64,000 nucleotides of DNA, from NCBI GenBank assembly GCA_965242965.1, contig OZ251518.1, positions 2,624,001-2,688,000 of the forward strand, given 5' to 3'. The notes beneath the pieces were generated by a model. The model searched no databases. It saw nothing but the letters and a program-made list of their open reading frames with translations, and was not told where the DNA came from. The position numbers were made by a program, and so were the translations under genes. Numbering within the stretch: position 1 is the stretch's first letter; the number at the start of each line of letters is the position of its first letter. Positions 1 to 64,000 of the stretch are shown one piece after another. The DNA is from Candidatus Poribacteria bacterium (GTDB lineage: Bacteria > Poribacteria > WGA-4E > WGA-3G).

Positions 1-1
1 G

Positions 2-973
2 AATGCCATCGGAATGGTTTATCCGTTTCCGCGCAGGGAAGGCGGACTCGCCATTGCGTTCGGATACAATCGCGCGCAAAATTTTGATACCCAAACCGCC
101 ATTCAGGGCATCGACCCGGGCACCGAGACAGAGTTCAGCGGGCTCGCCGTTGATGAAACCAACGTTAACACCGGCGGTATCGGGATTTGGAGTTTTGGCG
201 CAAGCATGTCTCTTACCAAGCGCATCCTCATCGGCGGCTCGGTCGATTTCTGGCAAGGACATAGCCTCAATGAACTTGACACAACCGCCACCGACATCGG
301 CAACAGCGACAGCGAATTGGCGCGCTTTAGATATGATGACGAGACAGACCGGGAATATTCAGGCATCGGCGGTAGGATAGGGTTGCTGGCGCACGTGACA
401 GATGCTATCAGTCTCGGAGTTACCCTCGTCTCGCCGATAGAACTCAGCGTTGACGAATATTGGTATCAAGGCACCGTCGCCTATTATGACGATGGGGAGC
501 AGATATCGGATGCGGCGAGCGGCACCCAGGCGTTTGATATTGAACGGCCGTTTGAAATCGGGACAGGCATCGCCATCAAACTGCTGGACAAACGCCTCAT
601 CTTGGCAGGCGATGTCCAACTCACCGACTGGACGCAAACCCGCTATGATCCGGTGCCTGCGGATGACATCTCGCAGAACAATTTTGAGAAATTCTACGCC
701 ACCACGCTTCAAGCGCGACTCGGCGCAGAATATCGCATCCCGGTAATTGATACGCACGTCCGCCTCGGCTATTTTCGCGATACAATCCCGTTCACGGAAA
801 CTGACGTTGAGAACGAACGCGATTTCTTGACGATGGGTGTCGGCAAGGTTTTTGAGAATATGCTGAAGGTAGATCTGGCGTATATGTTAGGCAATTGGCA
901 GCGCAGCAACAATGCGTTAACGACCGAACGCGTCACACATCGGGTTTTTGTATCGGCGGCGTATCGGTTTTAA
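2..973 (+). CDS. Outer-membrane beta-barrel protein, FadL/OMPP1/TodX-like (5'-truncated by window edge)
   Basis: Frame open from window start; alternating amphipathic beta-strands, 'DWTQ', 'LGAEYR', 'RLGYF', C-terminal 'AYRF' barrel signature. Confidence 0.7.
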   Translation, partial: NAIGMVYPFPRREGGLAIAFGYNRAQNFDTQTAIQGIDPGTETEFSGLAVDETNVNTGGIGIWSFGASMSLTKRILIGGSVDFWQGHSLNELDTTATDIGNSDSELARFRYDDETDREYSGIGGRIGLLAHVTDAISLGVTLVSPIELSVDEYWYQGTVAYYDDGEQISDAASGTQAFDIERPFEIGTGIAIKLLDKRLILAGDVQLTDWTQTRYDPVPADDISQNNFEKFYATTLQARLGAEYRIPVIDTHVRLGYFRDTIPFTETDVENERDFLTMGVGKVFENMLKVDLAYMLGNWQRSNNALTTERVTHRVFVSAAYRF

Positions 974-1013
974 GTGCCGGGCGAAGGTCTGTCCTGCGCC
1001 ATGCCGCAAGCCG

Positions 1014-1054
1014 AAAAAAAAACCGTCCATGGCCCGTTGGCCGTGGACGGTTTT
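1014..1054 (-). terminator. Intrinsic terminator, probably bidirectional, ending the ribosomal operon
   Basis: Stem AAAACCGTCCATGGCC/GGCCGTGGACGGTTTT with an A-run at 1014-1022 (U-tract on minus) between convergent genes. Confidence 0.7.
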
Positions 1055-1070
1055 CGGTTCGGTTGCGAGA

Positions 1071-1320
1071 TCGCGAGGGACAGGCCCTCGCGCTACGTTT
1101 TTCGCAGCGGGACGGTTTTCGATTCGGTTTGCGAGACCGCGAGGGACAGGCCCTCGCGCTACGGGCCGCGGGTGCATTGAACGCACGTGGGGACAGGCCC
1201 TCGCGCTACGTTTTTCGTAGCGGGACGGTTTTCGGTTCGGTTGCGAGATCGCGAGGGACAGGCCCTTGCGCTACGGGCCGCGGGCGCGTTGAACGCGCGA
1301 GGGACAGGCCCTCGCCCTAC
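1071..1320. repeat. Cluster of 5 GTAG-type REP hairpins (family A)
   Basis: Repeated CGCGAGGGACAGGCCCTCGCGCTAC units. Confidence 0.85.
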
Positions 1321-1341
1321 GGACACTGGCGGCAGGTTCGC

Positions 1342-1743
1342 TTAAACCAACTGGATATAAGCCATCTGCGCGCCATCGCCTTTGCGGAGTTCACCGCGGA
1401 TAATTCGCGTGTATCCACCGTTCCTGTCTTGATACCGCGGCCCGATTTCGTCAAACAATTTCTGAAAAACGTCGTGTTTGTCGAGCGCGCCACTTTCCCC
1501 GCGGCGCGGCGTGTAGTGCAAGTCGCGGCCGTAAAGCATTTTTGCCGCTTGGCGGCGTGCATGCAGGTCTCCTCGTTTTGCAAGGGTAATCAGTTTTTCC
1601 GCGACGCGTCGCAACTCCTTACATTTCGGTAAGGTGGTGCGGATTTGCTCATGCTCAAAAAGCGCGGTCGCCTGGTTCCGGAAGAGTGCCTTGCGATGGC
1701 TGGTCGTCCGTCCAAGTTTCCGTCCCTGTTTTCTATGACGCAT
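1342..1743 (-). CDS. rplQ: 50S ribosomal protein L17
   Basis: [23 protein letters not shown]...GGYTRI; start reassigned to ATG 1743; internal insertion; overlaps the rpoA stop. Confidence 0.97.
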
Positions 1744-2854
1744 CTTCTTCCTCCGTGTGCGTATCGTCAGTCGGCGGCGCGTCTTCATCCGGTGCCTCTT
1801 CTTCGGCTTCTTCGGCTTCTTCGGCTTCTTCCGTTTGCGCCACCTCGGTTATTTCCGGTATTCCCTCATCCAACTCAGCTTCCTCCGCCTCCAATTCATC
1901 GTCAAGCGGCATGCCGAGATAGAGCCCCATGCTGTCAAGCTGGTCCGTAATTTCCTTCAGGGAGGTTTTGCCGAAATTCTTATATTCCAGCATATCCTTC
2001 TCCTCTTTGGATACCAATTCCCGGATAGTCTTGATTCCGGCGGTTTTGAGGCAGTTTGCGGCGCGGACAGAAAGATCGAGTTCCGAGACCGGTCTGGAGA
2101 GGTATCTGTCTTGCCGCTGTCGCCGTTCGTCGATTTCCGGTGGTTTTTCTATATAGGACTCGTCAATGTCCATGAACCGGCTGAGCTGGTTCGTCAAGAT
2201 TTCGGCGGCGCGCGTTACTGCATCCTTTGGCGTGATGCTCGCGTCTGTCCAGACTTCAAGGTTGAGTTTGTCAAAGTTCGTCATATCGCCGACGCGTGCT
2301 TCCTCTACCCAGAAATTGACTTTTTCGACCGGGGAGAACTTCGCGTCTACGGGAATCATCCCGATGGCGTGTTTGGCAGGTCTGTGTGCCTCAGCGAGTG
2401 AGTAGCCGCGCCCGGTTCGGACATGAATCTCCATATCCAAGCCGTCGCATTTGTCAAGCGTGGCGATGTGCTGGTCCGGATTGATAATCTCAACGAGAGC
2501 GTTCGGCCGGATATCCGCGGCGGTTAACTGCCCGGAACCCCCTGCAGTAAGCACCAGCATCATCGGATCATCTGTCTCCATGCGGAACCGAATCTCTTTG
2601 AGATTCAGGATAATCTGGACGACATCTTCCCTGACACCGGGAATAGTTGAATATTCATGCTGCACCTGGCCGATCTGGACAGCCGTTATGGCGGCTCCTT
2701 TAATTGAAGAAAGGAGGACACGGCGGAGCGAATTGCCGAGGGTCGTTCCATAGCCGCGCTCAAAAGGTTCAGCCGTATACTTTGCATAATTCGGCCGTAA
2801 GGACGCTGTGTCCGTTATCAGCCGTTCCGGTATCAATAGCTCGGACCTTATCAT
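1733..2854 (-). CDS. rpoA: RNA polymerase subunit alpha
   Basis: [22 protein letters not shown]; CTD 'LSVRAANCL...[10 protein letters not shown]'; acidic C-terminal tail. Confidence 0.98.
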
Positions 2855-3026
2855 TAATTTCCTCCTATAGAAGTGTGGTGTTTGTGCGGCCCGCGGGGAG
2901 GCTTATACCCAAGAGGTTGATGCGTCTTGTGAGACATCGGTGCATCCTTAGATGTGTCGGGCGGCGCGTTAACGACATCCGCCTGACACATTTTAGCCGG
3001 GACCCCCTTGGGGCCAGACAGAAGAA

Positions 3027-3659
3027 CTATCTGGAGTAAAGTTCAATGATGAGCTGTGTTTCAAGCGCCATTGCAATCTGCTCCACGACAGGGGCACCCT
3101 GCACGCGGCCTTCCGCCTTATCGGTGTCAATGTCCAGCCATTCGGGTGCGCCGCGCTGCTTCGCGTAATCCAACGCCTCCTGAATGACGGCAAGCTGACG
3201 GCTCCGCTCACGCGGCGTAATCACATCGCCTACCTGCACCGTATAGGAGGGGATATTCACCCGCCTGCCGTTGACCAGGAAGTGGTTGTGCTTCACGAGT
3301 TGACGTGCCTGGTTGCGGGAGGTTGCAAACCCGAGCCGGTAGACAACATTATCCAAGCGGCGTTCCAGAAGGCTAATCAAATTCTCGCCCGTGATACCGG
3401 TTTGACGCGCGGCTTTGAAGTAATAGTTGCGGAACTGCTTTTCGAACACGCCGTAGGTGCGCTTCGCTTTCTGCTTCGCCCGCAATTGCCGCCGAAAATC
3501 ACCCCGAACGCGACTCGGGGGTTTTTGCCCGTGCTCGCCCGGCGGGTAACTGCGACGCTCAAAGGCGCATTTCGGCCCGTTGCAACGGGGCCCCTTCAAA
3601 AAGAGCTTCTCACCCTCCCGCCGACATAATTTACAGACTGAATCTAAATATCTACTCAT
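3027..3659 (-). CDS. rpsD: 30S ribosomal protein S4
   Basis: MSRYLDSVCKLCRREGEKLFLKG; LERRLDNVVYRLG; IIELYSR. Confidence 0.98.
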   Translation of the reverse strand: MSRYLDSVCKLCRREGEKLFLKGPRCNGPKCAFERRSYPPGEHGQKPPSRVRGDFRRQLRAKQKAKRTYGVFEKQFRNYYFKAARQTGITGENLISLLERRLDNVVYRLGFATSRNQARQLVKHNHFLVNGRRVNIPSYTVQVGDVITPRERSRQLAVIQEALDYAKQRGAPEWLDIDTDKAEGRVQGAPVVEQIAMALETQLIIELYSR

Positions 3660-3733
3660 TGATTCCTCGCTATTAACAAGGTGAGGACAGACGCAAAACG
3701 AAAGCATGATAGCATTTGCGTCCATCCTGAAGG

Positions 3734-4105
3734 TTAAACGCGCCGCCGCTTCGGTGGACGACAGCCGTTGTGCGGGATAGGCGTTACGTCTTTCATCGCG
3801 GTAATCTGCAACCCCGCTTGCGCGAGCGCGCGGATAGAGGACTCACGGCCAGAACCCGGCCCTTTGACTCGCACCTCGACGCGCTTCATACCGTGGTCCA
3901 TCGCGCGGCGCGCACAAGACTCCGCAGTCTGCTGCGCCGCAAACGGCGTAGACTTCCGCGAACCCGTGAACGTCATCCCCGCATTTGCCCAAGCGACGGT
4001 GTTGCCGTTTAAGTCCGTAATCGTGATAATCGTGTTGTTGAAGGTAGCCTGGATATGGGCGATACCCTCAGGCACGTTCTTGCGTTCTCTTCTTCTTCCA
4101 CGCAA
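3734..4105 (-). CDS. rpsK: 30S ribosomal protein S11
   Basis: [16 protein letters not shown]; [18 protein letters not shown]; TTG start after AAGGAG RBS. Confidence 0.96.
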
Positions 4106-4280
4106 AACCGTTTCTCCTTTAATACCAAGCGTCCTGTCTTGTAGGTTCGCCAAACGAGCTGACCTGGTTGGAATCATGCGATTCCAAACTACAGAGAGGC
4201 ATTCGGTATAAGATGTGCCGTGTAATCCAAAGGGAGTAGGCAAAATCCGCACCCCCTTTGAACCACACAGCCTCGCAAAA

Positions 4281-4676
4281 TTAGCCGCCCTTGCGTGCCG
4301 CCTCTTTCGCCTTCCTGCCGACGGAAATCGTGCGCGCCTTGCCCTTACGCGTCCGAGCATTCGTATTGGTGCGCTGCCCGCGAACAGGTAACTGCCGGCG
4401 ATGACGCAAGCCACGATAACTGTTCACATCCATCAGCCGCTTAATGTTCTGATCTACCTCGCGGCGCAAGTCACCCTCGACTTTGTATTCTTGGGTAATC
4501 TTCGTCCGAATCTGGTTCACCTCGTTCTCCGCGAGGCTATCCACTTTCGTCGCCGGATCGATCTCTAAATCGTTGACAATCTGCGATGCGGTATAACGGC
4601 CGATGCCGTAAATCGCCGTGAGTGCGATATCCACCCGTTTGTTCCGAGGCAGATCCACTCCTGCAATCCTTGCCAT
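4281..4676 (-). CDS. rpsM: 30S ribosomal protein S13
   Basis: [10 protein letters not shown]...[26 protein letters not shown]. Confidence 0.98.
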
Positions 4677-4700
4677 GGTTTTCCTCCTCGTGCTGCGGGA

Positions 4701-4817
4701 TTATCCCTGCCGCTGTTTGTGCTTCGGGTTAGCCGGACAAATCACGCGGATAACCCCTTTGCGCTTAATGACCTTACACCGGTTACACATTTTCTTAACA
4801 GAAGGTCTGACTTTCAT
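4701..4817 (-). CDS. rpmJ: 50S ribosomal protein L36 (not in ORF track)
   Basis: Manual translation [38 protein letters not shown], zinc-ribbon form. Confidence 0.97.
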
Positions 4818-4888
4818 GTCTCTTCTCCATTACGTCGGTATCAAGACTAGGAGTGTTTTCCTACCCGCGAAAAGGGCATCGTCCTGAT

Positions 4889-6220
4889 TTATCGCCGCCG
4901 GCTTCGGAGTTTCCGATCCTTGAGGAATCCTTCATAGTGGCGCGTCGTCAGATAGGATTCGATCTGCGACATCGTATCCAACACCACACCGACAACAATC
5001 AAAACGGAGGCACCCTCCACCATGTTGCCGATACCCAAACGGCTCGTGATGATAATCGGAATCACGGCGATGGCCGCGAGAAATATCGCGCCCGGAAGCG
5101 TGATGCGCGTCAACGTCGTGTTGATGTAATCCGCCGTCTGCCTGCCGGGGCGAATGCCGGGGATAAAACCCCCATATTTCTGCAAATCCTCCGCCATCTG
5201 AACGGGGTTGATTTGCACCGCCGTGTAGAAATAGGTGAACCCGACAATCAGCACCGCGTAAACAATCAAATATAACGGCGAGCCGGGACTAAACAGCGCG
5301 CTCGCGCCGAGAACCCATCCCCAGTCACGCGGCAAAAAGTTGAGGACGGTTGTCGGGAATTGAATAAGCGTCACAGCGAAAATAATCGGAATCATGCCAG
5401 CTGCGTTGACACGAAGTGGGAGATGCGTCGTCTGTCCACCAAACACTCTTCTGCCGCGAATCTGCCGTCCATATTGCACGGGAATCTTTCGGACAGAAAG
5501 CGTGATAAAGACGGTGCCCATCACTGCGACGATGACAAGCGCGGTCAGAAGCACGAGCTGTGGAATCCCGAAACTCGGATTTGAGAACAGATTGTTGAAG
5601 ACTGTTGTGATGCCGCCCGGCAATCCGGCGATGATACCGACGGTGATAATCAGCGAAATGCCGTTGCCGATGCCGCGCTCCGTAATCTGTTCGCCGAGCC
5701 ACATCACAAAGGCTGTGCCGGCTGTCAAAGTCAGGACTACCAAACAGTGCCACCAGAGGTCTGGGTTCCTTACCACCTGTTCTGCCTGTCCAGTGATTTG
5801 CCCCGGATTTCGCAAGACGATGCTAATCGTTATCCCCTGAATGACACTGAGGATGACTGTTCCGTAGCGGGTGTATTGCGTAATCTTCTTCCTGCCATCG
5901 GGTTCCTTAGAGAGTTTCTCCAAGGATGGCACAATGACAGCAAGGAGCTGCATGATGATTGAGGCACTGATATACGGCTGGATGCCGAGTGCGAAAATCG
6001 TCATCTGGCTGAAGGCACCACCGGAGAACAGATCGATGAAGCCGATGACGTTGCCGCCGCGTTCCATGAGTTGTCGGAAAAATGCCTCCAACGCCTGGTC
6101 ATCGATGCCGGGGAGCGTTATGTGGGCCCCGAGGCGATACACAATCAAGAACAACGCTGTAAAGATGAGGCGCTGCCGCAATTCTGGGATTTTGATAGCG
6201 TTTTGAAATGCCTTAATCAC
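4889..6220 (-). CDS. secY: Preprotein translocase subunit SecY
   Basis: IFALGIQPYISASIIMQLL; WLGEQITERGIGNGISLII; FIPGIRPG. Confidence 0.98.
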   Translation of the reverse strand: MIKAFQNAIKIPELRQRLIFTALFLIVYRLGAHITLPGIDDQALEAFFRQLMERGGNVIGFIDLFSGGAFSQMTIFALGIQPYISASIIMQLLAVIVPSLEKLSKEPDGRKKITQYTRYGTVILSVIQGITISIVLRNPGQITGQAEQVVRNPDLWWHCLVVLTLTAGTAFVMWLGEQITERGIGNGISLIITVGIIAGLPGGITTVFNNLFSNPSFGIPQLVLLTALVIVAVMGTVFITLSVRKIPVQYGRQIRGRRVFGGQTTHLPLRVNAAGMIPIIFAVTLIQFPTTVLNFLPRDWGWVLGASALFSPGSPLYLIVYAVLIVGFTYFYTAVQINPVQMAEDLQKYGGFIPGIRPGRQTADYINTTLTRITLPGAIFLAAIAVIPIIITSRLGIGNMVEGASVLIVVGVVLDTMSQIESYLTTRHYEGFLKDRKLRSRRR

Positions 6221-6667
6221 TTAAATCACCTCAGCCGTGCCGCCTTGTGACTCGATCTTCTCAATAGCCGTTTTTGAGAAGCGATGGGCTTGGACGTTCA
6301 GCCGTTTTTCGAGCACACCATCTCCCAGTATCTTTATCAGCGCGTTTTTCCGTTTGACGATGCCCTTCTGCCGCAGCGTGGCAGGATTCACAACGTCCTC
6401 CGCCTCAAACCGATTGAGGGTTTCAACGTTGACGACATCGTATGCCAATCGTTTGTGAGCGGTTCTTTGCGGCCCGCGCTTGGGGAGCCGCCGGACGAGC
6501 GGCATCTGTCCCCCTTCAAACCATGCGGGGATAGAACCACCGGAACGGGATTTTTGTCCTTTATGCCCGCGGCCGCAGGTGCCGCCCCAGCCGGAGGCAT
6601 TGCCTCTGCCGACTCGTTTTCGGGCGCGCGTCGCTCCGGGCGCGGGCTTGAGTTCATTCAATTTCAT
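6221..6667 (-). CDS. rplO: 50S ribosomal protein L15
   Basis: RVGRG...GRGHKGQKSRSGG...FEGGQMPL. Confidence 0.97.
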   Translation of the reverse strand: MKLNELKPAPGATRARKRVGRGNASGWGGTCGRGHKGQKSRSGGSIPAWFEGGQMPLVRRLPKRGPQRTAHKRLAYDVVNVETLNRFEAEDVVNPATLRQKGIVKRKNALIKILGDGVLEKRLNVQAHRFSKTAIEKIESQGGTAEVI

Positions 6668-6802
6668 CAGGATTCACTCCATAGACGCAAAACGCCTGTG
6701 TCTGAACAAATTACGGTTAAAGGGCTTCTGAATCTGTGCGTGAATCGCCCCGCGCGGACGGGGCATCACGTAACCGCCGAAAAATCGCCGCGTAGAGACA
6801 GG

Positions 6803-7315
6803 CTACTTTCTGTGCAGCAGTTCCTCCACAGTCTTGTCCCGTAGCCGTGCCACTTCGTTCACATCTTTGAGGCTTTTCAACCCCAGCATCGTGGCTTCGG
6901 CGATGTTTTTCACGTTCCGCGAGGAAAGGCACTTCGTCAGCGCGTCTCGGACACCTGCAAATTCCAGGATAGCGCGCGTAGCGTGCCCGGCGATAATGCC
7001 GGTGCCGGGGCTAGCCGGCTTCAGCAAAACTTTGGCGGATTTGAATTCGCTGATGATTTCGTGAGGGATAGTGCCGCCGACAAGCGGCACCCGAATCAGG
7101 TTCTTCCGGGCATCGGCGAGGCTTTTCTGGATAGCACCTGCCACCTCACTCGCGCTGCCAAACCCGATACCGACGATGCCCTCGCGATTTCCGACGACCG
7201 AAAGCGTGTTAAAACTCGGTGTCCGTCGCCCTTTGCCCACCCGCATGACGCGGTTGATTGCGATGGCGCGCTCCTCAAATTCAAATTCATCAGGGTTAAT
7301 TTTATCTCTCAGCAA
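6803..7315 (-). CDS. rpsE: 30S ribosomal protein S5
   Basis: INRV...VVGNREGIVGIG; LKPASPGTGIIAG; atypical loop 2. Confidence 0.96.
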   Translation of the reverse strand: MLRDKINPDEFEFEERAIAINRVMRVGKGRRTPSFNTLSVVGNREGIVGIGFGSASEVAGAIQKSLADARKNLIRVPLVGGTIPHEIISEFKSAKVLLKPASPGTGIIAGHATRAILEFAGVRDALTKCLSSRNVKNIAEATMLGLKSLKDVNEVARLRDKTVEELLHRK

Positions 7316-7357
7316 AAAATTCTCCTTGCCAATGCGCGTTGCGCACCTGCGGGGCGG

Positions 7358-7726
7358 CTAGAACGTGAGGCCCCCCGCTCTGGCGGCTTCGGCGAGTGCC
7401 TTCACACGTCCATGGTAGAGATGGCCGCCCCGGTCAAAGACAACTACGTCAATATCGCGCTGCTTGGCTTTCTCCGCGATGAGCGCGCCTACCTGCTGTG
7501 CCGCCGCCACATCGCCACCGGTGGAGAGTGTCTCCTTCAACTCCGGTGATAAACTGGATGCCGCGACCAGCGTCTCGCCAAGCTCGTCGTTAATAATCTG
7601 CGCATAGATATGTTTCAGGCTCCGAAACACCGATAGCCTCGGACGTTGGCTGCTGCCGCTGACCTTCCGGCGGATGCGTCTCCGGCGCCTGGCATGACTG
7701 ACGCGCTTCTTTTTCGTTGATTCCAT
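7358..7726 (-). CDS. rplR: 50S ribosomal protein L18
   Basis: [18 protein letters not shown]; [28 protein letters not shown]. Confidence 0.97.
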
Positions 7727-7727
7727 A

Positions 7728-8294
7728 TTACGTCGCAGCCTTCCCTTCTTTATCCCGCACGCGTTCGCCATCGTAGCGAATGCCCTTACACGGTTTGTAG
7801 ATTTCAGGCTTCTTAATCTGGCGGATAGAAGCCGCCACCTGTCCGACGAGCTGCTTATCAATGCCACTCACCAGAATCGGCGTGTGCGTCTGTCCATCTA
7901 CCGTTTCCGTCGCCTCAACACTGAGCGTTATCCCCGGCGGGGGTGCATAAGATACGGAATGCGAATACCCGACATCAAGCACCAAAACTTTCTGCCGGTT
8001 GACTTCAGCACGGTAACCCATGCCAACCACCCGGAGCTTCTTCTCAAAGCCCTCGGAAACCCCTGTCACCATATTGGCGATGAGGCTTCGGGCCAATCCG
8101 TGCAGTGCCCTGTGTTGTTTCTGATCACTCGTCCTTTGGACGGTTATGACGTTTTCGTCAAGCGTCACATCGATTCCGAGCGGCAGATGCCAATCAAGAC
8201 TTCCCCTCGGTCCTTCAACGTGCACGTCGTTTTTGTTCAAAACCACCTGCACCTTATCCGGAATCGGAATCGGTTTTTGTCCAATGCGTGACAT
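7728..8294 (-). CDS. rplF: 50S ribosomal protein L6
   Basis: MSRIGQKPI; [10 protein letters not shown]; [12 protein letters not shown]. Confidence 0.97.
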
Positions 8295-8363
8295 GCGTTT
8301 TCTCCCCATTCAATCAGTTGCCGGATGCCGCATTCGCGCGCGGCATTCGGCACGCGACTCGTC

Positions 8364-8765
8364 CTACCAGACATAACAGAGGACTTCACCGCCGATTTTG
8401 GCACTTCGGCACTGCGGCGATGTTTTCAACCCCTGTGACGTTGATAGGATAGCCACGCCGAGGTCACCGTAAACCCGCGGCAAGTTATCGGACTTGACGT
8501 AGACACGCCGGCCCGGTTTGCTAATCCGCTTGAGGTTCGTGATAACCTTCTCTTTCTTCGTGTTACCGTATTTCAAGTAGATTCTTAAAATCCCCTGTTT
8601 CCCGTCATCAATTGAACGGTAATCGTTGACGAACCCTTCTTCAGACAAGAGACGTGCGATTTCCGTCTTGACTTTGGAGGCAGGGATTTCAACGCGTTCA
8701 TGCCCAGCCATGTTGGCATTGCGGATACGAGTTAACATATCTGCAATCGGATCGGTCATCGACAT
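8364..8765 (-). CDS. rpsH: 30S ribosomal protein S8
   Basis: [17 protein letters not shown]; ISKPGRRVY; GGEVLCYVW. Confidence 0.97.
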
Positions 8766-8849
8766 GAAAGATTCTCCTTCTTTCGTTGATACAAACGCAG
8801 TTTCCGATGCGTATTTCCACATCGGCATCGGCTGCGCTGTCGCGCGTTT

Positions 8850-9035
8850 CTACCAGCTCGCCTTTCGGACACCGGGGATTTTGCCGGCGCGGGCGTTCAG
8901 GCGGAAACAGATGCGACACATTTCAAACTTCCGCAGGTAACCGCGGGCTCTGCCGCAACTTTTGCAGCGGCTGTAGGCGCGCGTGCTAAACCGCGGCGTT
9001 CTCTGCTGTCTGGCAATCCAAGATTTGCTTGCCAA
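8850..9035 (-). CDS. rpsN: 30S ribosomal protein S14, short zinc-binding (type Z)
   Basis: 61 aa, RCKSCGR...[16 protein letters not shown]. Confidence 0.96.
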
Positions 9036-9054
9036 TTCGGATTCTCCTTTTCAG

Positions 9055-9594
9055 TTAGCGTCGGAACGGCATGCCTAGCAAACGCAGCAACTCGCGCCCC
9101 TCTTCATCGGTGCGGGCGGTGGTAACGACGGTTACATTCAAGCCGCGGATATCGCTCACCCTGTCATAGTCAATTTCCGGAAAGATGAGTTGTTCCGTGA
9201 GGCCTAGGGAGTAGTTCCCCCGGCCATCAAAAGCGTCCGGCGAGACACCGCGGAAGTCACGAATCTGCGGCAGCACGACGTTCACCAACCGGTTGAAAAA
9301 CTCATACATCCGCTGCTGTCTTAAGGTGACTTTGCATCCGATTGCCATGCCTGTTCTGACTTTAAAGGCAGAGACAGACTTCTTGGCATGCGTGATAATG
9401 GCGCGCTGTCCGGCAATCAGCGTCAATTCCTCGATGGCATCTTCCAATGCCTTCGGGTTCTGAATTGCCTCGCCGACACCGATGTTCAGCGCGATTTTGT
9501 CCAATTTCGGAATCTGCATCACGTTTTGGTAGTCAAAGTGCTTCTGCAATGCAGGGACAACTTCCGTCTGATAAAATGCTTTAAATGGGCTCAT
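9055..9594 (-). CDS. rplE: 50S ribosomal protein L5
   Basis: [16 protein letters not shown]; [10 protein letters not shown]; LLGMPF. Confidence 0.97.
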
Positions 9595-9694
9595 CAGCCT
9601 TTATCCTCTACGTTTCGCCTCTACGTTTCGACTGTCGGGTTGAAGTGGCGTATCTCCGCCGAGATGCGCCCACCGCTGGGTTCACCGCGATGCC

Positions 9695-9928
9695 CTAGTT
9701 TTCAACCTTCTTGAGGTTAGAAACATGAATGGTGCCTTCGCGTTCCACAACGCCGCCTTGCCCCATTTGACTGGGACGGAGATGGCGTTTAATCATGTGG
9801 ATGCCCTCAACGATGGCCCGGTTTTTCTCTGGAAACACTTCCAAAACTACGCCGCGTTCGCCTCTATTTTTTCCGCTGAGGACGAGCACCATATCATCTT
9901 TCTTGATATGCAGCTTTCTCTGTGCCAC
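9695..9928 (-). CDS. rplX: 50S ribosomal protein L24 (short form, 77 aa)
   Basis: KOW motif HIKKDDMVLVLSGKNRG; IHVSNL. Confidence 0.93.
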   Translation of the reverse strand: MAQRKLHIKKDDMVLVLSGKNRGERGVVLEVFPEKNRAIVEGIHMIKRHLRPSQMGQGGVVEREGTIHVSNLKKVEN

Positions 9929-9938
9929 AATTGTCCTC

Positions 9939-10307
9939 CTAAATCACTTCGGGCGCGAGCGAGACGATTCGGGTGAACGCTTTCTCTCTCAGCTCGCGCG
10001 CGACGGGCCCGAAGATACGAGTGCCGCGCGGCTGATTCTGCGGGTCGATGAGCACCGCCGCGTTCTGATCGAATTTGATATAGGAACCGTCTGCACGTCG
10101 ATATTCTTTGGCGGTGCGCACCACAACAGCACGGACGACTTCGCCCGCCTTCACCTGCGTATTCGGTGTTGCTTCCTTGATGCTCGCCACGATAACGTCA
10201 CCGACACGGGCATAACGCCGACGCGTGCCGCCGAGCACGCTAATGCACATCAGCTTCCGCGCACCGGTGTTATCCGCGCAGGTTAATCGAGTGTATGATT
10301 GAACCAT
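9939..10307 (-). CDS. rplN: 50S ribosomal protein L14
   Basis: ADNTGAR; [13 protein letters not shown]; IVSLAPEV. Confidence 0.98.
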
Positions 10308-10367
10308 CTCCGTATTTTTTCGTCATGACACTTCACAAGTGACACAACGAAAACCCTTTCTTCGCAA

Positions 10368-10646
10368 TTAGTCGTTTGCGGGTTGCACGGCACTGACTAC
10401 CGCCTGAACCCGCCACCGTTTCTGCCGACTCAGCGGGCGCGTTTCAATAACCTGCACCACATCACCGACGTTACACCTATTCCGCTCATCGTGAGCCAGA
10501 ATCTTCTTCGTCTTCCGGACCACCTTTTTGTAAAGGGGGTGTTGATAACGCCGGACTAGAGCCACTGCAACCGTCTTATCCATCTTATTGCTGGTGACAC
10601 GGCCCGTGCGCATCTTGCGATGTCTACGCCTTTCCTCGTTCAACAC
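10368..10646 (-). CDS. rpsQ: 30S ribosomal protein S17
   Basis: [12 protein letters not shown]; HPLYKK; [11 protein letters not shown]. Confidence 0.96.
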
Positions 10647-10855
10647 TATTCTCCCTGCCCTTCAAGGCCCGATGCACGCGCACGCAGAACTGTCTGCACC
10701 CGCGCAATATCCTTCCGGATCTTACCGACGCGCGTCGTGTCCTCAAGCTGTCCTAAGATGCTGCGGAATCGCTGGTTAAACAGATTCTCCTTCAGAGACT
10801 GCAGTTCCGACTGCAATTCCTCTGTCGTCTTGTTTCGTAGTTCAGCCGCTTTCAT
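10646..10855 (-). CDS. rpmC: 50S ribosomal protein L29
   Basis: [14 protein letters not shown]...LFNQRF...[10 protein letters not shown]. Confidence 0.95.
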
Positions 10856-10910
10856 CTCTCCCTCCAAACCGAACAAGCCACGCGGCCCGTTCAGGAGACG
10901 CAAACCGCGT

Positions 10911-11324
10911 CTATGCGTTGCGTGCAACGAATTTGGTCTTGATTGGCAATTTGTGGGCGGCACGTTCCATCGCCCCTTTTGCATCCTCAAGCGAAACGCC
11001 GCTTAACTCATACAGGATTCTGCCCGGTTTGACGACAGCAACCCAATATTCCGGTGGGCCCTTCTTACCGCTGCCCATGCGCGTTTCAGCAGGTTTCTTG
11101 CTGACCGGCTTGTGTGGGAAAATTTTAATCCAAACTTTACCACCACGCCGAACATAACGGGTAATCGCAATCCGTGCAGACTCGATCTGGTTACTCGTTA
11201 TCCAGCCAGCTTCCATCGCTTGCAAGCCGTACTCGCCGAAGCTAATGCTTGAACCCCGCAGGGGTTTGCCACGGCGCTTGCCGCGATGCACATTTCTGTG
11301 CATCACGCGTTTCGGCATTAACAT
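10911..11324 (-). CDS. rplP: 50S ribosomal protein L16
   Basis: MLMPKR; QIESARIA; ETRMGSGK; AAHKLP. Confidence 0.97.
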
Positions 11325-11358
11325 GTTGAATCACTCCTTATCGCTCACAACTGGACGC

Positions 11359-12219
11359 TTAACTACGCCCGCCTCTGCCCTGGCCCTGTCCTTGTCCAGA
11401 TCCTGGCCCTTGCCCAGACCTCCGACCGCGGCGTGAACGTCTGCGTCCACCTCCGCCTCCGCCTCTCTGTCCACCACGTTCGCCTTGCTGTCGGGAACGC
11501 GACTCCTGAGAGGGACGCTGTGGGCGGCGAGCACCGGTGTCCTCACGTCTGCCTGCGCGACGCGTCGGAATTTCGCCTTTTAACTTGTCCGGCACCCCGA
11601 TAATCTCGCCTTTGAAAATCCAGGTTTTGACCCCGAGTTTGCCGTAAGTGGTGTTCGCCTCGGCGAAGCCGTAGTCCACATTCGCACGGAGGGTGTGCAA
11701 TGGCACGCGTCCCTCAATGCTTGATTCAGACCGGGCGATTTCGTTGCCATCCAATCGCCCACTCACCATAATTTTAACGCCCAAGGCCCCTTCTTGCATC
11801 GAAACCTGAATGTTCCGGCGCATTACCTGTTTGAACCGGGCGCGGCGTTCCAATTGTGTCGCCACTGCTTCGGAGACGAGTTGGGCATCCAAATCCGGCT
11901 GTTTAATCTCCGAGACGTTAATCCGGATCTGTCGCCCGATGTGTTTCTCCAGCAGTGCCTGTAGTTTTTCAGCCTCAACCCCACGGCGGCCAATGACAAT
12001 GCCGGGGCGGGCTGTATGGATGTTGATGCTACAGCGGTCTGCGACGCGTTCGACTTCGACACGTGAAATGCCGGCGCGCGCCAATTCCTTTTTGACGAAC
12101 TCCTGAATCTGAAAGTCTTCATGGAGCCATCGCGCGTAGTCGCGTTCGCTATACCACTTTGAATCCCACGTCTCAATGATTCCTAAGCGTAATCCACGCG
12201 GGTGAGTTTTTTGTCCCAC
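11359..12219 (-). CDS. rpsC: 30S ribosomal protein S3 with Gly/Arg-rich tail
   Basis: MGQKTHPRGLRLG; ARPGIVIGRRG; GRVPLHTLRA. Confidence 0.97.
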   Translation of the reverse strand: MGQKTHPRGLRLGIIETWDSKWYSERDYARWLHEDFQIQEFVKKELARAGISRVEVERVADRCSINIHTARPGIVIGRRGVEAEKLQALLEKHIGRQIRINVSEIKQPDLDAQLVSEAVATQLERRARFKQVMRRNIQVSMQEGALGVKIMVSGRLDGNEIARSESSIEGRVPLHTLRANVDYGFAEANTTYGKLGVKTWIFKGEIIGVPDKLKGEIPTRRAGRREDTGARRPQRPSQESRSRQQGERGGQRGGGGGGRRRSRRGRRSGQGPGSGQGQGQGRGGRS

Positions 12220-12306
12220 GCAAACCTCCTGTCAGACTGCGTCCCGTTTGCGGATGTGGAGGCCGGGGAGTCTAGGCTCAGCCGCTCTTGATGGCTGCGC
12301 ACCCTG

Positions 12307-12660
12307 TTACTCGCCATCATCCTCACTCTCCTCATCCACAACGACGGTGATATGGCTGTGCCGTTTCAAAATCCGGTTCGCCATCCCCCGTGCCCGGGGC
12401 CGTATCCATTTCCGCGTCATCCCTTCATCAACGCGAATCTCCTTGACGTACAAATCGGATATATCCACGCTCGGGTCTTTATACTGCGCATTCGCAGAAG
12501 CCGATTGAATCAGCTGGTAAATCACAGGCGACGCGGCTTTGTGCGTAAACCGCAATTGGCTTAACGCATCCTCAACGTATTGATTGCGGACAAGATCGGC
12601 AACGAGGCGGGCTTTCCGCGGTGCCACCGCCGCATTCCGAATCCTGGCTCTGGCTTCCAT
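12307..12660 (-). CDS. rplV: 50S ribosomal protein L22
   Basis: APRKARLVADLVR; RPRARG; SHITVVV. Confidence 0.97.
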   Translation of the reverse strand: MEARARIRNAAVAPRKARLVADLVRNQYVEDALSQLRFTHKAASPVIYQLIQSASANAQYKDPSVDISDLYVKEIRVDEGMTRKWIRPRARGMANRILKRHSHITVVVDEESEDDGE

Positions 12661-12737
12661 CAGTTATTCTCCTAACAAAAGCGATTGTTGCTACAGACTC
12701 AGCATCCGAACGGAAACTGAGCATCAGCGAATGTTAC

Positions 12738-13007
12738 TTACCTTCGTGCACCACCCGCGTGAGAACGGAAGGTCCGCGTCGGCGCAAACTCGCCGAGTTT
12801 ATGCCCTACCATGTTCTCCGTGATATACACCGGAAAAAACTTCTTCCCGTTGTAAATCGCAAGTGTATGCCCTATCAACTCCGGCGTTACCGTGGAACGG
12901 CGCGACCAGGTGCGAATCACACGCTTCGTGCCAGACCGCTCCATAGCCGCGATTTTCTTCGCCAACTTGCCATCGATGTAGGGGCCCTTCTTGATAGAAC
13001 GCGGCAT
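12738..13007 (-). CDS. rpsS: 30S ribosomal protein S19
   Basis: [10 protein letters not shown]; TWSRRS; [13 protein letters not shown]. Confidence 0.98.
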
Positions 13008-13019
13008 AGCATTCCTCCT

Positions 13020-13838
13020 CTACTTCTTCCGCTTTCCAACGATATAGCGGCTCGATTTTTTCTTCGGGTTTCGCGTCTTATACCCTTTCGTCGGAACACC
13101 CCACGGCGTAACCGGATGCCGGCCGCCGGAGCTCTTCCCTTCACCACCACCATGCGGATGGTCGATCGGGTTCATCGCGACACCTCTCACCTTCGGACGT
13201 TTGCCCAACCATCGCGAACGTCCCGCCTTACCGATGACAATCTTGCTGACATTGCCAACCTGACCCAATGTGGCCATCGCTTGCACTAAAATCAGCCGAA
13301 TCTCACCCGACGGTAAGCGGATACGGGCATATTTCCCTTCGCGATCGACGAGCTGCGCAGCAGCACCGGCACTGCGGACTAACTGCCCACCTTTACCCGG
13401 GCGCATCTCAATGTTATGGATCGATGAACCCAGCGGAATCTTTTCAAGCGGCAAGGCATTTCCTACCCGGATTTCCGCATCCGGACCGGAATTCAACACG
13501 TCGCCTACCTGAATGCCGACCGGGGCGATAATATAACGCTTCTCGCCATCAACATAGTGGAGCAGCGCAATATGCGCAGACCGGTTCGGATCATACTCAA
13601 TCGCGGCGACTTTGGCTGGCACGCCAAATTTGTCTCGCTTGAAATCGATAACCCGATACCGTCGTTTGTGTCCTCCGCCGCGCCGTCTTACCGTCATGCG
13701 GCCACTCGCGTTGCGTCCAGCGGTTTTCTTGCTGCCTTTGACGAGAGATTTTTCCGGTTTGCTCCGCGTAATCTCCTCAAAGGTATAGCCTGTCATAAAT
13801 CGGCGGCTCGGTGTCACCGGTGAATATGTCTTAGGCAC
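13020..13838 (-). CDS. rplB: 50S ribosomal protein L2
   Basis: IEYDPNRSA; [18 protein letters not shown]; GTG start after GAGGAG. Confidence 0.98.
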
Positions 13839-14028
13839 TCTCAATTCCTCCTCAGTTCGGTAGATGCGGTTGTCAACCGCGCATACGCGCCTACCAAACA
13901 AGTCCTAATCTTGTCACCGTAGGTTGCGAGCAGCACCCGCAACACGCTACGATGTGGCGTGAACCTTATATCGATTCAAACACCGGGGGAGTCGAGACCG
14001 GGAGGTCTCTCCTACATGTGGCGTGAAC

Positions 14029-14328
14029 CTATATCGATTCAAACGCCTGGATCGTCGCGCCTTCCCTCAGCGTGATAATCGCCTTTTTCCAATGCGGCCT
14101 GCGTCCCCGTTTGTAGCGGTGCATCTTCCCTTTCGGTTTTCCGCGCACCTGCATCGTATGAACGTTGACGATATCCCCTTTGAGGTCAAACAGCTCCTCG
14201 GCGGCACGGCGGATTTGGACTTTCGTCGCATTCCGATTGACGACGAAGGCGTATTTGTTCTGTTCGCGGAAAATGGTGCTTTTCTCCGTAATCTGGGGGT
14301 GTAAAATCACCTGATATACGTCGTTCAT
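14029..14328 (-). CDS. rplW: 50S ribosomal protein L23
   Basis: PQITEKS; ATKVQIRRAAEELF; WKKAIITL. Confidence 0.95.
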   Translation of the reverse strand: MNDVYQVILHPQITEKSTIFREQNKYAFVVNRNATKVQIRRAAEELFDLKGDIVNVHTMQVRGKPKGKMHRYKRGRRPHWKKAIITLREGATIQAFESI

Positions 14329-14331
14329 CTT

Positions 14332-14979
14332 TTATCCTCTTTCCACATCCGGGGCGACAAACTTCGCCTGAAGCTGCTCCGCCGCCTTCTCCGTGATTAC
14401 CAAAGTGTCGTGCCACATCACTTGGTAAATGTTCAGCATGTCCCACGTGCAGCAGTTGACTTGCGGGATGTTCCGCACGGAGAGGTGGATATTAGGGCTG
14501 TGTTCGTTCAGCACGACAAGCACCTTCCCTTCCGCATTTACGGCTTTGAGCAGGCTGAGCATATCCTTCGTGCGCGGCTTTTCCAGCGTGAAATCTTCGA
14601 CGAGGATGCATTGCTCATTTTGGAACCGGTCTGCAAGCGCGCTATGGAGTCCGAGACGGCGCACCTGTTTCGGGGTGCGCTGCCGATAACTCCGCGGTTT
14701 CGGACCGAAGGCGACACCGCCATGCACCCGAATCGGCGATTTCGCATGCCCAACGCGGGCCCTGCCGGTGCCCTTCTGGCGGTATAATTTCCTGCCGCTG
14801 CCTTTCACTTCGCTGCGCGTTTTCGTCGATGCCGTGCCGCGCCGCTGATTCGCGAGATACGCGACAACGCATTGGTGGATAACAGGCCCGTTCACCTCAG
14901 CGTGCGTGAACGCATCCGAGAGCTCCTTTTCATGGAGGACAGCGCCTGTGCGAGCGTGAACCGCTAGCGTTGACATCAC
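14332..14979 (-). CDS. rplD: 50S ribosomal protein L4
   Basis: TKTRSEVKGSGRKLYRQKGTGRAR; FGPKPR. Confidence 0.96.
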   Translation of the reverse strand: MMSTLAVHARTGAVLHEKELSDAFTHAEVNGPVIHQCVVAYLANQRRGTASTKTRSEVKGSGRKLYRQKGTGRARVGHAKSPIRVHGGVAFGPKPRSYRQRTPKQVRRLGLHSALADRFQNEQCILVEDFTLEKPRTKDMLSLLKAVNAEGKVLVVLNEHSPNIHLSVRNIPQVNCCTWDMLNIYQVMWHDTLVITEKAAEQLQAKFVAPDVERG

Positions 14980-14988
14980 TTCTTCTCC

Positions 14989-15633
14989 TTATGCCTCCGG
15001 TGCCGTTTTGGAAGCCTTCCAGATCAGCAGGAGCCCCTGTATCGGGCCCGGAACCGCTCCCTTCACCACAAGCAAATTCCGTTCGGCATCCGTTTGGATA
15101 ACCGGTAAATTTTGGACGGTATGCCGTTTGGCACCTTGGCGGCCCGCCATCCGTTTCCCTTTGAAAACCCGTGACGGTGTCGCGCTCGCACCGATAGAAC
15201 CGGGGCGACGCAAGTCCTGCTCGCCACCGTGGCTCTTTTTGCCACCGGCGAAACCCCACCGTTTGACAACACCGGTGAAGCCGTGCCCCTTCGAGGTGCC
15301 GCTCACGTCAACGAGCTCGCCTTCTGAAAAGAGACTGGCATCGATAACGCTACCTACGGTTACGTCGGCGAGGCTTTTGACACGGAACTCGCGGAGCACC
15401 CACGTCGGTTCAACTTGCGCCTTCGCGAAATGTCCCTGCCGCGGCTTGTTCGTCCGGCTCGCTTTCCGTTCTCCGAACCCCAACTGGACAGCCTGATACC
15501 CGTCTCTCTCTTGCGTTTTCAGTTGGACGATGGGACAGGGGCCCGCTTCAATGACGGTAACAGGCACCACTTTCCCAGACTCCTCGAAAACCTGGGTCAT
15601 CCCGATTTTTCGTCCGATGATTCCGTTCACCAT
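14989..15633 (-). CDS. rplC: 50S ribosomal protein L3
   Basis: GRKIGMTQVF; SKGHGFTGVVKRWGF; VKGAVPG. Confidence 0.97.
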   Translation of the reverse strand: MVNGIIGRKIGMTQVFEESGKVVPVTVIEAGPCPIVQLKTQERDGYQAVQLGFGERKASRTNKPRQGHFAKAQVEPTWVLREFRVKSLADVTVGSVIDASLFSEGELVDVSGTSKGHGFTGVVKRWGFAGGKKSHGGEQDLRRPGSIGASATPSRVFKGKRMAGRQGAKRHTVQNLPVIQTDAERNLLVVKGAVPGPIQGLLLIWKASKTAPEA

Positions 15634-15751
15634 TTTCCTTCTCCTCCGCGCCTCAGGTGCTGACTTCTTTCGTCGCTGTAGGTGGTGCTCCCCCGATTTT
15701 GTCTAAACGACAGAAACCGATTTGTGAGCACCCGCGCCTTCCAGCGGCTAC

Positions 15752-16063
15752 TTATAGCAAGATGATTTTCACATCCACCCCGGCGGGCAAGTCCAAGCGC
15801 ATCAAAGCATCCACGGTCTTGGGTGTCGTTTCGAGAATATCCAACAACCGCTTGTGAATCCGCATCTCAAATTGTTCACGCGACTTCTTATCTTTGAAGG
15901 TCGAACGCTGGACAGTATAGATATGCTTCTTCGTCGGCAACGGAATCGGTCCGGAGACAGCTGCTCCTGTGCGTTTGGCGGTATCCGCTATCTGCTTTGA
16001 CGACAGGTCCAACAGCCGGTAGTCAAAAGCTTTGAGCCGAATGCGAATTTTTTGGTTGTCCAT
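15752..16063 (-). CDS. rpsJ: 30S ribosomal protein S10
   Basis: [10 protein letters not shown]; GPIPLPT; [13 protein letters not shown]. Confidence 0.97.
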
Positions 16064-16129
16064 CTTTGTATCCTTTAGAGACAACCCCAAAGCGGAGTTG
16101 CGGCTCCACTTTGGGGTTATACAGCATCA

Positions 16130-17329
16130 TTATTCAAGGATTTTGGAGACAACACCGGCACCGATGGTATGTCCGCCTTCACGGATAGCGAATCGGAGTT
16201 GTTCCTCCATCGCGATGGGCTTGGAGAGTTCTACCGTAATCTGCGCGTTGTCGCCGGGCATGATCATCTCAATGCCTTCCGGCAGATCCATTTTCCCGGT
16301 CACGTCTGTCGTGCGGAAGTAGAACTGCGGGCGGTATCCGCTAAAGAAGGGGTTCCAGCGTCCGCCTTCTTCCTTGGTAAGGATATAGGCTTCGGCTTCA
16401 AACTTCGTATGCGGTGTGACTGTCCCTGGAATCGAGAGGACCTGGCCGCGTTCGACTTCCTCGCGGTCGATGCCACGAATCAACGCGCCGATGTTGTCAC
16501 CGGCTTGCCCCTGGTCAAGGAGTTTTCGGAACATCTCCACCCCTGTGACGACAGTCTCCTGAGTCTCTTTAAGCCCGACAATCTCAACTCTATCGCCGGT
16601 GTTAATAATCCCGCGTTCCACGCGTCCCGTGACAACAGTGCCGCGCCCACTGATAGTGAAGATATCTTCAATCGGCATCAGGAACGGCTTTTCGGTGTCT
16701 CGGACAGGTTCCGGGATGTATGTGTCCACGGCTTCCATCAGTTCTCGGATGGGCTTACATGCGTCGCTATCCGGTGAACCGGCGGCTTCCATTGCTTCAA
16801 GCGCGGAGCCTGCGATGATGGGGACATCGTCGCCGGGGAATTCGTATTCCGTGAGCAGTTCGCGGACTTCCAAGTCGACGAGTTCCAGCAGTTCGTCGTC
16901 ATCCACCATGTCTGCCTTGTTAAGGAAGACAACGAGGGATGGGACGTTGACTTGGCGTGCGAGGAGCACGTGTTCTCGGGTCTGCGGCATCGGTCCGTCT
17001 GCGGCAGAGACGACGAGGATTGCACCGTCCATTTGCGCGGCACCGGTAATCATGTTTTTGATGTAGTCCGCGTGTCCGGGGCAGTCTACGTGCGCGTAGT
17101 GCCGATTCTCGGTTTCGTATTCAACGTGTGCCGTGTTAATCGTAATGCCACGCTCTTTCTCCTCGGGCGCCTTGTCAATTTCGTCATACGTCATGACGTA
17201 GTCTTTGCTCGCGAGATTGGAAAGCACCATAGTAATCGCCGCCGTGAGCGTCGTCTTACCGTGGTCGACGTGGCCGATTGTGCCAATATTGACGTGTGGC
17301 TTAGTCCTTTCAAAAGTTTCCTTAGCCAT
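16130..17329 (-). CDS. tuf: Elongation factor Tu
   Basis: [12 protein letters not shown]; RGITIN; [15 protein letters not shown]. Confidence 0.99.
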
Positions 17330-17406
17330 TCTTTTTATCCTTTGCTAGTTGAACTCGGCGTTCGTGGGGGGTTCCCTCGCACGCCGGGTTCATGTCCGTT
17401 TTGCGC

Positions 17407-19521
17407 CTACTTACCAATTAAGTCTTCCATCACACTCGCGGATACCTCGCTGTAGTGCGAGAATTCCATCGAGTAGTTCGCCCGCCCCTGTGTCAAGGAG
17501 CGCAGCGTCTTGACGTAACCGAACATTTCTGACAGCGGTACGTCAACGAGGATATGCTGGATACGCGATTTAACCTGTCGTCCAGAGTCGCGCTGCACCG
17601 TTTCACGGATTTGCGCACGCCGGGAGTTCAGATCACCGATGACTTTCCCAAGGTATTCGTCCGGGACGATGACTTCAACGTCCATAATCGGTTCCAGGAG
17701 CGTCGGGTTAGCGCGCTTCATAGCATCTTTAAATGCCATAGAACCGGCGATGCCGAACGCCATTTCCGAGGAATCCACCGGATGGTGTGAGCCGTCTACC
17801 AGTCTTACCGATACGTCAACGACCGGATAGCCTGCCAACACGCCGGTATTCATGGCATTCTCAATGCCTTTCCGCACCGCAGGAACGTATTCCTGAGGGA
17901 CGGCACCGCCTTTCGTTTCGTCGGCGAACTCAAAGCCGCCGCCTTTCTCAAGCGGTTCAACCTCAATCACGACATGTCCAAACTGCCCTCTGCCACCGGA
18001 TTGCCGCACGAAGCGTCCTACCGATTTGACAGGTTCAAGAATCGTCTCGCGATATGCCACTTCCGGGCTACCGACGTTAGCAGAGACGTTGAATTCGCGG
18101 ACTAGCCTGTCTACGATAATCTCAAGGTGCAGCTCACCCATGCCGGAGAGCAACGTCTGTCCCGTGTCTGCATCCTGATGCACTTTAAACGTCGGATCTT
18201 CCTCGGCGAGTTTTGATAGCGCGAGGTTGAGTTTGTCAATATCCGATTGCGTGCGCGGTTCAATGGCAATAGCCATGACAGGCAGCGGGAAATCCATCGT
18301 CTCTAGCGTGATGTGCCGTTTCATATCGCAGAGCGTCTCGCCTGTCGCGATATTCTTTAACCCGATGACAGCGGCGATGTCGCCTGCGTAGACAGCTTGA
18401 TGCTCCTCGCGTTTGTTGGCGTGCATCTGCATCAAGCGGCCGATGCGTTCGTGCTTGCCGCGTTTGCTGTTGTAGACGGTATCGCCTTTTTTCAGCACAC
18501 CGGAGTAGACACGGAGGTAGGTGAGTTTGCCAACGTGCGGGTCCGTCATGATTTTGAACGCTAGCGCGCAGAACGGCTCCTCGTCGCTCGCCTGCCGAAT
18601 CTCCTCCGCTTCTGTCCGCGGGTTGACACCCATAATCGGCGGCACATCCGTCGGTGCCGGCAGATAGGAGACAATGGCATCCAACAACGGTTGGACACCT
18701 TTATTCTTCAAAGCGGTTCCGCACAAGACTGGCACGGTTTTGCCGTGCAGGACAGCCTTTCTCAGACCGGATTTGATTTCTTCCGGCGACAATTCAATGC
18801 CGTCAAGGTAACGTTCTAAAAGTGCGTCATCCGCTTCTGCCGCAGCGTCAAGCATCCGTTCGCGATACTCGTTCGCCATCGCTTCTATCTCGGTGGGGAT
18901 GTCTGTTTCATGGATGACAGTGCCGTCCCCGGTTGTGGTATCCCACAACTGCGCCTTCATGGCGATGAGATCGACGATGCCGCTAAACCCTTCGGCAGAG
19001 CCGATAGGGAGTTGCACCGGAACCGCCGTTGCGCCGAGGCGTTCTTCCATCATTTCTACGGTACGGAAGAAGTCTGCGCCGGTTCTGTCCATCTTATTGA
19101 CGAACGCGATGCGCGGGATTTCGTATTTATCCGCCTGCCGCCAGACCGTCTCGGACTGCGGTTCAACGCCGCCGACTGCACAGAAGACAGCGACGGCTCC
19201 GTCAAGGACGCGCAGTGAGCGTTCTACCTCGACGGTAAAATCGATGTGTCCCGGTGTGTCAATGATGTTGATGTGGTGCTTTTTCCATTGACAGGTAGTG
19301 GCGGCGGCGGTGATCGTAATGCCGCGCTCCTGCTCCTGCACCATCCAGTCCATCGTCGTTGTGCCATCGTCAACATCACCGATGCGGTAGACGCGGCCGG
19401 TGTAGTATAAAATCCGTTCGGTTACCGTCGTCTTGCCGGCATCAATATGCGCCATGATGCCGATGTTCCGCATGTGTGGCAGCGCAAGGCGTTGTTGGGG
19501 GTTATCCTTCTTATCAGCCAT
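17407..19521 (-). CDS. fusA: Elongation factor G
   Basis: [15 protein letters not shown]; QEQERGITI; DTPGH; NKMDR. Confidence 0.99.
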
Positions 19522-19561
19522 TTTTATCCTTCTCGGTGGCGTTTGATACGCCTACCATCGC

Positions 19562-20032
19562 CTACCATCGGTAATGTGCGAAGGCGCGGTTCGCCTCTGC
19601 CATTCGATGTTGCTCCTGTTTTCGGCGGATTGCACCGCCTTCGTTTCGCGCGGCATCCATCAGTTCACCGGCGAGACGTTCGGCCATCCGTTTTTCGCCG
19701 CGTCCGCGCGCCGATTGGATGAGCCAACTGAAGGCAAGCCGGGTCTTGCGTTCCGCTTTCACGTCAATCGGCACCTGATAGGTTTGGCTACCGACGCGCC
19801 GGGGACGAATCTCCAAAACCGGCTTGACGTTATTAATCGCTTGGCGAAACACCGCGAAGCCGTCTTCCTTCATTCGCGATTCGATAATCTCAAAGCTCTC
19901 ATAGAGGATGCGTTGCGCAGTGCTTTTTTTGCCATCCAGCATGAGGCTGTTGATAAATTTTGACACTACCTTGCTGTTATGAACAGCATCCGGGTTGACA
20001 TCGCGCTTGGCGACGTTTCCACGTCTCGGCAT
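19562..20032 (-). CDS. rpsG: 30S ribosomal protein S7
   Basis: MPRRG; DGKKSTA; HRMAEANRAFAHYRW. Confidence 0.98.
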   Translation of the reverse strand: MPRRGNVAKRDVNPDAVHNSKVVSKFINSLMLDGKKSTAQRILYESFEIIESRMKEDGFAVFRQAINNVKPVLEIRPRRVGSQTYQVPIDVKAERKTRLAFSWLIQSARGRGEKRMAERLAGELMDAARNEGGAIRRKQEQHRMAEANRAFAHYRW

Positions 20033-20052
20033 GGTTGTTCCTCCGGTTCCTG

Positions 20053-20424
20053 TTAATCCGGCTTCCTCGCGCCGTATTTCGAGCGGCCCTGTCGCCGGTT
20101 CTCTACGCCGGCGGTGTCCAGTTTCCCGCGAACAATGTGGTAACGGACATTGGAGAGGTCCTTCACGGCACCCCCACGCACCAACACGACTGAGTGCTCT
20201 TGCAAGTTGTGGTCGATCCCGGGGATATAGCAGGTTGCCTCATAGCCGGAGGTAAACCGCACGCGGGCTACCTTGCGCAATGCTGAATTCGGCTTGTTTG
20301 GCGTAATCGTTTTCACCTGCAAACAGATGCCGCGACGCTGCGGACATTGCTGCAACACCGGGGATTTCGTCTTCTTCCGGGACCGCTTGCGCGGTTTTTT
20401 GATTAACTGGTTAATTGTCGGCAT
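20053..20424 (-). CDS. rpsL: 30S ribosomal protein S12 (atypical residues at decoding loops)
   Basis: MPTINQL; [12 protein letters not shown]; HNLQEHS; RSKYG. Confidence 0.98.
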
Positions 20425-20505
20425 TTTTATCCATCCTTTATGTTCTGCACAGAACATATATGCGCTGCGCTGTCGAAAATCGCGCTTCAGCGAACCGCTC
20501 TCCAC

Positions 20506-20526
20506 AAAAAAAGCCCCTCGCGGGGC
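20506..20526 (-). terminator. Terminator-like hairpin inside the rpsL leader
   Basis: Minus strand GCCCC-GCGA-GGGGC followed by T7. Confidence 0.6.
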
Positions 20527-20697
20527 AATGCAAATCGGGTATGCCGGGCAGCGCGGCGCGCTACCTCAACCTCAGATTGCAAATTCTGAACAAATTAACG
20601 TGAGATGGAGAGTCAACGTTAGAATGTTTCCGAATAGTTTGCCCCTTTTCTTGTCTAAAAGACTAAAAAAGACCCGGGTAGGGTTTCCAAAATTATA

Positions 20698-20726
20698 ATT
20701 ATACCACAAAAAAAACCGTTTGTCAA
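20698..20726 (-). promoter_or_regulatory. Sigma70-type promoter of the str/S10 superoperon
   Basis: Minus strand TTGACA-17 bp-TATAAT with extended -10 TG. Confidence 0.8.
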
Positions 20727-20774
20727 ATTTTTTTTACTTTTTTTGTAAAAAAAGTGGTAATTTTGCGATTTTTC

Positions 20775-21992
20775 TTACTTTTTTTGCAATTTTCCGCGCA
20801 AAATAACGTCGCGGACGTTCAAATGTTCGTCAAGAATGACAATATCCGCCGCTGTGCCGCGCGCAATAGTGCCTATCCGGTCGGCGATGCCGAAATTCCG
20901 CGCGGGTGTTAAAGTCGCCATCGTCAGCGCGTCCTCAAGCGAATAACCCCAATTGACGACATTCCGGAGGCCTTCCATCAGCGTAATGTTCGCGCCAGCG
21001 AGCCGTTCTGTCGGTTCCCCGACATCAAGATACATCGCACCGTCTTTCACGTATTTTGCCTCCGCCAAACGATACGCCCCCAACTCCGGGACATATACAG
21101 CCTGCGCTTGCCATTCGGCGGTAGGCACACCGGCGAGCTCGGTGCAGTCCGTAATCAACCCAACTCCATCAATCCCCTTCCATCGGATGAGCGCGTCGCC
21201 CCAAAAGGGGGATACATGCCGTTCATCGACGATTAACTCCGCATGGATGCCTTCATGTGCTAGCACCGCTTCAACAGCACCTAGTTCGCGGTGGTGCATG
21301 CCGCTCATACCGTTAAAGGTATGCGTGGCGCGCGTGATGCCCGCGTCAATCGCCGCCATTGCCACCGGATACGTGGCATCCGTGTGCCCCATCGCAATGA
21401 CAATGTCGTTATAGGCATCTTTCCTGAATTCGGCGAGGTGTTTGATAAACCGAAAGTCTTCGTCCCGCTCCGGCGCAATCGAGATGACTTTCAGCGTTCC
21501 ATCAGATGCCGCCCACATAGAGTGGAATTCTTCAAAGTTCGGCGGTGTGATAAACCGCGCATCCTGCGCGCCGTTCTTCGCGAGACTGCCGAATTTCCCT
21601 TCTACATAAGAACCTAAAATGCGTGCACCGTCCTCAACAGGATAATCAGCAACGCGCGCTATTGCTTCGAGCGAAGCGTTGATTACCTCCATGCTCCCGG
21701 ATGAGATACCCAAGACAAGCGTAGTGACACCTGCCGCCGCGTGCGCGCGAACGATGCGCTGAATGTCTGCAACCTCGCCTGTCATCGTATCGCACCCACC
21801 GCCACCGTGAACGAGGCCGTCAATGAGGCCCGGGATGACAGTGCAACCGGTTGCATCAATGACGTTAGATGCGTTTTGCGGCGCGCCGTTCGTCATCACT
21901 TCTGATATTATGTCCCCCTGAATGACGACGCTGCCGCGTCCGACATGTTTCGGGGTATAGATGTCACCGTTGGTGATAGTCAGCGTGCTCAT
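20775..21992 (-). CDS. nagA: N-acetylglucosamine-6-phosphate deacetylase-like amidohydrolase
   Basis: PGLID..HG; SIAPE; MGHTDA; THTFNGM; LITD; TPARNFG...GTAADIV; start reassigned to ATG 21992. Confidence 0.8.
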   Translation of the reverse strand: MSTLTITNGDIYTPKHVGRGSVVIQGDIISEVMTNGAPQNASNVIDATGCTVIPGLIDGLVHGGGGCDTMTGEVADIQRIVRAHAAAGVTTLVLGISSGSMEVINASLEAIARVADYPVEDGARILGSYVEGKFGSLAKNGAQDARFITPPNFEEFHSMWAASDGTLKVISIAPERDEDFRFIKHLAEFRKDAYNDIVIAMGHTDATYPVAMAAIDAGITRATHTFNGMSGMHHRELGAVEAVLAHEGIHAELIVDERHVSPFWGDALIRWKGIDGVGLITDCTELAGVPTAEWQAQAVYVPELGAYRLAEAKYVKDGAMYLDVGEPTERLAGANITLMEGLRNVVNWGYSLEDALTMATLTPARNFGIADRIGTIARGTAADIVILDEHLNVRDVILRGKLQKK

Positions 21993-22042
21993 GCTTCTGT
22001 AAAGGCGGATGCCATCGCCGCCTATCTTTTCCTTTCCCCCAG

Positions 22043-22235
22043 TCTCGATGCGTTCAGAATCGCGGGGGACAGGCCCCCGCGCTACGGTAGGAGAGCCCTC
22101 CCGGTCTCGCCGGGTTCGGTATCGGGACAAGGATGTCCCTCCTACCCAAACACCGGTAGGCGAGACATCCCGGTCTCGATGCATTCAGAATCGCGGGGGA
22201 CAGGCCCCCGCGCTACGGTAGGAGAGCCCTCCCGA
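22043..22235. repeat. Mixed GTAG REP cluster (families A, B, C)
   Basis: Two copies of TTCAGAATCGCGGGGGACAGGCCCCCGCGCTACGGTAGGAGAGCCCTCCCG plus further B/C hairpins. Confidence 0.8.
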
Positions 22236-22245
22236 ACCCGATGCC

Positions 22246-22746
22246 TTATACCGAATCTGAGCCCCGTTCCAAAAAGAGAAAACTATACGCATACGGATTT
22301 TTCTCATCTGGTTCGCAATCAACGCGCTTCGCTTCGTGCCACTCCGTCATATCGAACGCAGGGAAGTAGACATTCCCCTCAAACGTTGCATGAACTCGCG
22401 TTAGATAGAGCCGATGCGCGTGCGGCAAAAATGCTTGATAAATCGGCGAGCCGCCGCAAATCATAAGTTCTTCTGCATCGGCGGCAATTGCCAACACCTC
22501 GTCTACCGAATGCGCCACAAGACAGCCGATGGGAACCTCATACTCCACGTTGCGCGTCAAAATAATGTTCAGCCGTTTGCCGAGAGGCCGCTTCAGCGTT
22601 TCAAACGTCTTCCTTCCCATGACAACAGGCTTGCCCACCGTCATGTCCCGGAAGTGCCGCCGGTCTGCCGGTAGTTGCCACGGAATCTCGGGTCCGTTAC
22701 CGATGAGGCGATTTTCGTCCATCGCGGCGATGAGAGAGATGAGCAT
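22246..22746 (-). CDS. folA: Dihydrofolate reductase
   Basis: ISLIAAMDENRLIG; IPWQLPAD; VVMGRKTFE; ICGG; LYLTRV. Confidence 0.95.
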   Translation of the reverse strand: MLISLIAAMDENRLIGNGPEIPWQLPADRRHFRDMTVGKPVVMGRKTFETLKRPLGKRLNIILTRNVEYEVPIGCLVAHSVDEVLAIAADAEELMICGGSPIYQAFLPHAHRLYLTRVHATFEGNVYFPAFDMTEWHEAKRVDCEPDEKNPYAYSFLFLERGSDSV

Positions 22747-22880
22747 CGTTTTTCCTAAGCGCGGCACGTTGAGGGCCAGGTCCTCGTTCTACGGAGACTT
22801 ACTGTAGTTCGGGAGCGCCCGCTCCCGAAACGGCATGTCCTCGTTCTACGGTGACTACAGTGACGCGGCGTGTCTCTGAT

Positions 22881-23399
22881 TTACGAACCTTCCGCTTTTT
22901 CTTCTTCCAACTCGCGTTCGGCATCTTCAATGCCTGCCAGCACCTGTTCTGCAAAGTGGATGATGGTTTCGCTGAGGAGGCCAGGCACGAGTTTCACTTC
23001 GTCTTTCTCCTTCCATTCCATCTTGAACTCTTCGGCACCGACGAGTTCGTCCAGCGCGTCTCCAAGAGCTTCCTGCGTGATATTAAAGTGCTCAGCGAGT
23101 TCACTGAGGCTGAGCGGCTCTTCTATCTGAAAAGCGAGCACCTCCATCCACAGCCACATGCCGATGCGCCGCGCGATGGTCGAGAGCTCAAGATCTTGAT
23201 CCGCGAAGCGGGTTATCGCGGCGAAACAGTAAGTGCCGTGATGCGGATAGTCAATCAAGATCTCTTCCAATTCCTCAAAGGCGAGTTGGATTAAGAAGGC
23301 GGCTTCTTCCGGTAGCGGAAATTCATCCATTGCGTCGCCATGGTGGTTTCCGTTGTGCCCCGGCTCGCCAAAGCTGAAGTTGCGTTGTTCTTGCGCCAT
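22881..23399 (-). CDS. Acidic hypothetical protein with possible HTH-like segment
   Basis: 172-aa ORF with GAGGA RBS, co-oriented between thyA and folA. Confidence 0.65.
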   Translation of the reverse strand: MAQEQRNFSFGEPGHNGNHHGDAMDEFPLPEEAAFLIQLAFEELEEILIDYPHHGTYCFAAITRFADQDLELSTIARRIGMWLWMEVLAFQIEEPLSLSELAEHFNITQEALGDALDELVGAEEFKMEWKEKDEVKLVPGLLSETIIHFAEQVLAGIEDAERELEEEKAEGS

Positions 23400-23432
23400 G
23401 TGCGGTTCCTCTATCTGTTTGGTATGATACGC

Positions 23433-24230
23433 CTAGACAATCAACGGTGCGCGGATAGTATCATGGTGTCGGTAATTATCTAACCGAATGTCCTGCATCT
23501 TGAAATCGTCAATGCAGGTGACGTTTGGGTTGAGGACAAGTTTCGGCGGCGGATAAGGTTCGCGCTGGAGCTGCGTTTTCACCTGCTCAAAATGTTCTTG
23601 ATAGATATGCGCGTCGCCTAACGTCAGGATGAACTCGTGCGGTTCAAGGTTTGTCACTTGCGCTACCATTGACAAAAGCAAGGCATAAGACGCGATGTTG
23701 AACGGCACCCCAAGGAACATATCACAGCTGCGCAGATACATCTGCAAGGAGAGTTTCCCTTCGGCGACGAAAAATTGAAAGAAGATGTGGCACGGCGGCA
23801 GTGCCATCTGGTCCAATTCGCCTGGGTTCCACGCGGTGACGATGTGTCGACGGCTGTGCGGTTCTTCCTTCAGCTGCGCAATGACTTCGGCGAGCTGATC
23901 TTGTTCGCCATTCGCCGTTCGCCACTGTCGCCATTGGATGCCGTAAATTCTGCCGAGTTGTCCATCGCGGTCCCACGTTTCGGCGTTTGCGTCCCAGATT
24001 CGCGTGCCGAGTTTCCGGAATTTTTCAACGTTGTCATAGGCGCGTAGAAACCCCAAAAGTTCAGCTTTCATGGAGCGGAAGGCGAGTTTTTTCGTCGTTA
24101 CGGCGGGAAACCCTTCTTGGAGATTATAGCGCATTTGCATGCCAAAGAGGGCGCGAGTGCCGCCGTTCCTACCTGCCCGGTCCACCCCGGTAGTGAGTAT
24201 TTGATGTAGCGCGTCTAAATAAGATGTCAT
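23433..24230 (-). CDS. thyA: Thymidylate synthase
   Basis: FPAVTTKK; SRRHIVTAWNP; LPPCH; RSCDMFLGVPFN; GDAHIY. Confidence 0.96.
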   Translation of the reverse strand: MTSYLDALHQILTTGVDRAGRNGGTRALFGMQMRYNLQEGFPAVTTKKLAFRSMKAELLGFLRAYDNVEKFRKLGTRIWDANAETWDRDGQLGRIYGIQWRQWRTANGEQDQLAEVIAQLKEEPHSRRHIVTAWNPGELDQMALPPCHIFFQFFVAEGKLSLQMYLRSCDMFLGVPFNIASYALLLSMVAQVTNLEPHEFILTLGDAHIYQEHFEQVKTQLQREPYPPPKLVLNPNVTCIDDFKMQDIRLDNYRHHDTIRAPLIV

Positions 24231-24241
24231 GCCTACCCTTT

Positions 24242-24673
24242 TTATTCATCCGTGCTGCCGAACCCGCCACGTGACGGTGCAGACATCTCCTCGACTTCGT
24301 TCCATTCTGTCTTGTCAACTCGGACAAACACCGCTTGCGCGATGCGGCTGCCTCTCTCAATCGTAACCGGTTTATCGGTGAAATTGTAAACCTGAATGTG
24401 GAGTTCGTCGTTTTCGCCGCAGTAATCGTTATCGACAACGCCGAGTCCTTGCGGCATCAGCACGCCGTGTTTGCGCGGTGTGCTACTCCGCAGACATACC
24501 ATCAGCATGTAACCGGGCGGCGTTTCAACGATAACGTTCGCCGGAATGAGGACGATGCGGTGCGGCGCAATCTCGGCGGTTTCGCGGCAGAGCAAATCAA
24601 AGCCGACTGAGCCGGCGGTTTCGTATTTCGGCAGCGGCAGCGTTTTATCAACGCGTTTGATGTTAACGTTCAT
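24242..24673 (-). CDS. dut: Trimeric dUTPase
   Basis: Motifs GSVGFDL, RSS, GVVDNDYCG, RIAQ, RGGFGST. Confidence 0.92.
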   Translation of the reverse strand: MNVNIKRVDKTLPLPKYETAGSVGFDLLCRETAEIAPHRIVLIPANVIVETPPGYMLMVCLRSSTPRKHGVLMPQGLGVVDNDYCGENDELHIQVYNFTDKPVTIERGSRIAQAVFVRVDKTEWNEVEEMSAPSRGGFGSTDE

Positions 24674-24684
24674 GTGCAATATAG

Positions 24685-25032
24685 GGCAGGATCGCCTGAT
24701 CTTGACCCGTTCGGGAGCAGGTGCTCCCGAACTACAGAGTTATGAAACACCCTCACGTTACCGTAGCGCGGGGGCCTGTCCCCCGCGATCGTCAAGTTAC
24801 TTCGGAACATTGTTGAGGGACAGGCCCTCAACCTACGGTGCGATGAAAAATCGTCGCATGTTGAGGGACAGGCCCTCAACCTACGGTTTTCAATGTGGAA
24901 TCTCGGCGTGTTGAGGGACAGGCCCTCAACCTACGATTCGATGGAGAATCTCGGCATGTTGAGGGACAGGCCCTCAACCTACGGTGCAATAAAAAATCGT
25001 CGCATGTTGAGGGACAGGCCCTCAACCTACGG
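24685..25032. repeat. REP cluster including 5 tandem TGTTGAGGGACAGGCCCTCAACCTACG units
   Basis: Identical 27-bp units separated by mutually similar 21-23 bp linkers, plus D/E/A hairpins. Confidence 0.85.
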
Positions 25033-25035
25033 TTA

Positions 25036-25920
25036 CTATGGCACGGATACCCCGGCAACCTTGCACCGGATACAATACAGTGAGGTGCTAGCCGTGATAA
25101 ACAGCGTTTTCCAATCATCGCCGCCCCAAGCGAGATTCGCCGCGCGTTCCGGCGTGAAAATCACCCCAAGGTGTGTCCCCTCCGGCGCGAAGACCCAGAT
25201 TCCGCCAGGTCCCGTCAAATAAACATTTCCTTGCACATCTACCTTCATGCCGTCCGGTTTCCCGTTCTCACCCTTTTCAATGCCGAAGACGCGCCCATTC
25301 GCAATCGTGCCATCTGCCTGGACATCAAAGGCGCGGATGTGCATCCGTTCGGTGTCGTTAATGTAGAGAATAGACTCGTCCGGTGAGAAACAGAGCCCAT
25401 TCGGCCGGTCGAAATCGTCAACGAGGAGCGTCAATGTCTCGCCATCAGGTGACAGACGGTATACGCCTTGAAAACCGAGTTCCTTCTCTGATTCAACGCC
25501 ATACGCCGAGGTGAGCCCGTAAGGCGGATCCGTGAAATAGAGACTCCCATCCGATTTGACGACAACATCATTCGGGCTGTTCAAGCTTTTGCCTTCATAG
25601 TGCGACGCGATGGTGACAACCTCACCATCGGGATTCGTTCGGGACACGCGCCGGTTGGCATGTTCGCAAGCGATGAGGCATCCCTGTTTATCATAAGTCA
25701 GCCCATTTGATTTTCCGGAAGGTTTCCGAAAAACGCTCATTCCTGACGTTGCGTCCCACTGCCGCATCGTATTGGCGGGGATATCGCTAAACAGCAGAAA
25801 CTTCCCGGAGGCGTTCCAGAGCGGCCCCTCGGTAAACTGGCATCCGGTTGCGAGCTGCTCCATCTCCGCATCAGCATCCACCAATTGGACGAGTCGTGCA
25901 TCTTGGATATCAAGTCCCAT
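25036..25920 (-). CDS. SMP-30/gluconolactonase/LRE family protein
   Basis: FTEGPLW; FSDIP; LNSPND; YFTDPPYG; PNGLCFSPDE; PDGMKVD. Confidence 0.9.
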   Translation of the reverse strand: MGLDIQDARLVQLVDADAEMEQLATGCQFTEGPLWNASGKFLLFSDIPANTMRQWDATSGMSVFRKPSGKSNGLTYDKQGCLIACEHANRRVSRTNPDGEVVTIASHYEGKSLNSPNDVVVKSDGSLYFTDPPYGLTSAYGVESEKELGFQGVYRLSPDGETLTLLVDDFDRPNGLCFSPDESILYINDTERMHIRAFDVQADGTIANGRVFGIEKGENGKPDGMKVDVQGNVYLTGPGGIWVFAPEGTHLGVIFTPERAANLAWGGDDWKTLFITASTSLYCIRCKVAGVSVP

Positions 25921-25980
25921 CTTGAAATGTCCTTTATTTTTCCGGACGATATAGAAATCTGTCCTGACATACATTTTTTC

Positions 25981-26009
25981 TTGACATATTCTCTAATTTA
26001 CGTTATCAT
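25981..26009 (+). promoter_or_regulatory. Putative sigma70 promoter (plus strand)
   Basis: TTGACA-17 bp-TATCAT. Confidence 0.5.
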
Positions 26010-26126
26010 AAATAGAGAATCATCAAATTTCGCGGAGTTATCGCGCGTCGCGACACTTTTTCCGTAGGAGGGACATCCTTGTCCCGATGTGTTCATCGAG
26101 ACCAGGAGGGCTCTCCTACTGACTGA

Positions 26127-26200
<74 letters not shown>

Positions 26201-26220
26201 AAAAAATTGTAGACGTATAT

Positions 26221-26250
26221 AGTATACCACATTCGGACAGCATTTGTCAA
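26221..26250 (-). promoter_or_regulatory. tRNA promoter
   Basis: Minus strand TTGACA-18 bp-TATACT with extended -10. Confidence 0.7.
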
Positions 26251-26290
26251 ATTTTTTTTTGGAATTTTTCTAAAAGGGAGAAATAAACAG

Positions 26291-27385
26291 ATGAAACGCA
26301 GATTTCAGCAACTCTCAATTCTCGGGGCAATAGTGATTTTTTTGTTTAGCCTTGCCCCGGAAGAGGTGGAAAGTCGGCGGCGCGGCGGCGGACGTAGTTT
26401 CAGCCGCAGTTCAAGTCGTCGGAGTTACAGCGCGCCGAGGCGTTCCACAAGTAGGACCCGCAGCAGCAGCTCTACCCGGAGCAGGACCACGCGTCCGCGG
26501 AGTTCCACTTCTACCAGCACGCGCACCACACGTAGTACTACTGGCACGCGTGCGAGCACGACTGCCCGTCAGAAACAGACCGCGACGAACCGCGCGCGGA
26601 CAACGACAGGCACGTCAACGCGCAACGCTAGGACGAATCGAAACAACGCGACGACGCGGAGTTCGACGCGCAGCCAACAGCGGCAGGTAAAGTCGCAAAA
26701 TCGCAAACAGGTGCGGCAGCTCAAATCGGAGAATCGTCGATTAAAGCGCGAAAATAGACGTGCAAATCGCGAAACTGCCCGCGCCCGCCGCGATGCGCGC
26801 CAAACGATTAACATCAACAACTTCGGTGGGTATTATCCCATGGCCGGCTATTCAATGTATAGCCTAGGTGCCTCCATGGCGTTCAACAACCTCATGTTCG
26901 GCATATACTTCCACGATCACTACAACCACGCGATCCGCCATAGTTATATGTGGCACTATCACCACCGAGACTATGACAGGTCGCACTGGGATGCCAAAAA
27001 GCAGGCGGAGTATGAATACTATAAGGAATACTACGAAAGCCAAGGCATCGAACCCAATCCGAATTACGTTGACCCGGGCACCAATCGTGACGAAGACTAC
27101 GTCGCGAGTTACGTCCAAGAGAATCCCAATGAGTTTTACGGGGAAAACGCCGAAGTCTTCACCGTCGATCAACTTCCAGATGAAGAGGCACTGAAGGAAG
27201 AACTCCTCGCGGCTGCTGAAACACCGACGGCGACTACCGCTGTTGCCTCTCGCGCGCCACCCGCGCCGCAAAAAGTGGTCCTCGAAAAGAAGACTTCGGG
27301 GGGAACGTGGTTCGTCCTCATCTTCGGCGGGATTCTCGTCGTCGGTGTCATCGCCATCGTGATGTATAATAAGGGTTATTTCTAG
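26291..27385 (+). CDS. Exported, C-terminally membrane-anchored hypothetical protein with Arg/Ser/Thr-rich low-complexity N-terminus
   Basis: Signal-like N-terminus, C-terminal TM 'WFVLIFGGILVVGVIAIVM', GGGAG RBS. Confidence 0.7.
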   Translation: MKRRFQQLSILGAIVIFLFSLAPEEVESRRRGGGRSFSRSSSRRSYSAPRRSTSRTRSSSSTRSRTTRPRSSTSTSTRTTRSTTGTRASTTARQKQTATNRARTTTGTSTRNARTNRNNATTRSSTRSQQRQVKSQNRKQVRQLKSENRRLKRENRRANRETARARRDARQTININNFGGYYPMAGYSMYSLGASMAFNNLMFGIYFHDHYNHAIRHSYMWHYHHRDYDRSHWDAKKQAEYEYYKEYYESQGIEPNPNYVDPGTNRDEDYVASYVQENPNEFYGENAEVFTVDQLPDEEALKEELLAAAETPTATTAVASRAPPAPQKVVLEKKTSGGTWFVLIFGGILVVGVIAIVMYNKGYF

Positions 27386-27406
27386 GGGAAGGACACCCTC
27401 ATTTAC

Positions 27407-27675
27407 CGTAGCGCGAGGGCCTGTCCCTCGCGATGCCTTAAGCATCGAGACCGAGAGGTCTCTCCTACTGATGACGATCGCGGGGGACAGGCCCCCGCGC
27501 TACGGTAAAGGAAGAAGGCATCGAGACCGGGAGGTCTCTCCTACCGGAAGGCATCTCCCCCTCTGTAGTTCGGGAGCGCCTGCTCCCGAACGGGTCAGGA
27601 TCTGGCGATCCTGACCTACAGGGGTGAGGCGGTCTGCTAGCCAAACGCATGGCGGGGGACAGACCCCCGCCCTAC
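27407..27675. repeat. Mixed GTAG REP cluster (A, B, D, E)
   Basis: Multiple GTAG/CTAC-bounded hairpins. Confidence 0.8.
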
Positions 27676-27718
27676 GTCACAAAAACGGAACAATTCTAAT
27701 ACTTTTGGAAACAAAAAC

Positions 27719-28354
27719 ATGGCACTTTTTGGCAGAAAAAACGGCAAATCGCTATTTGGCAAACGGAAAACCGACGACGCGCCCAAGAAAAAACCACAAC
27801 GGCACGAACTCGTCGATATTCCCATCAACAGCATGATAGAACTCTCCGACATTACGACTTACGAGGAGACCGGGGATACCTCACGCGCCTATAAACTGGT
27901 CACCCGAAAGAAGTATGTCGGCGAGGGACTCCTTCGCTATATGTATCACCTCCAAGATGTGGAGACAGAAGTGGTGCTAGGCGTAGATGGCATCGCAGGA
28001 CGAAAGGACGAATACGAAATCTCGCGCTGGATTGTCGACGGCGAAGAGGAACTCGGCGAACAGCTAACTGACGAGATAACGCTCCACTATCCGCATCCCG
28101 ATAACGAAGACGAGGAAATCGCAGTAGTATACGGCAAACAGGAGAGCGTCCCTGCAACCCTCACCGTAACTACTGAACAGGGACAAGAGGAATTCTCGGC
28201 GGAACTCCACGAATACGCCACCGATGACGATGAATTCATGTCGGTGGAACTTTGCGGGGATTGGTTAACCTTCTACGTCGGCGCGTTGATAACGCGTTCC
28301 GATATTGAAATCTATCCTGCGATGGAGAGTGAAACCAAGCGAAAGTCGGATTAA
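27719..28354 (+). CDS. DUF4178/DUF2491(YjfK)-like protein
   Basis: N-terminal 'LFGK' repeat; C-terminal 'HEYATDDDEFMSVE...FYVGALITRSDIEIYP' resembles DUF4178 pattern (recalled similarity). Confidence 0.5.
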   Translation: MALFGRKNGKSLFGKRKTDDAPKKKPQRHELVDIPINSMIELSDITTYEETGDTSRAYKLVTRKKYVGEGLLRYMYHLQDVETEVVLGVDGIAGRKDEYEISRWIVDGEEELGEQLTDEITLHYPHPDNEDEEIAVVYGKQESVPATLTVTTEQGQEEFSAELHEYATDDDEFMSVELCGDWLTFYVGALITRSDIEIYPAMESETKRKSD

Positions 28355-28371
28355 AAAAACGGCCCCTGGCC

Positions 28372-28835
28372 CGTAGCGCGGGGGCCCTCGGATGCCACAC
28401 GCGCATCCGAGAGGGTTTCCCCCGCGATCCGCTCAAGACAGGAAACGCCCCGGACACCGTAGCGCGGGGGCCTGTCCCGCTCTGTAGTTTGTGATCGCCT
28501 GATCACAAACGGCATCCCCCGACACGTAGCGCGGGGGCCTGTCCCCCGCGATGCTGGCATAGGGAGACATCCCCCGACACGTAGCGCGGGGGCCTGTCCC
28601 CCGCGATCTATGAACGAGGAGAATCCCTCAACTCAGGAAAAATCGAGACCAGGAGGTCTCGCCTACCGAAAGTAGGTGGCGATCGCCTGATCGCCAACGG
28701 CAAGATCAGGCGATCTTGCCCTACTACTGGCCCGCTCACTGTAGATGGCGATCGCCTAATCGCTAACGGCAAGATCAGGCGATCTTGCCCTACTATTGGC
28801 CCGCTCACTGTAGATGGCGATCGCCTGATCGCCAC
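28372..28835. repeat. Mixed GTAG REP cluster (A, A-with-insert, B, E variants)
   Basis: Tandem GATCGCCTGATC-core hairpins and CCTGT-loop hairpins. Confidence 0.8.
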
Positions 28836-28873
28836 CGCGCAAACCCAATTAATCTCAACACGGAGAAACACCT

Positions 28874-31747
28874 ATGGCACGAAAAAAACGAACCCCTAAA
28901 CCGAAAGAAACCGACATCCAAGACTATCGGCACGACACCGCCACGCGCAAGAATAACCCGCCAGCCGGCATCGCCGCACGCGGGAAAATCAACGAATCGC
29001 CGACAGTCGAATACGCCCATAACCCGCACCTGCCGCCGACACTCCGCTTTGACGAAAACGGCGACGCAGACCGGCTCCCCGAACTGCTTCAAAAAGCGCA
29101 ACACGGAGCACTCTCCAAAACGGAAGTCAACGCCATCGTCAAGGCACTGCAACACTACGATGCACCGTGGCTGGAATGGAGCGGCAAACAGGAAACGCCA
29201 TCGTTCACCGTAGACCCGGTTGCGTTGCACATCCACGAACGCGTCAGCGCGAAGGCTATCATGAAAATCGCCGCACGCGAAAATGTCCAACGCAACCTCT
29301 TCGCTGACCCGCAGCAGGAATACAACGAGGCGGTCCAGTTTTATCAGCACGACGTAGAGTGGGCGAACCGCCTCATCCTCGGCGATAGTCTCACCGTCAT
29401 GAGCTCCCTCGCGCGACGCGAAGACCTCGGGGGAAAGGTGCAGACGATTTACTTCGATCCACCCTACGGCATCAAATTCGCCTCCAACTTCCAACCCACC
29501 GTCTTTCAGCGGAACGTCACGGACAGAAGCGCGGATTTGACGCGCGAACCCGAACAGATTCAGGCATACCGTGATACCTGGCACCTCGGCGTGCATTCCT
29601 ACCTCGCCTATCTACGGGACCGGCTGATGGTTGCCAGAGAACTGCTCACCGATAGCGGCAGCATCTTCGTGCAGATCGGCGATGAAAACGTGCATCGGGT
29701 GCGGTGTCTACTGGATGAGGTATTTGGCAGTGAGAATCTTGTCAGTTCTGTCACCGTTAGAAAATCTGGTTCAACGCCTTCCAGACAAATTGCAAATGTC
29801 ACCGATCATCTGCTCTGGTATGCGAAATCCAAAGAGTCGGTGAAATTTAACCGGCTATTCCAAGGAAAAAATTTAGGCATCTACAACCGAGAAGACGAAA
29901 ACGGCGATGCTTTTTCTTTTGGCGATTTGCAATCTGCTGGCGAAATTCAAACAGACCAGCGGTTTTGGTTCCAAGGGAAAGAATGGGTTCCGAGGCGCGG
30001 ATACCATTGGTCCACAAATGTGCGTGGACTACACAACCTTTCAAAAGCGGGTCGAGTTGAACTCGTAGGAAAAAACCTGAGATATAAACGTTATGCAAAG
30101 GATTTCCCAGTCACAGAGTTAACGAATATCTGGGGAGATATTTCAGGTGCTGCTGGAAACATTTATGTCGTCCAGACTCCTACAAGAATCATTGAACGCT
30201 GTATCCTCATGACAAGCGACCCGGGCGATCTTGTCCTCGATCCGACGTGCGGCAGCGGCACCACCGCCTATGTCGCCGAGCAGTGGGGGAGACGCTGGAT
30301 TACGATCGATACCAGCCGCGTCGCCATTGCCCTTGCGCGCCAACGCCTCTTGACGAGCAGCTTTGACTATTACCAACTCAAAGCACCGTCAGCGGGTATT
30401 GCCGGCGGCTTCGTCAACAAAGTCGTGCCGCACATTACGCTGAAAAGCATAGCGCAAAATGATGCACTCGATCCGATTTTCGCCAAGCATGAGCCGATTC
30501 TGAAGGCGAAATTGGAGGAACTCAATCGGAGTCTTGCAGCAGTAAACGATGACAAACTTCGTGCCGAACTGCTTGCAAAATTGGCGGCGAAGGAGAAGCG
30601 CGAGGGGAAAAGAGCGATTACGGAGGCAGACCGGCGGCGATGGATTCTTCCCGAAACCGCATGGCAAGAGTGGGAGGTGCCTTTTGACACGGATGCCGAC
30701 TGGCCGGAGGCATTGCGCGCTGCGTTAACGGCGTATCGCGAAGCATTTCAGGCGAAGATACAGGAAGTGAACGCGTGCATTGAATCTTCCTCTGAAGGCG
30801 AAGATCTGGTCGATCAGCCGAAGATTGAGCGTAGGAAATTGCGCGTCAGCGGTCCGTTCACCGTGGAGGCGGTGCAACCCGCCGAGGAGTCGTTAGGCAC
30901 TGAATCGCCCATCGGCGGTGAACCTGAAGAAGCATTGGAGACGTTTGACGAGGAAACGACGAATGCGGAGGCGTATCTGAACAAGATGATACGTCTGTTG
31001 CGCGAAGATGGCGTGCGGTTTCCGAATAATCAGACGGTGCAATTCGCCACATTGAATACGCGCGAAGGCGATGTCCTGCATGCCGAAGGCACATGGGCAC
31101 ATGCTGAATCAGCTCGGAGCGTCGCCGTTGTCTTCGGTCCGCAGCATGGTGCTGTCACCTCGGTGCAGGTAGAGCAGTGCGTGCGCGCCGCCTATCGTCG
31201 TGGTTATGATGAGTTGGTGTTCGCCGGTTTCAGTTTTGATGGTGCGGCACAGGCGGCTATCCAGGCAGATCCAGACCCGGAGCTCCGCATTCATATCGCG
31301 CACATTAATCCGGATGTGGCGATGGGCGATTTGCTGAAGGAGACTCCTTCCACGCAGTTGTTCACCGTATTCGGTTTACCGCGCACCAAACTTGAAGATA
31401 CGGATGATGGCAGGCATCTCGTCACGATGGCGGGAGTGGACATCTACGATCCTGTGAAAAACCAGGTCTTTTCGGCGAATGCGGACAAGGTGGCGGCGTG
31501 GTTCGTGGATACGGATTACGATGGTAGGACGTTCTGTATTTCGCAGGCATTTTTCCCGAATAAGCGAGCCTGGTCAAAAATTGCGCGTGCGTTGAAAGGT
31601 ATCGTTGATTCGGAACGTTTTGAGCAATTGAGTGGGACGGTATCGTTGCCATTTTCTGCCGGTCTGCATGGGAAGGTGGCCGTCAAAGTCATCGATGCGC
31701 GTGGCAATGAGGTCATGCGCGTGCATGAAACGCCTCTGGCCCCGTAG
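28874..31747 (+). CDS. Site-specific DNA methyltransferase (N6/N4, Type III Mod-like, extended C-terminus)
   Basis: NRLILGDSL; IYFDPPYG (motif IV); VLDPTCGSGTT (motif I); beta-class motif order; KVAVKVIDARGNE end. Confidence 0.9.
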   Translation: MARKKRTPKPKETDIQDYRHDTATRKNNPPAGIAARGKINESPTVEYAHNPHLPPTLRFDENGDADRLPELLQKAQHGALSKTEVNAIVKALQHYDAPWLEWSGKQETPSFTVDPVALHIHERVSAKAIMKIAARENVQRNLFADPQQEYNEAVQFYQHDVEWANRLILGDSLTVMSSLARREDLGGKVQTIYFDPPYGIKFASNFQPTVFQRNVTDRSADLTREPEQIQAYRDTWHLGVHSYLAYLRDRLMVARELLTDSGSIFVQIGDENVHRVRCLLDEVFGSENLVSSVTVRKSGSTPSRQIANVTDHLLWYAKSKESVKFNRLFQGKNLGIYNREDENGDAFSFGDLQSAGEIQTDQRFWFQGKEWVPRRGYHWSTNVRGLHNLSKAGRVELVGKNLRYKRYAKDFPVTELTNIWGDISGAAGNIYVVQTPTRIIERCILMTSDPGDLVLDPTCGSGTTAYVAEQWGRRWITIDTSRVAIALARQRLLTSSFDYYQLKAPSAGIAGGFVNKVVPHITLKSIAQNDALDPIFAKHEPILKAKLEELNRSLAAVNDDKLRAELLAKLAAKEKREGKRAITEADRRRWILPETAWQEWEVPFDTDADWPEALRAALTAYREAFQAKIQEVNACIESSSEGEDLVDQPKIERRKLRVSGPFTVEAVQPAEESLGTESPIGGEPEEALETFDEETTNAEAYLNKMIRLLREDGVRFPNNQTVQFATLNTREGDVLHAEGTWAHAESARSVAVVFGPQHGAVTSVQVEQCVRAAYRRGYDELVFAGFSFDGAAQAAIQADPDPELRIHIAHINPDVAMGDLLKETPSTQLFTVFGLPRTKLEDTDDGRHLVTMAGVDIYDPVKNQVFSANADKVAAWFVDTDYDGRTFCISQAFFPNKRAWSKIARALKGIVDSERFEQLSGTVSLPFSAGLHGKVAVKVIDARGNEVMRVHETPLAP

Positions 31748-32066
31748 CGCGGGGGGACAGAAAACACCCCGGCCACCGTAGCGCGCGGGCCTGTCTCTTC
31801 AGGTAAGAGGGACATCCCTGTCCCGACAGAAAACACCCCGGGCCCCGTAGCGCGGGGGCCTGTCCCCCGCGATCCCTCAAAAAACGAAAAACGCACGCAG
31901 GCGAGACAAAAGCACGGCGAGGGACAGGCCCTCGCCCTACGGTGAGGGGGAGGCGGCCTCGATCCGTAGCGCGGGGGCCCTCGGATGCCACACGCGCATC
32001 CGAGCGGGTTTCCCCCGCGATCATTGGATTGCGCGAGACATAGCGAGGGACAGGCCCTCGCCCTAC
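31744..32066. repeat. REP cluster following the methyltransferase
   Basis: A, C and A-with-insert hairpins; related to blocks at 32725-32941 and 33632-33810. Confidence 0.8.
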
Positions 32067-32101
32067 GGAATATCAGGATGCATTAATCCTTTAAAAAACA
32101 G

Positions 32102-32131
32102 TTGACATTTTGTCTTGCATAAAGGTATACT
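32102..32131 (+). promoter_or_regulatory. Putative sigma70 promoter
   Basis: TTGACA-18 bp-TATACT upstream of the GGAGGG RBS. Confidence 0.6.
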
Positions 32132-32163
32132 ATAAGAAAGATTAGTTAAGGAGGGACTCACCC

Positions 32164-32709
32164 ATGAAATTCTACATAGGGATGCTCGTCGGGCTGTTGT
32201 TCGTGAGCGCATCGGCCTTCGGCGCACTGAGCGTCGATGACTACGAAAAACTCAATACCATGTTCAAAGAATCCGAGGCACGGACGCAGCAAGCCATCGA
32301 GGACTCCGAGGCACGGATGAAGGAATACGTCTCGCAAGAAATCTCCCGAGAAATCGCAAAGGTGAACGGTGAAATCGGGAAGCTATCTATCCGCATTGAC
32401 GCAACGAACACGCGGATAGACACCGAATCGCGAATCGCAAAGGAACGCTCCAGCGACTTCAACAACCGTTTGAACGTCATCATCGGGCTGATTGGCGTGT
32501 TGATTGCCATTATCATCGGGCTCCCCTTGTTGCGGGATAGGAAAAAAGACCGCGAGCAAGATGAGCAACTTGAAGCACAGCAACAGCAACTCGAAGCACA
32601 GCAACGCCAACTTGAGAAGCAACAGCAGGAACTTGAAGTCATGCGCCAAGAATTGGCAACACTCAAACAGAATCAGAGACCTTGGCAGGAAACACAACGC
32701 ACACCGTAG
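32164..32709 (+). CDS. Signal peptide + coiled coil + TM + Gln-rich coiled-coil hypothetical protein (paralogue 1)
   Basis: Near-identical N-terminus to 32993..33583; TM 'VIIGLIGVLIAIIIGLPLL'. Confidence 0.8.
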   Translation: MKFYIGMLVGLLFVSASAFGALSVDDYEKLNTMFKESEARTQQAIEDSEARMKEYVSQEISREIAKVNGEIGKLSIRIDATNTRIDTESRIAKERSSDFNNRLNVIIGLIGVLIAIIIGLPLLRDRKKDREQDEQLEAQQQQLEAQQRQLEKQQQELEVMRQELATLKQNQRPWQETQRTP

Positions 32710-32992
32710 GAAATGCCCCGGACACCGTAGCGCGGGGGCCTGTCTCTTCGGGTAGGAGGGACATCCCTGTCCCGACAGAAAACACAACGGACACCGTAAG
32801 AAAACGCTCTGGCCACCGTAGCGCGGGGGCCTGTCCCCCGCGAGCGCTCAAGTATCAGGAAACACCCCGCACACCGTAGCGCGGGGGCCTGTCCCCCGAG
32901 ATCGCTCAAGGAAACCGTCGAGACCAGGAGGTCTCTCCTACGGGAGCGCGCGTTGTCACTGATCAAAAGATTAATTTAGGAGGTAATCACCC

Positions 32993-33583
32993 ATGAAATT
33001 CTACATAGGGATACTCGTTTGGCTGTTGTGCATGAGTGCATCGGCCTTTGGCGCACTGACCGCCGATGACTACGAAAAACTCAATACCATGTTCAAGGAA
33101 TCCGAAACGCGGACGCAGCAAGCCATCAAGGAGTCGGAGGCACGGATGAAGGAATACGTCTCGCAAGAAATCGCGAAGGTGAACACCGAAATCAGGCGGC
33201 TTGATAGCCGCATTGACGAAACGAACAAGCGGATGGAGGCCGGCTTTCAAGCCGTGAACACCCAATTCGGCGCGATGAATAACCGCTTCGGTGATGTCAA
33301 CATCCGTTTGAATCTCAACTTCGGGCTGTTGGTAGCGTTGATTGGGGTTGTCATTGGGCTGCCGTTGCTCCGCGAGCGGAAAAAAGAGCGCGAACAAGAT
33401 GAGCAACTTGCAGCACAGCAAGCGTTGATCGAGAAGCAGCAAGAGCAACTTGCTGCACAACAGCAGAAATTGGACATGCAACAACAGCTCTTGGCTGCAC
33501 AACAGCAGGAAATGGCCGCTGTCCGTGAGGAATTGGCAACGCTCAAGCAGCAGCAAATGCCGAATCCTTCTGCAACGGAATAA
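32993..33583 (+). CDS. Signal peptide + coiled coil + TM + Gln-rich coiled-coil hypothetical protein (paralogue 2)
   Basis: MKFYIG...DDYEKLNTMFKESE shared with paralogue 1; AGGAGG RBS. Confidence 0.8.
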   Translation: MKFYIGILVWLLCMSASAFGALTADDYEKLNTMFKESETRTQQAIKESEARMKEYVSQEIAKVNTEIRRLDSRIDETNKRMEAGFQAVNTQFGAMNNRFGDVNIRLNLNFGLLVALIGVVIGLPLLRERKKEREQDEQLAAQQALIEKQQEQLAAQQQKLDMQQQLLAAQQQEMAAVREELATLKQQQMPNPSATE

Positions 33584-33894
33584 AAACGAAAAATGCCCTT
33601 GCAAGCCCGCCGCATGAAACGCCCCGGGCCCTGTAGCGCGCGGGCCTGTTGCTGCGGGTAGGAGGGACATCCCTGTCCCGACAGAAAACACAACGGACAC
33701 CGTAAGAAAACGCCCCGCACACCGTAGCGCGGGGGCCTGTCCCCCGCGAACGTTCAAGTATCAGGAAACGCTCCGGCCACCGTAGCGCGGGGGGCTGTCC
33801 CCCGCGAGCGCTCAACAAAGGAAAAACGCGCAGAGGATATCTCCAACATGCCGCGCGAAATTCAGATAAAACAGTTGACTTGAGGGAATGCAAA

Positions 33895-34374
33895 ATGCAC
33901 ACATTGGAAATGACAGACGCTGAATGGTATGAACGGATACTTGATGTCCTGTTAGAGCATCTCGGCCCCAGAGAACTTCAGCGGTTCTTGGCGTATGCGA
34001 AAGCCGGGCGTGGCGAATTGGCGGCACCATGTCAACCATGGGTAACGCAGATGGAAAAGGAGACAATTCAGCGCGGGAAGCAGCCCTGTCGCCCGCGGCA
34101 CGCCGCAACTCCCTCTCTCGCAGAAGCACCGGCGAATTGCACACCGAAACCCATCGGCGAGATGACGGATGATGAACTCCATCGGTTCGGATTGGAGGGG
34201 ATTTCTGAGAAGTTGGGACTTCCTGGATTGGTTCGGTTTAGTCGGCTGTGCACACCGGGCACCGGCGACTACACCCGCGACCGGCACAAATGGCTGGATA
34301 AACTCGATTGGGACACGGTACTGGACGAGATTCGGCAGGTCCAAGAGGAACGCTACGGCGACAGGAAGGAATAG
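33895..34374 (+). CDS. Putative antitoxin with two tandem copies of a small domain
   Basis: 'EMTD..LG..L.RF' occurs twice; 'GTGDYTRDRHKWL'; directly upstream of a PIN gene. Confidence 0.6.
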   Translation: MHTLEMTDAEWYERILDVLLEHLGPRELQRFLAYAKAGRGELAAPCQPWVTQMEKETIQRGKQPCRPRHAATPSLAEAPANCTPKPIGEMTDDELHRFGLEGISEKLGLPGLVRFSRLCTPGTGDYTRDRHKWLDKLDWDTVLDEIRQVQEERYGDRKE

Positions 34375-34382
34375 GCGAACTC

Positions 34383-34856
34383 GTGCAAAACCAATCTCAA
34401 CACCAGAACATCTATCTGGACACTTGCTGCTTAGGTCGCCCCTTTGACGCGCAGACGCAGGAACGGGTGCGCGAGGAAACTGAAGCCTTTGATGAAATCA
34501 TTGATAGTTTTTCCCTCGGTCGATTCCATTGGATTTCCAGCACAGCCGTGGAGCTCGAAGTTGGCAAGAACCCGAATGTAACGCAACGGAACCAGATCCA
34601 ATCCCAATTCAGTTTAGCATATCAAACGGTTCAGGTAGGTGCGTCGGAAACCGCCCGCGCCGCTCATCTCCAACAACTCGGATTCCCATCGTTTGATGCG
34701 TTACATATCGCTTGTGCCGAAAGCGGCGGTGCAGATGTCCTTCTCACCACGGACGATGTGTTTCTCAATCGGGCGAAACGCCTGCGGCAGCATCTTCACG
34801 TGGATGTAGAAAACCCGCGCGCGTGGTTACAGGCGGTAAGAGGGGCCCGCACGTAG
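34383..34856 (+). CDS. PIN-domain (VapC-like) protein
   Basis: IYLDTCC..RPFD; FDALHIACAE; LLTTDD; GTG start. Confidence 0.85.
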   Translation: MQNQSQHQNIYLDTCCLGRPFDAQTQERVREETEAFDEIIDSFSLGRFHWISSTAVELEVGKNPNVTQRNQIQSQFSLAYQTVQVGASETARAAHLQQLGFPSFDALHIACAESGGADVLLTTDDVFLNRAKRLRQHLHVDVENPRAWLQAVRGART

Positions 34857-34908
34857 GACGGGGGTATCCCTCGCGCTACTTCACATGCCCCGCGAAATGA
34901 ACGTAAAA

Positions 34909-35460
34909 TGAGGGTGTTTCATAAATTCGTTTCGGTATTTATCTCCCCTTGGGGGAGGGCGAATACCGATAGAAAAGCGAGGGGGGCGCGCATCGGGCCC
35001 ATCTCTGTAGTTCGGGAGCACCCGCTCCCGAACGGGTCAGGATCAGGCGATCCTGACCTACAGGGGTGATAAGGTCTGCTAGCAAAACGATGGCGAGGGC
35101 CCTTGCATGCCACACGCGCAGGCGAGCGGGTTTCCCTCGCCATGCTGCGATCGCGGATGACAGGCCCCCGCGCTACGGGAAAAAAACAGTCCCCTTCATC
35201 GTAGGGCGAGGGCCTGTCCCTCGCCATCGCTCGCGCTACGGAAAAAACGTCTTTTAGGTCCGTAGGACCTTAATGTCTATAGCACGCGCGATCGCCAAGA
35301 ACACTAAGGTCCTTTAGGTCCTTAATAGACTTTGAGATGCGGCGTGTTTTTTATTAAGGACCTAAAGGACCTTGAAAACGGGCCGACACGGGCTGCTATA
35401 GACATGTAGGTCCTAAAGGACCTAAAGAGGCATCCATAACGGATTTATGAAACACCCTCA
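34909..35460. mobile_element. Putative non-autonomous composite element (MITE-like) carrying REP modules
   Basis: Perfect 18-bp inverted repeats TGAGGGTGTTTCATAAAT (34909-34926) and ATTTATGAAACACCCTCA (35443-35460); no transposase. Confidence 0.6.
35254..35428. repeat. ~175-bp palindromic element, copy 1
   Basis: Ends TTAGGTCCGTAGGACCTTAATGTCTATAG ... CTATAGACATGTAGGTCCTAAAGGACCTAA; second copy at 56748-56922. Confidence 0.85.
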
Positions 35461-35599
35461 GATAACTGAAAATGGACATGAGGAACGCTACGGCGGCGGA
35501 ATCGGCAAAGTTCAAGCAGCAGGAACCGACTGTCCTCCTGCAACGGAATAAGAGGTGTCTCAGGCGAGGAACCGGTTTCCCTCGCCTGAGATGCCTTCG

Positions 35600-36337
35600 T
35601 TACGAAATCCCCTCCCAATACTTCCACATATCGTCCGGGGTTTCAAACTTAATCTCATCTAAATCTTTCCGGCGGTAACGCCCGATGAGCGCGATGCGAA
35701 CCCGCCGTCCACAATTTGGACCGGCGGTGTGACTCATCTGATGATGCCAGAAACAGACATCCCCCGCCTCGCCTGTAAACTCATGGCTCGGCCCTAAATC
35801 AAACGGCGCAATGCCGCCCGGAAGACTGTCCAAGTCATGGTATCGGAAATACTCCGCCCAAACGCGATGACTGCCGGGCCAAATCGTGAAGCCGCCCCCC
35901 TGTTTCTCTACCTTTTCAAGATAGAGAGTAGCGCCGAGGGTGAAAGAACCGACGACACCCTTTGGCACACCGTTCGTCGGAGTATGGTAACCGTCGAGGT
36001 GTCCCATCGGTTCGCGCCATTCTTTGTCCGGATCTGGAAAATTGATATGCGGTCCCGCGCCGCCACCCGTATTCAATTTGCCCTCACCGACGAGCTCCTC
36101 CGCCATCGCGTAAACGTTGTTGCCGTAGAGGGTGCCACGGATGACATCCTCGCCGCCGACCGGCGCAGTACGGTAACCCTTGCGAATCCAAGACACCGGA
36201 TCGTTTCTGTCTTCTTCCAACGACTCCCAGACCCTGTCAAGGGCGGCATCGATGGCATCCTGCGTTAACGCGCCGCGCACGATGAGGTAGCCGTGCTCTT
36301 TGAAAAATGCTTTGTCCTGAGGCATTAAATGTGCCAT
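35600..36337 (-). CDS. Phytanoyl-CoA dioxygenase (PhyH) family Fe(II)/2OG protein
   Basis: FFKEHGYL; HLD (HxD); IWPGSH; GEAGDVCFWH..MSH..GPN...RIA. Confidence 0.85.
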   Translation of the reverse strand: MAHLMPQDKAFFKEHGYLIVRGALTQDAIDAALDRVWESLEEDRNDPVSWIRKGYRTAPVGGEDVIRGTLYGNNVYAMAEELVGEGKLNTGGGAGPHINFPDPDKEWREPMGHLDGYHTPTNGVPKGVVGSFTLGATLYLEKVEKQGGGFTIWPGSHRVWAEYFRYHDLDSLPGGIAPFDLGPSHEFTGEAGDVCFWHHQMSHTAGPNCGRRVRIALIGRYRRKDLDEIKFETPDDMWKYWEGIS

Positions 36338-36362
36338 GGTTTTGGTTCTCCTTTTAGGTGTG

Positions 36363-36680
36363 CATCGAGACCGGGAGGTCTCTCCTACTGCTCCTAGCAT
36401 ACGGTGTGCATCGAGACCGGGAGGTCTCTCCTACTGCTGCTTGGCGAGGGACAGGCCCTCGCCCTACGAAAAATGGGACGCTTTTCGCGGCGCGCATACC
36501 ATCCTATTTGAGATCAGGCGATCTCAAACTACAGATTGGGCCTTCTAACTGCTGCTTGGCGAGGGACAGGCCCTCGCCCTACGAAAAACGGGACGCTTTT
36601 TGAGGGACAGGCACTCACCTTACGAAAAACGGGACGCTTTTTGAGGGACAGGCACTCGTCCTACGAAAAACGGGACGCTT
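36363..36680. repeat. REP cluster (B, A, E) with tandem degenerate copies
   Basis: Repeated GAGGGACAGGC(C/A)CTC..CTACGAAAAACGGGACGCTTTT. Confidence 0.8.
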
Positions 36681-36681
36681 T

Positions 36682-37863
36682 TTACGGTGCGCATACCATA
36701 AATCCGTTCTCTTCAACGGCTTTCTGATAGGGCGTTTCGTCAAGTGATAAACCGAAGCCGGGAAGTGTCGGCATCTGGATATAGCCATCAACTATCTCGT
36801 AAGCCGAGTCATCTATGCCGGGGACGGTGGCGTGATCCCACTCGACGAACTCGAACAGATCGATTTTGGCAGCGAGGTGCCCCGTGGCGAAGTTGCCGTA
36901 ATACCCACCGTAATGGTGCGGCGCAGTGCCAACGTTCCAGGCATCAAGCTGCGGGCCCAATTCCAGCCAGCGCGTGAAACCGGGGTGGAAAATGTCATAC
37001 TGCACGACATCAACGAGCCCCTCTTCCGCCCACTGCAACAGGTGCGGAGATGCACTGCCTTCGCCATCCGCAATCTTCGTCTTCAAGCCTTCGGCGTTCA
37101 ACCACGCTTTCAGGTTGCTATACAAGCGCGCGTCTTCGTGGAACGCCTCCTCGACCCAATAGACATCGGCATCGGCGGTTTCGCTCAACACGCGCTTAGT
37201 CAAGTTGAGGTTGTAGCCGTTGTTAGCATCAATTAGAATCGTCGCTCTCCGTCCCAGCACTTCTCGCACTGCTTTGATGACGCGGATGTCGCGTTGCGTG
37301 CCTTTTTCCAGCGGCATGTGCATCGCGCCTCGGCCCACCTTAATCTTAAAGGCGGCATGCCCGCGCGCCGCACCTGACAACGCCTCGGAAGCGATAAGGA
37401 CAGCCGCTTCATCATCGTCTTCTAGATGAAGATCATCGATGTATAACGACGTGTCGTAACACGGAACGCGGAATGAACCGTGTTTTCCAAGGGGTTCCTT
37501 GAGGTTCTGTAATACGGCGTAAACAGGCTTCTGCTCCAGCTGCCCAAGCAGATCCCAGAGCGGATACTCCAGCATCCGAAATGCCTCTTTCACTTGTGGC
37601 ACCTTCCCTCTTGCGCCTTCCTGTTCCCAATTTTCAGGAAACTCAAATGCGTCGTTGAGGTGAAACCCGACGATGGATTCCGCAACTTCCTTTGAGCAGT
37701 GCGCGCGGCCGAAACCGCTGACACCGTCAAACGTCGTTATCCGTGCGATGGAAGGACTGACATGCAGTCCATGTTCGCCGAGTCGGGAATTGCAGCCTGC
37801 TTTCCGCGGGCGTTTCCCGGTCAAGCGGCCCCACTCAATCCGTTCAATTCTGACGTTATGCAT
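36682..37863 (-). CDS. Mandelate racemase/muconate lactonizing enzyme (enolase superfamily) protein
   Basis: FKIKVG (KxK); IDANN; WVEE; ADGE; PGFGL. Confidence 0.88.
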   Translation of the reverse strand: MHNVRIERIEWGRLTGKRPRKAGCNSRLGEHGLHVSPSIARITTFDGVSGFGRAHCSKEVAESIVGFHLNDAFEFPENWEQEGARGKVPQVKEAFRMLEYPLWDLLGQLEQKPVYAVLQNLKEPLGKHGSFRVPCYDTSLYIDDLHLEDDDEAAVLIASEALSGAARGHAAFKIKVGRGAMHMPLEKGTQRDIRVIKAVREVLGRRATILIDANNGYNLNLTKRVLSETADADVYWVEEAFHEDARLYSNLKAWLNAEGLKTKIADGEGSASPHLLQWAEEGLVDVVQYDIFHPGFTRWLELGPQLDAWNVGTAPHHYGGYYGNFATGHLAAKIDLFEFVEWDHATVPGIDDSAYEIVDGYIQMPTLPGFGLSLDETPYQKAVEENGFMVCAP

Positions 37864-37872
37864 GCCGCCTCC

Positions 37873-38397
37873 TTATATTTGCGTCTCAAGCAGCGCGAGA
37901 CTCTTCGCATCCAAGCGGTGATAATTCTCTATCTCGTAGCGATTGCCATCGGCATCCTTGATCAGCACCTTCCCGCTATCCAAAGTGACGACATCATACC
38001 GGGTCTTCAGGCCGAATTCGACTTCGCCGCGGTTGGTTTCGACAACCCATCTCGTCACGCCGAATTCACCTCCCAGGAAGTGGATTTTGGTAATCTTCGG
38101 CATGAAATACCGCCGTTGCAGCTCCGAAGTTAAGATTTTCTGCGAATCTTTGGGGAGATGCTTGAGGTCTTGAATCACCCCGATTTCGTTCTCTTCGCTA
38201 TCCAACAACGAGATATATCTGCTGGATTCGCTGAGCGGAAACGCAAGCACCGGTTGAATGTTCGTGTGGCTCGTGTGATCGGGGAGTGTGACAACGAGTT
38301 CTTCAAACGCGTTCCGTTCAATGTGAATCTGGCTTGCGTCTAGGAATTGTAATTCTTCGGTAATGCGAATAGCTTCTTGCATCGTGGTATTCTCCAA
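37873..38397 (-). CDS. DUF1854 domain protein
   Basis: AFPLS; EIGVIQDL; ELQRRYFMPKI; WVVETNRG; DADGNRYEI; LDAKS. Confidence 0.8.
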   Translation of the reverse strand: MENTTMQEAIRITEELQFLDASQIHIERNAFEELVVTLPDHTSHTNIQPVLAFPLSESSRYISLLDSEENEIGVIQDLKHLPKDSQKILTSELQRRYFMPKITKIHFLGGEFGVTRWVVETNRGEVEFGLKTRYDVVTLDSGKVLIKDADGNRYEIENYHRLDAKSLALLETQI

Positions 38398-38411
38398 CTG
38401 CTTCCCCCTAC

Positions 38412-38735
38412 TGTAGATCTGGCGATCGCGGGGGACAGGCCCCCGCGCTACGTTCGTAGGGACGTTGCGTGGTATTCTCCAACCGTTTCTCCCACCGTAG
38501 TGCGAGGGACAGGCCCTCGCAAGTCTGTAGTTTGCGATCGCCTGATCGCAAAGAGAGCACGCTTACCCATACCGTAGTGCGAGGGCCTGTCCCTCGCAAG
38601 GCATCGATCTGACGATCGCGGGGGACAGGCCCCCGCGCTACGTTCATACGAACGTTTCGCTTTTCAAACGGGCGATCGCGGGGGAAACCCGCTCGGATGC
38701 GCGTATGGCATCCGAGGGCCCCCGCGCTACGTTCG
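38412..38735. repeat. REP cluster (A, E, A-with-insert)
   Basis: GTAG/CTAC-bounded hairpins between co-oriented genes. Confidence 0.8.
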
Positions 38736-38780
38736 TAGGGACGTTTCGCTTTTCCGCGCGTAGGACGCGCGCCTACCGGC

Positions 38781-41204
38781 TTACCATGCCCGGATTTTGG
38801 ACAACTCCGTCTGCTTGGTGCACAAACCGGCATAGGTGCCGTCTTTGGCGAGCAGTTCCTCATGCGTGCCGATCTCGTCAACTTCGCCATCTTTCAGGAC
38901 GACGAGCCGGTCGGCATATTTGAGCGTCGACAGCCGGTGCGCGATGGCGAAAACGGTGCGCCCACGCACGAGACGTTCTAACGCCTCCTGAATCTTCGAT
39001 TCTGTCTCTGTATCCACCGAGGATGTCGCCTCGTCTAGGATGAGGATGCGCGGATTCTTCAAAATTGCTCGCGCGATGGAAATCCGCTGACGTTCGCCGC
39101 CAGACACGCGCGCCCCGCGCTCGCCTACCATCGTGTCATAGCCATCAGGGAACTTGATGATAAAATCGTGCGCGTTGGCAGCCTTCGCCGCGGCGACAAT
39201 CTCATGCCGCGACGCACCCGGCTTGGAGTAGCCGATGTTCTCCGCTATCGTGCCTTGGAAGAGGAACGGATCTTGTAACACCACGCCGACTTGTTGCCGC
39301 AGTGCCTTCACCTTAATATCCTGAATGCCGTGTCCATCAATCTCAATAGTGCCATCGCTGGCATCGTAAAATCGGGTGATGAGATTGATGACGGTGCTTT
39401 TCCCTGCACCACTATGCCCAACCAATCCAATCATCTCGCCGGCTTCCGCGCGGAAACTGACACCTCTCAACGCATTCTTCTCGGTATCGTAAGAGAAATA
39501 GACATCTTTGAACTCAACGGTGCCCTGCACTTTTTCAAGCGCGACGGCATCATTTTTATCTCCCACACTCGGCGGTGTGTCAAGGATTTCAAACACCCGG
39601 TCGGCGGAAGTTGCAGCACGCACGAACCGTTCGTTCATATTGCACAGCGTGTGGACGGGCCCGAAGAACCGATACATCAGACCTTGGAACATGAGCAACT
39701 GGCCCAGCGTGAGTTCTGCGTTGAATATCTGTTGTCCGCCAACGAACCAAATGATGATGGAGCCGGAGAAGACGATGAAGCCCATGATAGGCCGGTAAAG
39801 CGTCCATAACTTCGCCGCGTTCATCTCCCCGTGGAAGACCTGGTAGGTATACTCGCTAAAGCGGCTGACTTCGTGGCGTTCCCGCGCGAATGCCTTCACG
39901 ACGCGCACACCCGGAATCGTGCTCGCCAGCAGCGAACTAATGTTAGCATACCGTTTCCATAACACCTTGAAAACCTTGCTCATCTTGTGCCCAAAGAAGA
40001 CGGTAAAGAAGATGAGACACGGGATAGGAATCAGTGTCCACAACGCCAATTTCCAATTCTCAGAGAACATGATCACAGCGATGAAGATGATTGTCAGCGA
40101 GTCCCCGATGATGTCTTGCAACCCGTTTGTGATGAAATCCCGTAGTCTCCCCACATCTTGCGTAATCCTTGACATCAGGTTTCCGGTATCGCGTTGCTGA
40201 TAGAAATCAAGCGAGAGCGCGTTGAGATGCTCGTAGGTCTCGTCGCGGAGCCGTCGGGTAACGTTTTGTCCTACCCACGCCATCATATAGCCGCGGATCG
40301 CCCCTGTCGCCGCTGTGAAAACGTTGACTCCCGCCATTAAAATGACAAGGAAGACGAGGTGTCCCCAGCCGCCTGAGGTTGGAGTCGCGGCAAACCAACC
40401 CCCTAGCCAATTCACGAAACCTTCTAGGTGTCCCCAACTCGTTTCCGCAATCGGCTCTCCGTTTGCCAAAGCCTGAGCGACCGGGGTGAGGACGTTATCT
40501 ATCATCTGCGGCCTGAGAATATCAGGATAAAGTGAGACGAATCGGATTACCATCATCAATGCGAGTGCTGGCAACATGACGTGCAAGTACGGAAACGCAT
40601 ATCTGATGAGTCGGTAAATCAACTTCCGCTTCTCAACACATTTCACACAAACCCCAGACCAGCTCGGAATGGGTTGTCCGCAGGCTTCACACTTATCCTT
40701 GTTCTTGCCGAGTCCTTTGGGTTTCGGCTGCTTTTTCCCGTTATCGGCATCGGGATTCGCAGTCACCACAAGTTTCTCAAGCTCCGGTGTTGCCATGTCA
40801 AATTTCGGTGCGACGCGGCGAGAGTAGCGCGCCACCTCCATGGCGTTGTCGGATGTCCGAACCTTGAGGATGTTATTGCCGTTCATTTCCACGACATCGA
40901 CAGTCTCAACGGCGTTGAGTTCGACTTCGCGAAGTTCGTGCTCGGGTGCCCCGTTCTGGTTAAAAGCGATGAGTCGTCTATCGGTAGCAATTAACCAATC
41001 TTTTCCGTAGTTTCCGTCAAACCGCAGGTCGGTTGAGAGGGAAACCTTAATTTCCTCCCCTTCTGAAAGTAGTGCCTTCGCCCGTTTCTCCAAACTTTCG
41101 GGGATTTCCTCGGTCGTCGTTAACACTTCGTCGGCCTGTTTCTCGAAGTGCGCGCGTCCGTAGGATGGCCTTTTCCGGAGAAACTCGCGTCTCGTCCGGT
41201 CCAT
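38781..41204 (-). CDS. ABC exporter (fused TMD + NBD) with N-terminal PH-like domain and CxxC-CxxC motif
   Basis: Walker A GHSGAGKST; VSGGERQR; ILDEATS; IAHRLST; CEAC...CVKC; GGAGG RBS before ATG 41204. Confidence 0.92.
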   Translation of the reverse strand: MDRTRREFLRKRPSYGRAHFEKQADEVLTTTEEIPESLEKRAKALLSEGEEIKVSLSTDLRFDGNYGKDWLIATDRRLIAFNQNGAPEHELREVELNAVETVDVVEMNGNNILKVRTSDNAMEVARYSRRVAPKFDMATPELEKLVVTANPDADNGKKQPKPKGLGKNKDKCEACGQPIPSWSGVCVKCVEKRKLIYRLIRYAFPYLHVMLPALALMMVIRFVSLYPDILRPQMIDNVLTPVAQALANGEPIAETSWGHLEGFVNWLGGWFAATPTSGGWGHLVFLVILMAGVNVFTAATGAIRGYMMAWVGQNVTRRLRDETYEHLNALSLDFYQQRDTGNLMSRITQDVGRLRDFITNGLQDIIGDSLTIIFIAVIMFSENWKLALWTLIPIPCLIFFTVFFGHKMSKVFKVLWKRYANISSLLASTIPGVRVVKAFARERHEVSRFSEYTYQVFHGEMNAAKLWTLYRPIMGFIVFSGSIIIWFVGGQQIFNAELTLGQLLMFQGLMYRFFGPVHTLCNMNERFVRAATSADRVFEILDTPPSVGDKNDAVALEKVQGTVEFKDVYFSYDTEKNALRGVSFRAEAGEMIGLVGHSGAGKSTVINLITRFYDASDGTIEIDGHGIQDIKVKALRQQVGVVLQDPFLFQGTIAENIGYSKPGASRHEIVAAAKAANAHDFIIKFPDGYDTMVGERGARVSGGERQRISIARAILKNPRILILDEATSSVDTETESKIQEALERLVRGRTVFAIAHRLSTLKYADRLVVLKDGEVDEIGTHEELLAKDGTYAGLCTKQTELSKIRAW

Positions 41205-41520
41205 AATCAAACCTCCACAGCATTCTTTGTCGTCGGTATGGGCATGCCAGTTTTCATCGGTATTCCGTTTTCTGGGAGGTCCCTCCTACCGGGAGAGGGG
41301 CCACGACATCGGAAAACGAACGGGTTTCTGGCAAACGATGCCCTTAATTAGTCTATTTAACGAAAAAATTTAGAAAAGGTTGAAAAAAATTTGCAAAACC
41401 TGTGAAAAAACCTGCAAAACAACAGCATCCTTTCGTTTTTCCCACCGTAATGGCAGATTTTTCTATCTGTCCATGTTTTTTCACAGCGTTCGTGACACCC
41501 CGAACGATTCCGTTTTTTAT

Positions 41521-41790
41521 GGTAGGAGAGACCTCCTGGTCTTGATGCATCCCCGGAGGAGAGCCCTCCTGGTCTCGATTTCTTACTCGCCATCGCTCGC
41601 GTGCCAGGCTCTGTAGGTCAGGATCGCCTGATCCTGACCTGTTTGTGATCAGGCGATCACAAACTACAGAGGAGGGAAACACACATCCTGACGATGGAGA
41701 TCGCGGGGGAAACCCGCTCGGATGCGCGTATGGCATCCGAGGGCCCCCGCGCTACGGTACTGTGACATTTTCTTGACAGGTCTCTCCTAC
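41521..41790. repeat. REP cluster (B, E, A-with-insert)
   Basis: GTAG/CTAC-bounded hairpins. Confidence 0.8.
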
Positions 41791-41885
41791 CGGGAAGACA
41801 TCAATTCATGAAACATCCTCACATAATTTCCGAAATTATGTTATGATATGCAACAAAACTTTCACTGCCACAGCGAGGTAAAACA

Positions 41886-43649
41886 TTGAGCATTGTTGCC
41901 CACGTCACGCACGAAGCCATCCAGAAAATGGGCGGCATCGGTGCAGTTTTGGAGGGGTTACTCACAACCCATACCTATCAACACGCCATCAAACGCACGT
42001 TCCTCATCGGACCGCTTTTCCCCGGCGCAGATTTGAGCAGCCTGGATACTATTCTCTATCACGCTGCAGAAGGCATCACGGCGACACCACACGCTGGCGC
42101 GCTCAGCGGTATTGAGCAAACCTACGGTGTCGCCATCGTCCACGGACAACGACGCTTCGCCGACGAAAACCAGAATATCACGCTGCTCACCGATGTGATT
42201 CTGGTCGATGTCTCAAATAGTTATGAACAACCGACGGCACATTTCAAATGGGAACTCTACGAACAGTTTCACATTGAATCCAGCCGTTATGAAAGCGAAT
42301 GGGAGTTCGAGGAATACGTCCGGCTCGCCGAACCGGCTTACGACGCGCTGCGCGTGCTTCTCACCGACAACGGAACCTCCGACATCTTCATTATCTCACA
42401 CGAATTCATGGGCATGCCTTTCGCGCTTAAAACGCTACTTGAACGGCGGAAAGGCGATGAAGGCGCGGCGAAAATGCGCACCATTTTTTACGCGCACGAA
42501 GTCGCCACGGTCCGCCCCATTGTTGAGGGACACCCTGGACACGATGTCCGATTCTATAACGTGCTGAAACACGCAATGCCGCAAGGTAAGTCTATCCGCG
42601 ATGTGTTCGATGATCCGTTTTGGTATTTCAAGCACGCGCTCATCGACAAAGCACACTTGTGCGATGCCATCTTCGCTGTCGGAGACTTGGTTGTGGACGA
42701 ACTCCGATTCCTAGCGAAACCGTTCGAGGACTACCCGATTAACCTTGTCTACAACGGCATCCCGGCGTTTGAGGTGAATTTAGTGGAGAAATTCGCCGCC
42801 AAAGCGCGACTCCAAACCTATGCGGAAACGCTGCTGGATTACCGTCCCGATTACGTCTTCACACACGTGACGCGGCTCGTCAAAAGCAAGGGATTATGGC
42901 GGGACCTGCAGGTGCTGACGCATCTCGATTCCCTGCTCGCTTCTAATGACAAAACGGCGGTGTTGTTCATCCTCTCCACCGAAATTGCCACCGGCAGACC
43001 CAACGAGATGATTCATCAGATTGAGCGGGAATATGGCTGGCCCGTGCATCATAAAGTCGGCTATCCAGACCTGGTTGGCGCGGAAATCGAACTTAACAAC
43101 GGTGTCTCGGCGTTCAATCTCCATTCTCAAGCGATTAAGGTGGTGTTTGTCAACCAATTCGGGTGGAGTCAAGCGAGTTGCGGTGCCCGCATGCCGGAGG
43201 AGATGGAGTTCATGGATATCCGTAAGGGCAGCGATGCCGAATTCGGACAGTCAATTTATGAGCCCTTCGGTATTGCGCAGGTGGAGCCGCTCAGTTTCGG
43301 TGCTATCTGCGTGGTGAGCAATGTCTGTGGGTGTTGCGGGTTTATCCAGCGTGCGACCGGCGAACGCGATGTCCCGAACATCGTCATCGCCGACTATACG
43401 CACCTCGGCATCCCGCCGGATTCAATAGAGACGATTCTCCAATTCGGTCTGACAGAACGAAACGAGATTGAAGCGGAGAATAGTCGTGACATCGCGGCGA
43501 AACTCCTCGGCCGCTTACCGCGTAAACCTCGCGATGTGGAGGATATGATTCAGGAAGGGCACGCAATCGCTTCTCGGATGAGTTGGGAGGTTGTGGTGAA
43601 AGATTATTTTTTGCCGGGTTTGCAACGTGCATCTGCCGCTGCATCGTAG
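41886..43649 (+). CDS. Glycosyltransferase, GT-B fold, glycogen-synthase (GT3)-like
   Basis: HEAIQKMGGIGAV; SHEFMG; VYNGI; SIYEPFG; VVSNVCG. Confidence 0.65.
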   Translation: MSIVAHVTHEAIQKMGGIGAVLEGLLTTHTYQHAIKRTFLIGPLFPGADLSSLDTILYHAAEGITATPHAGALSGIEQTYGVAIVHGQRRFADENQNITLLTDVILVDVSNSYEQPTAHFKWELYEQFHIESSRYESEWEFEEYVRLAEPAYDALRVLLTDNGTSDIFIISHEFMGMPFALKTLLERRKGDEGAAKMRTIFYAHEVATVRPIVEGHPGHDVRFYNVLKHAMPQGKSIRDVFDDPFWYFKHALIDKAHLCDAIFAVGDLVVDELRFLAKPFEDYPINLVYNGIPAFEVNLVEKFAAKARLQTYAETLLDYRPDYVFTHVTRLVKSKGLWRDLQVLTHLDSLLASNDKTAVLFILSTEIATGRPNEMIHQIEREYGWPVHHKVGYPDLVGAEIELNNGVSAFNLHSQAIKVVFVNQFGWSQASCGARMPEEMEFMDIRKGSDAEFGQSIYEPFGIAQVEPLSFGAICVVSNVCGCCGFIQRATGERDVPNIVIADYTHLGIPPDSIETILQFGLTERNEIEAENSRDIAAKLLGRLPRKPRDVEDMIQEGHAIASRMSWEVVVKDYFLPGLQRASAAAS

Positions 43650-43896
43650 CGCAAGGCGGGCCATTGCTAAACGCATGCCGCCTGCCGCATCGTAGCGCGA
43701 GGGCCTGTCCCTCGCGGAGCTGCCCTTCACCGAGAGATCGCGGGGGACAGGCCCCCGCGCTACGGTATCCGGAACAGCTTCTCTTATCGTAGGGCGAGGG
43801 CCTGTCCCTCGCCATCGTTCGATCTCCCCAACGTCAGCGGGGGACAGGCCCCCGCGCTACGGGGATACAGGGTATCCGATACCATTAAATTTTGAC

Positions 43897-43925
43897 TTGC
43901 CAAAAACCAAAACATACGCTATAAT
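43897..43925 (+). promoter_or_regulatory. Putative sigma70 promoter for rhaI
   Basis: TTGCCA-17 bp-TATAAT. Confidence 0.6.
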
Positions 43926-43964
43926 TATCACCAGTAAACATAACTGCAAGAAGGAGAATACAGC

Positions 43965-45179
43965 ATGAGCACACCAGCCTATCACCTATTAGCCGAAACG
44001 CTAGCCGGACAAGGAATCGATATTGACGCAGTCAAATCGCATCTCAAACAGCAACACATTGAAACGCCGTCCTGGGGTTACGGGAATTCCGGCACCCGAT
44101 TCGGAGTGTTTGAACAGCCCGGCGCGGCGCGGAATGCCGCCGAACGGCTAGAAGACGCAGCTACCGTCCACCGCTTCACCGGCATCGCGCCTACCGTCGC
44201 GCTTCACATTCCGTGGGATAAGACAGACGATTGGGGCGCGTTGAAACAATACGCCGCAGATGTCGGCATCGGCATCGGCGCGATTAACCCAAACGTTTTC
44301 CAAGACCAGGGGTATAAACTGGGGAGCGTCTGCAACCCACAGCCTGATATTCGCCGCCTCGCTAGCGAACATATCCTTGAGTGCGTGGACATCATGCAGA
44401 AAACCGGGTCAGATCTGCTGAGTCTCTGGTTCGCCGATGGGACGAATTTCCCCGGGCAGGCGAACTTCCGGAAGCGCAAGGCATGGATGGAAGAAGCACT
44501 CGCCGAGGTTTACGACGCGCTACCGGATGCAACGCGGATGCTAATTGAGTATAAATTCTTTGAACCGGCGTTCTACCATACCGATTTGGCAGACTGGGGC
44601 ACCGCCTATTTGCTGGCGAAGAAACTCGGTCCGAAGGCGCAGGTGCTAGTAGACTTGGGGCATCATCCGCAAGGGACTAACATCGAGTTTATCGTCGCTT
44701 ACCTGATTGACGAGGGGAAACTCGGCGGTTTCCATTTCAACTGCCGGAAATATGCAGACGATGATCTGACGGTGGGTTCGATTAATCCGCAGGAGCTCTT
44801 CCTAATTTACACGGAACTCGTCGCGGCGGAGTTGGATGCGGACACCGAGACAGACATCGCCTACATGATCGATCAGAGTCATAACCTGAAGCCGAAGGTT
44901 GCGGCGAGCATCCAATCGGTTTGCAACCTGCAAAAGGCGTATGCGAAGGCACTGCTGGTAGATAGGGAGGCGTTAGCCGCCGCGCAAGATGCCGCCGAAC
45001 TGATTGAAGCGGAGAGCATCCTCCAGCGCGCGTATGAGACTGATGTGAATCCGTTGCTGGAGCAGGTGCGGCTTGAGATGGACCGCGAACCGCACCCGTT
45101 GACGGCGTATCGGAAAAGCGGCTATTATGAGAAAATCAGCCTCGCGCGCGTCGGGGGTGAGAGCCAGGGGTGGGCGTAA
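43965..45179 (+). CDS. rhaI: L-rhamnose isomerase (xylose-isomerase-like RhaI type)
   Basis: [15 protein letters not shown]; ALHIPWD; LWFADGTN; [13 protein letters not shown]; DLGHH; YADDDL. Confidence 0.9.
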
Positions 45180-45180
45180 G

Positions 45181-46146
45181 ATGGCGATTAACATCGGGAT
45201 TATCGGCTCAGGCGGCATGGCACGGCACCACCTTGAGCGGTTTTCAGCAATGCCCACCGTCGAAGTGGCAGCAATCGCCTCCAGAAACGAGCAGACCGGG
45301 GGACAACTCGCATCGCAACACAACACGGCGTTTGTCCCCGAATGGGCAAACCTGATGGCGCAGGACGATATAGACGCGGTAGTGATATGCACGCACAACA
45401 ATAGCCACGGCGAGATTTCATTGGCGGCGTTGCAAGCGGATAAGCATGTCTTTGTCGAGTATCCTCTCGCCAGCGATGTCGGTGAAGGCGAGGAGATGCT
45501 CCGGCTGGCGAAGGCGCGGCACCGCGTGCTGCGCGTTTCACACCCGGAGGCAGTCTCCAATGAGCATCAGGCACTCAAAGAAAAAATAGGCCAGCTCGGT
45601 AAGTTGGACCTTACCACCTTTGTGAGATTAACGCCGGGGCGCGGCGCGAGACCGGAAATCCTCTTCAATCTGCCGGTTTCCGGGATGCCCGCGCACTTCT
45701 TCATCTACCATATTTATCCTATCGTTGATTGCTTCGGCGGCGCGGCGTGGGTAGAGAGCAGTGCCAGTTATGATGGATTAACGGAGAATGGGCAATACCA
45801 ACGGTTCGTCAACACGCTCACCGTGGCATTCAAGCGAGGCGGCATCGGACAATGGACATGGGCAGGCGGCATCGCGATGAACGCCGCTGTCCAGAATGAA
45901 CGTTATGTCCTCTCGGAAGGCACGCTCAGTTATGAGAACAACGGCTGGACTTGCGCAACATCGGCGGGCGTGACACCCCTGCCAGTCTCGGGCTCACCGC
46001 AGTCGACGTTGCAGGAGTTGTGGCTCTCTGAAATTGAGAATGCCGCGCAGCAACCGCCTTGTTTGACAGACGCGGCGGTGGCACTGGAATCTATCCGCAT
46101 CAGCCTCGCGGCGGCACAAGCCGTGAATGGACGAGTTAATTTATGA
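45181..46146 (+). CDS. Gfo/Idh/MocA family oxidoreductase (EYP motif)
   Basis: GIIGSGGMA Rossmann motif; DIDAVVICT; KHVFVEYPLA. Confidence 0.8.
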   Translation: MAINIGIIGSGGMARHHLERFSAMPTVEVAAIASRNEQTGGQLASQHNTAFVPEWANLMAQDDIDAVVICTHNNSHGEISLAALQADKHVFVEYPLASDVGEGEEMLRLAKARHRVLRVSHPEAVSNEHQALKEKIGQLGKLDLTTFVRLTPGRGARPEILFNLPVSGMPAHFFIYHIYPIVDCFGGAAWVESSASYDGLTENGQYQRFVNTLTVAFKRGGIGQWTWAGGIAMNAAVQNERYVLSEGTLSYENNGWTCATSAGVTPLPVSGSPQSTLQELWLSEIENAAQQPPCLTDAAVALESIRISLAAAQAVNGRVNL

Positions 46147-46946
46147 GACGTTTGCCAAGAATTGAGACAGGGAGGGCCCTCCTACGGCAGGTTATTGAAA
46201 CAGTCCTGATGTTCCTTTATCCTGCGCAGTGCCGAGCCCAAACCTGCGATACACCGCTCGGGCTTGAGCCGGTGCCTTACTTCTGTAGTGCATGCTGGAC
46301 ACAGATGCAGTTTGTTGAACCGCCTTGGTGCGAGATGTGTGGGACACCGCTCCTCAGCGCGGCTTCTAGCGAAGTTTGTGACGAATGTGCCAAGGCACCA
46401 CCCCGTTACGGCAAACTCCGCACAATCGCTTTCTATGCGGAAACCCTCCAACCGGCGATACACCTCTTTAAATTTGAGAAGCGAACCGCGCTCGCCAAAC
46501 CGCTCATCCAACTGATGCTGACGCACCTGCCTGACGATTGCCGGATTGAGGATTACGACTTCATCTTACCGATACCGATTCATAAAAAGCGGATGCGCGA
46601 GCGCGGTTTCAATCAGTCAATCCTCCTCGCAGAAGGAATTGCGAAGGCGAAAGGCGTGCCGATTGCCACAGATATTTTCGTGCGGGATAAAAATACGAAG
46701 GCGCAGAGTAGCCTTGCCGGCAGGGAAGCGCGCCAAGAGAATATCATCGACGCGTTTAAACTGCGGAAACCAAAAGCCGTTTTTGGCAAACGTCTCCTGC
46801 TCATTGACGACGTTTTCACTACCGGTGAGACTATCCGGGAAGCGGTAAAGGAGTTATGGAACGCTGGCCCGGGCGAAATTGATGTGTTGACATTGGCGCG
46901 CACACCATCGGCTGATATCCCAATAAGAGGCCATCTAGAACAGTAG
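46143..46946 (+). CDS. comF: ComF family protein (double zinc ribbon + PRTase)
   Basis: CxxC motifs; PIPIH..RMRERGFNQS; LLIDDVFTTGET. Confidence 0.88.
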   Translation: MRRLPRIETGRALLRQVIETVLMFLYPAQCRAQTCDTPLGLEPVPYFCSACWTQMQFVEPPWCEMCGTPLLSAASSEVCDECAKAPPRYGKLRTIAFYAETLQPAIHLFKFEKRTALAKPLIQLMLTHLPDDCRIEDYDFILPIPIHKKRMRERGFNQSILLAEGIAKAKGVPIATDIFVRDKNTKAQSSLAGREARQENIIDAFKLRKPKAVFGKRLLLIDDVFTTGETIREAVKELWNAGPGEIDVLTLARTPSADIPIRGHLEQ

Positions 46947-47243
46947 GCGGGACATCCCTGTCCCGATATCCCTCTTCCGTAGGCGGGACATCCCTGTCCC
47001 GAAAACCACATGGTAGGCGGGACATCCCTGTCCCGATATCCCTCTTCCGTAGGCGGGACATCCTTGTCCCGAAAATAAAAAACCATCAAGACCAGGAGGT
47101 CTCTCCTACCCGGAAGGCATCAAGACCAGGAGGTCTCTCCTACCCGGAAGGCATCGAGACCGGGAGGGCTATCCTACCGGGAAGAACCGTAGCGCGGGGG
47201 CCTGTCCCCCGCGAACGCATCGAGACCAGGAGGGCTATCCTAC
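46943..47243. repeat. REP cluster: 4x family C, 4x family B, 1x family A
   Basis: GTAGGCGGGACATCCCTGTCCCGA tandem; first GTAG overlaps the comF stop. Confidence 0.85.
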
Positions 47244-47417
47244 CTTACGTAACCGAACGTTTTTCACCAATACGAAAAATTTGAAACCCACCTTAACTAT
47301 CTTACGTTTAAACAGATAAGGCAATGAAAAAACGTAAGCATTGACAACCTCAATGCCGCCTAATGATTCAACGACATTGATACAGATGAAGAAGAACAAC
47401 CGCTAGGAATAACAACA

Positions 47418-50400
47418 ATGCATCTCAATAGCGTCAAAATCAGCGGATTTAAGAGTTTCGCCGAAGAGGTTGAGTTAATCTTGGAGCCTGGTATCACGGC
47501 CATCGTCGGGCCGAACGGTTGCGGGAAGAGCAACGTCTCCGATGCAATTCGGTGGGTGCTAGGTGAACAGAGTGCGCGTTCACTCCGGTCTGCGAATATG
47601 CGCGAGCTCCTCTTCAACGGTGGTGCCAATTTCAACCCGGCGCAGAAAGCGAACGTGACGCTCGCCTTTTCAAACATCGCCGAAGATCTGAAACTTGGTT
47701 CACCGGAGGTGGAAGTGCGTCGGCAGCTCACCCGCGCCGGTGAGAGCGGCTACTTTATCAACCACACGCCGTGTCGGCTGCGCGATATCAGCGAACTCTT
47801 CATGGATACCGGCATCGGAGTGGATGCGTATTCTGTGATGGAGCAGAGCAAGATCGACCTGATTCTCAACGTCCGTCCCGAAGAACGGCGGTTCTTGTTT
47901 GACGAAGTCGCCGGCATCACGAAGTATAAGCATCGCAAGAAGACCGCGATTCGGAAACTGGAAGAGACTGAGCAGAACCTCGTCCGCATCAACGATGTCA
48001 TCCAAGAACTGCAGCGCGAAACCGAATCGCTGAAAGCACAAGCGGAACAAGCGGAGCGGTATCAGGCACTTCAGGAAGAGTTACAGCAATTAGAGTTGAA
48101 CCTCTCCCAGCGCGAATACGAAAAACTGGTTGCTGAGTATCGCGACACCCAAGACGAATTAAACGCGGTGCTGGATAACGTCGCCGAGGCAGATGCACTG
48201 CTGCAAGGCGCGGAAGAACGCATCGAAAGTGCATCCGGTCGCCGTTTGGAATTAGATACGGCGATAAATGCCGCGCAGGAAACGCTGCAAGGGATTTCAG
48301 CCCAGATTGAGAAGATCGAACGCCAGATAGTCTTGCACAAAGAACGGCAGTTGAACATTCAACAGCAGCGGCAGCGGGCCCTCCAAACCCTTGAATCCTT
48401 AAAGTCACAGCAGGAACGCCTCTCCACGCAGCAGCGCGAGCGGACGCAAGAGCGGAGCAAACTGGAAGCCTCCCTCAAGTTGGAGGAGAGCCGTTTATCG
48501 GCGCGTCAGCAACTCTTGACAGACTTAGCGGCGCGCATCGGGAAAGCGAAGGCGACGGTGCGTGACGCGGAAACCGCTTTGCGGGATACCACCACGCGCC
48601 TCTCGCATCGCGAGAACAAACGGTTATCCATTGAACACAGCCTCAAAAATACGGAAAGTAACCTGAGCCGCATCCGGGAAAGTTCGGAGACGGTGAAAGC
48701 GGAACTCGAAGCCGCCACAGCTGCCTCCACCGAGGCGCAGCGCGCTGAAGTCCAACTGAAAGCGGAACTCCTTCAGATTGAAGCGGAGAAAAAGGACGTA
48801 GAAACCGCTATCGGCGAAAATCAGGAAGGACTCCGCAAAGCAGAATCCGACATGCGCGGGCTACAGGACGCGCTCGGCATGAACGTCTCACGCCTCAAAT
48901 CCTTGCAGGAGTTGCAATCGGCTTACGAGGGATACTACGCCGGGGTGCGCGCCATCATGCAGGCGAAAACCCACTACCCCAAGGAATTTGCCGGGGTGTG
49001 CGGCGTTGTCGCCGAACTGCTCAGCACGGGCAAAGAATACGAAATCGCCATTGAGGTGGCACTCGGCAGTGCCATCCAGAATGTCGTCACGGAGACAGCG
49101 GAAGACGCGGAAACCGGCATCGCCTTCCTCAAAAAGCACCGCGCCGGCCGCGTGACTTTCCTGCCGCTTGATATGTTGCGCGGCAGGCAGTTTTCCGACG
49201 ACGCGCTCCTTGACGAACCGGGTGTCATCGGTGTCGCCGAAGATCTGGTAGATTACGATGAAAAATATGACAAAGCCGTGTTGCATCTGCTCGGTAATAC
49301 TCTCGTCATGGAGGATTTGGATACCGCGGTCGCGCTTACGCGCCGATTCCGGCCAACGGCGCGCCTCGTCACTTTAGATGGCGAAGTGATTAACACCTCC
49401 GGGGCAATCACCGGCGGACATACCAATCAGAAAAAGAGCGGGTTGCTCAGTCGTTCGCGAGAGCTTGAGGTGCTTGAAAGCAAAATCGGCGAACTGACGC
49501 AGACTGCTACCGAGAAGGATGCTAAGCGCAAGGCGTTCGCGGCGAAGTTGGCGACTTTGCAACAATCTCGGCAGCAACTCACCGCGCGATGGCAAGATAA
49601 GCGCGTCGAGAAAACGGCTCTTACGAAGGATATCGAGCAGGCGGGCAGACACGTCGAAAGGCTGGAACGCCAACTCACTGAGGTAGAGGTGGAAAACCGG
49701 GAACTCCGCGAGGCGGTGGAGAGCTCGCGCGAGGAACAGCAGACGCTCGCGACAGAAATCGCCGAATTAGAGAAGAAGCGCGCCACCACCGAACGGCGCA
49801 TCCAGCGGATGTCTGAGCAGATTGAGAGTGAAAGCCGCAAGCACGGCGAAGTCGCAGACGGCTGTCAGGAAATGGAAATCTCTTTGGCTGGCCAGCGGCA
49901 AAAGTTGCACGGATTGACATCGGAGTTGGAAACGCTTGAGGAGACGTGCCGCCGCACGGCGCAAAACATCACCGAACAACAGGCGATTATTGACACCGAT
50001 GAACAAACCAGGCACGACCTCGGGGAACAAATCGCTGGCGCGCAACGCGAATTCCTCCGATACGAAGGCGACAAGGCAGAAGCAGAAGCCGAACTTGACA
50101 CGCTCACGGAGGAACGGGAGACGCTTCTTGACGAGGTAACGAACCTCCAGAAGCAGATGCGCGCGACTCGGCGGCAGTTTGATAAGCACAACCGCCAACG
50201 GCATCAGTTGGAAGTGACGACGACGCAACTGGAGATGCAAATCAAATCCATCTCAACGCGCATCCTTGATAAATACCAGCTCTCCATTGAGACGCTGGCT
50301 GCTTCAAGGCTTGTCAAAACGCCTGGCGAACTACCAGAAATCGATCTAATGGACAAAATCGAAGCGTTGAAGGCGGAGTTAAGCGCGATGGGCGCGGTGA

Positions 50401-50984
50401 ATCTCAAGGCGATAGAGGCACACGCCGAACACCAGGAACGTTACGATTTCCTCATCTCGCAGCGCGCCGATGTCGAAAAGTCTATCCAGTCCACCTATCA
50501 GGCGATTCAGAAGATTAACCAAACTTCGCGGGAGGTTTTTCTGAAGACGTTTGAGCAGGTGCAGGCGAACTTCCAAGAAGTTTTCGTGCAACTCTTCGGC
50601 GGCGGCGAGACAGAGTTGTTGTTAACCGACGAATCCGATGTGCTTGAATCCGGCATTGAAATTATCGCAAGACCGCCGGGTAAACGGCCGCAGAGCATCA
50701 CGCAACTTTCCGGCGGCGAACGTTCTCTCGTCGCTGTGGGATTACTGTTTGCTGTGTTCAAAATCAAGCCGAGTCCGTTCTGTGTTCTGGACGAGGTGGA
50801 TGCCGCGCTAGACGAGGCAAACGTCCTCCGTTTCACGAATCTCATCCGTGCCTACGCCGAAAATACGCAGTTCGTGATTATTACCCATAACAAGCGCACC
50901 ATGGAAATCGCCGACGTGATGTACGGCGTGACGATGGAGCAAGCCGGTGTCTCCAAACTTGTCTCGGCAAAATTTTCAGATTAA
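47418..50984 (+). CDS. smc: Chromosome segregation protein SMC
   Basis: GFKSFA; VGPNGCGKSNV; hinge GRVTFLPL..GAITGG; LSGGE; LDEVDAALD. Confidence 0.97.
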   Translation: MHLNSVKISGFKSFAEEVELILEPGITAIVGPNGCGKSNVSDAIRWVLGEQSARSLRSANMRELLFNGGANFNPAQKANVTLAFSNIAEDLKLGSPEVEVRRQLTRAGESGYFINHTPCRLRDISELFMDTGIGVDAYSVMEQSKIDLILNVRPEERRFLFDEVAGITKYKHRKKTAIRKLEETEQNLVRINDVIQELQRETESLKAQAEQAERYQALQEELQQLELNLSQREYEKLVAEYRDTQDELNAVLDNVAEADALLQGAEERIESASGRRLELDTAINAAQETLQGISAQIEKIERQIVLHKERQLNIQQQRQRALQTLESLKSQQERLSTQQRERTQERSKLEASLKLEESRLSARQQLLTDLAARIGKAKATVRDAETALRDTTTRLSHRENKRLSIEHSLKNTESNLSRIRESSETVKAELEAATAASTEAQRAEVQLKAELLQIEAEKKDVETAIGENQEGLRKAESDMRGLQDALGMNVSRLKSLQELQSAYEGYYAGVRAIMQAKTHYPKEFAGVCGVVAELLSTGKEYEIAIEVALGSAIQNVVTETAEDAETGIAFLKKHRAGRVTFLPLDMLRGRQFSDDALLDEPGVIGVAEDLVDYDEKYDKAVLHLLGNTLVMEDLDTAVALTRRFRPTARLVTLDGEVINTSGAITGGHTNQKKSGLLSRSRELEVLESKIGELTQTATEKDAKRKAFAAKLATLQQSRQQLTARWQDKRVEKTALTKDIEQAGRHVERLERQLTEVEVENRELREAVESSREEQQTLATEIAELEKKRATTERRIQRMSEQIESESRKHGEVADGCQEMEISLAGQRQKLHGLTSELETLEETCRRTAQNITEQQAIIDTDEQTRHDLGEQIAGAQREFLRYEGDKAEAEAELDTLTEERETLLDEVTNLQKQMRATRRQFDKHNRQRHQLEVTTTQLEMQIKSISTRILDKYQLSIETLAASRLVKTPGELPEIDLMDKIEALKAELSAMGAVNLKAIEAHAEHQERYDFLISQRADVEKSIQSTYQAIQKINQTSREVFLKTFEQVQANFQEVFVQLFGGGETELLLTDESDVLESGIEIIARPPGKRPQSITQLSGGERSLVAVGLLFAVFKIKPSPFCVLDEVDAALDEANVLRFTNLIRAYAENTQFVIITHNKRTMEIADVMYGVTMEQAGVSKLVSAKFSD

Positions 50985-51030
50985 TCACCATAGGGCGAGG
51001 GATAGGCCCGATAGGCCCTCGCCATTCTCC

Positions 51031-52047
51031 ATGCTTGCCAACATGACCAGGGTTAACCGCGAACACCTCACTATTCTCCCACTTGCTGAACGCCGCCACA
51101 AAATGACAGTGGCAGATGTCTACGCGCTAGATGCGGAAACGCCGCCTTATGAAAGCGAACATCTCCGCATCGTTGCCGAAAAGATTGTGCAGGCGCGCCG
51201 CCGCGACAAACCGGTAATTTGGATGATGGGCGCGCATGTCATGCGCCGCGGCAACTCCCGTTTTATCATTGATTTGATGGAGCGCGGCGTGCTGACGCAC
51301 CTCGCCACAAACGGCGCATGCGCCATCCACGATTTTGAACTCGCACACATCGGCGCAACGCTGGAAGATGTTGAAGACTACATAAAAGACGGAAAGTTCG
51401 GCCATTGGGAGGAAACCGGCAGATATCTGAACGAGGCCATCGTTCAAGGATACCGCGATAAAATCGGGTTCGGGGAAGCGGTGGGAAGGTTAATTGAGAC
51501 AGGGGGTGGATATCAGCCTCCTGTCCCCTTTCCACATCGCGAGTTCAGCATGTTTGCGGCGGCATATCGGTTAGGCGTGCCGTTTACCGTTCACAAAGGC
51601 ATCGGGTATGACATTGCAGACCAGCACCCTGCCGCCGATTATGCCGCCATCGGTTGGACAACCGGCGAGGATTTCCTCCGTTTCGCGCACAGCATCTCGC
51701 AATTAGAGGGCGGCGTTTTCCTGAATCTAGGCTCCGCCGTGATGGGCCCGGAAGTCTATCTCAAAAGTCTCTCTATGGCGCGCAACATTGCGGCGCAGCG
51801 CGGCGAAGAGATTCGGCACTTCACCACTGCTAACTTCGACCTGATTGATTTCCCTGATTTTCAGGAAGAGGGGAAACCTACCGATGCGCACTACTACCAT
51901 CGTCCCAAGAAAACGATTCTCATCCGTACCGTCAAAGATGGCGGCGAGAGTTATCACATCTCCGGCGATTTCGCGGTGACTGTGCCGCAACTCTATCGCC
52001 AAGTCATCGCCTTTTTCACTGGAGGACAAATCCCGCGCGATGGATAG
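51031..52047 (+). CDS. Conserved hypothetical protein, probable deoxyhypusine-synthase-like fold
   Basis: GAHV; ATNGACAIHDFE; EETG; PFTVH; GGVFLNLGSAVMGPEVYLK (recalled family pattern); start uncertain (51031 or 51043). Confidence 0.55.
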   Translation: MLANMTRVNREHLTILPLAERRHKMTVADVYALDAETPPYESEHLRIVAEKIVQARRRDKPVIWMMGAHVMRRGNSRFIIDLMERGVLTHLATNGACAIHDFELAHIGATLEDVEDYIKDGKFGHWEETGRYLNEAIVQGYRDKIGFGEAVGRLIETGGGYQPPVPFPHREFSMFAAAYRLGVPFTVHKGIGYDIADQHPAADYAAIGWTTGEDFLRFAHSISQLEGGVFLNLGSAVMGPEVYLKSLSMARNIAAQRGEEIRHFTTANFDLIDFPDFQEEGKPTDAHYYHRPKKTILIRTVKDGGESYHISGDFAVTVPQLYRQVIAFFTGGQIPRDG

Positions 52048-52328
52048 GCGGAAACACCTGTCATATCGTAGGGCGCGGGCCTGTCCCGCGCCATGCTAGG
52101 AGGAAATCGCCACGCGAAACGTAGGGCGCGGGCCTGTCCCTCGCCATGCCCGGGGCCATCAAATGTCACATCGTAGGGCGCGGGTCCTCGCATGCCACAC
52201 GCGCATGTGAGCGGGTTTCCCGCGCCATCTCTGTAGTTTGAGCTCGCCTGATCTCAAACAAGAAAGGAGACCGTTATCCATTTTCACCGTTGATAGCAAA
52301 ACCGAAAACTAAATATCTCTAAAAAACG

Positions 52329-52458
52329 TTGACAAAAAATGCGAATTTTGCTAAAATAAAATGAGTTTCAACCGTTTTGGCGATTTTTCGTAGGAATTTA
52401 AGACTTTTCACGATTTTCTTGCAAAAAAACTTGACAAAAAACTGCCATTCGCTAAAAT
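52329..52458 (+). promoter_or_regulatory. Two tandem sigma70-like promoters
   Basis: TTGACA-17-TAAAAT (52329-52357) and TTGACA-16-TAAAAT (52431-52458). Confidence 0.7.
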
Positions 52459-52687
52459 AGCATCAGTAGTCTCTTTTGGCCAAGTACCAGAAAGAAAAAT
52501 AACTTCGTGTTGGGTTCTGTCCGCTTTCGCGGCTCGGGCGCATAAAAACGTTTGCGGGAGGCACTGCACCGGCAACCTCCCGCCGTAAACCCCAGACGCA
52601 ATGTCTGGTAACGCAATGCAATAATTGTCTGAATCAAGAGGGACAAACGCTGATTCAGACAGACGAAACATAAGGAGATTCAATACA

Positions 52688-53476
52688 ATGAACAAAAAGG
52701 TTTTAACCTTCACATTACTGCTCGGCGTTTGCTGCGTTTTGGCAACCAGCCTCGCAGCAGCACCGCGCGATACCGTGCAGATCACGTCCGCGCAGGTAAC
52801 CCCCGCGGCTGTCGGCGAACAAATAGTTTTCAACGTGGACATCGTCAGCGAGCAGCCCATCGATGCCTATCAGTTCACGCTGGCGTTCGATCCGACGGCA
52901 CTGCGCTACGTCACAAGCACCAACGGCGATTATCTGACAGACGCGTTCGTGGCACCAACGCAAGTCAAGGCAAATCAGGTGACGTTGGTGGCGGTGTCGC
53001 TGTCAGGCGGCAACACAGGGGAAGGCTCACTTGCCGCTATCACGTTTGAGGTGCTGTCACAGCACGCATCGCCGCTGACGTTGTCCGAGGTGTTGCTACC
53101 GGTGACAACAGGCGGCCTTGCCGAACTGCAGGTGATTCGCAGCACCACGAGTACAGCACTTTCAGATGCCAGGCAGACGGTGCAAGAAACCACCATGTTG
53201 CCGAACTATCCGAACCCGTTCAATCCAGAGACATGGATTCCTTACCACCTCGCAGAGCCGGCCGAGGTGACGCTGCGCATCTATTCGATGCAAGGGGCAC
53301 TCGTGCGGGAATTGGCATTAGGGTATCAGGCAGCGGGTGCCTATCAACACCGTTCTCGCGCCGCGTATTGGGATGGGAAAAACGCGCTCGGTGAGACGGT
53401 GGCAAGCGGTGTCTATTTCTATACGTTCACCGCCGGCGATTTTTCGGCAACCGGCAAGATGGTCATCATGAAATAG
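52688..53476 (+). CDS. Secreted cohesin-domain protein with C-terminal T9SS-A/FlgD-like domain
   Basis: Signal peptide; 'AYQFTLAFDPTALRYV...GEGSLAAITFEV...LTLSEV' cohesin pattern; 'PNYPNPFNPETWIPY...VASGVYFY...GKMVIMK'. Confidence 0.8.
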   Translation: MNKKVLTFTLLLGVCCVLATSLAAAPRDTVQITSAQVTPAAVGEQIVFNVDIVSEQPIDAYQFTLAFDPTALRYVTSTNGDYLTDAFVAPTQVKANQVTLVAVSLSGGNTGEGSLAAITFEVLSQHASPLTLSEVLLPVTTGGLAELQVIRSTTSTALSDARQTVQETTMLPNYPNPFNPETWIPYHLAEPAEVTLRIYSMQGALVRELALGYQAAGAYQHRSRAAYWDGKNALGETVASGVYFYTFTAGDFSATGKMVIMK

Positions 53477-53597
53477 CCGGTGTCTTCATTATGCACCGGA
53501 CACCCCGGCCATCGCGGGGGACAGGCCCCCGCGCTACGCGAAGGTCGGCAGCTTACGGGGGACAGCCCCCACAGTTTAAAATAAAGGAGAATCTTGA

Positions 53598-56465
53598 ATG
53601 AAAAGCCGAACAAGTCTTTTCTGTTTTTTAACCATTATCCTGTGCCTCGGCATGACAGCAATGAGTTACGGACAAGCGGAGAGCACCGAGAACGGCCAGG
53701 CCGACAAAAGCAGCGGTCCCGTCTGGGATGTGAACCAGGATGGGCAAGTCGATGTCAGCGACCTGGCACTTGTAGCGCGAAGTATTGATACGCCTTCGTC
53801 TGCAAATCCGCGCGCAGATGTCAATGGTGATGGGCAAGTCAATGCCCGCGACCTGGAGCTCCTGGCACAACACCTCGGCGAGTCAACTGACACCGTCTCG
53901 CCACCTGCCAAGGTCACACTACCGCAGCGAATCGCAGGCATGGTGCTCATCCCCGCGGGACAGTTCCAAATGGGCAGCGACGACGCGGAAGCACAAAACG
54001 ACGAACAGCCCGTCCATACCGTTCAGGTAGACGCGTTCTATATGGATGCCTATGAAGTCACCAATGCGCAATTCAAGGCATTTGTCGACGCAAATCCAAA
54101 CTGGCAAAAAGACCGGATTGCGAACCGTTTCCACAACGGCAACTACCTCAAATCGTGGAATGGCAATAACTACCCCTCCGGGACAGCGCATTATCCCGTC
54201 ACGCATGTGAGTTGGTATGCCGCCATGGCGTATGCGGAATGGGCTGGCAAACGGCTGCCTACCGAGGCGGAATGGGAATATGCCGCACGCGGCGGCGTTG
54301 CGGACATGAAATACCCCTGGGGCGATACCATTACCAATCGCGAAGCCAACTACGATAGCAATGCCGGCGGCACAAGAGCGGTTGGACGCTATGCAGCGAA
54401 CGGCTATGGACTCCACGACATGGCAGGCAATGTCTGGGAATGGTGCCTGGACGAATACGGTAACATTTTCACCGAATCGCCGCGCGAGAATCCTATCGTT
54501 GGCGGGCAGACGCTCCAAGAGTTATCTGATAACTTCGCAAGTATCCCGGCTAATAGTCAGCGCGTGTTGCGGGGTGGCAGTTGGCTCAATCCAGCGCGGT
54601 CCTTGCGTGTCTCTGCGCGCTCCAAGTCTACACCGAGGATCACATACGATGACCTCGGTTTTCGTTGCGCGACAGCTGTGACTGACATCGGCGGGTTGAC
54701 TGACATCGGCACCGTCACGCCACCTGTCAGCACCGACGAATCGACGGATACCGGCACCGTCAAGCCACCTACGAGCGTTGACGAGTCGACGGATACTGGC
54801 ACCGTCACGCCACCTACTAAAGGCACACCGCCGCCAGTCGGAGACATGGTGCGCATCCCCGCGGGACAGTTCCAAATGGGCAGCGATGAACAGGCCCGTA
54901 CCGTCCGCGTAAACGAGTTTTACATGGACGCATACGAAGTCACTAACGCGCAATTCAAGGCCTTTGTCGACGCAAATCCAAACTGGCAAAAAGACAAGAT
55001 TGCGAACCGTTTCCACAACGGTGACTATCTCAAGTCGTGGAATGACAATAACTATCCCTCCGGGACAGCGAATCATCCTGTCACGTATGTGAGTTGGCAT
55101 GCCGCCATGGCATATGCGGAATGGGCTGGCAAACGGCTGCCTACTGAGGCAGAATGGGAATATGCCGCACGCGGTGGTGCTGCAAGCATGAACTATCCCT
55201 GGGGCAATAACATTTCCAATCGACAGGCCAACTACCAGAATAATGTCGGCGGCACAACAGCGGTTGGACGTTATGCAGCGAACGGCTATGGGCTCCATGA
55301 CATGGCAGGCAATGTCTGGGAATGGTGCCTGGACGAATACGGGGCAGATGCGCGGGCGATTGGCTTGCGTGTGTTGCGGGGTGGAGGTTGGCTCGCTTCA
55401 GCACCGTATCTGCGTGTCGATGCTCGCACCGGTGCTGTGCCAGCGGGCGCGAGCAGTGACATCGGTTTTCGTTGTGCGAGGGGTGAGACTGACATCAGCA
55501 CCGTCACGCCGCCTATCAGCATCGACGAGCCAATGGATACTGGCACCGTCACGCCGCCTATCAGCGTTGACGAGCCAACTGATACCGGCACCGTCACGCC
55601 GCCTATTAGCGTCGATGAACCGACGGATACTGGCACCGTCACGCCACCTGTCAGCACCGACGAACCGATGGATACCGGCACCGTCACGCCGCCTATCAGC
55701 ACCGACGAACCGACGGATACCGGCACCGTCACGCCACCTGTCAGCGTTGACGAGTCAACGGATACTGACACCGTCACGCCGCCTACCAAAGTCACGCCAC
55801 CGCCATTCGGAGACATGATGCTCATCCCTGCCGGACAATTCCAAATGGGCAGCGATGAACAGGCCCGTACCGTTCAGGTAGACGCGTTCTACATGGACAC
55901 CTACGAGGTCACCAATGCGCAATTCAAGGCATTTGTCGACGCAAATCCAAACTGGCAAAAAGAACGGATTGCGAGGCGTTTCCACAACGGCAACTACCTC
56001 AGGCATTGGAATGGCAATAACTATCCCTCTGGGGCAGCGAATCATCCTGTCACGTATGTGAGTTGGCATGCCGCCATGGCGTATGCGGAATGGGCTGGCA
56101 AACGGCTGCCTACCGAGACAGAATGGGAATATGCCGCACGCGGTGGTGCTGCAGGCATGAACTATCCCTGGGGCGATGCCATTACCAACCGACAGGCCAA
56201 CTACAATAACAATGTCGGCGGCACAACAGCGGTTGGACGTTATGCAGCGAACGGCTATGGGCTCCATGACATGGCAGGCAACGTCTGGGAATGGTGCATG
56301 GACGAATACGGTCCAAGTATCCCTGCTAATGGCCCGCGCGTGTTGCGGGGCGGCGGTTGGCGCAATTCAGCGGAGTCTCTGGGTGTCGCTGTGCGCTCTA
56401 GGGCTGCGCCGGCGATCACATACGATGACCTCGGTTTCCGTTGTGTGAGGGATGTTACGCCGTGA
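53598..56465 (+). CDS. Secreted dockerin + 3x FGE-sulfatase (SUMF1/CLec-fold) domain protein
   Basis: Signal peptide; DVNQDGQVDVSDL/DVNGDGQVNARDL; three copies of IPAGQFQMGS...RLPTEAEWEYAARGG...GLHDMAGNVWEWC...GFRC. Confidence 0.9.
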   Translation: MKSRTSLFCFLTIILCLGMTAMSYGQAESTENGQADKSSGPVWDVNQDGQVDVSDLALVARSIDTPSSANPRADVNGDGQVNARDLELLAQHLGESTDTVSPPAKVTLPQRIAGMVLIPAGQFQMGSDDAEAQNDEQPVHTVQVDAFYMDAYEVTNAQFKAFVDANPNWQKDRIANRFHNGNYLKSWNGNNYPSGTAHYPVTHVSWYAAMAYAEWAGKRLPTEAEWEYAARGGVADMKYPWGDTITNREANYDSNAGGTRAVGRYAANGYGLHDMAGNVWEWCLDEYGNIFTESPRENPIVGGQTLQELSDNFASIPANSQRVLRGGSWLNPARSLRVSARSKSTPRITYDDLGFRCATAVTDIGGLTDIGTVTPPVSTDESTDTGTVKPPTSVDESTDTGTVTPPTKGTPPPVGDMVRIPAGQFQMGSDEQARTVRVNEFYMDAYEVTNAQFKAFVDANPNWQKDKIANRFHNGDYLKSWNDNNYPSGTANHPVTYVSWHAAMAYAEWAGKRLPTEAEWEYAARGGAASMNYPWGNNISNRQANYQNNVGGTTAVGRYAANGYGLHDMAGNVWEWCLDEYGADARAIGLRVLRGGGWLASAPYLRVDARTGAVPAGASSDIGFRCARGETDISTVTPPISIDEPMDTGTVTPPISVDEPTDTGTVTPPISVDEPTDTGTVTPPVSTDEPMDTGTVTPPISTDEPTDTGTVTPPVSVDESTDTDTVTPPTKVTPPPFGDMMLIPAGQFQMGSDEQARTVQVDAFYMDTYEVTNAQFKAFVDANPNWQKERIARRFHNGNYLRHWNGNNYPSGAANHPVTYVSWHAAMAYAEWAGKRLPTETEWEYAARGGAAGMNYPWGDAITNRQANYNNNVGGTTAVGRYAANGYGLHDMAGNVWEWCMDEYGPSIPANGPRVLRGGGWRNSAESLGVAVRSRAAPAITYDDLGFRCVRDVTP
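54699..54815 (+). repeat. 45-bp coding tandem repeat, linker 1 (~2.5 units)
   Basis: TD(I/T)GTV(T/K)PP.S.DES units. Confidence 0.85.
55488..55787 (+). repeat. 45-bp coding tandem repeat, linker 2 (~6.5 units)
   Basis: (T/M)DTGTVTPP(I/V)S(V/T)DEP units. Confidence 0.9.
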
Positions 56466-56494
56466 TTTACCGGTCTGTCACCGTAGGGCCAAAG

Positions 56495-56968
56495 ATCGCG
56501 GGGGAAACCCGCTCGGATGCGCGGATGGCATCCGAGGGCCCACGCGCTACTGTAATCTGTAGTTTGCGATCGCCTGATCGCAAACGGCCGCGCGACTCAG
56601 CACGGCCCGTTTTACCGTAGGGCGAGGGCCTGTCCCTCGCCATCCTTCATGAATCGAGAGATCGCGGGGGACAGGCCCCCGCGCTACGGGCCAGGAAGAA
56701 AAAATGCGCGGGGGACAGACCCCCGCGCTACGATGAAAAAACGTATCTTAGGTCCGTAGGACCTTAATGTCTATAGCACGCGCACCCGCCAAGAACGCTA
56801 AGGGCCTTTAGGTCCTTAATAGTTTTTGACGTGCGGCGCGTGTTTTATTAAGGTCCTAAAGGACCTTGACATCGTGCCTCCACGTATTTCTATAGACATG
56901 TAGGTCCTAAAGGACCTAAAGACATAACTTGACGATGGACGATCGCGGGGGACAGGCCCCCGCGCTAC
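56495..56968. repeat. REP cluster including copy 2 of the ~175-bp palindromic element (56748-56922)
   Basis: A, E, A-with-insert hairpins between convergent genes. Confidence 0.85.
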
Positions 56969-56982
56969 GGTACTGAGAACGG

Positions 56983-59900
56983 CTATTTTTGCCGTTTCAC
57001 CTCACCGAATGTCGTCAACATCCGATTTGACGCAGAAACAGGACCCGGCAACAACCGCGTCACTAACGTCTCCCGTTTCCCATCAAATGCAACTTCCTCG
57101 ATCTGATAGTAATACTCAATCCCCGGCTTCGCAGACGTATCCGTAAACGTGTAAGTTTGACGTTCACCGGTAGTGCCGGCACCGGCGATGAGCGCAGGAT
57201 TCAAGAGCGTGAAACCACTCGCGCGCTTTTCACTGCGGCGCAAGTTGAAGCCCGCGTTGTCTACCTCCGATTCGGTTGTCCATGTCAAGACGACAGCACC
57301 TGCCTCGGTGCGCGTCATAGCGAAACTGGATAACTCTACCGGTAATGCACCGCCTTCACGATGCCCCGGTGTCCCGATGTCATCAGCATGGCCGTAGTGG
57401 AGAGACTCATCAAACGGCTTGATGCGCGCCGCGAGAACCCAACTCGCACGCTTTCGTCCCGGCAGCGCAACACCTTTATCGTAACGCCGAATGACAGAAC
57501 TCCGCGAACCTTCCTCAAAACTCAACGGTAATGCCCAGGCCGGCGCATCGTCCGAACGCCGATCGCTGTCCCTGTTACCGACTTCGTCGACAAGATTCCC
57601 GTTCCTATCGGAGAGTTGCAGGTAGAACCCCTCGGTACTTAAGAACGTATCCCGCGCACGCTTGATGCGCAGATTCTTATCATGCAGTGCCAACAGATCG
57701 TAAACTCTATCCGCCGGCAGATACGAATCTGACGACGCACGCGCCGGACCCGCCACGATGAGCAACGTTTGATTCGGTTGAATCACTTTTTCGCCGAGCG
57801 TCAACGTGACAATCGGGCGGCCGACTAAATCCTCGGAATCGACATTCTGGATCTCCAACTTCCAGCGGCTGAGATTAATGGCATCCGTTTTGGAATTGTT
57901 ATAGAGTTCGATCCATTGCGGCAGTGTGCCACCGGCGGAATCAAACATGATTTCGCTGAGCGTGACGCTCCCTTTCGGCGTGGCGGCTTCCGTTTTCACG
58001 GCACCATTCGGATAGCCCGGTGTGCCGGAAGTGGCAGGAGACTCCGAGACCTTCCTATCATAACCGATACCGGTGAATGCCGATTCTGCCCAGGCATCCT
58101 TGTGGTATCCCACAATGTCCGCCTTGGCGCGCTGCCAGACTTTGCCTGAGCCGAGTGCATCTTCGGTGTCACCACCGGGTGCCTGCAACACTTGCAAGGG
58201 CCAGACATGTGTATCATAATCGCCTGTCTGTTCACGGACAAATGCATCGGTGTCACTGCCGCCGCCACCGGCGACATCCACGAACGCCTCGTTCAGACCG
58301 AGTTTCTCCGTGGCATTCCGGAGAATCAATAGGAATTTTCCATCGTCCGGTAACGAAAGCCCCGAATTGACAAGATACAAGTGCGGTGAGCCTTTCTTCT
58401 CCACATCAGAAGTTGCTATGTCATCGCCCGCGGCGAGAGGTGTCTTATCCGGCGCGCTGTTCACGATAAGCAAGAGCCCATTTGCCGGCACACTTGCATC
58501 GGGGAAGACGATGAGCGACGTATCTTCCTTCTTGCCATCCTGCACAACGCTGAGTTCCCAGTCCTTTAACGAAACTGCCGAACCCGTGACATTGCGGAGT
58601 TCCAACCAATCATCAGCATCGCCACTGCCATTGCCGAGTTCGTTGAAGACAACGGGACTGCGCGGCACATCAGAGGCGGCAGCCTTCGGTTCTTCCACCT
58701 CGAAAATCGGGTAGACCTGGATAAGTGTATCCACAGCCGGCGGAGAAGACTCCTTTGCGTCAGGAAACGGAGCCTCTGTCTCTTCCTGCCGCGGTAATGC
58801 CTGCACCTGTTCTGTCGGCGCGACCGGCGGCGGTGCCGTCCCTGCTATCTCGTTGCCATCACCATCTCTCACCGATGTCCCCCGCGGCACCGCCACGCCA
58901 CTTGAGTCAAGTTGCACGGACGTTGCAACGTCACCCGCTTGGATAGGATACGCAAACGTCACCGTCGTGGAGCCGGAACGTTCACTGCCCGGTTGCCACG
59001 TCGCGTGCCGCGCATTCGCCACACTCCTTTCCCCAAGATAGAGGACGACATACGGCGGATTGTCACCTTCGTAGTGGACACCTTCTTCATCAAATGTCAC
59101 CGTCACCTCAATTTCATCGCCAACGTTGTAAATCTCATTGGGGGGGTTCGGCACGAAGGCGGGTGGCTCAATGACGACAGGGGGCCGCAAGTCCGCCACC
59201 GTGACGGTCAAGGTATTCGATTCAAAGTTGGGGTTCCCCGCGATGTCCGATGTGGCACCTTCAAGCAAACGAATTTGCACTTCACCGCCATTGAAACTCG
59301 CATCCGGCGTGACGGTGACACGATAAGCCGCTGCGGTGGGAATGGCGAAGCGGAGGTAGTCCCCAGACTTGACATGCACTAATCCGATGAATTCCACCTC
59401 GCCCAGCAAACTTTGCAACGAGTTCCCCGCCGCATCCGTGATAGTGATGTCACCGCTTGAGAACCCCGGCACTTCGTCTGGGAAATTTTCTGTCTGCGTC
59501 ACTTCGTTCGCCTTGCCGCGATTATAGGTCCAAGGGGTGATATTCAGGAAACTGAACACCACGTCAAAAGCCTCCGTCGCGATGCCCGTATCCTCCGCCC
59601 ACCTGTCAATCAGCACTGCCGGCCGCACAGCATCCACCGATTGTTCCCAACCGGCGCGGTAATGCAGGAAATAACCCGAGTGAGCATAAGTGAAATCCTC
59701 CCCAGAAGAAACACTTGTAATCACAGATCGATCTGTATCAAAGGGAAACCGGATTAACGTGCCACCACCAAAATTCCGGTCGCCCGGTTGCACCTCATAC
59801 GCAAAGGTGAGCACTGTCGGCGTTTTATCTTCATCCGTGCCTTCTTTGTTGTCGGCAAGCGGCGCGTAAAACAGAGCTCCATCCCAGTCAAACTCCAATT

Positions 59901-60318
59901 TGATGCTTCTATCTGTCACGCGCACCGGTTCGGTAAATGCCATATCGATCGTGATGATATCGCCGGCTTTATAGAGACCCAAGGTCTGCCGTTCGCGCCG
60001 ATAGCCGGTCGTCACCTCAAAATCATTGGAACCGAGCAGATACGCCAATTCAACGGGATTTTCGAGGGCATAGCAACTCACCAGGTCTAGATAAGTTGCT
60101 CCGCTGTCGCGCCAGGGGACAAAACAATTCTGGTAACTCCACGCATAGAGCGACTCCGCAGTTTGGGATGCGGGTGGCTTACTCGTCACGCGGAACGCGT
60201 CAGCGGTAACTCTAAGTGGTGTCTGCGCGTTCGCCGGGATTCCGAGCATGGCCACGGTGCTGCAAAGCAGCCATAAAATGAAAACGGGGGATAAGGAAAA
60301 AAGAGATTTCCTTTGCAT
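56983..60318 (-). CDS. Large secreted protein with Ig-like and two lamin-tail (LTD) domains
   Basis: Signal peptide; VVFNEL..DWLELRN; LSEIMF..QWIELYN; GTPG; LPVELSSF..WTTESEVDNAGFNL; AGGAGG RBS. Confidence 0.8.
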   Translation of the reverse strand: MQRKSLFSLSPVFILWLLCSTVAMLGIPANAQTPLRVTADAFRVTSKPPASQTAESLYAWSYQNCFVPWRDSGATYLDLVSCYALENPVELAYLLGSNDFEVTTGYRRERQTLGLYKAGDIITIDMAFTEPVRVTDRSIKLEFDWDGALFYAPLADNKEGTDEDKTPTVLTFAYEVQPGDRNFGGGTLIRFPFDTDRSVITSVSSGEDFTYAHSGYFLHYRAGWEQSVDAVRPAVLIDRWAEDTGIATEAFDVVFSFLNITPWTYNRGKANEVTQTENFPDEVPGFSSGDITITDAAGNSLQSLLGEVEFIGLVHVKSGDYLRFAIPTAAAYRVTVTPDASFNGGEVQIRLLEGATSDIAGNPNFESNTLTVTVADLRPPVVIEPPAFVPNPPNEIYNVGDEIEVTVTFDEEGVHYEGDNPPYVVLYLGERSVANARHATWQPGSERSGSTTVTFAYPIQAGDVATSVQLDSSGVAVPRGTSVRDGDGNEIAGTAPPPVAPTEQVQALPRQEETEAPFPDAKESSPPAVDTLIQVYPIFEVEEPKAAASDVPRSPVVFNELGNGSGDADDWLELRNVTGSAVSLKDWELSVVQDGKKEDTSLIVFPDASVPANGLLLIVNSAPDKTPLAAGDDIATSDVEKKGSPHLYLVNSGLSLPDDGKFLLILRNATEKLGLNEAFVDVAGGGGSDTDAFVREQTGDYDTHVWPLQVLQAPGGDTEDALGSGKVWQRAKADIVGYHKDAWAESAFTGIGYDRKVSESPATSGTPGYPNGAVKTEAATPKGSVTLSEIMFDSAGGTLPQWIELYNNSKTDAINLSRWKLEIQNVDSEDLVGRPIVTLTLGEKVIQPNQTLLIVAGPARASSDSYLPADRVYDLLALHDKNLRIKRARDTFLSTEGFYLQLSDRNGNLVDEVGNRDSDRRSDDAPAWALPLSFEEGSRSSVIRRYDKGVALPGRKRASWVLAARIKPFDESLHYGHADDIGTPGHREGGALPVELSSFAMTRTEAGAVVLTWTTESEVDNAGFNLRRSEKRASGFTLLNPALIAGAGTTGERQTYTFTDTSAKPGIEYYYQIEEVAFDGKRETLVTRLLPGPVSASNRMLTTFGEVKRQK

Positions 60319-60940
60319 TTCATGTTCCTCCTAAAAAAGAAGAGATTGGTTAATTTGGGGTGCCGTCACCTTTCGCGGTGGAAACCCACCCCAAAATTGA
60401 TAATTAAGTTCACCTAACAGAGTGGTGAGTCAACAGGCGTTGCGTTTTCGGAGAAAACAAGATAACCGCGGGCGAGCACCCACGGTTATCCTGCCCCTTA
60501 ATACCCCTAGTGGAGAGTGAATTTTCCCCGGAACAACGCTGGTAACTGTTGCATCGGGGGATGCAACGTAAAAAGCCCCATGGCAATAGCGAGCTCGCGA
60601 AGGCGAGCGCGTGCCACGAGGCAAAAGAAAATAGGCGCGTGCAAAGCACGCGGATTTTGGGTTGGGATTCAGATGAGATATCCCCCGAATCGCCTTCCTG
60701 CCGATAACGTCACGGGTTAACGGACATATAGGACGGGGGGGGGTAAATCGAATTATATTCGGTGCGGTGTCATCAACAGGACGCGCAAACGGAGACACGG
60801 CGCGCAGCCGGCGCGGCTGGCGCATCGGATGCAGACACTTCGGCGTATCCGCGGAAATGCAAGCGATTTGGAATGTCATGTCTTGCGCTCCTTTTCGTCA
60901 ATGAGGGTTAATATCGCACCAAATTTGTGTTAATGAATAT

Positions 60941-60969
60941 ATTATACCACATTTTCGCGCGTTTGTCAA
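60941..60969 (-). promoter_or_regulatory. Consensus sigma70 promoter ~620 bp upstream of the LTD gene
   Basis: Minus strand TTGACA-17 bp-TATAAT with extended -10 TG. Confidence 0.75.
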
Positions 60970-61039
60970 ATTAAAATATGATTTTAACAGATTTGCGCGT
61001 TTTTTGCCAAGATTTTTCTGAAAAAAACTTGATTTTACC

Positions 61040-61225
61040 GTAGCGCGAGGGCCTGTCCCTCGCGTTTTCTCGATTACCGGCGCGTTTTCCCGCTCACCGC
61101 AGCGCGAGGGCCTGTCCCTCGCGAACGTTCATCGTAACACAGGCACGGCGGGGGACAGGCCCCCGCCCTACGGTGAAGACGAGCCTGTTCCGCTCACCGT
61201 AGCGCGAGGGCCTGTCCCTCGCGAA
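61040..61225. repeat. Cluster of 4 family-A REP hairpins after recG
   Basis: GTAGCGCGAGGGCCTGTCCCTCGCG units. Confidence 0.85.
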
Positions 61226-61230
61226 CGTCC

Positions 61231-63909
61231 TCACCCAATCGATGCCAAGGCGATAACACTTCGCATCGCCGTTTGCAAAAGATGTCTCAGCAATTGATGC
61301 TCTGGCGCGTGCAGTTTCGCGTCCGCCTTTACCACGCGCGCCGCTTCCTGTTTCGCTGCTTCCAACAGCGAGGCATCCTTGAGGATATTCGCTATCTTAA
61401 AGTTCGGGATACCGGCTTGCTTTGTCCCAAAGAATTCCCCGGGACCCCGGATGTTCAAATCCTCCTCCGCAATTTCAAAGCCGTTGTTCGTTCGCACCAT
61501 CACTTGCACACGACGGTAAGCATCATTTGTCCTCGGCGTGGCGACAAGATAACACGCTGATGCATCACGCCCGCGTCCGACGCGGCCACGCAATTGATGC
61601 AACTGCGCCAAACCGAATCGTTCCGCGTGTTCAATCGCCATTAACGTCGCATTCGGCACGTCGATGCCGACTTCTATCACCGTCGTTGCGACGAGGATAT
61701 CGATCTGGCGTTCTTTGAACTGTGCCATCGTTTCTTGTTTTTCCGCCGCCTTCATTTGCCCGTGTATCAAGCCGACGCGCAGGTGCGGAAACACATCGTT
61801 TTGAAAGTGTTCCGCCATACTTGTCGCCGCTTTCAACTCTTCCAGCTTCTCAGATTCCTCGACGAGGGGATAGACAATGTATGCCTGCTTGCCCTTGCGG
61901 ACTTCCCTCTCCAATTTCGCGTATAACCGCTCACGTTCATTCTCTTTCACCCATGTCGTCTCAATCTTCTGTCTGCCGGGTGGCAATTCGTCAATCACGG
62001 AAACGTTTAAGTCACCGTAAATCGTGAGGGAGAGTGTCCTCGGAATTGGTGTCGCTGTCATGACAAGGACATCGGGTGTTTGGCCTTTATGACGCAGCGT
62101 TGCACGCTGCATCACGCCGAACCGATGCTGTTCGTCAATAATGGCGAGCCCCAGTTTATGAAAATCAACCCCTTCCTGTATCAACGCCTGCGTGCCGATG
62201 ATGAGGTGTGCTGTGCCATCGGTGATAGCAGCGAGTACGGACTCACGCGCCGATGCACGCAAATCGCTTTTGAGAAGCACCACATTGAGGCCGAGGGGTG
62301 TCAACAAAGATGACAGGGTATTGTAATGTTGTTCTGCGAGGATTTCTGTCGGCACCATCAGCGCGCCCTGATACCCGTTCTGAATCGCGCCGAGCAATGC
62401 CATCGCCGCCACGACTGTCTTCCCCGAACCGACATCGCCTTGGAGAAGCCGGTTCATCACCTTCGGAGAACGCATATCGGTTGCAATCTCGTTGAATACA
62501 CGTTGTTGCGCCCTAGTCAATTCAAACGGCAGTGCATCCACGAATTGCCGGAGAAGCGAGGGACAAGGCATATCCCCGCTCGCGGGGTTATGTCCAGGGG
62601 CATTAACCCGATGTTCCATCTCCAGCCGAAACGGGATGCCTTGCTGTGAAGTCTTCTGGTCCTTTTTCAATTCCATGCCGAGGCTCAGCAAGAAAAATTC
62701 GTCAAACGCCAGCCGTTTCTGCGCCGCGAGCCGATGCGCCTCCGAAGTCGGAAAATGAATCTCGTGGACAGCTGTCTGTCTATCGATGAGTTCCTGTCGT
62801 TTTCGGACGGCCCACGGTAAGATTTCGGGAATCTTGTCGCCGTACGCATCAAGCGCGGTGCGCATCCATGTCCGCACCATTTTCGCCGTCAGTTTCGCCG
62901 TGAGCGCGTATTTCGGCACGATACGTTTCGTGTGAATCAGCGTTTCGTTATCAGCTTCAAACACCTCAAACTCATAATCGGTCGCTTGAATTTCGTTGTA
63001 ACGACGCGAGAACTTACCACTGACGACCACTTCCGTCTCAATCGGCAGAATGGATTTGATGTAACCGATGCGCCGCCCGAAATTCACCAAGACAGCGACA
63101 CCGGTGCCGTCGTAGATAGAGACTTTCCCGACGCGCGTCTTCCCTTTCGCCGCCGGCGAACTCGCAGTGTGGTTGACAACCTTCCCCTGAATCGTCTCCG
63201 GCTCACCATCCATCGCGCGCCCGACATTGTAAATGTCTACTGTTTTGGATCTGTCAATGTAATCGCGTGGGTAGTGCTCAAGCAAGTCTTGGACTGAGTG
63301 AATCTCCAATTCTTCTTGCAACAGTCTCGCGCGCCGAGGCCCGATGCCTTTCAGATACTGCAGCGAATTCCTGAATACCGAAAGTTCATCGACATCCGTT
63401 GAAACGGCGACATCGGAAATCGGAACGGAATCCGACTGTTTTTCTGTCTCGTAGGGAGAGGAACTCTCCCTCACCTCGCCGAGATTTTCCTCGTGCGCAT
63501 AGGACGAGGGGTTGTTCTCCGCTGAGCTCTGGTGTGGTTTCCTACTCGCTGCCCGAAACAGCGGCAAATTCTCCGCGGTTGCGGTATTCGGCTTCTTCGC
63601 GGATACCGGCGGCGTGCTCTCCTGAACGCGACTCGCTAGTGACAGTGCCGTGTCAATCTCCCGCGTTGCAGCCTGAATCGCGGCATGCCGTTCATCAGGA
63701 GATAAGCGCGCGTAGTCCTCAAAAAGGGTATCCAGACGACGCAACACCGCTTTTTCGTCAGGTGTGAGAGGCAAGTCATCGCCTTTTTTTATCCAGAGAC
63801 GCACATAGTCGCCCAAACCGTTGATAACGACATCGTCACGGCAACCCTTTCGGGTTTCCTGTTGAAACGGCCGGCGGAGCGTGGTAAGAATTGTGTTGAA
63901 ATTGTGCAT
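61231..63909 (-). CDS. recG: ATP-dependent DNA helicase RecG with N-terminal extension
   Basis: LKGIGPRRA; RLLQGDVGSGKT; IIDEQHRFG; MTATPIPRTL; RFGLAQLHQLRGRVGRG; start at ATG 63909 inferred. Confidence 0.96.
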   Translation of the reverse strand: MHNFNTILTTLRRPFQQETRKGCRDDVVINGLGDYVRLWIKKGDDLPLTPDEKAVLRRLDTLFEDYARLSPDERHAAIQAATREIDTALSLASRVQESTPPVSAKKPNTATAENLPLFRAASRKPHQSSAENNPSSYAHEENLGEVRESSSPYETEKQSDSVPISDVAVSTDVDELSVFRNSLQYLKGIGPRRARLLQEELEIHSVQDLLEHYPRDYIDRSKTVDIYNVGRAMDGEPETIQGKVVNHTASSPAAKGKTRVGKVSIYDGTGVAVLVNFGRRIGYIKSILPIETEVVVSGKFSRRYNEIQATDYEFEVFEADNETLIHTKRIVPKYALTAKLTAKMVRTWMRTALDAYGDKIPEILPWAVRKRQELIDRQTAVHEIHFPTSEAHRLAAQKRLAFDEFFLLSLGMELKKDQKTSQQGIPFRLEMEHRVNAPGHNPASGDMPCPSLLRQFVDALPFELTRAQQRVFNEIATDMRSPKVMNRLLQGDVGSGKTVVAAMALLGAIQNGYQGALMVPTEILAEQHYNTLSSLLTPLGLNVVLLKSDLRASARESVLAAITDGTAHLIIGTQALIQEGVDFHKLGLAIIDEQHRFGVMQRATLRHKGQTPDVLVMTATPIPRTLSLTIYGDLNVSVIDELPPGRQKIETTWVKENERERLYAKLEREVRKGKQAYIVYPLVEESEKLEELKAATSMAEHFQNDVFPHLRVGLIHGQMKAAEKQETMAQFKERQIDILVATTVIEVGIDVPNATLMAIEHAERFGLAQLHQLRGRVGRGRDASACYLVATPRTNDAYRRVQVMVRTNNGFEIAEEDLNIRGPGEFFGTKQAGIPNFKIANILKDASLLEAAKQEAARVVKADAKLHAPEHQLLRHLLQTAMRSVIALASIG

Positions 63910-64000
63910 ATTTTCGCAAACCTGAAGATATGGGCAGGGAAACCAAACGGTGCTGCTATTCAAAAAGCAGTGCCACCGGACAAGAAAAGCCTTCAACGAC

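What the first reader, a model, noticed from the sequence alone, without database searches (positions are those of the whole stretch)
52688..56465. Cohesin-dockerin gene pair: possible cellulosome-like display system for lectin-fold binding domains
Seen: two adjacent co-oriented secreted genes behind tandem promoters. Gene 1 is only signal peptide + cohesin-like domain + C-terminal T9SS-A/FlgD-like domain. Gene 2 is signal peptide + two-loop dockerin (53724-53882) + three FGE-sulfatase domains on Pro/Thr linkers, and has no such C-terminal domain. Known: cohesin-dockerin pairs assemble cellulosomes, and FGE-sulfatase domains adopt the C-type-lectin fold. All three copies lack the paired catalytic Cys motif of true FGE before the final GFRC. 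Inference: gene 1 is a minimal exported adaptor that captures gene 2, giving a non-cellulolytic modular adhesin or recognition complex, possibly for host or phage interaction in a probable sponge symbiont.
Basis: partly seen in the sequence, partly recalled or inferred. Interest (0 to 1): 0.82.

Follow-up and report, generated by a model that had tools for sequence, protein, structure and literature searches.

The report
Poribacterial cohesin anchor with dockerin lectin cargo
Two neighbouring genes of a sponge-associated bacterium (Poribacteria) encode a small surface-sorted protein with a cohesin module and a large secreted protein with the matching dockerin module plus three non-enzymatic lectin-like domains, and because this gene pairing recurs in related genera it is probably a surface-display system, although binding has not been shown.

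Summary
Gene 1 (52688-53476) is signal peptide + cohesin + the lineage's T9SS-type C-terminal sorting domain (CTD). Gene 2 (53598-56465) is signal peptide + dockerin + three FGE-sulfatase-fold domains, with no catalytic Cys pair and no CTD.

The pairing is not chance. All 8 small cohesin-CTD genes found in 6 genomes of 3 genera lie next to, or one gene from, a dockerin-FGE gene. The usual form is a three-gene cassette: lipoprotein-cohesin, cohesin-CTD, cohesin-dockerin-FGE.

The window pair is a derived extra copy found only in this genome. Its cargo lost its own cohesin by a clean deletion and tripled the FGE domain.

Two results complicate the simple cellulosome reading:
- In two further genera the small CTD gene beside dockerin-FGE genes has no cohesin.
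- 25 of this genome's 44 CTD proteins carry a dockerin directly before the CTD.

Binding remains untested; the one complex prediction gave no verdict. There is no reverse transcriptase, so this is not a DGR target. T9SS machinery is only partly detectable.

I found no description of this in Poribacteria papers. A CTD-anchored cohesin scaffoldin has been inferred in Cloacimonadota. I rate it a new variant of a known kind.

The parts
52329..52357 (+). Promoter-like site 1: TTGACA, 17 nt, TAAAAT, with TG before the -10 hexamer
   Evidence: 11 of 12 consensus matches. The surrounding DNA (window 52326-52467) is also found upstream of the gene 1 homologues in G001 and G002.
52431..52458 (+). Promoter-like site 2: TTGACA, 16 nt, TAAAAT
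   Evidence: 11 of 12 consensus matches.
52688..53476 (+). Gene 1, 262 aa: signal peptide, cohesin, T9SS-type CTD. An AAGGAG ribosome-binding site lies 9 nt upstream of the ATG.
   Evidence: ORF, translation and upstream sequence. dN/dS is 0.16-0.28 against its paralogue and orthologues.
52796..53080 (+). Cohesin module (Pfam match, residues 37-131; the folded domain spans about residues 25-150)
   Evidence: PF00963, E 5e-9. The fold matches solved cohesins.
53207..53467 (+). C-terminal sorting domain, T9SS type-A-like / FlgD_ig (residues 174-260)
   Evidence: TIGR04183, 33.5 bits against a cut-off of 23. It is 62-78% identical to the C-termini of many proteins in all 61 related genomes searched.
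53503..53538 (.). REP-like palindromic hairpin in the 121-nt gap between the genes, with no T-run after it
53598..56465 (+). Gene 2, 955 aa: signal peptide, dockerin, three FGE-like domains on Pro/Thr linkers, no CTD. An AAAGGAG ribosome-binding site lies 6 nt upstream of the ATG.
53727..53876 (+). Dockerin with two 12-residue Ca-loop motifs (DVNQDGQVDVSD and DVNGDGQVNARD), each followed by a helix
   Evidence: PF00404, E 4e-13. The loop Asp residues are invariant in a 57-sequence alignment.
53934..54671 (+). FGE-sulfatase-fold domain 1, no catalytic Cys pair
54707..54817 (+). Linker 1: 45-nt tandem repeat, 2.5 copies, encoding Pro/Thr/Asp-rich 15-residue units
54840..55481 (+). FGE-sulfatase-fold domain 2, no catalytic Cys pair
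55498..55785 (+). Linker 2: 45-nt tandem repeat, 6.4 copies
55812..56450 (+). FGE-sulfatase-fold domain 3, no catalytic Cys pair

Best explanation
The pair is an anchor-and-cargo module of the poribacterial cell envelope.

Proposed mechanism:
1. Both proteins are exported by Sec.
2. Gene 1 is routed to the outer membrane or cell surface by its C-terminal sorting domain, the same domain that ends about 44 proteins in this genome.
3. Gene 1's single cohesin captures the N-terminal dockerin of gene 2 in a calcium-dependent way.
4. Gene 2 has no sorting domain of its own. Binding tethers its three non-catalytic, C-type-lectin-fold (FGE-like) domains, spaced by extended Pro/Thr repeats, at the cell surface as ligand-binding heads.

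Origin: the locus is a recent, reduced copy of a conserved cassette (lipoprotein-cohesin, cohesin-CTD, cohesin-dockerin-FGE). Here the cargo lost its own cohesin and tripled its binding domain.

Shown here: the domain identities, the missing catalytic residues, the conserved gene linkage, purifying selection on gene 1, and the origin by cohesin deletion.

Inferred only: the binding itself, the location, the secretion route, and that the FGE-like domains bind a ligand.
For: Domain identities.

Linkage of cohesin-CTD genes to dockerin-FGE genes:
- 8 small cohesin-CTD genes were found: G000 x2, G001, G002, G024, G006, G007 x2, in 3 genera.
- All 8 have a dockerin-bearing FGE gene downstream on the same strand.
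- 6 are directly adjacent. 2 are separated only by a lipoprotein-cohesin gene.

Linkage in other genera:
- In G009, 4 of 5 dockerin-FGEx3 genes (925-966 aa, the architecture of gene 2) follow directly after a small CTD gene.
- In G004 the same pairing occurs repeatedly.

Chance expectation: a rough estimate of my own for G000 (34 FGE ORFs, 44 CTD ORFs, 2.5 kb upstream on the same strand, 5.7 Mb) gives about 0.3 such pairs. Three are seen.

Gene 2 derives from a cohesin-dockerin-FGE gene:
- Its dockerin is closest to dockerins of cohesin-dockerin-FGE proteins, at 52-66% identity against 48% or less for the other dockerins aligned.
- DNA matches to G002 cover the signal-peptide part and the dockerin-FGE part but skip a 362-nt cohesin-coding stretch.

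Gene 1 is under purifying selection: dN/dS 0.23-0.34 in the cohesin and 0.06-0.15 in the CTD.

Catalysis is unlikely: none of the 37 FGE-like domain hits in G000 that reach the loop has the Cys pair.

Variable loop: the loop before GFRC is among the most variable stretches across 37 paralogous domains. I recall, from no call, that this corresponds to the diversified region of the solved FGE-fold protein TvpA. TvpA itself is matched at E 9e-19.

A sorting route is plausible: a Peptidase_C25 (PorU-like) protein with its own CTD lies next to a PorV-like gene.
Against: - No binding evidence exists.
- In genera g3 and g4 the small CTD partner has no cohesin, only a signal peptide, a short helical motif and the CTD. 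The pairing therefore does not depend on cohesin.
- The genome holds 51 dockerin ORFs against 13 cohesin ORFs. 25 of its 44 CTD proteins carry a dockerin just before the CTD, and 9 of the 13 cohesins are followed by a dockerin in the same chain. Partners may therefore be promiscuous or intramolecular.
- Some cohesin-dockerin-FGE genes have no CTD gene nearby (G000 587499, G002 L126).
- The cassette was seen in only 8 of the 30 best-hit loci from the 61 genomes searched, all in one family.
- T9SS core parts are weak or not found. SprA_N scores 25.1 against 27, PorV 23.3 against 27, and GldL and GldM were not found, though those two searches had silent controls.
Confidence: 0.5

Rival explanations
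1. General cohesin-dockerin network. Gene 1 is one of several generic cohesin anchors, and gene 2 is one of about 50 dockerin proteins. Partners are promiscuous across the envelope. Adjacency reflects co-regulation and shared ancestry rather than a dedicated one-to-one pair.
For: - 13 cohesin ORFs against 51 dockerin ORFs in G000.
- Cohesin-dockerin-CTD cassettes occur on WD40, LRR and LDL-receptor-repeat proteins in public data.
- Cohesin homologues were found in 112 of 121 sampled genomes of the phylum.
Against: - Gene 2's dockerin belongs to a distinct subclass (WDVNQDG ... NPR insertion) shared in the alignment only with dockerins fused behind a cohesin, most of them in cohesin-dockerin-FGE proteins. 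It is unlike the dockerin-CTD class.
- The linkage is tight and conserved across genera.
Confidence: 0.2
2. Sorting domain supplied in trans, independent of cohesin. Because the FGE-like domain always ends the protein, the usual cargo-dockerin-helix-CTD cassette is split. A small CTD protein is encoded upstream, and the dockerin contacts the pre-CTD helix or another part of it. The cohesin of gene 1 would then be an add-on with another partner, or the dockerin mainly a calcium-binding spacer.
For: - The small partner genes in G009 and G004 are only signal peptide + helix motif + CTD.
- The same helix motif lies between dockerin and CTD in most dockerin-CTD proteins of G000.
- Nearly all full-length FGE-like domains end within a few residues of the protein's C-terminus or of a linker.
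Against: - Gene 1 and its seven homologues lack the helix motif and have a cohesin instead.
- Cohesin is the known dockerin receptor.
- No helix-dockerin contact has been tested.
Confidence: 0.17
3. Gene 2 is an enzyme (sulfatase maturation, or an EgtB/PvdO-like oxidase), and the pairing merely places it in the envelope.
For: - The best sequence relatives of domain 1 are true FGEs, at E about 1e-39 to 1e-40.
- I recall, from no call, that Poribacteria are rich in sulfatases.
Against: - Both catalytic Cys are absent from all three domains and from every informative paralogue (0 of 37), and the loop is 3 residues shorter.
- No DinB or other catalytic partner domain was found.
Confidence: 0.05
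4. Gene 2 is the variable target of a diversity-generating retroelement, as are other FGE-fold/C-type-lectin-fold proteins.
For: - TvpA (2y3c) is matched at E 9e-19.
- The three domains differ most in the loop before GFRC.
Against: No reverse transcriptase (PF00078) match in the 94.7%-complete genome, while the controls rang.
Confidence: 0.02

Closest known systems
Non-cellulosomal cohesin-dockerin modules (Clostridium perfringens GH84C cohesin 2w1n/2jh2; Archaeoglobus fulgidus cohesin 2xdh)
   Same: - These are the best structural matches of gene 1's cohesin.
- They are single cohesins in proteins unrelated to cellulose breakdown.
- Cohesin and dockerin can occur in one polypeptide. This is recalled for A. 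fulgidus, from no call.
   Different: - Here the cohesin is fused to a T9SS-type sorting domain in a diderm bacterium.
- The cargo is a non-enzymatic FGE-fold domain array.
- The two are a conserved gene pair.
Cellulosome anchoring scaffoldins of Clostridia (cohesin + cell-wall anchor, dockerin-tagged enzymes)
   Same: The logic is the same: an anchored cohesin captures a dockerin-tagged secreted protein. The Pfam families are the same, and the cohesin fold resembles 1ohz_A.
   Different: - There is one cohesin, not a multi-cohesin scaffoldin.
- There are no carbohydrate-active enzymes and no CBM.
- The anchor is a CTD, not an SLH domain or sortase signal.
- The dockerin is N-terminal to the cargo.
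Inferred cellulosome-like complex of Candidatus Stygibacter (Cloacimonadota), PMC8542988
   Same: It is a cohesin-bearing protein with a conserved C-terminal domain inferred to attach it to the cell surface, citing a T9SS review, plus dockerin-tagged secreted proteins. I read passages only.
   Different: - There it is a 3,755-aa scaffoldin with tandem cohesins and CBMs, and the cargo is hydrolases.
- Here it is a 262-aa single-cohesin adaptor genetically paired with a lectin-like cargo.
- Both are in silico inferences.
Non-catalytic FGE-sulfatase-fold proteins (PorK/GldK of the T9SS ring, 9mzu; Treponema denticola TvpA, 2y3c)
   Same: The fold family is the same and the FGE Cys pair is absent. 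Matches are at E 4e-25 and 9e-19.
   Different: - Gene 2's domains are closer in sequence to true FGEs than to PorK or TvpA.
- Gene 2 is not a lipoprotein like PorK.
- There is no DGR.

Membership tests
Cohesin (PF00963) | Sequence profile match above the curated cut-off | tested here: met
   36.9 bits against 24.1, E 5e-9, residues 37-131. 38.4 bits in the genome search.
Cohesin (PF00963) | Beta-sandwich cohesin fold | tested here: met
   AlphaFold2 model, pLDDT 85.4. The top Foldseek PDB matches are nearly all cohesins, for example 2xdh (TM 0.76, rmsd 2.6) and 1ohz_A (TM 0.73, rmsd 2.3).
Cohesin (PF00963) | Binds a dockerin | not testable with these tools
   The one complex prediction returned no verdict. 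A binding assay is needed.
Dockerin type I (PF00404) | Profile match above the cut-off, and a duplicated calcium-binding loop-helix motif | tested here: met
   49.7 bits against 22.9. Two DxNxDGxxxxxD loops are read. The loop Asp residues are invariant across 57 aligned dockerins.
T9SS type-A C-terminal sorting domain (TIGR04183) | Profile match at the extreme C-terminus | tested here: met
   TIGR04183 scores 33.5 against 23 at residues 174-260 of 262. Pfam PF18962 is below its cut-off (23.1 against 27) and FlgD_ig is above (34.8 against 27).
T9SS type-A C-terminal sorting domain (TIGR04183) | The genome encodes the T9SS machinery (SprA translocon, PorU/PorV, PorL/M motor) | tested here: inconclusive
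   - PorU-like Peptidase_C25 scores 280 bits and has a CTD, but NF033707 scores 287 against 420.
- PorV-like matches are below cut-off: 96 against 250, and 23.3 against 27.
- The SprA-like 2207-aa ORF is below cut-off.
- GldL and GldM were not found, but the controls were silent.
Formylglycine-generating enzyme (true FGE/SUMF1) | FGE-sulfatase fold | tested here: met
   PF03781 scores 625 bits over three domains. The best PDB relatives are FGEs.
Formylglycine-generating enzyme (true FGE/SUMF1) | Paired catalytic cysteines in the loop after RGGS | tested here: not met
   The loop is 3 residues shorter and has no Cys in domain 1, aligned against 6muj, 2q17 and 6s07. There is no Cys pair in domains 2 and 3. 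Gene 2 is not an FGE.
Cellulosome | Multi-cohesin scaffoldin integrating dockerin-bearing carbohydrate-active enzymes | tested here: not met
   Gene 1 has one cohesin and no CBM. Gene 2 has no glycoside-hydrolase or other CAZyme domain.
DGR variable protein (TvpA-like) | A reverse transcriptase and template repeat in the genome | tested here: not met
   No PF00078 match in G000, while the controls rang in 3 genomes. A template repeat was not searched for separately.

The most novel reading that the evidence does not exclude
Sorting domain supplied in trans. The small CTD protein (with a cohesin in some genera and only a helix motif in others) binds the dockerin of a CTD-less, already folded cargo in the periplasm. 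It then carries that cargo through a divergent T9SS-like translocon and leaves it tethered at the surface. This would be piggyback secretion and anchoring mediated by a cohesin-dockerin pair. More broadly, Poribacteria would build a surface interaction network from cohesin-dockerin-helix-CTD cassettes, displaying eukaryote-like repeat proteins and lectin-like FGE heads towards the sponge host.
Probability: 0.15. Interest if true: 0.85.

Novelty: new variant of a known kind. Interest (0 to 1): 0.6.

Why it matters
Poribacteria are uncultured, widespread sponge symbionts, and how their surface proteins are sorted and organised is unknown.

- A 2014 single-cell genomics paper noted TIGR04183 domains on poribacterial eukaryote-like proteins. 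It stated that no Por secretion genes were found and that the pathway remained to be revealed (PMC3909097, passages read).
- This locus and its relatives give a concrete, testable pair: a 140-residue cohesin and a 65-residue dockerin. They also give a rule: CTD-less dockerin-FGE cargo is encoded beside a small CTD protein.
- If binding holds, cohesin-dockerin assembly would extend to a T9SS-type envelope and to non-enzymatic, lectin-fold cargo.
- It would also point to candidate host- or matrix-recognition molecules of the symbiont.

Tried and rejected
- Complex prediction: gene 1 cohesin (31-row alignment) with gene 2 dockerin (57-row alignment) and two Ca ions. The verdict was no answer. The score was 0.71, but one unrelated control protein scored 0.79. 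This counts neither for nor against binding.
- RNA evidence: no RNA holder was listed among 5 runs, so nothing was laid and expression and co-transcription remain untested.
- DGR idea: rejected, because the genome has no RVT_1 match.
- PorV-like gene near the paralogous cassette: it lies 2 kb downstream in G000. No such gene was found by tblastn in 17 related loci or in the window, so I treat the proximity as coincidence.
- GldM and GldL searches: nothing was found, but the controls were silent, so they are uninformative.
- Genome-contig scan with the cohesin part: it gave only one locus. It was useful for naming the organism but not for synteny.
- Literature searches:
  - Poribacteria + cohesin + dockerin gave 1 irrelevant paper.
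  - The wider 5-term search listed nothing relevant to Poribacteria among the 20 papers shown, out of 878 hits.
  - Sponge + symbiont + dockerin gave 9 papers, none relevant by title and abstract start.
- Papers not held: Kamke 2013 (ISME J) and Peer 2009 could not be checked. Either may mention poribacterial or non-cellulosomal cohesin-dockerin modules.
- No supplementary files were opened.


Full report
WHAT IS THERE

Two co-oriented ORFs lie at 52688-53476 and 53598-56465. Each has a Shine-Dalgarno-like site before its ATG.

Gene 1 (262 aa):
- It begins with a signal peptide.
- It has a cohesin: PF00963, E 5e-9, above the cut-off.
- It ends in a C-terminal domain that matches FlgD_ig and the T9SS type-A sorting domain TIGR04183, 33.5 bits against 23.
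- An AlphaFold2 model of the mature protein has pLDDT 85.4. It matches solved cohesins first, led by the non-cellulosomal ones of C. perfringens and A. fulgidus, and also the classical C. thermocellum cohesin of 1ohz.

Gene 2 (955 aa):
- It has a signal peptide, then a canonical two-loop dockerin (E 4e-13), then three FGE-sulfatase-fold domains.
- The domains are joined by Pro/Thr/Asp-rich linkers encoded by 45-nt tandem repeats.
- It ends at ...GFRCVRDVTP with no sorting domain.

Catalytic residues:
- Aligned with true FGEs, the catalytic Cys-bearing loop is three residues shorter and has no Cys.
- The Cys pair is missing from all three domains. It is also missing from all 37 FGE-like domain hits in this genome that reach the loop. 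There were 41 hits in all, and 4 stop before the loop.

Promoters and intergenic gap:
- Two 11-of-12 promoter-like sites precede gene 1.
- The 121-nt gap between the genes holds REP-like hairpins without a T-run, so co-transcription is plausible. It has not been shown.

ORGANISM AND GENOMIC BACKGROUND

- A same-genus relative is titled Candidatus Poribacteria bacterium.
- The 5.7-Mb genome has 13 cohesin, 52 dockerin and at least 40 FGE-sulfatase matches.
- I ran my own census with profiles seeded from this locus, on all ORFs of 70 aa or more. It gives 13 cohesin ORFs, 51 dockerin ORFs, 44 CTD ORFs and 34 FGE ORFs.
- The dominant architecture is cargo-dockerin-CTD. 25 of the 44 CTD ORFs have a dockerin directly before the CTD, and 5 of those also have a cohesin before the dockerin.
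- 9 of the 13 cohesins are followed by a dockerin in the same chain.
- A helical motif (W..L......DGS..F..GIA.LE.LL) sits between the dockerin and the CTD in most of these proteins.
- The last 100 residues of gene 1 are 62-78% identical to the C-termini of many proteins in all 61 related genomes searched, with about 2,590 matches in total.
- Public protein data show the same cohesin-dockerin-CTD ends on WD40, LRR and LDL-receptor-repeat proteins.

THE PAIRING IS CONSERVED

- G000 has a second locus (C1:5267526-5271242). It holds an 85%-identical gene 1 paralogue, a lipoprotein with a cohesin, and a 485-aa signal peptide-cohesin-dockerin-FGE protein.
- The same three genes occur in G001, G002, G024, G006 and twice in G007.
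- Altogether, 8 of 8 small cohesin-CTD genes have a dockerin-FGE gene downstream on the same strand. 6 are adjacent and 2 are one gene away.
- In G009, 4 of 5 dockerin-FGEx3 genes of 925-966 aa, the architecture of gene 2, follow a small CTD gene. A fifth locus keeps a 79-aa CTD remnant before a cohesin-dockerin-FGE gene.
- G004 shows repeated CTD-gene/dockerin-FGE-gene alternation.
- A rough chance expectation for G000 is about 0.3 such pairs. Three are seen, counting the FGE gene at 3329281, which sits behind a cohesin-dockerin-helix-CTD gene.
- The linkage has limits. Among the best-hit loci of 30 genomes, only 8 (G000, G001, G002, G004, G006, G007, G009, G024; five genera of one family) show a cohesin/dockerin-FGE gene. 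The other 22 show stand-alone FGE genes.

HOW THE WINDOW COPY AROSE

- The flank up to window position 52010 is syntenic in G001 and G002, but gene 1 and gene 2 are not there. The window pair is therefore an extra copy specific to this genome.
- dS between gene 1 and its paralogue (0.28) is close to that against the orthologues (0.34-0.37). dN/dS is 0.16-0.28, so both copies are maintained by selection.
- DNA matches of gene 2 to the G002 cohesin-dockerin-FGE genes cover the signal-peptide part and then resume at the dockerin. They skip 362 nt of cohesin-coding DNA.
- The dockerin's nearest relatives are dockerins of cohesin-dockerin-FGE proteins.
- Gene 2 is thus a cohesin-deleted, FGE-triplicated derivative of the standard cargo.

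MECHANISM

The most economical reading is anchor and cargo. Gene 1 is sorted by its CTD, and its cohesin holds the dockerin of the CTD-less gene 2. This presents three lectin-fold heads on long linkers.

- The heads are probably binders, not enzymes.
- Their most variable full-occupancy stretch across 37 paralogous domains includes the loop before GFRC.
- There is no reverse transcriptase, so the variation comes from paralogue divergence and not from a DGR.

I give this reading a probability of 0.5. Three results keep it from being higher:
1. No binding evidence could be obtained.
2. In G009 and G004 the partner CTD protein has no cohesin by Pfam. Either the dockerin there binds something else, such as the helix motif, or the linkage serves sorting rather than cohesin capture.
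3. Dockerins are mostly built into CTD proteins themselves. This suggests a wider, possibly promiscuous or intramolecular, cohesin-dockerin network.

SORTING ROUTE

- The CTD passes the TIGR04183 cut-off, but the machinery is only partly visible.
- There are three large Peptidase_C25/PorU-like proteins with their own CTD. One is followed by a PorV-like gene.
- A 2207-aa SprA-like ORF lies below the cut-offs.
- GldL and GldM were not found, in searches whose controls were silent.
- A 2014 paper reported the CTDs on poribacterial eukaryote-like proteins and found no Por structural genes (PMC3909097, passages read).

COMPARISON WITH WHAT IS KNOWN

- The modules are ordinary members of the cohesin and dockerin families.
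- The system is not a cellulosome: it has one cohesin, no CAZymes and no CBM.
- The nearest published idea I could read is the inferred CTD-anchored, multi-cohesin scaffoldin of a Cloacimonadota genus (PMC8542988, passages read).
- My searches found no paper that links Poribacteria, or sponge symbionts, with cohesin-dockerin modules.
- Two possibly relevant papers are not held.
- Public annotations of the cargo family read only 'hypothetical protein' or 'SUMF1/EgtB/PvdO family nonheme iron enzyme'.
That agrees with the genome-wide loss of the Cys pair seen here.

VERDICT

This is a real, conserved and apparently undescribed variant of non-cellulosomal cohesin-dockerin assembly. Its binding step is untested.

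Noticed in passing
window 52067-52094, 52120-52147, 53511-53538, 56616-56643, 56661-56688, 56942-56969, and six more elsewhere in the window: A 28-nt GC-rich palindromic REP-like element (CGTAGGGCG.GGGCCTGTCCC.CGCCAT) is scattered through intergenic DNA. There are 11 copies at 3 or fewer mismatches in the window, against 0 expected. Copies flank and separate gene 1 and gene 2, and many matches occur in G001 and G002.
   Followed up: partly
window 56983-60318 (-): A 1111-aa secreted protein with two lamin-tail domains and a Big_12 domain. Its 3' half (window 56991-58690) has at least 15 copies at 76-79% DNA identity in G002 and several in G001, so it belongs to a large multi-copy gene family.
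   Followed up: no
G000:C1 genome-wide, e.g. 1526683-1529088 and 3327429-3329093: Most dockerin-CTD proteins share a conserved helical motif between the dockerin and the CTD. In G009 and G004, small 198-225-aa proteins consist only of signal peptide + this motif + CTD, and they sit beside dockerin-FGE genes.
   Followed up: partly
G000:C1:3236351-3244032; 3451181-3457804; 2333983-2340540; 92233-97245: The genome has divergent T9SS-like parts. There are three PorU-like C25 peptidases of 1670-2185 aa with their own CTD, one followed by a PorV-like gene, and a 2207-aa SprA-like ORF. A 2014 paper found no Por structural genes in poribacterial single-cell genomes.
   Followed up: partly
G000:C1:684744-685352 and 4159549-4160151: Two near-identical 200-202-aa secreted proteins carry only a half dockerin (one Ca loop + helix) at the N-terminus. 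One lies directly upstream of a dockerin-FGE gene at 685410.
   Followed up: no
G000:C1:3998450-4011249 and 1242768-1261028: There are clusters of multi-domain or tandem FGE-like genes without dockerin: proteins of 948-1280 aa with 2-3 FGE domains, and six proteins of 378-643 aa with a C-terminal FGE-like domain. The latter may be the J-like/FGE-head family noted earlier by the scan in another genome (e1-1177182).
   Followed up: no
G002:C1:1414232-1426073 (L074, L127): In G002 the cassette is expanded. One cohesin-CTD gene and one lipoprotein-cohesin gene are followed by four tandem cohesin-dockerin-FGE genes, two of them with two FGE domains.
   Followed up: partly
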